NCBI RefSeq assembly: GCF_032062105.1
Contig: NW_026930547.1
Coordinates: 1-64,000, forward strand
Reading direction: 5' to 3'
Length of the DNA: 64,000 bases
From: Saccostrea cucullata
Taxonomy: Eukaryota
The position numbers and the translations under genes are program-made. Of the stretch, positions 1-64,000 are shown piece by piece. Numbering within the stretch: position 1 is the stretch's first letter; the number at the start of each line of letters is the position of its first letter. A model generated the notes under the pieces. It was not told where the DNA came from and made no database searches. It was given only the letters and a program-made list of their open reading frames with translations.

Positions 1-492
1 GTATCTTAGTGTAATCTACTTGTGTGACAAGTTATATTGAAATCAGACCAAAACTGTAGGAGGAGTAGCATTTTGAAAAAAATTTCACAGAAAATTCTAT
101 TTTTAGTAACCACGGCAACACTGTTCATCGAAATCAAAAACCTATGTATAGAATTATGTATCTTAGTGCAGTCTACTTGTGTGCCAAGTTATATTGAAAT
201 CAGACCAAACTTTAGGAGGAGTAGCATTTTGAAATAATTTTACAGAAATTTCTATTTTTAGTAACCACGGTAACAACGTTCATCGAAATCAAAAACCGAT
301 AAAACGAATTATGTATCTTAATGTAGTCTATTTGTGTGCCAAGTTATATTGAAATCAGACCAAAACTGTAAGAGGAGTAGCATTTTGAAAAATTGTTTAC
401 AGACAGACGGACAGACAGACAGCTAGACGGACGGACCCCGGACGCATTACTATCGCATAAGCTCTTCTGGTCTCTGACCAGTACAGCTAAAA
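1..492 (+). mobile_element. 3' part of a non-autonomous Helentron-associated (HINE/CvA-type) element with ~156-bp tandem core repeats
   Basis: Unit GTATCTTAGTGTAATCTACTTGTGTG recurs at 1, 158 and 313, followed by a GACA/GACG microsatellite (~399-435) and a terminal AGCT...AGCT hairpin region plus A-run. This matches the bivalve HINE layout. Confidence 0.7.
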
Positions 493-1012
493 ATAAAGAT
501 AATAATAAAAAGAATTTATGTAAAGAATAATACATGTATGTAGCCCACAATATTTTTTTCTTTATTGCATCAATACTAGTATTAATTTTGATAGATTAGA
601 CAATAAGAACCTTTGTGTGCTGTTGGTTTTATTTGTTTAAAAAAATTATGATAGTGAATGAACGGCTGTGCATGCCTTGTAAGGCCCACTTTAAAAGTAG
701 CTAAAAACTATATTCAAAAAAGGATTCCAACACCCCAGATGCTTTGATAAAAAATCAAGAATTTAAATAAATGTAGTGTAATTTGAAAAAAAAAAGAATT
801 CAAAGAAGAGTTTTCCAAATTATCTCATATAAAACACCAGTTTTCAATTAGAAAATACCCGGTATGACATCTTTTTTTTTTAATTCATATAACACAGAAC
901 TATTTTTTTAAAGACTATGGCTGCTACAACCACCAAACGGCCACAGCATTCCACTCATGCCCATCGCCCACATTCCCACGGAACACGCCCCACTCATGAG
1001 GCGTCAGTGGGA

Positions 1013-2625
1013 GAATCTTTCTCATTCTACTACGACTACCACACGGTAAGAATCATTTACTACGACTACCACTCGGTAAGAATTCTCATTCTCTGACTAC
1101 GACTACCACACGGTAAAAACGGTAAGAAATTATTAGACCACCACACTACTTCCACGACTACCACACGGTAAAAATTCTCATTCTACTACGACCACCACAC
1201 GGTAAGAATTATTCTACTTCCACCACCACACGGTAAAAATTTTCATTCTACTTCGACCACCACACGGTAAGAATCATTCTACTTCAACTACCACACGGTA
1301 AGAATTCTCATTCTACTTCGACCACCACACGGTAAAAATTCTCATTCTACTACGACCACCACACGGTAAGAATTCTCATTCTACTTAGACCACCACACGG
1401 TAAGAATTCTCATTCTACTACGACTACCACTCGGTAAGAATTCTCATTCTACTTCGACCACCACACATCACACGACCACCACACAGTAAGAATTCTCATT
1501 CTACTTCAACTACCACACGGTTAAAATTCTAATTCTACTCCGACCACCACACGGTAAGAATTCTCATTCTACTTCGACACCACACGGTAAAAATTCTCAT
1601 TCTACTATGACTACCACTCGGTAAGACCATACGACCACACGGTAACGACCACCACACGGTTCTACGACCACCACATCACTTCTACTACGACTACCACACG
1701 GTAAGAATTCTCATTCTACTACGACTACCACACGGTAAGAATTCTCATTCTACTACGACTACCACTCGGTAAGAATTCTCATTCTACTACGACCACCACA
1801 CGGTAAGAATTATTCTACTATGACTACCACACAGTAAGAATTCTCATTCTACTACGACTACCACTCGGTAAGAATTCTCATTCTATTTCGACCACCACTC
1901 GGTAAGAATTCTCATTCTACTACGACTACCACACGGTAAGAACCTCTAACGACTACCACTCGGTTGTTAAGCTACTACGACCACCACACAGTAAGAATTC
2001 TCATTCTCTACGACTACCATGTTTGACCAACTGTAAGAAATCTTGACTACCACAGTGAAGTTTGACTCGGTAAATTACGACCACCACACGGTAATTCTAC
2101 GACCACCACACGGTAAGAATTTTTTACTACGACTACCACACGGTAAGAATTCTCATTCTACTTCGACCACCACTCTGTAAGAATTCTCATTCTTACGACT
2201 ACCACACGGTAAGAATTCTCATTCTACTACGACTACCACTCGGTAAGAATTCTCATTCTACTACGACCACCACACGGTAAGAATTATTCTACTACGACCA
2301 CCACACGGTAAGAATTCTCATTCTACTACGACTACCACTCGGTAAGAATTCTCATTCTACTTCGACCACCACTCTGTAAGAATTCTCATTCTACTACGAC
2401 TACCACACGGTAAGAATTCTCATTCTACTACGACTACCACTCGGTAAGAATTCTCATTCTACTACGACCACCACACGGTAAGAATTATTCTACTACGACC
2501 ACCACACGGTAAGAATTCTCATTCTACTACGACTACCACACGGTAAGAATTCTCATTCTGCTACGACTACCACACGGTAAGAATTCTCATTCTACTATGA
2601 CTACCATACGGTAAGAATTCTCATC
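1013..2625. repeat. 34-bp tandem minisatellite (~45 units), consensus CGGTAAGAATTCTCATTCTACTACGAC(T/C)ACCACA
   Basis: Period of 34 nt (e.g. 2341 to 2375); 31-nt variants lack CTC; degenerate patches at ~1620-1680 and ~1940-2100. Confidence 0.95.
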
Positions 2626-2644
2626 ACTTCTAGAGGGCAGACTT

Positions 2645-3055
2645 AATAATAATAATAATAATAGTAATACTTTATTTTAAGATGGTAACCCGATTAATGC
2701 AATGCACTAGTCTTCCTCGGGGCCCTCTAAGCATGTTCACAATAATACAATAATAAATTAATAAAATCAGTGTACAATAACAAATAATGCAACATGACGT
2801 AAAAATACAAGTACATATAGATTTTAGGACATTCTAGTTGCGACACGCTATAATAAATGTTTCTACATTTTTACAAAATGTGTGTAAATTCTGTGAAAAA
2901 CGTATATACAAAGGTAATTTGTTCCATAAATGAACACCGGAATTATGAAAAGAATTTAAGGTTATCAGATTCCAGTGTACTTGTAGTGAATGCTTTTCCT
3001 TTACAAAATCAGTAGTCTGTTGTTGCAGGTAGTCTGATGTTTGAAAAATTTGCAA
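2645..3055 (-). mobile_element. 3' end fragment of a CR1/L2-clade LINE
   Basis: Minus ORF 2834-3055 has SFHNSGVHLWNKLPLYIR...LHTFCK, like the conserved C-terminal SF..G..LWN.LP..IR...L..FK motif of CR1/L2 ORF2, followed by a 3' UTR and a (TTA)n tail at 2645-2669. Confidence 0.6.
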
Positions 3056-4438
3056 AGTGAATTTTGCTTATTTAGGACAAATTCTTATTGGCTTTTTAAT
3101 ACATTACATTACAGCATGTTTTGTCAGTAAGATCTGGACATACCTGTTACCTGTATAAAACAAGTTCCCAGGAACAGATGGACATTCATTCGTCACATGG
3201 ACTTCATACAATCGAGGTAAAAAAGAAGAGATTAAACAATTTGCTAATAGTCAACTAAATATTGTCCAAAAGCGCAATGTGATTTTGATCAGAAAAACCC
3301 TGGGTAGTTACAATATTGGACAAATCCGAAAATAGCTTTTGAACATCCACAGCTTCTTTGGTTCTTTACAAATAGACAAAAAGAGCCCAAAAAGTCGCTC
3401 CATATAGGCAAATTTATTTCGCAAAAGACATAAAACTGAGTGAGTTCTTTTAAAAAACTTGAAATTAGGTTCACTGGAAGGACAAAATGTTTTACAAACA
3501 TCTTTTTATAAATGATAAAATGTTCGTTTCTTAGAATATAAAACTGTAAACAAATTCCTTGTCGATTGGAAGGCATTAAAACTGAGATAATTTTAATACT
3601 TGCCTTTTTCATGTTTTTATCTTTATATTTTAGAGGTATTTTCAAATCTGAACACTGTATTTATGAATTGATTACAATTAAACAAAAAATAACACCCATT
3701 TTTCTTCTGAAATTCAAAATACATTTATATAACAATTTTAAACAAGGGTACCGTAGGGTGGAGCATCATTCTCTTGCAAAGAGCATATCAATAAATCAGC
3801 ATTAAACATCGATCCCATTATATATAACGTAACTTCTGTTTTGCACAGAATCAACTAACTCACCCACTTATCCATAAACGAACAAAAAAAAGCCATTACT
3901 ATGTATTCATAGTTTATACTGTATGTCCGTTTGTAACATATTGTTACATATCCTGTGCAACATAAAGAAAAGAAACTTTGGACGAGACTCATAATTTAAT
4001 AGGTTTGAAACACCTTATCTTGTTTTTAATGTTTAAGGAGGCTGGGGGGTCAACAAATTAATCACAAATTAATTTACTTATTTTTTTAGATGTAAAAAGA
4101 CTCACAAAGAAAAAATTATCTTGTTTAAAATGTTTTAAGGAGCTCTCCTTTTTTTCTGAAAATGGCTTTTAACATTTTTAATTTTTTTCAGAAAAATGTC
4201 ATTGATATCATCGACTCAAATCCTACTATGGTCTCCATAACACATGATGCTCTGGTTGCTATGCATGCAGCACTTGGACACATATGTAACCCGAAGCACT
4301 ACACCAATATTTATCAGATTAACTAGTTTACTATAGTAAATAAGTGGACTCTACTCATTTATTTGTCAGCAAATGATATTAAAGAATCTACAAATCATTT
4401 TTTTTTTCATATAAATTCATAAAAAACAAATAGTATCA

Positions 4439-4649
4439 TAGTGTAAGCATATTATATTTGGCTGTGTATTCTTTTTAGCGCCTTTGGTGGAAAAAAAAAG
4501 TCAGCTTATTCAAGTACGACGCTAAATGTCTTGCACATATACTCATAATAAGAACATTAAGAAATGCGCTAAATCAAACACACGCTAACTTTTTCAAAAG
4601 TCAGTTTCAGCCAAATATTGTACACGCCAAATATAATACATTTACAGTA
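4439..4649. mobile_element. MITE with ~30-bp imperfect TIRs, TA-flanked
   Basis: Left TAGTGTAAGCATATTATATTTGGCTGTGTA versus right TACACGCCAAATATAATACATTTACAGTA (inverted). Confidence 0.65.
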
Positions 4650-5217
4650 GTTACTTCGCAGAGCATTACATTGTCTTAACAAATCGTAGACTTGACTGAC
4701 AGAACTACTCTTTAATCTAATGCAGAGGTGAGGAAAAATAAACTTGTTCTATTTATTGCAATGTGCACCTCTTGAATCTTGCTCTACAATTTTCTTATCC
4801 TTTTTCCTCTGCAACATTTAAGTTTCAAATATACAAAAGATTTCAAGAGAAAAATATATGCTAATCATTATTTATTTCCAACTGTAATAAAAAAAAACAG
4901 AAAGTACATTATGAAAAATGCATGTTGAAGAATGCACATTTTAAATAAATGGCAATTTCTAAATACCTGTATTTCCACACAGGTATAAAAAGCATTGTTT
5001 AATGGGTGTTGCTTTAACTAACAAAAGTTACACTACAGTTTTAAGCAAATGAAAGTAAATATATCACAGACACATTAAATAATAAACATAAAAAAATTTG
5101 TACAGTATCATAATAAAAGTCACTGGAATTCTTGGTATCTTCACATTAAATACAAGGGGAGATAATCCTACTTATTATGACACACATTTACATTTCCCTT
5201 CATTAAACAAGTCTCTC

Positions 5218-8200
5218 TTAATCGTCTTCATCGCTTTCTGCATCCAAGTACCTGCTTCCCTTCTTCATCTGAAACATCATGTTAGCTCCCACATCAGAGC
5301 AGGCTTCAGATCTCTTCTTCTACAATAAGCAACACAAAACAGTATAATTTCTCTAGGGCAAGGCAATTTGCACATTTAATGTCAAATAGTCCAATATTCA
5401 TGTTAAACTCAATTTCATACATTTAATCACCCCTACCATATAATGAATATCAAAGGATGAACAATTGTTATTAACATAGTTTATTTTATCTGATAAGTTC
5501 GTAATACATATGGCATGTAATAACTTCATTGAATGAAAATTATGTGATCACAAGTGTGTTTGCTGTAACCATGTTTCGCTGTTACATGTATTTAATGTAT
5601 TATCTTTAGCATCAATAATGTCAAAGCAATATATAACTTATATTGTAATACTAGGTCTTTGAACTTTGTGAAAGGTTAAGTGTGGACTAAAAGTTATCCC
5701 CTGTGCTCTGTAAATATATGAACGAACCAGTTTGTATGATTTGGTGAAGAATCGAGCCTTGGGTTTAGCTGCCGCCGGTTCAGAGCGTGTTCTGGCAGTG
5801 CTAGTCTCTGCCAAATCCTGCTCATTATCAGAATCTTCCTCCTCACTATCACTATAGGTTCTCCCAATAGCTTTCCTCTCTTCCTGTAAAAATAAATCAA
5901 TAATTCAGGTAATGATTTATCATTTATCAGGTAATGATTTATTGTTGTGACTCAGCCATAAACAATTATTTTTGTCATTTAATATAATAATAACAGATTT
6001 TCAGTTTTAGGTCCTACAATTATTTAACCAATAACGAAGCCTTCTTTTAAATGAAGGGAGGCATATTTTATTTTTTTCCTGCAGATTCTTTCTCATACAT
6101 TTTATTTGAGCAATATGACTCAGTTTTATATTTGGCATATGTGTTTGTATTGTCCATGTCATTTTGCAAAAGTTACATTAAACAGAGACTGTATAGACTG
6201 AAATGAGTGACCACTTATCATGTTCAATGGCAGGGGTACTGTAGATTTCGTAATTTCGCTAGAAGCATCACTTGCGAAAAAATATCACTCGCTTTTATTT
6301 TTATGGGGCTGAAATCAATGTAAAAACTAAAATCTGTTGATCAACCATCCATTCACAATTATAATTCCTGGGATTTGACGTTTAAAAGCCAGTTCCCGAT
6401 AAAAAGTACTCACGAAAAATAAGGAATCTACAGTATAATAATCCAAGGTACTTTATAAACACACAAGTTTCACCCAATTATTATCATGGATTCTCAACAC
6501 AAGCATGACAAGTAAACAGAAACTATTTAGCATACCAGGTAAATTTTTTAACATATGAAATCTAAAAAATTTTGTATTACATGAAATTCAATTTACTAGT
6601 ATTAAAACAGATATATATTCTATGATTTTTGTCCCCCGCTTGAAAAGTGGGGGATATTAATTTGGGTCTGTCCATCCGTCTGTCCATCCGTCTTTCTGTC
6701 TGTCTGTAACGTTTTTGTTTCCACACGATATCTCGAGAACCCTTTAAGCTTTTGCAATGAAATTTTGCATAGCAACTCCCTATGGACTAGAGAAGACCCC
6801 TATTAATTTTGAGGTCAAAAGGTCAAAGGTCAAGGTCATTAATTCGCAATTTCTCTCTGTTATAACACTTTCGTTTCCGCACGATATCTCGAGAACCCTT
6901 TAAACTTTTGTAATGAAATTTTACATAACAATCCCTGTGGCTTAAGGAAGACCCCTATTGATTTGAGGTCAAAAGGTCAAAATTCAAGGTCATAAATGTA
7001 TACATTCTGTTTGTGTGTAATACTATCGTTTTCGGGCGATATTTCAAGAGGATTTTGAGCTTTTGCACTATAATGTTATACCAAAAGTCCCTAGGACCTC
7101 TCTCACCCCTCCCAAAGTGTCCCGCCCCGTTTGTTTTATTAGTATTTATTGTATTACATGTCGCTATTTTTAGCACAGGGGCATGAAGGAGAGTTATTAT
7201 GTATAAAACAGGTTCTTGGCAGACTTTATATTCTTATTACATTAGAACTGTTTAAAAAAGATTAAATTAGACACCATGCATTGTGTAAAATTTTGACAAT
7301 ATATCGAACGTGAATATATACATGTATGTGACTTAATATTTGTATATAATTTTTGCCATGTTAAAGCGGCTCCGTGGTCTAGTGGTATGTCTCTTGCTTC
7401 ACAAGGGAGAGGGTCAGGGTTCGCATCCCGGAAATTCCAATTTTTTTTGGGGGGGGGGGGGGGGAAATACTTTTTTTTTTACTAAATGATAGTATTCAGC
7501 ATGGGAAATCTTTGAGGTCTGGCTTGTACAAACTCATAAAATCATCTTTACAGTGTGATAAATATTCCATATAAAAAGAATCTTCTACACACTTACATGT
7601 AATTAAGAATAATCAATCAAACCTTTATATCCATATTGGCATATTTTATTTGCTTCAGTATACATTTAATAATTCTACAAATTCAGTCAAGAGGATCCGA
7701 CCCCACCCCCCCTCCCCACCCAACCCCCGACCCCCAAACTGTGCATTGTTTACTTTTTCCCTAAGCGGGGGACACAAATTCTCTGAATTAGCTTGTTTAA
7801 ATTAATATTGCTTCCAAAATAACAGCTAGTCTTAGTTTCAAAATAAATGTCACAGAATGGAAAAACTTGCCTGCTGCCTTGCGTTGATGTAGTGATCCAT
7901 TGATTTGATTTTCCCAAACATTTTTTTGTAGGCTTTCTTTTGATGCTTTCCCTCCTCTGAGACGCTTAAAAAATTAAAAACATATCATTTTAAAAAAAGT
8001 GATAATCAAAGATTAAATCATCTCATTCACAATATGATAATCAAAAATGAAAACATCTCATCTCAAAAACTGAGATACTTAAAAATGTGGATATCTCCTC
8101 TCAAGTACTGTGACACTTAAAGATAAGAACAACACATGGCAGAACAATCAAAATTAAATTTTTCTGACTCACTTAGTAAACCTCCAGGCTAGTCTTTGGT

Positions 8201-11200
8201 TCATCAGAGCTCTACCCCTGGACTCTGTGTACTGACCCCCCAGGGCAAGGGCAGAGGTCGTCTGGGCTGTGTGGGATCCCAACACTTTTAAGTTCATATC
8301 TAGAAAAGAAAAAAAAAACATTTACACTGTAACATTAAAGCCATATTATATTATTTTTTTTATAAACAGAACATCTCTAATTAAGATGTTTGCTACAGAT
8401 ATAGTGGAGGTACATTTACAGTTGACACAAGAAGAGTGCATTTTACATTCATTCAATCAACTCTTATTTTTCACACTGTTTACTCTTTCTTTGAAGAGTA
8501 GAAAGGATATGTTTGTCATAATTTCCAAATGGAACTTTCCAGACTGTTCTTTTGATCTTCTTTCCCCAGAACTTACACTTGTTATATTATACAATTGTAA
8601 CACTATGTTTCTTTGACTCCTTTTCTCAAATTTAAGTTTCAATCAGAATCTTAAAGTACTGGAAAATATCCATGTTTTATTGCACATTCTATTAAAATGA
8701 TGGAGAAAATTGCTACAATACATAAAATCAAAAGCCTGAAAGGCTTCAATGGCGTCGAACAAGGAAAACAATTTCAAAAGATCTGCAAATAGGTCAAGTG
8801 AGTGACTCCGGTAACATAATAATAAAATCTAACACAAATACAGTATAGGGCCTGATAACGTTGTGTCCTGGTCCGAATGAGTCAGGGTTCGAATTGACCA
8901 GACATCGTCAGAAATGTCCATCCTCTATATCAATCTAATTTCTTTTCAGTCAATCGAAGACATACGAAGAGTTTCATAAATTATTTTAATTAATTGCCAT
9001 TGTCAGAGTGTTGTTCTGTTGTATAGTGATTGCATCTTAACTACAACCACGACTCTAATGTTACAAGTACGATCGACTTACGATAGGGCGCGGTAAACAA
9101 ATGGAGGAAATGGATAAATACAGTAATACTGGCATTACTGGTCAATATCGTACGTTGTTCGGCTAAAATTGGATTGACGATCCTAAAAGTAAAGCTAAGA
9201 TTAAGAAATTCATTCTTTATAGTCGTGTTGTATTCGTGTTTATTTTGTAATTATTTTACCGTATTTAAGATTGTTTGTATTATAGTAATCGTTCCCAAAA
9301 TGTGATTCATGTCATTCGACGCACCCTCTAGAAATTCATCCGCAAGAACCATAACGTTTTTCTTGCGTAAAAATTAAACATAATATCGTTGTTTTGTAGT
9401 AGTATTAATTGAAAATACAATTGATTTGATTTTATATTCAAGCTATTATTCATTGTGAACGTTTTAAAAGAAATTGGATTACAGCTGTTGTGATTTTCTA
9501 TTGCGGATGCATCCACTGACACGTGCGGTCGCGTAAACCTGACTGATCCCTAGATGACGATCGGGCAAGCCCGACGCCATAAAAAAATTAATAGCCATCT
9601 TGCACTAAAGCCATAACACTATGTTCTGTATAGATTATTTTGATATTGATTATCCCTGTATCTTACTTCTCTCTGCCTCCCGTCTGTCATACGTAATCGG
9701 ACGACTCTGTGTCAGCACCCTGAGAGCTGTGGCACCCTCGGTGTCCGTGTATTTGACCACCAGCTGGAAAGGTAACTCCTTAAGATCGTCCTGGTTTGTC
9801 TCCATGGCTTCCTCTTGTCTCCCTCCTTCTGCCTGTGGTTTCTTCTCACCTCCACTAGCTTCAATAAAACATCATAAGGCTAATCATCAAAGTTCAAAAA
9901 CTCAGAAAATTCAGTTTCTCAATGCTTAGTGTAACTTAATATCTATTTGTTTCTAGATTGTGACTTTCTTTTTGAGATGCACCATAACCCAAATGTGCAA
10001 CATGTTTAAAGAAAAAAAAATGCATTATTTGAATGACATTAAAATTCAATCTTGCAATAATGCCAGTATTTGTCTATTTTTAGAATCTCAGCTTCTTTGT
10101 TTGGCAAACTATACAATTTAAAAAATTTAGAGGTCACTGAATTTCAGGCAATGTTTCAGTATGGAAACCTCATTTTCAAATGACATAAACATGTGTTTGT
10201 GTAAGCATATACGTTTTGTAACAATTTGTAGCATTAGACTTCCTACCTTGCTCCCCCTGTCCTGATTCCTCTGGGATAACCGGGGCTTTTCCCTGATTTG
10301 TGTCAGACTGACAGCGGACTCCGTACTCGAATGTAACCTCAGTGCTAGCCGTCACGTTCCCAACATTTCTTACAACCTTGCTTGCCTCTGTTTCTTCATA
10401 ATAGAAAAAGCTAAAAAAAAAAAATACATTCAATTACATTACAAGTATAAATAAAGTGATTAAATAAAAGGGTAGAAACATATAACTTAATTCTTACAGT
10501 CGTTTATGGAGATGGCAGGTAGCTACCACATTTGTAGCAATGATCTGGTCCGCCAGAATGGTAGAAAATTCCTGAGTCAATTTTAATGGGTCAACTATGT
10601 TCACCTAAAATGTACAAATATTCAAAATTACAATATGCATATCTAATAACTTTTAAAATTGAGAGTAACTTAAATCATGCGTTTTACTAATTAGAGATGA
10701 GTACCTGCCCCCCTGTCATATCAGCTATCTTTCCCAGGTGAACCATTTTACAGTCAGTACCTTTGATACTGATAACTGACACAGCAACACTGAAAAACAA
10801 AACATTCATGACATTGAAAACAACAATCATAAATAAATACAATCTGTATTATCTAAAAAAAAAATTAATGATAAGTACAGATCCTTACATGATCTAAAGT
10901 TTAGTGTTTGTTTAATTCTTTATTTCTAGGATAATATTAAAATACAGAGTTGAGAGTAATACCTACCCCTTGTCTGCTGCCTCCTGTCCAATCCCTTCAT
11001 AAAACTGGGCCTCGTTATCCATCTCTTCTCCGTCAACGTCCAGACGACCTAGACCTACATTGGCTTTACCGTCAGTACAGATGATGACCTTTGACCCTGG
11101 GTGTTGTCCTGCCATTGTTGTCGCTATCAGTAAGGCGGGGCCTAATGCTGTAGCTCCTCCCTCTTCCAGGCTGTCAAAGCAATAGAAATTCAACAGTATG

Positions 11201-14200
11201 TACTTTCATAAGTATAGTTTTGTAACATACTTAATTTTTCTAATCATTTTCTTTGAAGTTATCATTTTTATTTAATCAATACATCAAAGTAAAATTACCT
11301 ATACTTTAAAAAGCTATGTCATGAAAGGAACTTAATGTAAATATGAAAGTTTCAGGTGCATTAACAAGGAGTTTGCAGAACAATTACAAACACTGAAAGC
11401 CTTACTCATATCTATTGGTAAGAGGAAAATATAACAGTAATCTAACTGTAATAAAACTTTAATTTTTATTCAATGAACTACTGTAAACCAACTTTTATTC
11501 GCGTGCGAGAAATTTTCGCAAATTTTGCGAAAGCCTAGTCATCATTTCTCGCCGTGAACTGGTCCTTTAAGTGTATGTGTCTATTAACAACAGATCCAAA
11601 AAGGCTTGATCGCGAAAATAAATAGTTGCGATCTAGTTTATCCGTGGTAAATACGAAATAAAGTCGTCGCGAAAAAATGTTGGGTTTACAGTATTTCATA
11701 TAATTTACATGAATATAGCACTTCTCAGTTATTTAAAATGTTGTTTTGCATACCCAAAAAGTTTATCCCCTAGAGTACCCCTGGATCCCTTGATAGCCCC
11801 TGGCATCTTGATCTCTGACCCTTTCTCCTTGAGGTCATTAGGTTTGGTCAGTTTGTCCCCAGCCACAGTGACAGGTGTCTCACTCCCATCTCCAATAATT
11901 GTTACCTACAACAGGTATACCAAGGTCACTTACAAATCTACTGTCTGCAAAACCCAAAAGTTACTAGTAAAGTATACAAAAATCTTCACAATTACTGTCA
12001 TGAAACAGCACAATTGGAAATACACTGTAATATGGTTTCCATTTCACAATCACGTTTCCAAACTTTAAAAGAAACTAACTAAAATATCAATCACTTGAAT
12101 CACAACACAATCTAAGTGTGTTACAATAAATAATTAGTCCTTGACCTCATTGTTGAAGGTGATGAGAGCCACTCGTCTGTTGGGGTGTTGTTTTCGCATT
12201 TCCTCCAGCTGGTGGTCGACGGCCGCCTGGACCGCCTGGAGACGCGACACGTACGTCACATTGCGTCGCTCGTTAGGCAGGTGCTGGTCCGATCGGTCAG
12301 TATTGAGAGACTGAAGTCTGGCCACTGATCCTCGAAGATTGATTCTACCTGGAACCTGGAAAGATGCCGATAAGTTAGAGTATTAACTCAGATAAACATG
12401 TTTATAATATTACTATAAAAGAAATTACATTTTGGCACTTTGAGAATAGTCTATGTCTCAAACTGAGAGTAAAAGCCTCTGTCCAAATTTAAAAAATAAA
12501 TATTCTATTTTTAAAAAAAAGGAAATTCCATTTACATATATTATCGTATGCAATATTAATATTATTTTCAAGATCTAAAATCAATAATAAAACAAGAACA
12601 AGATATCAGGTTTTAACAAAGTTAAAGATGAAATCTGAGGAGATTTTTAGAAAGCTTACTGTGGATGTGACACACATGCTTCCTGAGATGTCCACACAGA
12701 AAATGACCAGCGACTCATCTTTCCCGGACAGACTGCTGGACGCGGTGGACGGAGCCGGCTCTAACATGTAGGTCACGTCGTTAGAGCCCGGGATTTCCTC
12801 CTCCTCAATATCTAACTCATTCTCCGTACCACAAAACTCACAGACCCAGATCTGAAATATAAATTAGTGATAATTAAGAAAGCATTGTTAAAAGAAAATA
12901 TTACTTTCCTTTCTGGGTATTTTGTTCACTTCTTTAAGTTAAAATATGACTGATATAAATATTGATAAGAATATCTTACCAGCCATACTGAATTTTATCT
13001 TCACTTATCCCAATTCATATTCAAAAGAATGAACACTGCATCTTTAACTGTACTTGTACATACAAACATGTACATATCTTTGTTTTGGATCTTTTTATAT
13101 ATTTCATCAATATTCAAACTTTTGATTGGGACAATTGTAATTAGTTTTTACTTTCCAACCTTTTTATTTTCCTTGGAGGTAATTTTACTCAGACTGGACA
13201 GAATGACATCACAGGAAGTGCAATGTACGGGGTCACCAGTGTGCATGTTGCTAGGGGCGATGATCTTTTGAAAATCGATGGAGATTATGTTTGTATCTGC
13301 ACGGCGATGACGTTTTCCTTGCTGCTCACTTTCTGGTTTGTCTGTAGCATCTATATGATCAAGTATATATATTTAACAAATAGTACAGTTTGGTTTGTGT
13401 AAATCATGATGCATTCAAGGTCAATAAAAATCTTATTTATCTGATGGTGATTGTAAATAATTCATGAGTTAAATAATGTATTACTTATTAGGTTTTTCCA
13501 AAAAAAAAAAAAAACAACGGTATTGATACAAATTCCAAAATCTTTAAAAGTTTAGCAATTGGATAAAAAAGCAATGAACATAACAGTTTTATCTGAAAAA
13601 GTCTAAACTATCAAGTAAACTAAGTTTATGATATTCATACTTACAACTCTCCAGAGTGTCTCTCCATTTCCCAACTTTCTTTCCTCTTCTTTTTAATTTC
13701 TTTGATTTTTCAGCAGCAGGGGGTGTTGATTTTGCAGACCTTGCCCCAAAAAGTCCGGCAAATAATCCAGGTCTTGGAGCCTTAGGGGGTGGGGGAGGGG
13801 TAGGGGCTGGGGGAGAAGAAGGGGTCGAGGAGGGGCCAGCTCCCAGTGTAGGGGGAGAGCCTATGTAACAGAAAAACAAAACTTTGTAGAATCAACAAAT
13901 ACAATTTTCAAATGCAATTTACCACTTTATAAGAATTTAAACTTTTATTGATAGGATGATTAATTCAAGATTCATAGTGAAAAACAAAAAAATGGTAATG
14001 TATCTAAATTAAACATGATATATAATCTTCTTTATTGAAAAATACAGCCTTATATAATTTTTATTGAAAATTATGTCAGATATTTATTTTATCATCTTTA
14101 TGCTGAGTTCATGCTCAACTGTTTAAATAATTATAATCTTTCAGCTGCCCTTTTGATTATGTTTTATTTACTTCATCAGCAGTAAGCACAAAAACATAAT

Positions 14201-16240
14201 TATGTTATTTAATTAATCATTATCATTTGAGGAAGCTAGAGTGTTTATATCTGACTAATATAACAAAACCATTCAAGATACTTTAACATTCATTTAATGT
14301 ATTAATACAGAGACATAAATAACAGAGATTCGCAACTTCGCAATTAGCATGTTTGTTTACCGAAATACATGTAATTGACCGTCCTGTTTCCTGTTACTAT
14401 CCTAAGAATTACTCTTTTTATGTCTCGTATTTCATTCTAAAGTAAAATTAATATTAATTATACCATATTTGGATGTATAATTTGTTAAGCCTTAATGAAT
14501 TTTAAAAGCAAACTAGGCAAATAAAAGAGGTTAATGATCAACAGTCAGCAAATTGCGGCAATATGGCTGACCAAGAATCACCAGTTGTAATTTCGGATTT
14601 CCCATTTTTTTTATTGTGTTACATAAACAAACTTATGAAAAAATAATATCGTGAATAATTTGTTAATATAAATTTTAAAAAATTACCATGTAGTCTTTGA
14701 TAATTTTAAAGGTTTATGTGATTTCAGTCGCACGAAATTTGAAAAATTAAAAAATAGGGAACACAAGATCGCGTGAGACATTTAACAGTCTTGAATCTCT
14801 GATTAATAGGGCCAAAATAAAATTATAGTTTGTTTGGAATTGCCTCCCGCCTCATTGAAATGCCCCCTCCTGAAAAAATTTTATTGACCAAAAGTAGGAA
14901 GATTTTTTTTTAATTTAATCAATTTTTTTTTGCCCATTACATGTATCACATGCACCATACAAAACACTGAAATAAAGTGTCAGATCTATGTAAAATTAGC
15001 TTTTCAATTAAAAAAAAAAATAATTTCCCTCCCTCCCTCCTGTGTCTGAGACCCTTCAGGCGGCAATTCCAAACAAACAATTTTTTAATGATGGCCTAGT
15101 ATAGTGACTATACACACAAACTACCTCCTCTTTGTACAAGGCAATCTTCAACTTCTTCATCACTGCTGGAATTACTGTGAAAAGAAACAAGGATCTTAAT
15201 CAATATATAAAATGTACAACAACAATACAACATGTAAAACATGACAGTAAAGAAAGAGGAGATAAATTGTAGCTGGAATTTGTCTGCTGAAATGCATGTT
15301 GTGCTGTTTAAGCACCATTAATAATAACATTAAAAGTAAGGGTGCGTTGGGGATGGAGGAACTAGTTGAAAATAAAATAATATTTGTTACGACACCTAAT
15401 CTAAGATTCCTCTGACTCTAACCTCTGCTTTTAATTATTGCGACATGTGCAGGAAAGAATGCCCCTTCTTGTATAAACAGTATAAAAAGCAGGGGGTCAG
15501 AGTCATGCAGAGGAATCTCAAATTATGTGTTGATATATGAGTAAAATATCAGTATCCAATCACTGCGTTTACAAAATCAGTACTTGTAGGCTATTCCTCC
15601 TGCTCCCCTTCCCTTTCATTATCTCTCTGTTCTTATACATGTATACTCTATCTAATCCCTAATGATCTAATGCCTTACACCATTAGGCCTCCCTGATATG
15701 GCATTAGGGTCCATAGTTAGGGCACCTGTTAGGGCATTAGGCTTAGGTCCCATAATGGGGGCACTTGTTAGGATATTAAGTTCCATAGTTAGGACATCTG
15801 TTAGGGCATTAGGTTCGATAATAATGGTGCCTGTTAGGGTCCTAGGTCTCATATAGTTAGGGCACCTGTTCAGTGTATTATATTCCATTAGACTCCAAGT
15901 ATTTGGGCCTTCTGCTCCATCATTGGGTATCAAGACACCTACAAAACTTACAATTGTAATGCATTTAGGGCATATATTAAGCTCCATAATTAGGACAATA
16001 ATTAGGGCTCCAGGATTAAGGCTTTCATTAGGCTACATGGTTAGGTCATTTCAAATGACACATATATTCTATTCAACTTCTAAATCTTTTACTACTGCAT
16101 TTGCTGGAAATGAAACAGAACTTGGGGCTACCTGTGTATATAACTTACCTGACACTCATCCCATGGTCATACTCCTCATCGGATACCACCTCAAACTCAG
16201 GCACATCGTACAGGAATACCTTGTCCGACGCAAAATTCAT
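5218..16240 (-). CDS. Sec23/Sec24-type zinc-finger + vWA domain protein ('circularly permuted Ras protein 1-like', Ras domain absent), ~777 aa, 16 coding exons
   Basis: Exons (minus): 16240-16149, 15174-15125, 13860-13645, 13350-13160, 12851-12660, 12355-12146, 11905-11754, 11170-10967, 10789-10705, 10604-10498, 10410-10247, 9858-9667, 8299-8173, 7964-7871, 5883-5728, 5319-5218. All phases are compatible; 2334 nt, no internal stop. Starts MNFASDKVFLY; Zn finger GDPVHCTSC...WVCEFCG; vWA VIFCVDISGSM, RVALITFNNEV, GATALGPAL, IICTDGKAN, IADMTGGQV; ends YLDAESDEDD*. Confidence 0.9.
6237..6435. mobile_element. MITE with TACTGTAGATT...AATCTACAGTA termini (intron 14 of the vWA gene)
   Basis: Terminal inverted repeats with TA at both ends; ~200 bp; non-coding. 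Confidence 0.65.
6626..7797 (-). mobile_element. HINE/Helentron-type non-autonomous element in intron 14
   Basis: Terminal hairpin TCCCCCGCTT-GAA-AAGTGGGGGA; subterminal IR GTCCCCCGCTT (6631) / AAGCGGGGGAC (7763); TCTG microsatellite 6667-6706; ~157-bp core repeats (GATATCTCGAGAACCCT at ~6728 and ~6883, degenerate at ~7038); CTTGTT end. Confidence 0.75.
7368..7435 (+). pseudogene. Degenerate tRNA-like sequence inside the HINE element
   Basis: A-box TGGTCTAGTGG and B-box GGTTCGCATCC at tRNA spacing, with a CAC-like anticodon position; the acceptor stem 3' strand is missing. Confidence 0.5.
8728..9587 (+). mobile_element. HINE-like element in intron 12
   Basis: 5' hairpin AAGCCT-GAA-AGGCTT, subterminal IR ATGGCGTCG (8749) / CGACGCCAT (9572), 3' hairpin TCGGGC-AA-GCCCGA, then an A-run. 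The interior is CpG-richer than the surrounding intron. Confidence 0.55.
11479..11693. mobile_element. MITE with TACTGTAAACC...GGTTTACAGTA termini (intron 7)
   Basis: Imperfect ~25-bp TIRs (TACTGTAAACCAACTTTTATTCGCG / CGCGAAAAAATGTTGGGTTTACAGTA). Confidence 0.7.
14807..15098. mobile_element. MITE with ~35-bp imperfect TIRs (intron 2)
   Basis: TAGGGCC...GTTTGTTTGGAATTGCC versus GGCAATTCCAAACAAAC...GGCCTA. Confidence 0.65.
15680..16050. repeat. Degenerate minisatellite (TTAGGGCACCTGTTAGGGCATTAGG-like) in intron 1
   Basis: Repeated TTAGG(G) / CATAGTTAGGGCACCTGTT motifs at irregular spacing. Confidence 0.65.
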
Positions 16241-17756
16241 TGCGAATTAGTCTGTAAAAATGAAAGTAGAATGAAGCGAATATCAAGAGTCACAAATTTA
16301 CTTTACATTTACACAAAATTATAAATGTATTTACCAGATTTAAACTATTATATGTGGATATTTTACGTTCCTTCAAATGCACATCAGCAGAAATACATTT
16401 TTAAAGATGACGATGTAAACAAAACGGGAAAATCCCTATCCTCATAACTTCCGCTTTTAGATAGAGAAAATAGTCCTAGAATAACAGATATAAAATTCGT
16501 TCATAGTCAATGTCTTATGGAACAATTATTAACAAAAAAGTTGTAAAATGATATCTTGAAGAAGGTTCAAGATTGCAATCAATCATTTAAAGATAAATTC
16601 TTGTTTTGAAATTCCCTATCGGCGGCGAATTAATTTTTACCACATTTACGTCATTTCTTAAAATGCATTTGACCAGTTCCTGTATTGCACCATCAAAGGT
16701 AATTTTCCCGGTCGTTGCATGTTCCTAATCCAAAAAAAAATCTACCTTTTAAACAAAAAAGTTCAATGCCTTTCTTGTTCTCTGTCTGTCTGTATGTCTG
16801 TCCGACTCTGTCAGGGTGTGTGTGTGTGTCGGGGGGGGGGGGGGGCATTGTACTTTTTTTTTTTTTTTATTTGAGAAAAGGTCTTGGACTTACATGTTAT
16901 TGTACTTGGATATTCCACCAAATAGCTTCTGCTTCTAAGAATGATTTGTGAAATCAATATTAAATAAAACAAACAAACCAGTGTTTAAACATAAAATTTC
17001 AAATAACAGTTCACATATAAAGGTACATGTACATCTGAATCGTTAATTAGGCCTCTTCATTATTTGTTTACGCATTCTGAGCCGCCAAATATTGGAACAT
17101 TTGATTGCTTCTCTCTAGGCGAATGTTCTGCCTGCTGCACCAAGGTTGGGTGTTAACATCCCAAAAATAGTTTTAGGATACACGTACAGATTAATATAAG
17201 TCTAAGTTATAGGCTTCGTAACTTAACTGGGAATTGATAAGACTTCATATGAGGGAGTCTTATAAATTGACATATATATAATTCACTTTAGAGAAGGTTA
17301 AAACTCTATCTATACTTAGATCGAATTCAGAAATTGATTTTCTGATATCAAAAATTTTAATTCTTGATAGATTAAGAACTTTTTCTTGATATCATTTTTT
17401 AAATTATAGCCAAAATTCGCATTGTTCCTACTAAGAATTAATTTTCTGATATCATAAAAAAGTAAATTGGTGCCTCATATAGCGAACTTTGCTTCTTGAA
17501 AAAGGTGATGCATTCTCACCATTCTGTACATCAACGCCCATTCCAAAACTATTCAAAGGACGTGGGCTGTTAAAACTCTGTTCTACCCTTCTACCCTTTT
17601 ATAGTTACTCTCCTATGTAATTGATATGTATCATCTACCACTGGCGGATTTAAAGGGTGTGTGCAATGAAGTCCAAAGATTTTTACTGCCAGTTAACATG
17701 TTTTAGTTCATGAAAATTTTGAGGTTATATTTGTTTATACGTTGTATCTTCCAATG

Positions 17757-19380
17757 AAGGATATGGAGATAACGAACAGTGTTCAATATCAAAGTCCATA
17801 AAACAATACAAAATAGGAGCAGAGCAAACACCGACCTCCAAAACATCAGAGGTGGGATCAGGTGCCATGCACGGAGGAGTGAGTATCCCTGCTGACCGGT
17901 CACACCCGCCTTGTGCTCCTTTTCATGATCGGGAAATAACGGAAAATCCGTCGTCAATTCAGGTACAAATAATGGACCAACAATAAGTATGAAAAACGTC
18001 AGACAGCATTTGACTCAATGATAAATTGAATTTTCTGACAAGGTAATTGTATTGACCAAAGAACTTATGAAATGATGATCTTAAACGAGACTGTTGATAT
18101 TCTTGTTTCATCAACTTGTTTGTCAATAATTAACTTCGTTTTAGAAATTGTTCATACATAGATCATGCTCTTGCGTATCGAATCAACTGAGATATATAAA
18201 CGCCATATGCAGGTCATGAAGGTATATATATTGCTGCATAAGTAAATTGACGATGGAAAGTAAAAGTGATTATGTTTATCATAGAGCTTGGTTGTTAGAT
18301 TACCATTAATTATAACGTCTTTTTCAAGTAAAATATCCAAGTATAAAACATATGTGTCAGACTCTATGGTATCTTTTATTTCAAGTTCACCAGGATATAT
18401 TGTATCGACATAGAAATGGAAATAACCATTGTTAATTGACAGAATACGTCGTCAACACATCTAAATGTTGAGTTGAAGGCTACAGCAAGTTTTTTCTTTT
18501 TTTCACGCATAAGATTTTACACAAATACTGCTTCATATGAATACAAAAATAGGTCTGCTAATAACGGAGCGCAATTGGTACTCATGGGAATTCTAATAGA
18601 TTGTTGGAAGACATGGTCTCCAAAAACCACATAGATATTGTCAATCAAAAAACTCAAGCATCTTTTTGTTGTCAACTTCAGAGTACTTGTGTCTGCAACC
18701 AGAATGTGTTTTAACAAAATAATTTTGCAAATGACCAATTACCTGGTAAGTAAATTTACGAGTTCCATTTTTATTGAAAAAGCAGCTGTCAATTATATCA
18801 AAAGGCCTGTACTCAAATTTATCGCGGGGAATAGTTGTGTATAAAGTTGAAAAGTCATAAGTTTTTAAGCTGTTGATTTTGGTAACATCTTGTGTTTCAA
18901 ATTGTCCAAGAGCACTTTGGAATTTTTGAGTATCCACATCTGATTCACACCACTTCTTGAATATATTGTTGCATAGTATACTCTTGAAGTTTTTTCCTTC
19001 ACTACTTTCAATACCTTAGTGAGGAGTAACGAAAGAGGCTTGGTTGAAAATTTACTGGAACCCGCAATATGTATCTTTGTTTGTAAGGATTCTTATGAAG
19101 TTTTGGAATCCAATACCGGTATATATAAATATATGTTAGTTCAAAATCATTTTGGTTCTTCGGGATATTAAAAATATTCAAAACTGACATATGATTTTGA
19201 AGAATTTCTTTCTTAGAAAGGGAACTATGAGTATAAGTTGGATTACCAATCTATCAGAATGGTACACAAAAAGATGGGGAAGAAACTTCATTCCTTGCAG
19301 AAACCAAATATTTTTGATCAGTTTTTGCACATTATAATATTTATGCCCTCTTGCAATAACTGAAGAATCCTTGATTCTTA
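17757..19380 (-). mobile_element. Decayed Penelope-like retroelement (RT remnant with frameshifts)
   Basis: Broken ORFs carry YWIPKLHKNPYKQRYI, KTYDFSTLYTTIP, QQSIRIPMSTNCAPLLADLFLYSYE, FRCVDD (mutated YIDD, ~18449-18466) and TTKLYDK. The 3' block GGTGTGACCGGTCAGCAGGG...GCACCTGATCCCACCTCTG recurs elsewhere in the window. Confidence 0.8.
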
Positions 19381-19388
19381 TCAGGACC

Positions 19389-19483
19389 CATCGTCTCAAG
19401 CCACGGTCCGCAGTCCGCATATATAGCTCTCTCCTACCAAAATGGGAGAGGATCGTACATTATGGCCGTGGTTTGCGACCATG
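19389..19483. mobile_element. 95-bp miniature inverted-repeat element with 9-bp TSD (copy 1)
   Basis: TSD ATCAGGACC at 19380-19388 and 19484-19492; ~20-bp imperfect TIR; a reverse-complement copy lies at 62684-62777. Confidence 0.85.
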
Positions 19484-20310
19484 ATCAGGACCAGAAAAAA
19501 GAGAAAATATTTAGGTAAATATAAAAAAAAAATACAAACGCATTCTATGAAATATTCTGTTGTGTGAAAAAACAGACATTAATTTTTATTAACAAGATGG
19601 AAATCTACACTTGTAGCGTACTAAATAAATAATTTAATACTAAATTGGATTTTTGTAGAAAAAAAGAAACTTTTAAGTGGTAAACAATATAGCAAGATCA
19701 AAAACAAAGGTTATACACAGTTGTGCTGCCCTACTCCACGCAATATATCTTATTACTTATTTCTTTTGCCTGTCTTAGAGAATTTGTATAGTTTCTTTTT
19801 GTTTTCACCACTCCCCCAACTGAAATTTCTTCCTATATGAACTTGGACGGTCGTATATTAAGCACGAGGAAGAGAATAAATGTATGACAATCATAATATC
19901 AGCTGCGAAAATACTAACAGGGAAGCATTATCCGCCCTTCTGAATGAGAATGTTAATGATAAGGCGTAAAGACAATTATCCTTATTATTTTTTTGTCGAT
20001 TTATCCAGGCGTGAATGAATAAGAAATGAAAAAGAGAAGACAATTTTTACAAACGATGCAAATTTTCAGCGCTTCATTTATTTCCTCGATAACAATGTGT
20101 TATATTTAAAAGATAAATAACTCTTTGATATTAAATATAATGCATATATATGCATGGTCATTTAAGCGGAATTTCCCTATTGGCTTTAACACCATCTGCT
20201 TCAAACTGAAAGTAGGCTATCCAATATTTTATTTCCCTATAAGAATGGTAAATAAAAGAAATAACAGCAACAGCGCTGAGTAGCTAGAGGAGAAGATCTC
20301 TGCTAAAAGA

Positions 20311-22051
20311 ATGGAAGAAATTGAAGAAGAGAGACGCATTCATCAAAAGTCCACGCCCCCCGAAGACGGCAATGACTCTATAGATGATACCTCTCCTCTG
20401 ATTTCGCTGTCTTCAGATCATACAGAGTCGATGGGATGGGATGCGATAGAGGAGTGTGCCGGAGTAACTTCCCCTGTCCCTGCTGTGGGAGAAACGCAGG
20501 GACAAAGAAGACTGAAAAATGCTTTTGCGATTTCTGAGACATCGACAGAGGAGTGGATCCAACAGGCAGTGTCTGCAATACCACCATGTAAGTAAACTAT
20601 CATTATCGTATTAATATTTATATGTTTGAACATGCTTTGGTGTATATAACATTGTATTTGATATTGTAACTCAATAATTTTTGGGGCGCATATATTCGTA
20701 GTTGAAATATATAAAGATTGCTATATAACCCGATTCTATTTCGTTGTAAAAGAAAAATCATTCTGCAATTTAATTTCATGGGACTCTTCATCCCATGAAA
20801 ACAAATTTAATCCCCCAGATTATTGTTGATTTCAGGTATCCCTTCGTGTAATAGTCTTTTTCTTTAGGGAAGTGTACATACTTAGCCTTCTGCATCCCTA
20901 GTAAACTAGAATATGTCCACCAAAAATTAAAGAAAAGTATAAAAAATTGAAACATGTCCTTGAATTTTATGTTTTAACGATAAATCTTAAGTTCTGAGTT
21001 TTTATATCTAAAGAAACCTAGAAAACCGTTTCTTCCTATAGCATAAGTCAAAAAGTATAAAAGAACAACCAGTTTATGTAATTTTTTAAAGAGACTTTCT
21101 TTCCTCGTACAACTCAGTTTTAAAAACACTCTATACATGCCATATAAAAGCTAGTTCATGTTGTAGGTGATGTTTGCGATGTCTGTGAAAAGAGTTATCC
21201 ACATCATGAGTCTATTGAGTTCTGGAGGAGTGTTGAAGAATGCTCAGACATCCGTACACGATGTCACAAAAAGGTTGGAGTTTTGTACCATTCTGTTTTC
21301 TTTCTCGCGAATAACAAATCTATTTTTAATAAGATTCCAAGAATGTATTGTTTCCCCGTGGTCCATTGGAGGAAGAAGACCCACGTAGTATCATGGCCTT
21401 TGGTAGACTAGTACACAGATCATTCGATCCTACACGCGATATGATCAGGAAAAGAGATTATGCAACGACATATCATATTATTAAAATATTTAAAATTCAA
21501 AATAAGTTAAAAGAATAAATCTGTATTATAAGGTGGTTCCATGGTGTTTTTCTTTTCTTTAATCATTTAAAATAATAAGATTTAGCAATTTAAGTCTTGT
21601 TTTAAAAGCACAATGTCATGGTAACGAAGTGAGAATAAAAGTTCTTTTAAGAAATCGATACACTTGTAACGCTAAATTGTATTACACTAGTCAACTGTGC
21701 ATGTTATGGAATTATTTGCATATTTTGTAACATGGTAGTCCACTTTACTAAATCGTATTCACAACTGACAATTCAACTGATGGTAATGTTTATTTGGGTT
21801 TGTTTGTAGTTCTATAAAAGACTTATCCAGAGATTCCGGGAAGTTTTTCCGGAGGAGACCACTTTAAGAAACAAGCGAACAATGAATCTTCTGAAAAATT
21901 TACTACATATAGAGGGAACAGGTACTGTCGATAGTTATAAAGCATACATAGAAAGAACACTGCAAGTTAAGGTTATACACACATGTAGAGAGAACTGGTA
22001 CAACATGTAGTTAAAGATTGATTGATTGATTGTATATTGTTTAACGTCCCT

Positions 22052-22083
<32 letters not shown>

Positions 22084-25000
22084 TCGATGCCGGTGAAGGG
22101 CTTCAAATTTAGACCTATACTCGGCACTCAGGGTCATTGAGCAGTGAGGGTTCTTTATCGTGCCAACGCCTACCGTGATATGGGACCTACGTTTTTAAGG
22201 TCATATCCGAAAGATTCGTGACTTTCACTTCTAGTGCCGAGCGCTTAGCGAAGGAACAGTCACTACCTATGTTTACGTCTAAGGTATGACGCGGCGCCTT
22301 GAACGAGAATCGAACCCGGGCCTCCCGATCACGAAGCGAACGCACTACCACTAGGCTACAGTGGAGGGAATAGGTATTGATTAAAAAGCACACAAAGGGG
22401 GAATAGGTACTAGTTAAAGATCACACAGAGGGAATAGGTATTGCTTAAAGATCGGTATTGGTTAAAGATCACACATAAAGGGGATAGGTATTTGTTAAAC
22501 ATAACACATATAGGGAAAAGGTATTGGTTAAAGATCACACATAGATGAATGAGTAATAGTTAAATAACATTGAGGGAATAGGTATTGGTTAAAGATTACA
22601 CATAGAGGGAATAGGTACTAGATAAAGAACGTAGAGGGAATAGTTATTGGTTTAATATCGCACATAGAGGGAATAGGTGATGGTTAAAGATTACACAAAC
22701 AGGGAATAGGCATTAGTTAAAGATTATACATAGAGGGAATAGGTTCTACTTATAAAGCACTCATAAAGGAAATATACTAGTTAAAGAGCACCAAGTGGAG
22801 TGAAAGGATCGTTTAAAGATCACACATAAAAAGAATAGGTATCGGTTAAAGTTAACACATAGAGGGAATAGATATGGGTTAAAGTTTAGAGTATAAGTAT
22901 TGTTAATGTTTCTCTTATTGAAGATGACACAGTTGAGGTTCATTTTGACAAATTTGTCAGAGTCCTTAAATTCTTTGGGCCAGTGAAGCTTTCTGGACAG
23001 AGATGTATTCTACTAGAACAAGTAGGTACACTTGTACATAGTATGAAGTACACAAATGATTGACACCTTTTTCATGTATTTGTTATATGACGAATAAATC
23101 ACTCAAACATCTGTTGTTGTTGTTTTTTTATTTAGTTGCAGCTTTTAATAGATAAATCATTGAAAAACAATCAACGAAAAGAGAAAATAAGGTAAATTCA
23201 AATATATATTTTTTTTATTTTGTGCGAGGAATTGGTGTGATATTTTTAAATATTTCAAACATAAAAACATTACAATTAATTACATCCACTTGAAAAAATT
23301 ATATACATTTCCGTTATTTGAAAATATATTCACTGTATATATTCACAAAACTTTGTGTTTTGGAGTTTGAAGTAAGTGCTTTTGATAAGTGTAATTAATA
23401 CATTTTCCTGAATATCAATGTATACTTAGTTGGTTTGCTGGCGATATGTCAAGACAACAAGCAGAAAGCAAGTTAGACCCAGAACCTAATGGAACTTTTC
23501 TTATCAGGTAAATATTTATATATTTTCTAAAAATCTTAAAGGCTCATTTTTTTTCCTAACGCATTGAGCTTGTCTTTAAACGGAAGTAATTTGCTTTAAG
23601 TATAAATTACATATTATACATTGTATATTCAATGCCAGAAGTGTTTTGCTTTTTAATTTATCTACCGACTTAATATGAAAACAATGAAGTAAATAAATTA
23701 TCAAATACTAGTAGATGAGTAAAAAGTATTTTAAAACCCCACATTTTCGTATATTTTGAATAAATTATAAAATTTAAAAGAGATATTTTGTCTATAGCTT
23801 AAATAAGACATGACTTAGTTCTTTAAAATAAATCATTTTATATCATAAATCTCACTTTCCTTTGTCTTTTTATCAGAATGAGTCAAAACAACTCTGAACA
23901 TGGAGATTTTGTTTTGTCTGTTAAACAAGGCGATACTGTCCATCATATTGAGATCAAAGTAAGTGATAACTATAAGTAGTGATAAGAAATCAATTATTGA
24001 GAAAATAAGCGATAGTTAAGTATTTATGAAATACAATTAAATACATGTACATGTATGCCTTTGCAGCACGTAGATCTGTTGCTCTTACGTAGACATGAAA
24101 CTTTACTCGGTTTTCTTGAAAGGTTTCAATGGACTCTTTGAAGGGAGTGAAGTCCATACATACTTTTAAGGGGCTAAGACACAGATTTGAAGTGAATATT
24201 TTCTCAAGTTTTCTGTATATTAGCATGAATTATATGTTGCTCTAGCTCTTCACAAGATAATACAATTGTCAGTCCGTACACACCGAGTGAATCATTTATT
24301 CATGAATTCTGACGAAGATTATTAAGCAAAATACTTCTTAAAATCCAATATACTGTCTATTCTTCCGTTTTCACTCGATTACAAGGTGATAAAATAAATA
24401 GACTTTCTGAACAATATGGTAAAAGGTTCTATCTGAGACTTGTAATAATATCGTTTATATATAAGACTCATTATTATAACTTAATTTTTTAAGAAAATGA
24501 TTTAAATTGTACGTCTGAAAATCATACTTACATTCACAGTTCACTAAGGGATTATTAAAAAAACATATTTTAATCTTTAACGTTTTGAACATTCCAGTCA
24601 AGGAAGATGAGTTCGTTCTACCCTAGGTATGCGTCATAAAATCCTTACAAAGTTACTTTGTTGGTTCTAATAAGGACTTTTTACCATGCAACCGGCTTCT
24701 CTCATCACAAACATAATAACTGTAAAAGTAACTTTAAAGTAAAGTACATACTGATTATGCTACAATAACTTTTAAAAAGTACTTGTGCATACTGAGTATT
24801 CTATAATATATTCTAGAAGTGATGTAAATCAAATGTGGATTCTCAAAAATTACAAATAATTTTTAGAAAATACTTACGGCCTTCAAATTGTCATTCAGAT
24901 ATATATCAATGACGTTTCATCCACCTAAGATAATAACAACAAATACTAGTACTCATACACAGTTAAACTGATTGACAATCGAGATGACTTCAACTTTTTA

Positions 25001-25523
25001 ATCGTCAACTTTTCTAATTTATGTGGCAATATCCCGCTATCACCGGCATATAGTGTTTTTGTCTCCTCTCTTATTTGATAATAAAGAGAATGGTCTAAAA
25101 AACGATCACTTTCAAAACCGCGACGGGCTGCAAATAGATAAGTTGATATTGCAGGGTTTTCAACCCCCGACAGGAGATGCCAACTCCTCACTCTTTTCAA
25201 TATATATTAATTTATAAACAGTCATGTAAAACTTATGTGTGGTCTTAATCTTGTCACTGTTTTATAGTCGTAATTTGCTTCTTTTTTAGGGACAACCATT
25301 GAAAGCCTTTGCTCAACAGCCCTTTTCAAGTTGTTTGTTATTTAGAGAGAAAGAATACTCTTCACTAATAGACCTAGTTGAGGAACTAAAATATGACTCG
25401 ATAACGGTTACTGGAGAGGAGGATGGATCAGAGGAAACAGAGGTGTGGTGCAGCGCCATCTGTCCGGGACTTCCGCTAAATTCCGCCATTACAGGGTACA
25501 AAAGAACAAAGGCAAAGCAATGA
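20311..25523 (+). CDS. SH2-domain protein A (EF-hand-like linker + SH2 + terminal Tyr motif), ~347 aa, 8 exons
   Basis: Exons 20311-20587, 21167-21273, 21810-21921, 22924-23021, 23136-23191, 23430-23507, 23877-23958, 25290-25523 (all GT-AG, in frame). SH2: SWFAGDMSRQQAESKL...GTFLIRMS...DFVLSVK..DTVHHIEI...YSSLIDLVEEL. Ends ICPGLPLNSAITGYKRTKAKQ*. Confidence 0.9.
21905..22885. repeat. ~33-bp minisatellite (CACATAGAGGGAATAGGTATTGGTTAAAGATTA) starting at the exon 3 donor and interrupted by the SINE
   Basis: About 15 units at 22365-22885, plus degenerate units at 21905-22015 that overlap the exon end CATATAGAGGGAACAG|GTACTG. Confidence 0.85.
22016..22364 (-). mobile_element. tRNA-derived SINE (MetaSINE-like central domain) in intron 3 of SH2 gene A
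   Basis: Minus strand: A-box TAGCCTAGTGG, B-box GGTTCGATTCT, central GGTCCC...TGGCACGATAAAGAACCC block, 3' GGGACGTTAAAC and a (CAAT)n tail. Confidence 0.85.
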
Positions 25524-28500
25524 GAACTGTTGTTTAATTGAACTTTGGTTAATGTTAATTGTACTGTTGACTGTATTTTGGACTTTTAATTTGTTTTAAT
25601 TATTTGTTCTAGATAAAATGCTTTCGAATTTCAATGAATTGGTTTCTTTCTTTTATGTCTCAATATTCCGAATAGCCCTTGTTTTCACAATAACCTAGAA
25701 GTTATATAACCTTTCTTCGGTATTGAGCCTCAACATAATGATTTCTTTGTTAAAAATTAACTTTGGTTAAGTATAGTTAAACTATAGTATTTTATAGTTA
25801 ATTACTAAAAGTTAAAAACTATAGTTTTAGTTAATTACGTTCTGTAGGCTTATATTGAAATGACGTACTGTATTTCTCCTATTTTTCAATTAAATTCTTT
25901 TAAAAAAGAAGCAAACACATTATATGTGTATATATATTTTGAGACACGTACTTTAAGATTATGCTTTTGGGAGTTCATAAATAATTAAAATCATTAAAGT
26001 TCGTGCACATGGGCTAAAATCTCGTTAAACTATTTCAGTATTTGCATGTGTACACCTACGTGTATGTAGAAATAAAGAAAGTGGCGTTCTATAACACTTT
26101 TAAAACAGTTACTGCATGCAAGCTTTTCATAGATTTAAACAAGAGAGAAGCTTTTTCCGGATCTTAATACGATTTCCATTATTGGTTTTGAAATTACACA
26201 ATTTTAGTTTCAGTTTCGAATGCTTTGTAAGTTTGTTGTTGAATTGGATGGTTTTTCCAGTGATAATTTAAGAATAATTTCCTAAAATTGATGTTAATTT
26301 TCGATGAATGATCATTGATTTTGTTTGTTTTGATTATTTTTACGAGATGTTTGAAAGCTTTTACTCATAATGACATGGATTTAGGAATTGTCATCAATGG
26401 ATGAATCTTGCAAAATGCCACTTTAATGACAGTTTTAAAATGTAAGTGTTTTCTATTTTCAGCTTTATGTATCATGTCTCTATGCGTCTGTATTTGTATA
26501 ATTGAAAATGACACAAAATATGTACCATTACCGTTTTATTACCTTTTAGTATGGATGTATATTATACATGCAAAATATTGTAAACATCTACATAATTTAT
26601 ATATGTTTGTATGACTAACACATAAGAATAAAAGGGGGTGACTGGTTGTTTGTGCTTTATATTTATTTAATATATGCATGCATTTATGTATACGTGCTTG
26701 TTTGTATTGTCACAATTTTACTAATATGACACTGAGCACAAAATACGTTTATCATGTTTATTTACACGAGCATAAATAGACTTATAATTCATTTTAGTGA
26801 GGATGAATAGTTTCTTTAAAGTATATAGATTTTCCTGTTTGTATCCTGAAACGTAATTTAGTAAATAACACACTCCTTTGATGATTTTATAAACCTTTTA
26901 TTTTAGTCGTATCGAGGTGTTTGAATCCCCTTTTATGGAAAAAAAAATTTACTTCATTTTGGTCGAAGTTGTATGAATACACTTTCCGGTCTTTATATCC
27001 AATATTCTACATTTATGAAATATTTGAAAATTGAATGTTTTCGACGCTTATAAAGAAGACACATACGTGTTCGTGTATATGTACAGTTTAAAGCAATTTG
27101 TTCACTAACACACAAAAAAGAATAAGCCTTTAGTTATATGTTTATTGGTGTTTAGTCCCGTCTTTAATTAATTAAAGATTGAAAAAAACTTTAATCGACA
27201 AAAGTTCGCTATGATTTTTTCTCATAGTATGGCCAACTCTATCTAGATCTGCTATCTGTCCTCTTGACTGGGTATAAATGTCTGAGAAGAAGTATTTATT
27301 CATAAAGATAAATAACTATCTTATTAAATTAAATCATATATACGAAGATATACAAAGAGAAACTACAGAAGGCTTTAAAACTTGAGTTGTGTTTTAGACC
27401 AATGTCGACATATATTTCGAAATATATATTTACATACTGAGTTCAGCATATGTAATGCAACTGAAGACAAAACACTGATCATGAAAACCAAAGTGCGAAA
27501 GAAAAATGTATTCACTTTGCGTTTGCAGAGGTAATGTTAAAAAACAACAAACAATGTAAAAAAAAAAAAGAGCCACATCTTGAATAAACACAAAGACTTC
27601 ATATCTTTTACTATATTGCATTTATAAATGCTACATGTATTAAAAAAAAAAGATTAAAAACATTGGCATTGTGCCAACTTCATAATCATTATATAGTATA
27701 CATCTGTAAACAAGGATATTGATTGCAGTGAACAGGTTCTGTAATTGCATTATAACTAGTAAAATGGATTTCCTTCTTAACAATTTTTTTTTCTGAAAAG
27801 CATAGGTTAACACGGGTCAATTACTTCTCCTTTTGGTTTAAATAGATTTTGCAGTTTGAAAAATGACTACATGTATATGTGGTGCACGAAAACGAAACCA
27901 ATCAATGTGTCTTTATTAAGATTTCAGCATATTTCAGCATATAGGTAATGGCATATAGGTAATGGTATGAAAATCTGCATGACCTTTCTTCCTTAAAAAA
28001 AAAAAACAGATGTTAAAAATTGTATTTGTCCAGAAGGGAAGGGTAATCAATTTTTGTGAGAATCACAGTGGGGATTTAAAAAGTTATTTTTAAAATATTT
28101 TTTTGAGATATGACATATTTTTTACTTATTTCATGAAGCAACTTTTTATGAAATATAGACCTTGGTTAAAACTACAATGTACTAGACAAACTGCTGTAAT
28201 TGTGAAATTGTTAATTAAGATTATTAATAATTTTTTCTATTCATTTCTTTTAATATCCACGGAAAATGGTCAAATGGGTTTTGCTAAAAAAAAATATTAC
28301 TAATAATTCGGTATTCCTTCTTATCGGTTCTTATTCCTGTGAGAGAATTTGAACTTGCATGAAGCATTTCTAGAAAATAAATGAAATTGTATGTAAATAT
28401 GTAGGGATATCAAGCGCAGTACGATATATATAATTTTTCGATGTTGTAAGTATGATTTTATATCAGGTCATTAAACAGGATGGAGAACAAAATGAAAGTA

Positions 28501-28846
28501 AATTTGATAATGGAGATTTTTTTCATATTTGTTGTTTATTTTTAAAAAAATTAACATTTTGACACTATTTTGAAGAAAATATCATCAAGTGATTATCTCA
28601 TTCAGTAAACTTGGTTAAAATTAACTTCTTATACCAATGAAAAGGTCAGGTCAAAGTCATAGTGCATCTAGGGATAAAAATTGCTGTCGCAAATCATGGG
28701 GAGCCTCTTCTATTTCCATGTATCAACATTCATACCGTATTGAATCTAAAGTATAAAATAATTTCCTTTAAATAGAATATAAGAGTCAATTCATTGTTTT
28801 CTATGCCCTTCGTGTACATTTTTGTCTAATTTCCTATTGTAAAAGG

Positions 28847-29900
28847 CATAGGTGAAGATAACGAACACTAATCAATCTTAAAAAATATACGAAGTGTACA
28901 AATAAGTTTACTTGGAATAAAACGCATTCCTTGGAAAATTCTAGACGTGGGAGGTGGCAATAGGAGGTAAAGGGCGTATGCGTTGCCGTGAATCAGTTAT
29001 CCCGTCTGCAACCTCGAGATATTAATCAGTTAAACAAGAGATTCCATAGACAAATTCACTTTATATAATCCTAACATTTGGTATGTAACATATCACCAAA
29101 ATGCGACCCATTGTTATTATGTGTTTGCCAATAAATTTAATATAACGACAATAGAATTACCCGAATATTGATTTTAAGAGAAGTTTACGAAATCCCCGTA
29201 ACATCAACTTATCTATAAATTGTCTTCTTTGTTTAAAAAAATGGTCATTTTCAGGACATGTTCTTGAGCATTGAATAAGATAGGAGATGTAAACACCATA
29301 TGCAGGTAAATGAATATTATTATATTTATACAAAAGTAAGGAAAGATGATGATGATGAAAAAGCTGAAATTATCTCGTATAATATCATTATCACATTAAT
29401 TTGTATGTTGGTCCTTATCATCTAAAGTCAGCATAACATTCAAATATGCGTTAGACTCTGTGATGTCTTTTATTTCGAGCTTAAAGGGAAATGTGAATAT
29501 GGAGTCAACATATGAAGGGCACTATATGGAAGTAACTATTATATTGATTACATATTGAAATATATTTAAATGTAAAGATAAAACCACATAAAGTATTTCA
29601 ATCTTCTCATTTAGGATATTTTGGATGAATTCAGTCTGCTTCATAGGAATATCGAATAAAAGAGATGAAATGTTTCCGATCAGATTCTAAGATTTCTTTT
29701 TTTGGAAGACCAAAGACCACGTAGATCTTGTAAAGGAGGAACTCCAGCATTCTTTTAAACATCGATTTCAGTGTACTTTTTGTAGAATAAGAGTTATTTT
29801 TAATATAGCTATTTTGTAGATGACCAATCACAAGATTTAAAATTCCAAGGTTTCTTTTATTATTTATTGAGGGAGGTGTTGTCTAATGTCTATGATATCA
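28847..29900 (-). mobile_element. Highly decayed Penelope-like remnant
   Basis: Peptide remnants IGHLQNSY, KRMLEFLL..IYVVFG and YSYEAD match the 17.8-19.4 kb copy; shared 3' end GAAGATAACGAACA. Confidence 0.65.
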
Positions 29901-31316
29901 AACCGTCCACTACATTATTGATCGTAAAGAATAGAATTTTAAAAAATTAGATATTTTGACGCTAATGAAAAGAATGTTGATTTTAAAATTTCATAAGACT
30001 CTGGAGAATCTACATCTGATTTACGCTCCTTGTAGATTATGCTTAAACAGAGTGCTCTGAGTTTCTTTTTTACAAACAGTTTATTTTTATTTGGAGAGTA
30101 AAGATATGTGCTTGATAAAGCCTTTGCTGACCCCGGCAATGTTCCTGCTTTTAAAGTTTCTTTTGAATAACTTTGAGGAATCTCAAACTAACAAACAAAT
30201 AAAACTAATATTGGTTGACTTTAAAAAATTGGAAGATGGATTTGATGAATTACATCCTTAGAAGTGAACTGTGATAAAAGTTGGATTTTCAGGTGAAGAA
30301 TTTAAACTTTAACATTTAAAATACAGTTTTAAAGATAGGCGATACAGTCTTGAGCAGAGTGAATTGTGTGCTGACACCATAGCATATTATCTACATGTCT
30401 TTCCTATTCTTTTATCACTTTCAATTTAGTGAAAAAGAAAGGAACATTGTTAGTATATGATGAAGATTTCATATGCTGATACAAAATTAAATAAATGCCA
30501 AAAGAACTATTTTCAATTAAAAGAGACAATGTTAACAGCATTGACTGATTTTTCCATTGACAGATCCAAAATTATAAATACGATTGTTTGAAAAGATTAT
30601 TCTTCAAATATATTCCAGAATTTAAATACCTAGGACTGAATTTCAGTCATTTCAGTAAGTCTTTCAGTAGTTTGATTGCATGAAACGAAATGCACAATTC
30701 TAAACTTATAAATTTATAAAACAAAACATTGGAAAGTTTCTGATATTTTACATACCTGCTCTTGCAACAGAAATATAGTCCCTGCTGTTTTACCCACGGT
30801 GCCATTGCTTTTTCATGTTCCACAGTTACTCAAAGGGAATGCGTTCTTAATTATAAATGTTAATCATATTAATAATATACACTGGAATATTATTTTTAAT
30901 ATTTCAGTTAGTTAGACAGATGGTAAGAATGCTTCCTGGAAGCTCCTTTTTTTAAATCTAGCATAAATCATATAATCCTTGAATAATAGTTTATTTGTAT
31001 TTCTTAAAATGACAGAATACGTACATTAACTTTTCTTCTAAAATTTTCAGCTTTTAAATGACTTTAAGGTACTTATTTCATTTGTATTTTGTGAATTAGA
31101 CAAACAAGTACATGTAATCTTATTTTATTCTGAAATGTATACGTGTATTTTATAGTTTTTAGAATAATTTATCACTGTAAAAGTGTTTTTGTGTATGTTA
31201 TTTGTGTAAAAATTAAAATTTAATTATACTTTAAAACAAAATTTATTTTTCAGAAGTGCGACGATCAATTAAACAAACTAATTTTTTTCATCTTTGCCTT
31301 CACCTGTTCTTCTAAA

Positions 31317-34198
31317 ATGTGTGATCCACGTGAAAACAATGGTGCCAAGGTGGTTCATGAGTCAGTACCACAGAAAGACACACAGGGGCCAGGAGAGATA
31401 TTGGGTGAACCCAAAAGCATCAGCGAAATCAAAGAGAATTTATTCACTGCAACTCCAACTTGCAGTGATGGTGGTGCTGTAAACCTAGAAGCTCAGTCAG
31501 GTCATCAACCTACTGCTTCTCTTCCACAGCAAACGTATGCAGCAGACCTGAACTTGTCCACATCTTCCCAGGGTTTTTCTGTTCATGAACCGGTTGAAAA
31601 TGAAGAAAAAGGGAATACGAACGACCCCCAGAGAGAAAGAGCTCTTCTTTCTCGTACATCATCAAGGAGTTCGGGATATTCAGGATCTGTTGAGAATTTT
31701 CATGGCGAAAATACAGCTCCCCATGACCCATTAGTAATGCGACAAGCTTTTATTCAAAGGACGTCCAGCGGAAGTTTAAGCAGTAGCCTAACGTCTGAAG
31801 AAGCGAGACGACTCTTTGAACAAGGACTTCATATATCTGGATGTAAGGTTAACACTTAAGGCAAATTTGTACAATTTCTATGCAAAGTTCCCTTTTAAAA
31901 CATATTTGAAAAAAAAAACGTAAATTCTGATTTTGGGGTTGTATTGCCCGCAGGTGATAAGTGCAAGTTGTTAAGAGAAAAGTGTCCTTCTAAAGAATCA
32001 ATTGAATTCTGGGATGACGTCGAAATGTGCGGAGATGACGATAAAACCAAATGCCATAGTAAGGTAGGTTTGTTAATGTCTTTCATTAATTTTATAGACT
32101 CGGTTTCATTTCCTTATAATTCATGTCATGTAAAAAAAAAATTCTTTTACTGAGAAAAAGACATTGTATCAACTTTGTAAGCTAGCTACTCATCATTTTA
32201 GATTTGAAAATTCTATAATAAATTATTTCAGTTAAGTTCCAATTCAGTGAAAACTTTTTGAAGAGTTGATATGACTTAAAAGAAATTAAACTGCTCTCAT
32301 TTCAGTTCTGGAGCTATTTCTTTGCAAAGCTTAAAGAGAAATTTCCAAATGAAAAGGGACTAAACAGTAAACAGGCAGTGAATTTTCTCAAGACGTTGTT
32401 GAACGTGCCAAATGCGGGTAAGATTAGATGAACTTCGTGAAGCAATACATAGTTTTTCCTTATCCCTCTGTTTTTATCCAAAATTACTTGGAAGTAAAAT
32501 ATCGTTTAATTAATCTTATAAATTAAATATTGAAAATAAAGCAATTAGATTATTACTTGAACAGGTACTTAAGCACAGGAAGTTAATACAATATTCACTT
32601 ACCAGCAGGAGGTTTGATATAATGTTATTTAGGGCATTCCATGTAATAATACACATTAAAACTTCATTTGTTATACACACTTTTAGATGATGGAGAAATT
32701 ACACTCACGAATTTGGTTAAACTAATACGATTCTTTGGTCCATTTAAAAAGGATGGCGAAAACTGCATCATAATCGATCATGTAAGTAAAAAGTAAAAAA
32801 TTACTTTGATTATTTATATATTAATTGTTAGACAAAATACATTTTCAAATTTTAAATACACTTTGACAGTTAATACTTTTATTTATTCTCAATCGGGTTT
32901 TTTTCAGCTGAACGATATAGTGAAAAGATCCCTCGTAAAATCAGCAGACAAGAAGAAAATAAGGTAAATTTCAGTGATGTATATCTTTCGTTTTCTAGAA
33001 AGCATCAGGTCTTACAGTGCTGTTTTTCTTTCGATATTTACAAGTACTTATCCAATTACTTTATTATCATTTATTTTCATGGGGACAAATTTCCGTTGTT
33101 TGGGAAAAATGTGTACGGATTAAATTTCGTAGTTTAAGAAGACAGTGATACCATACTTTTAATTTTTTCTCATTTCTAAACTGGTAAACCATAAAATCCT
33201 GTATATTTCCGTACACTTTAAACAAAGGAAATAAACTCTCCACGAAAACTAGAGATTTAAAAGTACTTTTCAATTCATGAATTTAAGTTGTCAAATCATT
33301 CATATATAATAGTTGGTTTGCTGGTGACATGACTCGAGAGGATGCGGAGAAAATTCTAGAGAAACAGAAAAACAAGACCTATCTTTTAAGGTAAAGAATT
33401 CAGGTTCTTTTTAAATATGTTATGTTAGTATTCAGTGTTTGGAGAATTTGCAGTGATTCAAAAACAATTTTTAGAGAAAAATATTATTCAGCAGAGCTAT
33501 TCACAGTAGATGAGTCTTTTCCGTTTTGGTGATATTTCTTAAATGTTCATGTGACTCTTTGCAATACTATATGTTTGAGCGAGTTTTTATTCGTTTGTTT
33601 GACCTTTAGAATGAGTCAGAGTGGATCAGACGAAGGAAACTTTGTGGTATCTGTAAAGGATAAAGATGCAGTACATCATTTTGAAATTGAAGTAAGTAAA
33701 TATATTTAACGTCTCAAAATATCATAATTTACAATTCAGAATTATCAAGCATTGTGTTTTTTCATTTTTATAGTACTTTAATAAATGTTTTTAATTATAG
33801 AAATTTTTATTAAAACTAAAACCAATATTGTTCCAATTACACGCGATGATCTCTGTGTTGCATTATAGTAGTATTTTAATAACTTTTCATATCATTAGCA
33901 TTGTTTAAATGAAAAAACTAGTATTGTGTTGGTTTATTTAATTTCAAACATAAGTATATCAGTACTTCAATGTAAATGTTTTTATTTGAAGGGAGACCCT
34001 GAGGCCTCAAGTAAAAGTACTTCTTTGAATTGTCATCTGAAGTTTTTTGGCAAAATGTATGAAACCTTGCCAAGTGTGGTAGAAGACTTAAAATACAATG
34101 GTCTAAAAGATGAAGAGGATGACGAAGAAGTTCACTGCATCTACATATGTCCTGACCTACCATTCAACACGGTCATTACACCTTATAAACGTACATAG
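31317..34198 (+). CDS. SH2-domain protein B, tandem paralog of A, ~421 aa, 8 exons
   Basis: Exons 31317-31842, 31954-32063, 32306-32417, 32687-32781, 32908-32963, 33313-33390, 33610-33691, 33992-34198. Intron phases match gene A and exons 3, 5, 6, 7 have identical lengths (112, 56, 78, 82). SH2: SWFAGDMTREDAEKIL...TYLLRMS...FVVSVK...VHHFEI. Ends ICPDLPFNTVITPYKRT*. Confidence 0.9.
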
Positions 34199-35207
34199 TT
34201 CAATATACAGGTATATACTATGAAATTGTTTATTTTCTCGAAAGGGCAATTGTCGTTATTTTTATTGTATGAAAACACGCATGAATTTATGTTTATCTAC
34301 AAATTAAAATAAATTTAGTATATGCATATGACAACTTAGCAATTCTTTAATGACGAAATTTAATTATCATGAAACAATATATATTTGTAAAATTTGACCT
34401 TAAGAAAATAAGTGATTGTACAGTTTATTCTGACCCATCATTTAACTTGGACATGACCATACATTGTACAGTGTATCACTGTAGATCTTAATTTTACCTT
34501 CAAAGCAAATGTATCTTATAAACGTTAAAAATAGCAAATTACAAAAAAGGTTTTTTTTTCTAATGATTCTCTATATGCCTTTGCTGTTGCGGCAATTTCT
34601 TTATTGATGATTCAAAATTGGAATTAATTGATGTTGTCCATATTTACTATGGAATGTAAATATGCAAGTACAAATATATATGTTTATATGACAAGTAATC
34701 AATTATGTATCATTTTATTTGAATGTTAGTTCACTTCACAAAATGCTTGTAAATTATTATATCACTGTCTTGTTTAAATGAATTGATCCTGAAAAAATGA
34801 TCATGGATCAACATTTTTCATACAACCAAAAAAAATCATTTTCTACATATAACTGCACTCTTCTGTAAAAATTTGCTATATTCCTTATTCCAAAGTTGCA
34901 GTTACATGGATTCTTGGATCTCCTATTTACATTTACAATAAATACATGATGACTTGACGCTGATAGCGAAATGATTTTCATTCCTTGTGACTTTATTATA
35001 CAATGTAAATTAGAATACATGGCTGTGCAGTTGTGTCGTGTGATAGTGTTTGTGTACTAATTTTTTATTCCCTCTCAATCCTATATTTACCGTCCTTTTT
35101 ATTTTTTATTTAATGTTTTGTAGAGTCTTAGAACATCAGTATTTTATATTTATGAATCCTCTTAATTTTTTTTTTTTTACATGTGAACGAATTCAAAAGG
35201 AAAAATA

Positions 35208-35794
35208 TATGGCACGCCAAATTCACAAAAATGAGATAAACCTAGTTTCACATTTGATAAACTAGGTTTACATGTAAACTATAGTTTTAAACTATAGTTA
35301 AGGATTCGTTAAGTATAGTTAACGATTCGTTAAGTATAAGTTTTATCAGTAAAACTATATTTAACGGTTGTTAACTATAGTTTACTTATTTGTAAGCGTT
35401 AACAATAGATTTTGTTGATAAACATATACGTTCGTAAACTGTATATATAACTATAGTTAAGAGTTGTTAATCATAGTTTCACAAATCGTGAAACTATATT
35501 TATCAGATCGTTAACTATAGTTAACGGTTTGTAAACTATAGTTTACAAATCGTGAAACTGTATTTATCAGATAATCTATGTTTTGCAATCGCAAATGATT
35601 GTTTTCAGTGTTAAGTATAGTTTACGGTTGTGAAACATAGATTATCGCGTTAACTATAGTTTACAGATGTAAAATATACATTAACGTTGTTAACTATAGT
35701 TTACAGTCCGTAAACTATAGTTTACAACCGATAAACCTAGTTTATCGATTGTGAAACTATGATTTGCTCATTTTTGTGAATTTGGCGTGCCATA
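35208..35794. mobile_element. Foldback-type element with 28-bp perfect TIRs and internal AACTATAGTT subrepeats
   Basis: TATGGCACGCCAAATTCACAAAAATGAG / CTCATTTTTGTGAATTTGGCGTGCCATA; the interior is ~22-bp units built on the palindrome AACTATAGTT. A fragment also lies at ~25765-25830. Confidence 0.85.
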
Positions 35795-37370
35795 AAAATA
35801 ATATCAATTTTAATTTTAGTCTTATTTGTGTTCTTAGATTTTAGTACATGTAGTATATATTTAGATTGCTTGCCATCCCTTAGTCGATGTTTTGATAACA
35901 TGGTGCAAAAACTAAGGCATTACTGATATTGCTTCCTACAGTCAAACAAATGACGGAATAAAATGTTTTATGACTATGTATAAACTTGTTTATATATCTT
36001 ATATCTGAATCTTTAATGGCAGTATTTATGTGGCAGTCAAAGTTTACTGCTTACTCACTTACTCAAACAGCATAATTTTCATGGTTATACATGCAATACA
36101 GTGTTGTATATTTCATTCTTATTGTATCTATGCCAAAAGTATTTATTGTTAATGCAAAACATCTCGTATATAAAGATATTAAAAAATATATGGTTTTAGG
36201 AAGTGTTTTATATAATTGCTGTGTAGAAACTGATCATTATGTATATGAAATACTCATTGGAGGTAATAAGAATTTAATGGATTACTGAGTTACAAAACAT
36301 ACAGTTGATATAGTGTTTCCCTGTTTGATTTTTAACTTTGCTTCTATAATACGTGGATATTTTATTCCATTGCAATATGTGTGTGTGTTCAAACATTTGG
36401 GCATCTTTGATCAGACAGTGAAAATTAAGATTGATGAGGCCAAAAACCCAGTAATTAATAAAATCGAATGTTCAGTTATCCTATGAAAGATAATGTCATG
36501 TTCGTAACACAGCAATATTAGTTGCATATTTACTTTAACAAAATTTTAAAGATTTATGTATATTCATAGAGGAATGTGTGTCGTCGTCTGTATTTTGGTT
36601 GTTGAGCTGCTTATTATGTCAGTGAAATACTCTTGATATTGGTAGTGTATATTAATCTTAAAATCACCTTCATAACATTTGAATAGTTACGCACATTTAT
36701 GATATTTTTAAAATGTTTAATATCTTATGAAACTAGATATATTTGGTGTAAAATTGTCCTGCACGTATACAGGGTATTTATGTTCTATCAATATCATGAA
36801 CTCCAAACTTTTAAAATTGAGTCCTTTTTTTACTTAGAACTTGTTCTTTTTGGTGCATTCAAATCTGTTACTTTATTCTATATGTAATAAAGATTAAAAG
36901 ATAGAATTTCCAATTTCAAATGTTTATCTTTTTTATCAGTATAAATATTTCAGGATTATTCCATCATATGATTATAATATTCAAAATACATGAATATGAA
37001 AGTCGTAAGAAGACCATATCAGGAAGTGATTGCATCAATTACGGTTGTCTACCTCATTTTAGGAATGAAGTCCCTTGACGTGTGATTTTTATGTCTATTT
37101 TGAATTTTAAAGGCATTAAATTTTTGCCCTTAGCATAAAACGATGATTTCTTTATGCTATATGAATGCACGTTCTTATTTTATAGGGATAAAATGAAAGC
37201 CACATTATATAGTTTGAATTGATCATTCGAAAGGAAAAAGTATTTTAAGAAAGGTATTTATCTAAGCGCTGTTATTCATAATCTTGTTCAACAGACATAA
37301 AACAGCTATGTCTTTCTTTATTTCGAGTCATAAACGATATATCTCATTTTCACTAACCACACTGACCACT

Positions 37371-49459: not shown

Positions 49460-50307
49460 GCAATACCAAGTTAAAAACAAATATTTTATGACCAAACATA
49501 AAAACAGTGGTATATGTGAGAGTTTGTGTGCGTACAAATTATCTGGTATGTTTGTTTTTTTTATTAAAAAAATATACTTCATTTTGTTGTTCTTAATCGC
49601 GATTTTACGAAAACATCGGTGTCCGTTTTGGGTTTTAACATTTATAACAGAGTACTAGATTTACCGCTTTTGGCAGGTGATACTGCTGATTTAGTAATAA
49701 ATACGCATGTTTCCTAAAGTTTTTATGCATTAATGAATTTATTTAAACCAAGAAGATGTTCATGAAAAGTTTGAATAAATTATGTGCACTGGTAAAAAAG
49801 AAATTGCTAAATATCCGGTACCGTCGGGCATCGATGCAATTTAACGCTTGCCGTCAGCAAATATTCGTATCTCTTTCAGTGTATGACGCTACACTACAAA
49901 TGTTCCATTACGAAAAACTTTTGAGGTTCTTTATGATTTAGTTTTACTTTGAACGAAATAATATTCAAAATAAGATTACTTTAACATTACGTATACTTAT
50001 ATTATGAAAATTAGATCAATTTGAAAATGACATGAACTATTTGTGGCGGATGGTTATGCATGTTTTTTTGAATATCATCGGAGTAAATTGTTACACAGTA
50101 GCCTCGCTTTCGGTTCTTTATAATCAACACAAATTACTGCGCATGTTAAATGCGTGATGACCATGGGAAATTGAACATAGTTCAACTCCCAAAAATCAAA
50201 ACTTTCCATACCTTTTTTCAACAAACTTAGCACATAGAGCTTCTTTTTTTAATCTATTGAAATGAGTGAAATGTATATAGCAAAATGGCTAAACACAATG
50301 ACATTCC

Positions 50308-50487
50308 NNNNNNNNNNNNNNNNNNNNNNNNNNNNNNNNNNNNNNNNNNNNNNNNNNNNNNNNNNNNNNNNNNNNNNNNNNNNNNNNNNNNNNNNNNNNN
50401 NNNNNNNNNNNNNNNNNNNNNNNNNNNNNNNNNNNNNNNNNNNNNNNNNNNNNNNNNNNNNNNNNNNNNNNNNNNNNNNNNNNNNNN
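50308..50487. other. Assembly gap (180 N)
   Basis: Run of N. Confidence 1.
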
Positions 50488-51359
50488 CAAAAAATTTCAA
50501 AGGAGAATGCAAAAACAAGTATTACAATTTTCTTAAATCAGACCACAATCTTTATTTCAAAGTAAATGCATGTACTTTTTGTAGGTAGTGAAATGAATGT
50601 CAAGTTTGGGCTATATCATTCTCTTTTTTAAATATACATGTAATTAAAAACAGTGGAGAAGAAGATACTCTTAATTTCTGACATTCTTGAATCGTGTATG
50701 ATTAATGTTAAGCCATGGCCCCAGGACAAAGGGACATTTTTATAACCTCAACGTTAGTTTTAAATATTTTTAAAATTTGCAATAAGCAAGATGGGTTTAA
50801 GTTAAAATACCTATAAAGGGTTCCTAAACTTTACAAATCCTTACAAAGAAATATATAACGGGTTGCAGCAAATGTTCTACCAAGCCTTTTTCTTTACTCC
50901 TCATTAGAATATTAAACCATGGTGAATGGAAAAACTTAAGGAGAACTGTTTACTAAAATAGTCAAGGTGGCAAAAATAAAATATGGACGCTCAAAAATCC
51001 AAGGCACTTTAACACAATTTGAAATCACACAATTTTACTAACATAGAAATTATCAGAACGTACGATTTTTCTAAACTTTTTTCACAACTTTTCCCTACGA
51101 TTTGATTAAGTCCAGGCTTTTTTGGACTAGTAATGAAACTCGTTATAAATCACTTGCCATTTTTGTTTAAAAACACTCTGTACAAACAACTTGAAGTATT
51201 TTTAAGCTGATGATAAAGAGATACTGTTTCTGATTGACAATATCAATGAGTTCTTGCAGAGCAGTCTTCCCACATGAAGGAGATGGATATCAATCATGTG
51301 CTCATATATTAGCAAAACCTTTTTTGTCTTGATATGATGTAGAACTTATTTAAAATCTC

Positions 51360-51680
51360 AAGCATGTGAAGAAAACACTCTTTGTGGACTTTATATTCTA
51401 CATTTAGGTATATCGACAACGGACATGTATTATCAAATAGATACTTCAATTCATACGTAGATTCGATATATATACCAGTGAGCTTAAAATAAAATATGCT
51501 ACAGAGTAGTATTTTTAATATTAAAAAAACACCAAACATCTACACTTTATGATAAACGTGATGAATTCAATTTCGTCAATTTCCCTAACTTTTCTAACAA
51601 TATACCATTTAAACCTTCATAAGGTGTTTATGTCTCTAACTCTATTCGTTTTAGTCTATTGGTAAACAAGATAAATAACG
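51360..51680 (+). mobile_element. Penelope-like RT fragment
   Basis: STFRYIDN (YIDD-derived), IYTSELKIK and LYDKRDEFNF remnants, homologous to the 18.1-18.5 kb segment. Confidence 0.6.
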
Positions 51681-52219
51681 TCCAATGTCATTCTACAAGG
51701 GCTGTTCAATACATAATGTCCTCGGTGCTCGGAAAGAAGCAAAAGACGCTTTTCAATGATTTAGTCTTCATGATTTTACTTATTAATCTCTTTTAATTAA
51801 AACACATGTCCGTAACATTTTTTATCCAATTTCTGATTGTTTTTAGAACTCAATTTTGGGTATGACCCTTAGTATACTGGAAAATGGCAGATCCAATGAT
51901 TTCCTGGACTTGTTTTTTCCTTCTGAAAGGTGTTTTTTTCAAGTTTAGAAATAGAAACAAGTCAAAAAATCATAGATCTGGCGAATATTGTAAATGTGAA
52001 AAAAACATTAACTTTCTGTTTATCCCTAAAACCCCTTTACTCTTCGGGGCGTGCGGGTTTGGATGCTGTCATGAAGAAATTTAATGTAGTGGATTCCTGA
52101 TTCTAGGTCCTTCCTCTAATAAACCTTTCGATTTGTTTTGCAAAAAAAACTTTCTAGACTCCTCCAGAAATTAAACTGTCTCCCCGAGTACGAATGTGAA
52201 CAACAAAACTACTAATATT

Positions 52220-52529
52220 TGAGAAAATTGCATATAAATCTGTCTTTGTGCTCTTTCATACCTTTGCTCTTGTCAGACCTTCGCTGTTTTTATCAAGTAC
52301 ATCTTCTTGTAAATTTTGTTTTGAGGGTTTTAAGCAATAGATTCATGTTGCTATATCTGTTTGAATATCAAACATGAGAAAATTGCATATAAATCTGTCT
52401 TCGTGCTCTTTCATACCTTTGCTCTTGTCAGACCTTCGCTGTTTTTATCAAGTACATCTTCTTGTAAATTTTGTTTTGAGGGTTTTAAGCAATAAATTCA
52501 TGTTGCTATATCTGTTTGAATATCAAACA
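52220..52529. repeat. Head-to-tail duplication of 155 bp
   Basis: 52220-52374 and 52375-52529 differ at the two positions I could see (TTTGTG/TTCGTG, AATAGA/AATAAA). Confidence 0.9.
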
Positions 52530-55500
52530 AACGTGGATAATTACATTTACTGATACTTTAAAATAATTGTTAAGACATTCGTACACGCTGTCATTTTCAC
52601 TCGTTTTTCAAAATATAGGGTGACGTTTGAGTACCAAGCTTTTTTACGGTCAAGCGTTTCTTAAAAACAGTCTAAACTACTCCCGATATGGTGATTATCA
52701 AATTTGCTATGTGTCCTAAAGTCATTTTTGTTGAAATTTGGCAAACGGTACATAAGTTGTTATAATTTTTGTTGGCAATGATGGTACCCATTTTTGATGC
52801 CCATTATATAATTTTTTATCATGGAAATCAACCTGCTAATTTGTCTATAAAACAGGCATTGGTTGCTGTAAATGTCACATATTTCAGTGAATATTTCTTA
52901 GGGATTTTTAACAAGTTTTACAGCAGCTTTAATGATGCTTTTATTTTCACTCTAGTTTACTGATTCTTTACAACTCATTTATGATGCAGTGTCTCGAATA
53001 GCCCTTGTTTTCCACAGCTTCTCACAATGAAACTATGTGATGAAAAGTGGTCACATAAACTGTTATAAATTCATTAAAGATTCAATTATGAGAGAAAGTC
53101 AAGTTTAATGTCATATGATATCTGTATTGTATGCCATACAGTTCAGGACATTATTTATTGCACAGCCCTCGTATTGTCGATGCAATGACCCCGTCAGCAA
53201 ATATACGTAAACTATCATTAATCAAAATGCTAACAGACGTTCTGCATATTATTCGACTAAAATCGTATCATGGAACTTGAAGCAATATTTTCATTGTTAA
53301 TTTCAACACCCTGTATCTTGAAATTAATGTGTTGATCATTTGTTTTTGGTTTTTTTAGTCTAAATTGTTATCTCTTGTTTTCTTTTTTACGCCTCCACAC
53401 TATGGTAGACCTTTATTTGCGGGTTTCAAGGGATTTGTTAAGAAATTGATTTCCTTTTCAATTTCTTCTGGTGGCATTGAAGAGGAGCTATTTCTTAGCA
53501 AGAAAGTATGTCCTTAAACAATATGCATTTTACAATATACTGCTGGATCTTGGTTTCATATTTGTGTCTATTAGCAAAACAAAATCACTATTTGCAAATT
53601 TCTTTGCTCCAAAAATGCTTTTTCTTTGAATCATTTTATTATTTTTATGTATCTTAATGCAAACCAAAAAATCAACGGTAACTTTATGAATAACGGATTC
53701 ATGCCATCAGGTTCCAAAATGTGATTCTCCAGAAGAGTTGACCCATCTATCAATTATAAAATCCAAAAAAAAGCTTTTTATTTAGCATACACTGAAAATA
53801 ATTAGAAATTAACATTAAACAATTAATTACAGTACCGTCATATTTTAGTAAATGTATTATCAGCAAGCATATTTATTTTCCAGATGATTAATTAATCTTA
53901 GTCTTCATATTTTATTCAAATGATAATTTGATTATGCCTAATTTATGTCAGATTTATAGATATACACAGTGCAAAATTGTGTGAAAGAAAGTCGTATATT
54001 ATATATTTACTTTTTAGGGCAAACATTTCTAAGTCAAAGCAAGCTGCTCTCACCCAGAACCAAAATACATATTTTTTTTCAAATATCTTCTGAATCATCT
54101 TTTTGATAACACCAGCCATGTGTATGTATTTAACCTAAACTTGCAATGAAAAACCCCAACATCCTTCCTTAAAGGAATGAAATGTAACATACATTACAGA
54201 AATCAATCAGTCCCGATCCACCATCCACTAGGTATCTACTTCTGGGATTTTCTAGCGTCAAAGCGTCAACAAACGCGTCATTGACCTTGGTGTCATTTAA
54301 AAGAGCCATAATTAGTCCGGAAAAGTATGCATATCAAATATGTAAAGTCTCACTTCAGTATCAGCTTTATCCCACATTTCCTCTTTATCACGTTTTAAAC
54401 GTTCAAACTAAAATAAATTGAAGTAAACCTGTTATACTCTCTTGTTTATTCCAAGAGCATGCAACACCAGATTTTTATGGCTATAGGAGAATTTCATGTT
54501 ATTTATTATTGTATGAAATCGTTTAAAAAAAATTTACAAAATTACAATTTTGTCTAAGTATATTCGGAAAAAAGCTAAGATGTAAATGTAATATACATTA
54601 TTTTCTTTTGAAACAATTCAAATGTGCTTAAAGTATCATGAATTTTTAATACATCTTTTAAATAACAAAGCATGCAAAAATAAAAAAAATAAAAAAGAAA
54701 AGAATATTCTATTTAAAGTTTAAGTCGGAAAAATAAGTCGTCATATTTATAATTTCATAGTTCTTAAATACAAGTACGACATAAACTGCAGAGGTTTTTT
54801 TTTATTGCAAAACTCTAAAAATGACTTGATTTAATTGTAAATAAGGAAAAAATAAACAATTCTCTTTTAGCAGATGAGTTTCCTATCCTTAGTTCTAGGT
54901 AAACAAAAATCAGGATTAAAAATCATACATTGCTACCTATACGAATTCCTGTTACCCCTCCAAAATTCCCTGGCTCAACAATGACAACTTTTACTCCAAA
55001 CTTCCTCATTTCAAGTCTTAGACAGTCTGAGAAATTTTCCACGCCAAACTTAGTGATTCCATAGACCGATATTCTAGGAAGTGACACGAGGCCTTTTACA
55101 CTCGTGTTGTTCACAATTCGACCTATTATAAAGGATAACGTTTATATGTTGCAGGATTTTAAAATATAAAAATATCAAAATTAGAAAAAAAATTCATTCT
55201 TATAAGATAGACGCGAAGAATGATCACGAATAGATGTAGGCACACTGATAAAGTACACTGAGATTTGTTTTAATTTTTTTGCAGATTTTTTGAAAATGTC
55301 ATTCATAGTAGTATGACCTTTATATATTCTAAACTTCTGAATATTTACAAGTGTTTTCACCAAATTATTGTGTTATATGTCCAATTCACAAATTTTGTTC
55401 TTCTTTCTTTAAAATAATCTTTTCTTCAAATAATTCAATATATATGATATTATATTCATAATTTCTTATCATGCTTAATACCTTGAGATTTTCTAATCAT

Positions 55501-56321
55501 GGGTAAGAAAACTTTTGTGACGTTTATCATGCCGAAAAGATTCACTTCCGCCACACGTCTATACATATCTATTGTACAGAATTCTATGTCTCCATAAAAG
55601 TCAATCCCTGCATTGTTGATCACAGCCCACAGACCTAAAGAAAATTACATGTGATTACTTTTTTAGATAAGAAGATAAAGTTGTGACAAAAATTTCCTTG
55701 ATAAAATAATTAATATTGAAGCGGTTAATAAGTGAGTAAAAATATGCTGATAAGGTTAACTTTCATCCTGTAAAAAATAATAATATTAAACGAAAATATT
55801 AAAAAAAAAAAAAAAAAAAAAACTTTTTCATGATGTGCTAAATTTCTTCAGAAAGGAAAATTAATGAATTTTATATACTATAGAAAAAAATATAGTAATT
55901 TACAAACCACACCCAGTTTGTTCGTGCACCGCCTCCACGTAACTTTTGGCAGCTCTGATTTGTTCCTCTTTTGTGACGTCCAGCTGTACGACATGAAGAC
56001 GTTTAGAACAAGACTTTGTTAATTCTGCTGCCTCAGTTCCATCTCCCGACAGACAGCCAGCAAACACATGGAACCCCATCTTATCCAGGCGCTTAGCCAG
56101 GTCATGTCCAAATCCTGAAAAAAAGGAACTGTACATCTAATCCGGCCACTTTGAATGCCTTGTCCAAATCTTGAGAAAAAAAATTAACTAATTTAACAGA
56201 ATATTTAGGGTTTGGAATTTATTTAGAACTGGTACCTCATCAAGTCATCTTGATCGAAATTGAGAGACATCTACATGTAATTTGTCCCAAAGAGTTCTTA
56301 CAGTTGGCTTGAACAATATAA

Positions 56322-56775
56322 TTTTTAGCCAGGCTTATTGCTCAAAGAGCAATTGCCGGCTAATGTCATCCTGTTCAAGGCAGGAAGTCAACCCCATAGT
56401 CGCAATTTAAAAGTTACGTGCAAAAATATAGTTCTTACTCTCAACCGCTTTTGAGATAATACAAACGCTAAATAAAGCAACAAAAATAAAACGAAGTTTT
56501 ATCTATATAAATAAACATTAGTAGTAATGACTTTGAAAACTTCAGTCCTAAGTCAAAGAACATAGTTCATTTGCGTAAGGATTTTTGATAATCAGGGTTA
56601 TCGTAGTTCTCTACACATACGACGTAAATCAGGAGAGGGAAACCAGACTGACCTGTTTGTTTACACTCAGCTACGGTACCAGATTAATTCTGATTCTGAC
56701 AAAATCGGACCGTGGTATTAGGATTGGAAAACTCACTGTCAGTGTCTTATCATTTATATTGATAGTATTAAAATA
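56322..56775. repeat. Dispersed repeat (HINE-like end hairpin) shared with 38606-38870
   Basis: Hairpin AGCCAGGCTTATTGCTC-AAA-GAGCAATTGCCGGCT plus shared downstream blocks. Confidence 0.65.
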
Positions 56776-57001
56776 ATTTTTCATCAGAATATATTTACAT
56801 CCACTGAATATTTTCTACTTTATTTCTTAAGAAAACCCATTGCGTTTATCACTGCATAAACTACATTAGGCATGGCGCCGGTACAGATTTCTTGATCAGT
56901 GGCTGTTCCATCAATGAAACGTATAAAGACGTTCGCATCATTAATACAATAATTAATCTTTTTAATCCTACTTTAAATGATTATTTAAACAGATTTAAAT
57001 A

Positions 57002-57165
57002 TAAACAATAAAATGTTTTCTTCGTTTGATATTACTGGAATTAACGGTCGCAGCTATTGCAGAAAAAAATTACATAACCCGCTTACGCGGGTTATGTATT
57101 TTTTCTGCAACAGCTGCTTCCGTTAATTCCAGTAATAACAAACAAAGAAAGAATTTTATTGTTTA
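57002..57165. repeat. ~165-bp palindrome (~80-bp arms, 4-nt loop)
   Basis: Centre TACATAACCCGC-TTAC-GCGGGTTATGTA; the arms extend to TAAACAATAAAAT / ATTTTATTGTTTA. Confidence 0.9.
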
Positions 57166-57586
57166 AATAAACGTGATTCATGTAAGAAATTCATTCTACT
57201 CTGTAAATGAGCCCGGTTCTCTGTACTTCTGAGTACTTTGATAATGAATCTTAGCAGTAATGATACACTTTACGATGGTGAGTGAAGCATTTTTTCCAAA
57301 ATGGCTGTGGTTTCCAAAGAAACAATAAACGTAATTTTGAGAAAAATTTCATTTTTGCTAATCAAGGGTCTCTAATCTCCTGATATATATCCTCCCAAAC
57401 CATTGGACTGTGGAAGGTGCTATCGAAAGTCCAGATTTTTTTTTTGAGCTATGATTGACATTCAGAGTGTGTGATTGGAGTAAATGATATTGTTCGACCA
57501 ATCAGCGATTGATTTTGTATATGATATCTCTGAACGGGATACAGTTTCAAAACATAAGCGAAAAATCCGTAATATAACGTGCCTTA

Positions 57587-58676
57587 CTTCCCGTTCACAC
57601 GGAGCTGCGACTTTACGACGATCATCCTGTTCAAGCCACGATGTTAAAAAGTTTTGGATCGAGGCGGATCGGAGCCGATCGGTGTCTACTTCGAGCAACT
57701 TGGCAAAGTATGGTCTTCATTACGACCGCACTACAAAGCCCCTTCATCAAACGCGCTCCTATCACGCTTCTAATACGAATATTACGCGGACTGTTGCCGA
57801 CCAGCGGGCGTGTTTACGGCGTTTACGCTACGCTGCCACTACGACATACAAGATCATAGATGACTTTACAACGATATCGCGACGGTGGTGCCGATCATAT
57901 TACGATTGTATGACGCTCCTGGTACGATTTTGGCGATGATGTATATATATATATATACATGTATCTTGCAACGGCGGATTTTTCTGGTAGGATTTTGTAT
58001 ATATGATTTTTCATGGCCTTTACCACGTGCTTTACGGGGCATTTTCAATTGAAACTGTAACAAGATGTGAAAAGTTCGAAGACTCAACTGCAAATGATCG
58101 TCAAGAATAGTGTTACCCTTTACAGTAGTAGTTGACTGATGATGATAGGCTATAAAAACAAACTGCTGCCTGATAGGTCGTGGTATGATCGGCGTAAGGT
58201 CATTGTAGGTCTTCGTAGGATCGACAGAGAATTCGTAGTGGGAACGTAGTAAGAACGTAGTGTGAGCGTTGTAGGAGCGGACTACACAAGTTCCTACGCT
58301 TTTACTGCGCTTTTACTACGATCACGGAGATCTCTCCACGATGCTTCCGCGCTGCTTGTACGATTACAGCGCTTTTATTACGCTCTTTTTACGATTTTAC
58401 CCCAATTCTTGTTTTGAGCTTGTTCAAAATTGTTGAAAATAAGCGTGGCGAGAGCGCAGAGCTCGCCGATCATTAGCTGCAATAATGTAGCCCTCTCCGA
58501 AATAAGATAAAAAAAAATCGGAGAGGGCTACATTATTGCAGCTAGCCGATCATGAAGACCATACCGCGATCATACTGCGCTTATGAAGATCCCACTACGT
58601 TTTTTTCCTGCGATCGGCCACGTTTTTGGCCACGCTTTAATCGCAGTAGAAACGGAGTCTATGTGTGAACGGGGGG
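57587..58676. mobile_element. Non-autonomous PIF/Harbinger-type DNA transposon (~1.09 kb)
   Basis: TTA duplicated at 57584-57586 and 58677-58679; 14-bp TIR CTTCCCGTTCACAC / GTGTGAACGGGGGG; CpG-rich interior (TACG/CGAT motifs); no transposase ORF. Confidence 0.75.
58474..58544. mobile_element. 71-bp MITE with perfect 27-bp TIRs and 9-bp TSD, nested in the Harbinger-type element
   Basis: TAGCTGCAATAATGTAGCCCTCTCCGA, a 17-nt spacer, then its exact reverse complement; GCCGATCAT at 58465-58473 and 58545-58553. Confidence 0.9.
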
Positions 58677-60065
58677 TTACGAATAAAATAGATGAAATAA
58701 AATAAAAAGCTCAAAATACCTTTGTAACGTAAACTGTCAAGATTTGTACAGCATACGAAGCCAAAAAAAAAAACTATGCTAGCGAAGATGGAAAATTTAA
58801 GAATAATAATTGCTTTAACTGTGTTTCACTCCAAATTTGCAATAATAAAATTTAACGATTTTTGAAGTTTTCTATTTAGATTTAATAATGTGTCAGATTT
58901 TCAAAGTTACCAGCATTAGAAATAAGTGTGTGTCTTCAGGTCCTGCCATTAAAAGCCATGTTCAAAAAAATTCCGACATTGATTGACAAAAGTCATTTTG
59001 ATAAAACACTATGGTGGAGTAAAATCAGACAAAGAGCATAGAAAAATAAAAGGATGCACAAAAGTTTACAACTATAACCATCAGTTTTGTCAAAAGATTA
59101 CTACTTACCAGTATCACATCCGGTGATCAAAACTCCCTGACCCCTGACTGTAATTCTTTGTGTTCCGGAGACACGTGCATTATACAGATACCACAGTAAA
59201 ATGGCTACCACCCCAAAAACAAGAAAATGTAACATTTCTTTAGAAATTTGGAAATTAATAACTTGTCCCTAAGTTGCACAAAACGAATCAGAATTGCGAT
59301 TCGGGCACAAGATTAAAACTTAGCTGATAACAAAGGCATTGGTCCCAATATAGGACGGTGGATTTTCTCTTTAATTATAAGTTAGCACTGTCACAAGTCT
59401 TCGATTTTAAGGGCATGTATAAAACTGTGGAAAAAATTAAGACATGGATAATGAAGTATAGATTTTATCATAATTATCCTTTATAAACGAAATGTTTAGT
59501 TATTAAAGTGTTATTTATTACCGATATCAAATAGTCCCAACAAGCAAATTACATGTAATATAAAGAATTTTGCCCCCCCCCCCCCTTTGAGTGTCTTAGT
59601 GATTGGGAAGAAATTATTCATAGCATCTATTATATATTGAAATGCAAATGTCAAACATAAATTTCCCATCTTCTCTCATTCGGAAGTTGATATACTTTTT
59701 TTAATATGAAAATTAGCTCAAATTTTAAGATCAAGGTAATGGGATTAAAAATCGTAGTACATGTGGAAATGCACAAATTAATTATGAATGCCTTCAGTTA
59801 TCTTCTCTTTTCAAAAGGTTTTGAGCAATGTTAGTTTTTAGTCAAAATGAAAGGTCAAGGTCACTGGCACTATATCATAACACATTCGGAAACAGATGTA
59901 GTACATGTCAAATAAGAACGTCCTATCTTTTCTCATTCAAAAGTCATCGTCAATGTTACAATTTTAAATTTTTATAAATTAGGTAAAAGTTAATTAAGGT
60001 TAAGGTAAGGCCAGAAACGCACTGACAAGAAAACGATGAATTTCTTACCTTTCCTTATTCAAAAG

Positions 60066-60600
60066 AGGAGGGATCAGGTGTCATGGAGAATTGAGTACCC
60101 CCCTCCGACCGGTCACCTAGTCTTGTGCGTCTTGTCATGACGAGGGAAAAACTGAAAAATTCATATAGACAATTTGGTTTGTAAATAATTTTCAAACAAT
60201 TAGTATGAAAAACGTGAGGATTTTACTAAATAATAGTTTATATTGCTGACGTTCTCATTGTATCGACCAAAAATCTTGTGAAATGCATGATGACTTCAAA
60301 ACAGACTGTAGATATCCTTGTTTCATCAACTTGTTTGTCAATAGTTTGTTTCTTTGAAAAAAATATTCATAAGCAGAATATGTTCTTACGCGTATCTAAC
60401 CAACTGAGAATCATATATCCATGCAGTATGCAGGTGAAAAGGATGTATTGCCACATAAGTCAAAAAAGTTGACGATAGAAAAGTTAAACTCATCACATTT
60501 AATTTAAATAGCATAAAGATTTGTTGTTATGTTACCATTAACGTCTTTTTCTAAAAACATCAAAATATGAAATAGATGTGCAAGACTCTGGTATCTTTTT
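60066..60600 (-). mobile_element. Penelope-like 3' fragment
   Basis: Collinear with ~17850-18380 (GGGATCAGGTG, GACCGGTCAC, TTTCATCAACTTGTTTGTCAATA, GCAGGTGA). Confidence 0.7.
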
Positions 60601-62284
60601 ACAAATTCAATTTTTTTCTGCAAAACAAATATATTAGAGTAAATTCGGCCTGATGTTTCATTTTTCTTCTTTAAATTTCAGTCCTATTTTTAAAAAATAA
60701 ACTCCTTTTGTAATTGCGAGTCTTAGATCAAAAATGGGTATTGCTAAGTTCAATGGCCCTGGAGTCTTGCTTTAATGCATATATTTTAACATCAGTTAGT
60801 CCTTAACTGATAACTAATCCATCTATAAATTGAAGGAATATAATATGCTCTTATTTTATGAGGAAAACACATTTCTGATCAAACTTAGCTAGAAAATAAA
60901 TTAGATCGGGATCGGAATATCTCAAACTCCTCCTCTTTGCACCGGATCCAAAAACAAAAGGTAGACAATTTTTGTAGCAGACAGCATTTTGAAAAAAATA
61001 TGCATATAAGATATACTTTCAATCACACTTATCTTATTGAATGAAAAATTTCATAAGATAGCATGGACAATATTTGATTTGATATTAATAGGAACATCGT
61101 TGGGTTTTTTAGGGATAATGCACGATTGGCTTGAATTGAAAATATCCCATGCCAGCATCTCTATTGAAGCTTTGTTATGTTTTACAAGCAAACGCATCAT
61201 TTATTAATTTAAATTATAGCTTATATGCCTATGTTTTAAGGTATTTATATCCTCACAATTTTATGGATTCAAAGTAGAAAAAACATTTTTCCTAAATATA
61301 CATGTATACATAGACCTAATTCGCTTTAGGTCTATGATGTATATTAACTTATGGCTATAAAATGTATAGATCGCCACAGATGTAAGTTAATCAAAAGATG
61401 CTTCCTTTGGTCGTAAGTACGGGAATTAATGTCTCACTAAATGAACACCCCTCCCCCGCCTCCAATAGAAATGGCAGTGTCCATATTTTGCTATTGGAAA
61501 CCCAAAATATGTGTCGGATCAAAAAGTAAAATAGGAGGTCACAATGGCATTATGTAATAAAGATTCTCTAAAAGTCAAATTTCATTCAGCGGTATAAGAG
61601 GAGTTGCGGATAAGAGATAGGGTACCCCAAAGCTGACATCCTGATTACTATATATACCCTCCCACTTTGCAAGCAGGGGGTATACTAATTTTACAAACAA
61701 TTCGTTCTAAGTTCAAAAAGTAGACAAAGCACCGCAATATAAATTTGGTAATCGTAGTAGTGAAGAAAAATTCGTTTTATCAATGCGGAAAAATATTTTT
61801 TTACAAGCGTACAAACTTAGACCTAAATTGTTGCATTTAGGTAGCTTAGAAGGTAATATTTGGAAAAACCGGAAAATTTTAAAAGTATAGGGAAGTCCTT
61901 AATGCATTGATTTTCTTCTAACAATGTTCAATGCCATCACCGCCATACTTACATAATTCGTTGGAACGGGGGGGCTAGTGGGGCTTAGCCCCTTCCCCAA
62001 ACTTTTTTTGCAAAAGAATAATATCATGCATTTGCTAGAATATTGACTTATCTTTGCCATTTTTTTCAAAGTGCGTTTATATGGTCGATATAAATGGGCT
62101 TTGAAAGGATTTTTTTTTATAGTGCGTTAACTACCCTTTATGTCCCAAATTTTACGCACTTTTAAAAAAATTGTTGAAGTGCCTAATTTCAAAGTGCGTT
62201 GTAATATTGTCGTCATCCTTCTAAATATAATCTATTCTCTGACCTTATTCATTCTTTGACTTGTTCTTATTTATTTTTTCTTTG

Positions 62285-63484
62285 ATTGTTCGTATAATTA
62301 TACTTAAGTTTTTAAATAAATATTGATCGATTGATAATTAGTTATCGTTTAAGGCTGACTTGGTAATATATTCCACCCGTATAAATAAATTATATTATGC
62401 CGGGTTTTCTTTCAAATGAATTTTAGCAAGTTTAAAAGGTAAAACTGATGAAAGTAAGATTTATCTTATAGAGAGAGAAAGAAGGGGGGGTGATCTCGAG
62501 TAAAATTATAACAGGTTATTTATAATGCCGTTTTGGAAAATAAATATGAGCATACAAATACAAACAAATGTTTTACGACGGAAACTTTTTATAAATTATG
62601 TTTTAATTTTTTCGATGATTTTTTTTTTCATTTCATTCATACACTGTACGTGTTAGATTATTATTAATTATCCCGGGGGCCCTCATCGTCGCAAACCACG
62701 GCCAAAATGTACGCTCCTCTCCCATCTGGTAGGAGAGAGCTTTATATGCGGACTCCGGACCGTGGCTTGAGAAAATGGGGGGCCCTGGATATTACAAAAA
62801 ATCCAGAACTAATTAATTGATTAATAACTTCACATTTATTCGTTATTTTTCGATTCTTTCTTTTGCAGTTTACAGCTGAATATGTACAGGACTTTGAGTG
62901 AAACGCGGTTGAAGTGTCAAACTTATACATGTGTATATATTTTAAAACATAGCCCTGTGTGATAAAATTGGATAAGTAACAGACGGTCGTCTAGGTTTTC
63001 TCGACTGACATATTTTTTTTTTTGTTTCAAATCTTAAAGCAGACATGAACTCTTAAAAAGGCACCATTTTTCATCTTTGTACGACTTACTACATTCCCTT
63101 ACGCCAACTTTCCGGGCCTTTCCGACTAGCGGAAAAACGACCTCGAATGTATACATTGGTAGACGCCATGACAACCCTCCCTTTTCACGAGCTTTGAAAT
63201 AAAATCATGGGGACCTTTTATCTGTGGAATATTGAGTTTAACTTTATTCAATGTAATGATACTATAGAAGGGACTTCTAACTCCGTCTATCCTATATTTG
63301 AATAAACAGGCAAAATTGTTCGTATAATTATACTTAAGTTTTTAAATAAATATTGATCGATTGATAATTAGTTATCGTTTAAGGCTGACTTGGTAATATA
63401 TTCCACCCGTATAAATAAATTATATTATATTATGCCGGGTTTTCTTTCAAATGAATTTTAGCAAGTTTAAAAGGTAAAACTGAT
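62285..63484. repeat. Pair of near-identical ~165-bp direct repeats (62285-62449 and 63315-63484)
   Basis: ATTGTTCGTATAATTATACTTAAG...GGTAAAACTGAT occurs twice; the only difference I see is a 5-nt TATAT-type insertion in copy 2. Confidence 0.9.
62684..62777. mobile_element. 94-bp miniature inverted-repeat element with 9-bp TSD (copy 2)
   Basis: TSD GGGGGCCCT at 62675-62683 and 62778-62786; reverse-complement homolog of 19389-19483. Confidence 0.85.
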
Positions 63485-63649
63485 AACGAGATGATTAACT
63501 CGTAATTACGAGGTCTTTTCTAGTATGTCGGAGCATATAGGAAGGGGTTTCACCGTTTCGACATCCTCACCTGAAAAAAAAAATCCTTGATCTGTCCCAA
63601 GATCTAATAAATGGTACAGACCCTGAGACGTGCTACTACCCCAAAAAAG

Positions 63650-63880
63650 CGTGCGACTTTCGTGTGACTTTCGTGCAAACCGTGTAGCGTTTCGTGTAAA
63701 CCGTGCAGCGTTTCGTGCAAACCGTCTAGCGTTTCGTGTAAACCGTGCAGCGTTTCGTGTAAGTTGCAAAGCGTTTCGTGCAAACCGTGTAGCGAGCGTG
63801 CGAGAAGAGTGTGAGAAACGTGCGACTTTCGTGTAAGAACCGTGTGAGAAACGTGTGACTTTCGTGCAAGAATCGTGTAA
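63650..63880. repeat. 21-bp CpG-rich minisatellite (TTCGTG(C/T)AAACCGTG(T/C)AGCGT)
   Basis: Clear 21-nt period from 63670 to ~63795 with alternating variants; degenerate flanks. Confidence 0.85.
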
Positions 63881-64000
63881 GATTCATTCGGAAGTCATTT
63901 CATTTTAAATATGGCTATCGATGGGTCAGGATGTCAAATTAGTATATAATTATTGAATTAGTTATGCTTGTGATATTTTAGGAATAAAAACAAAAAAATG

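What the first reader, a model, noticed from the sequence alone, without database searches (positions are those of the whole stretch)
20311..34198. Tandem pair of 'minimal' EF-hand-SH2 proteins lacking any kinase, RING or DNA-binding domain
Seen: the paralogs have dissimilar low-complexity N-termini but share a ~250-aa module: ESIEFW...FP...LKxLL...(V/I)...FFGP...SWFAGDM.R..AE..L...(F/Y)L(I/L)RMS. The phosphotyrosine-binding Arg is retained. Known (recalled, not aligned): the Cbl TKB EF-hand has AAEFWRKAF...LHEVHP...ALKSTIDL...FEFDIFTRLFQP directly before its SH2, and a comparable linker-SH2 unit occurs in STATs and Dictyostelium SHK kinases. Inference: a stand-alone ancient linker/EF-SH2 family, possibly adaptors or dominant-negative decoys in phosphotyrosine signalling. 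I do not recognise it as a named animal gene. This is the best candidate for an undescribed system here.
Basis: partly seen in the sequence, partly recalled or inferred. Interest (0 to 1): 0.8.

Follow-up and report, generated by a model that had tools for sequence, protein, structure and literature searches.

The report
Tandem oyster EF-hand–SH2 adaptor genes
Two neighbouring oyster genes encode small proteins in which a domain shaped like the EF-hand of the ubiquitin ligase Cbl sits in front of an ordinary phosphotyrosine-binding SH2 domain; they belong to an unnamed, unstudied family shared with scallops and jellyfish and are most likely signalling adaptors.

Summary
The window (Saccostrea cucullata) carries two intact + strand genes of 8 exons each, with identical intron phases: A at 20311-25523 (347 aa) and B at 31317-34198 (421 aa). 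The module is 41% identical (E 4e-66). Spliced gene A is letter for letter NCBI's 'uncharacterized protein LOC134228963'.

The only Pfam domain is a Src-type SH2, closest to SHP2, SYK and p85, with the FLVR arginine kept. The ~125 aa before it has no sequence family. AlphaFold2 and ESMFold both fold it as an EF-hand pair, and its best structural match in every library is the Cbl TKB EF-hand (Z 8.7; TM 0.52-0.55). The whole module overlays Cbl EF+SH2 over 164 residues (Z 11.2).

It is not Cbl or STAT: there is no 4H bundle, RING or STAT linker, and the true Cbl and STAT genes lie on other contigs.

Orthologs occur in other oysters, a pearl oyster (fragment), a scallop and jellyfish. Three introns are exactly shared with jellyfish and two nearly. 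dN/dS is 0.13, and complete Crassostrea-type mRNA contigs stop before and after the ORF. An invariant tail (CPxLPxN-x4-YK[KR]) ends the protein.

Function, Ca2+ binding and tail phosphorylation are untested. A third paralog lies elsewhere in the genome.

The parts
20311..20587 (+). Gene A exon 1: start codon and an acidic/Ser-rich N-terminus of about 92 aa with no family. It ends in phase 1 inside the first Cys codon of a CxxC motif.
   Evidence: no Pfam hit; dN/dS 0.16 against S. echinata
21167..21273 (+). Gene A exon 2: CxxC, ESIEFW and CH; N-terminal helices and the first loop of the EF-hand-like domain.
21810..21921 (+). Gene A exon 3: helices of the EF-hand-like pair (FP..LLKNLL). It ends in phase 1 inside the second loop.
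22924..23021 (+). Gene A exon 4: second loop with its short strand and the exiting helix (FDKF..FFGP..C).
23136..23191 (+). It restores the frame between exons 4 and 6.
23430..23507 (+). Gene A exon 6: SH2 N-terminal part (WFAGDM..FLIR, FLVR arginine).
   Evidence: Pfam SH2 27.3 bits
23877..23958 (+). Gene A exon 7: SH2 central strands (MSQ..VHHIEIK, betaD histidine).
   Evidence: Pfam SH2 19 bits
25290..25523 (+). Gene A exon 8: SH2 C-terminal half (alphaB), an acidic spacer, the invariant tail CPGLPLN..GYKRT and the stop.
31317..31842 (+). Gene B exon 1: start codon and a low-complexity N-terminus of about 175 aa, unlike that of A except near its end.
31954..32063 (+). Gene B exon 2: CxxC, ESIEFW and CH.
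32306..32417 (+). Gene B exon 3: EF-hand-like helices (FP..FLKTLL).
32687..32781 (+). Gene B exon 4: second loop and exiting helix (..FFGP..C).
32908..32963 (+). Gene B exon 5 (56 nt): connecting helix ending KKKI.
33313..33390 (+). Gene B exon 6: SH2 N-terminal part (WFAGDM..YLLR).
   Evidence: Pfam SH2 20.3 bits
33610..33691 (+). Gene B exon 7: SH2 central strands.
   Evidence: Pfam SH2 18.6 bits
33992..34198 (+). Gene B exon 8: SH2 C-terminal half, acidic spacer, the tail CPDLPFN..PYKRT and the stop.

Best explanation
Genes A and B are functional tandem paralogs of a small, unnamed metazoan family of stand-alone phosphotyrosine readers. Each protein has four parts: a disordered N-terminus; an EF-hand-like helical domain of about 125 aa; a canonical Src-type SH2 domain; and a structured C-terminal extension that ends in an invariant Tyr followed by basic residues.

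Shown: the gene structures, the SH2 identity, the stand-alone architecture, purifying selection, and the family's presence in bivalves and jellyfish with shared introns.

Predicted: the EF-hand-like domain packs on the SH2 as the EF-hand does in the Cbl TKB domain.

Inferred mechanism: the SH2 binds a phosphotyrosine on a receptor or kinase substrate. The EF-hand-like domain buttresses the SH2 or extends its binding surface, and probably does not sense calcium, because the loops lack conserved Ca2+ ligands. With no catalytic domain, the protein would act either as an adaptor, using its disordered N-terminus and tail tyrosine as docking sites, or as a competitive blocker in the manner of SAP/EAT-2.
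For: - Gene models: both are intact, and the A model equals P0010.
- SH2: Pfam SH2 scores 56 bits against a cut-off of 21. The best PDB sequence matches are SHP2, SYK, p85 and VAV (E 1e-16). Structurally, SHP2 gives Z 14.4 at rmsd 1.8 over 99 residues.
- Module model: pLDDT 74.6, pTM 0.75, with two short strands between betaD and alphaB.
- Pre-SH2 model: pLDDT 81, two helix-loop-strand-helix units.
- Pre-SH2 matches: the top VIA match is CBL TKBD 6xar_A, Z 8.7 over 103 residues, the only Z >= 8. Dcn1 and then calmodulin/S100 follow. Foldseek ranks 1-3 are c-Cbl. The ESM Atlas model of the same region is nearest to CBL and CBL-C, TM 0.52-0.55.
- Whole module: it overlays the Cbl EF+SH2 over 164 residues, Z 11.2.
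- Stand-alone transcripts: contigs L003-L006 carry a 351-aa ORF with upstream in-frame stops.
- Selection: dN/dS is 0.13 against S. echinata.
- Age: intron columns and phases are identical in A, B, S. echinata and scallop. Three are exact and two near-exact in jellyfish.
- Tail and pTyr pocket: the tail motif and the FLVR Arg are invariant.
Against: - No RNA evidence exists for either gene in this species; no run was listed.
- Gene B has no transcript or database protein that I could reference.
- The EF-hand assignment rests on predicted structures with modest scores (Z 8.7, Foldseek E about 0.6). There is no significant sequence match to any EF-hand or Cbl family.
- Nothing here shows ligand binding, calcium independence or tail phosphorylation.
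- Basic residues after the Tyr are unusual for an SH2 ligand (my own knowledge, not tested here).
- The taxonomic range is probably under-sampled, because the word-indexed search missed a known member.
Confidence: 0.7

Rival explanations
1. They are truncated Cbl paralogs: copies of the Cbl TKB domain that lost the four-helix bundle, linker helix and RING, and that act as dominant-negative competitors of Cbl.
For: The pre-SH2 fold is closest to the Cbl EF-hand, and the domain order EF then SH2 is the same. hhalign puts the second loop in the register of the Cbl Ca2+ loop.
Against: - The SH2 is canonical (Pfam SH2 56 bits, 33% identity to SHP2). It is not the cryptic Cbl_N3 type.
- Cbl_N2 does not hit the window even at E 10, while it finds the real Cbl gene on contig C22872.
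- The one Cbl intron I checked in the EF region (after FTR) is not shared, and the family's loop intron is absent from the Cbl exon.
- The same architecture already exists in jellyfish.
Confidence: 0.08
2. They are STAT-like minimal signal transducers. A kinase phosphorylates the tail tyrosine, reciprocal SH2-pTyr binding makes dimers, and the basic tail drives relocalisation.
For: The Tyr is invariant in every member, including jellyfish. It lies about 37 residues after alphaB, at the start of the low-confidence, presumably flexible end of the model, and Lys/Arg follow it.
Against: - The SH2 is Src-type with betaE/betaF-like strands, not STAT-type as defined in PMC12470777.
- STAT_linker finds only the true STAT gene on C12615.
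- No STAT chain appears in the top 50 structural matches of either model.
- There is no DNA-binding or coiled-coil domain.
Confidence: 0.1
3. They are ordinary lineage-restricted SH2 adaptors with a generic helical N-terminal extension. The EF-hand/Cbl likeness would then be a common helical arrangement or a modelling artefact with no evolutionary or mechanistic meaning.
For: Z 8.7 is only just above the typical best Z of 7-8 for models without a true match, according to the tool's own note. Foldseek E is about 0.6. There is no sequence support. The alignments used for folding were shallow, at 6-9 sequences.
Against: AF2 and ESMFold give the same top family in three different libraries. The next matches are all EF-hand folds (Dcn1 PONY, calmodulin, S100, tescalcin). 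The two-domain overlay on Cbl covers 164 residues.
Confidence: 0.12

Closest known systems
Cbl tyrosine-kinase-binding (TKB) domain (4H bundle + EF-hand + SH2), e.g. PDB 6xar, 1b47
   Same: An EF-hand domain sits directly N-terminal to an SH2 and is predicted to pack against it. It is the best structural match for the pre-SH2 domain (Z 8.7; TM 0.52-0.55) and the only PDB entry that aligns across both domains (164 residues, Z 11.2).
   Different: This family has no four-helix bundle, linker helix or RING. Its SH2 is canonical and recognised by Pfam SH2, whereas the Cbl SH2 is its own family (Cbl_N3). There is no Cbl_N2 sequence match. The Ca2+-ligand pattern of the Cbl loop is not conserved. 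The intron positions I checked differ.
SHP2/SHP1, SYK, p85 and VAV SH2 domains (Src-type SH2)
   Same: These are the closest SH2 sequences and structures (E 1e-16; Z 12-14, 33% identity). The FLVR Arg and betaD His are kept.
   Different: Those proteins carry phosphatase, kinase, GEF or other domains and have no EF-hand in front of the SH2.
STAT linker-SH2-pTyr tail unit
   Same: A helical domain sits directly before the SH2, and a conserved tyrosine follows shortly after it.
   Different: The SH2 is not STAT-type. There is no STAT_linker match, no STAT among the structural hits, and no DNA-binding or coiled-coil domain.
SAP (SH2D1A) / EAT-2 (SH2D1B): free single-SH2 adaptors with a short tail
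   Same: Small proteins with no catalytic domain, built around one SH2 plus a short C-terminal tail that in EAT-2 carries functional tyrosines (established knowledge). This is the nearest functional analogy.
   Different: They have no EF-hand-like domain and no long disordered N-terminus. SAP is a weaker structural match (Z 10.4, 13% identity). Membership was not claimed or tested.

Membership tests
SH2 domain (Pfam PF00017) | Profile match above the curated cut-off | tested here: met
   P0010 (gene A) scores 56.2 bits against a cut-off of 21, residues 218-301. Gene B exons 6 and 7 hit separately at 20.3 and 18.6 bits.
SH2 domain (Pfam PF00017) | Phosphotyrosine-binding arginine of the FLVR motif (betaB5) | tested here: met
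   The Arg of FLIRMS/YLLRMS is invariant in all members and aligns with the Arg of FLVRES in SHP2.
SH2 domain, Src type rather than STAT type | betaE/betaF strands present and a single alphaB (definition in PMC12470777) | tested here: met
   The AF2 model has two short strands (201-203, 206-208) between betaD and alphaB and one alphaB helix. The best matches are all Src-type SH2 domains. This rests on a predicted model.
Cbl family (TKB + RING) | N-terminal four-helix bundle (Cbl_N) | tested here: not met
   No Cbl_N hit appears. The N-terminus is low-complexity and differs between A and B.
Cbl family (TKB + RING) | EF-hand domain matching Cbl_N2 | tested here: inconclusive
   By sequence it is not met: there is no hit at E 10 in proteins or in a six-frame search of the window, and hhalign probability is about 1%. 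By fold Cbl is the top match.
Cbl family (TKB + RING) | Divergent SH2 (Cbl_N3) followed by a linker helix and RING finger | tested here: not met
   The SH2 is canonical. The protein ends about 45 residues after the SH2 with no RING.
STAT family | STAT_linker domain, STAT-type SH2, DNA-binding and coiled-coil domains | tested here: not met
   PF21354 hits only contig C12615. No STAT families appear in Pfam scans. No STAT appears among the structural matches.
STAT family | Tyrosine after the SH2 that is phosphorylated and mediates reciprocal dimerisation | not testable with these tools
   An invariant Tyr exists, but phosphorylation and dimerisation cannot be shown here. The complex prediction gave no verdict.
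Canonical Ca2+-binding EF-hand | Paired helix-loop-helix fold | tested here: met
   Both predictions show two helix-loop-short strand-helix units. The matches are Cbl EF, Dcn1, calmodulin, S100 and tescalcin. These are predicted structures.
Canonical Ca2+-binding EF-hand | 12-residue loop with conserved acidic ligands (DxDxDG ... E at position 12) | tested here: not met
   No EF-hand Pfam family hits at E 10. In the family alignment the loop residues are not conserved between A, B, scallop and jellyfish, and no register gives the canonical ligands in all of them. Binding itself was not tested.

The most novel reading that the evidence does not exclude
The EF-hand-SH2 unit, known in animals only as part of Cbl (where the SH2 is so diverged that sequence profiles miss it), also exists as an independent family with a fully canonical SH2. 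That family would date from before the cnidarian-bilaterian split. It could be the surviving sister, or the ancestral form, of the Cbl TKB core, and so a bridge between ordinary SH2 domains and the embedded Cbl SH2. It would also define a new class of catalytic-domain-free pTyr readers in invertebrate signalling.
Probability: 0.25. Interest if true: 0.7.

Novelty: new variant of a known kind. Interest (0 to 1): 0.55.

Why it matters
SH2 proteins are among the best-catalogued signalling families, and those catalogues are built mainly on vertebrates and model organisms. This family has an architecture otherwise seen only inside Cbl. It is under purifying selection, and its intron positions are shared between jellyfish and bivalves. 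It therefore adds a missing piece to the history of phosphotyrosine signalling. It also gives a simple, testable system (about 260 aa, no enzyme domain) for asking what an EF-hand does for an SH2 domain. In oysters, whose genomes hold many expanded tyrosine-motif receptors, it is a candidate adaptor or brake in those pathways.

Tried and rejected
- RNA evidence: the look-up of sequencing runs listed no RNA run for 24300-34299, so read laying could not be used. None was listed, which does not mean none exists.
- Single pre-SH2 exons against Pfam and PDB sequences gave nothing. The pre-SH2 profile against PDB sequences gave only E about 0.2 matches, one of them to an EF-hand flagellar protein.
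- Foldseek and the ESM Atlas shape search with the whole module returned only SH2 proteins, because the SH2 dominates. The pre-SH2 domain therefore had to be folded alone.
- Homodimer prediction (two copies of P0010 86-347): score 0.00, no verdict, not evidence either way (first try unanswered).
- The word-indexed protein search found few members and even missed the scallop protein that was in the query alignment. Its short hit lists say little about the true range.
- Protein-language-feature search: no usable hit for the pre-SH2 part, and only generic SH2 clusters below 0.9 for the module.
- Pseudogene or annotation-artefact reading: rejected. The ORFs are intact, the splice sites canonical, dN/dS is 0.13, and complete mRNA contigs exist in a related oyster.
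- A B-like gene next to the S. echinata ortholog was not found within 10 kb downstream. Conservation of the tandem arrangement is therefore unresolved.
- Two hits of the representative search, P0004 and P0005 (2069 and 990 aa), appear to match only the acidic low-complexity spacer and were ignored.
- The joined gene B protein has no reference, so it was never sent to any database or folding tool.


Full report
**What is there.** The window is a low-GC (about 32%) animal contig. I placed splice sites by GT-AG and phase. Exons 4 and 6 of both genes could not be joined in frame.

A search of 1.84 billion representatives with the last exon of gene A (window:25290-25520) returned a 345-aa protein that is 86% identical, P0001 from Saccostrea echinata. 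Laying P0001 on the window by local tblastn revealed a 56-nt exon in the gap. The equivalent exon is present in gene B.

The final models each have 8 exons, all with GT-AG introns, and one stop codon at the end:
- Gene A: 20311-25523, 347 aa.
- Gene B: 31317-34198, 421 aa.

The gene A translation is identical to P0010, NCBI 'uncharacterized protein LOC134228963 [Saccostrea cucullata]'. This identifies the organism and gives gene A a reference.

Gene B has no reference. It was searched exon by exon in the database tools. Its joined translation was built only inside scripts, from window coordinates, for local alignment. It was not sent to any database or folding tool, so that joined step is left out.

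The two N runs (48089-48218, 50308-50487) were not touched.

**Is it more than chance?** Model B against P0010 gives 41% identity over 282 aa, E 4e-66. All seven introns of A, B, the S. echinata ortholog and the scallop homolog fall in the same alignment columns with the same phases. The N-termini (92 and 175 aa) are dissimilar except near their ends.

**Domains by sequence.** The only Pfam family above threshold is SH2: P0010 residues 218-301, 56 bits. The exons of both genes hit it separately.

A family profile against PDB sequences matches Src-type SH2 domains best: SHP2, then SYK, p85 and VAV (E 1e-16 to 1e-12). The FLVR arginine and the betaD histidine align.

Nothing matches the 125 residues before the SH2:
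- No Cbl_N2, STAT_linker or EF-hand family appears at E 10.
- Six-frame searches of the whole genome with Cbl_N2 and STAT_linker find the true Cbl gene (contig C22872) and the true STAT gene (C12615), but not this window.
- hhalign of the pre-SH2 profile against the oyster's own Cbl EF-hand exon aligns LKNLL..FDKF with LKSTIDL..FDVF. It covers only 22 columns, at about 1% probability.

**Fold.** AlphaFold2 on a 9-sequence alignment of the module (P0010 86-347) gave pLDDT 74.6 and pTM 0.75. The pre-SH2 part alone (P0010 92-216) gave pLDDT 81 and shows two helix-loop-short strand-helix units followed by a long helix.

An exhaustive VIA-align search of 48,161 PDB representatives with the pre-SH2 model ranks the CBL TKB domain first (6xar_A, Z 8.7, 103 residues, 18% identity, the only Z >= 8). 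Dcn1 PONY domains follow (Z 6.3-7.2), then a long list of calmodulin, S100 and other EF-hand proteins. Foldseek ranks c-Cbl chains 1-3, but weakly (E about 0.6, probability 0.72-0.77).

Independently, the ESM Atlas's own ESMFold model of P0010 residues 92-216 is nearest to the CBL and CBL-C clusters (TM 0.52 and 0.55), then to tescalcin.

With the whole module, SH2 domains dominate (SHP2 Z 14.4). The Cbl TKB entry is the only one that aligns across both domains: 164 residues, model 9-245 on Cbl 175-343, Z 11.2, rmsd 4.2. No STAT chain is in either top 50.

I conclude that an EF-hand-like domain packed on an SH2, in the manner of Cbl, is well supported as a prediction. Homology to Cbl is not established.

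The SH2 has two short strands between betaD and alphaB and a single alphaB. That makes it Src-type by the definition in PMC12470777.

**Calcium.** The loop residues are not conserved among A, B, scallop and jellyfish. No register yields the canonical ligand pattern in all of them. I therefore treat the domain as structural. This is inference.

**Real, stand-alone and old.** The Crassostrea/Magallana gigas ortholog cluster (UniProt 'SH2 domain-containing protein', LOC105327567) includes a 351-aa protein found in 103 blocks of the run-assembly (Logan) collection. Four contigs of 2.1-2.3 kb carry the uninterrupted ORF, so I read them as spliced mRNA. They have in-frame stops just upstream of the ATG, and three of the four have 0.9-1.2 kb of 3' UTR. 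No kinase or RING is attached.

dN/dS between gene A and its S. echinata ortholog is 0.13. It is 0.16 for the N-terminus and 0.12 for the module.

Homologs with the same module were found in:
- the scallop Ylistrum balloti (P0006, 419 aa);
- the pearl oyster Pinctada (a fragment);
- the jellyfish Rhopilema esculentum (P0013/P0053, 533/534 aa, about 32% identity, with about 290 extra N-terminal residues);
- a related JGI protein (P0054).

The jellyfish gene shares three introns with the bivalves at exactly the same column and phase. Two more have the same phase within 2-4 columns, in loop regions. Its SH2 and tail form one exon. This argues for common descent before the cnidarian-bilaterian split and against contamination.

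**Family size in this genome.** Besides A and B, a third B-like gene lies on contigs C10588 and C17242. These two copies are 87-95% identical in DNA, so they are either haplotigs or a recent duplicate. The protein ends right after the tail YK.

**The tail.** After alphaB come an acidic spacer of variable length and then an invariant CPxLPxN-x4-YK[KR]. In the model the first part is structured, with strands and a helix at pLDDT 73-82. The Tyr sits where confidence drops. It may be a phosphorylation or docking site, or simply a structural residue. Nothing here decides. I confirm the conservation but not the STAT analogy.

**Mechanism (inferred).** The protein is a catalytically inert pTyr reader. 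The SH2 binds a phosphorylated partner. The EF-hand-like domain supports or extends the binding surface, as in Cbl. The disordered N-terminus and the tail provide further contacts or regulation. The functional analogy is to free SH2 adaptors or blockers such as SAP/EAT-2 (established knowledge).

**Literature.** No paper in the library mentions any of the five locus names. No paper links an EF-hand-SH2 protein with oysters. Sources call the proteins 'uncharacterized' or 'SH2 domain-containing'.

**Verdict.** This is a new variant of a known kind, of moderate interest. It would rank higher if homology with the Cbl TKB core or a defined signalling role were shown.

Noticed in passing
G000:C10588:2700-7127 (L007) and G000:C17242:35500-41435 (L008/L009): A third, B-like paralog (gene C) with the same exon set lies on two contigs that are 87-95% identical in DNA. 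These are either haplotigs or a very recent duplicate. Its protein stops right after the tail YK.
   Followed up: partly
window 20585-20587 + 21167-21177 and 21262-21267 (gene A); 31840-31842 + 31954-31964 and 32052-32057 (gene B): All bivalve members keep a CxxC at the exon 1/2 junction (the first Cys codon is split by the intron) and a Cys-His pair about 30 residues later. Jellyfish members lack both. This may be a zinc site stapling the N-terminal helix to the first EF loop. Untested.
   Followed up: no
L011:1501-13204 (Rhopilema esculentum, SWAQ01001658.1): The jellyfish homolog carries about 290 extra N-terminal residues in 9 extra exons with no Pfam family. A 788-aa protein-kinase gene lies about 1.5 kb upstream on the opposite strand.
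   Followed up: no
window about 10900-13900, minus strand; L013:1-3965: A Sec23/24-like / VWA-type gene lies upstream of gene A on the minus strand (ORF 10963-11193 reads like a VWA core). A 778-aa gene with faint Sec23/24 and VWA hits is in the same position next to the S. echinata ortholog, so this side looks syntenic.
   Followed up: no
L013:19350-29349: No B-like exons were found within 10 kb downstream of the S. echinata gene A ortholog. In S. cucullata gene B starts 5.8 kb downstream of A.
   Followed up: partly
window 42238-43089 (+) and 46727-47691 (-): A 283-aa single-exon ORF has B-box-like Cys/His spacing and a coiled coil (TRIM-like). On the other strand are exons that read like a short-chain dehydrogenase. 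Neither was checked with tools.
   Followed up: no
G000:C22872:1155947-1162597 and G000:C12615:310799-310945: The bona fide Cbl and STAT genes of this oyster lie here (Cbl_N2 69 bits; STAT_linker 51 bits). They are useful as internal references for any later comparison.
   Followed up: partly
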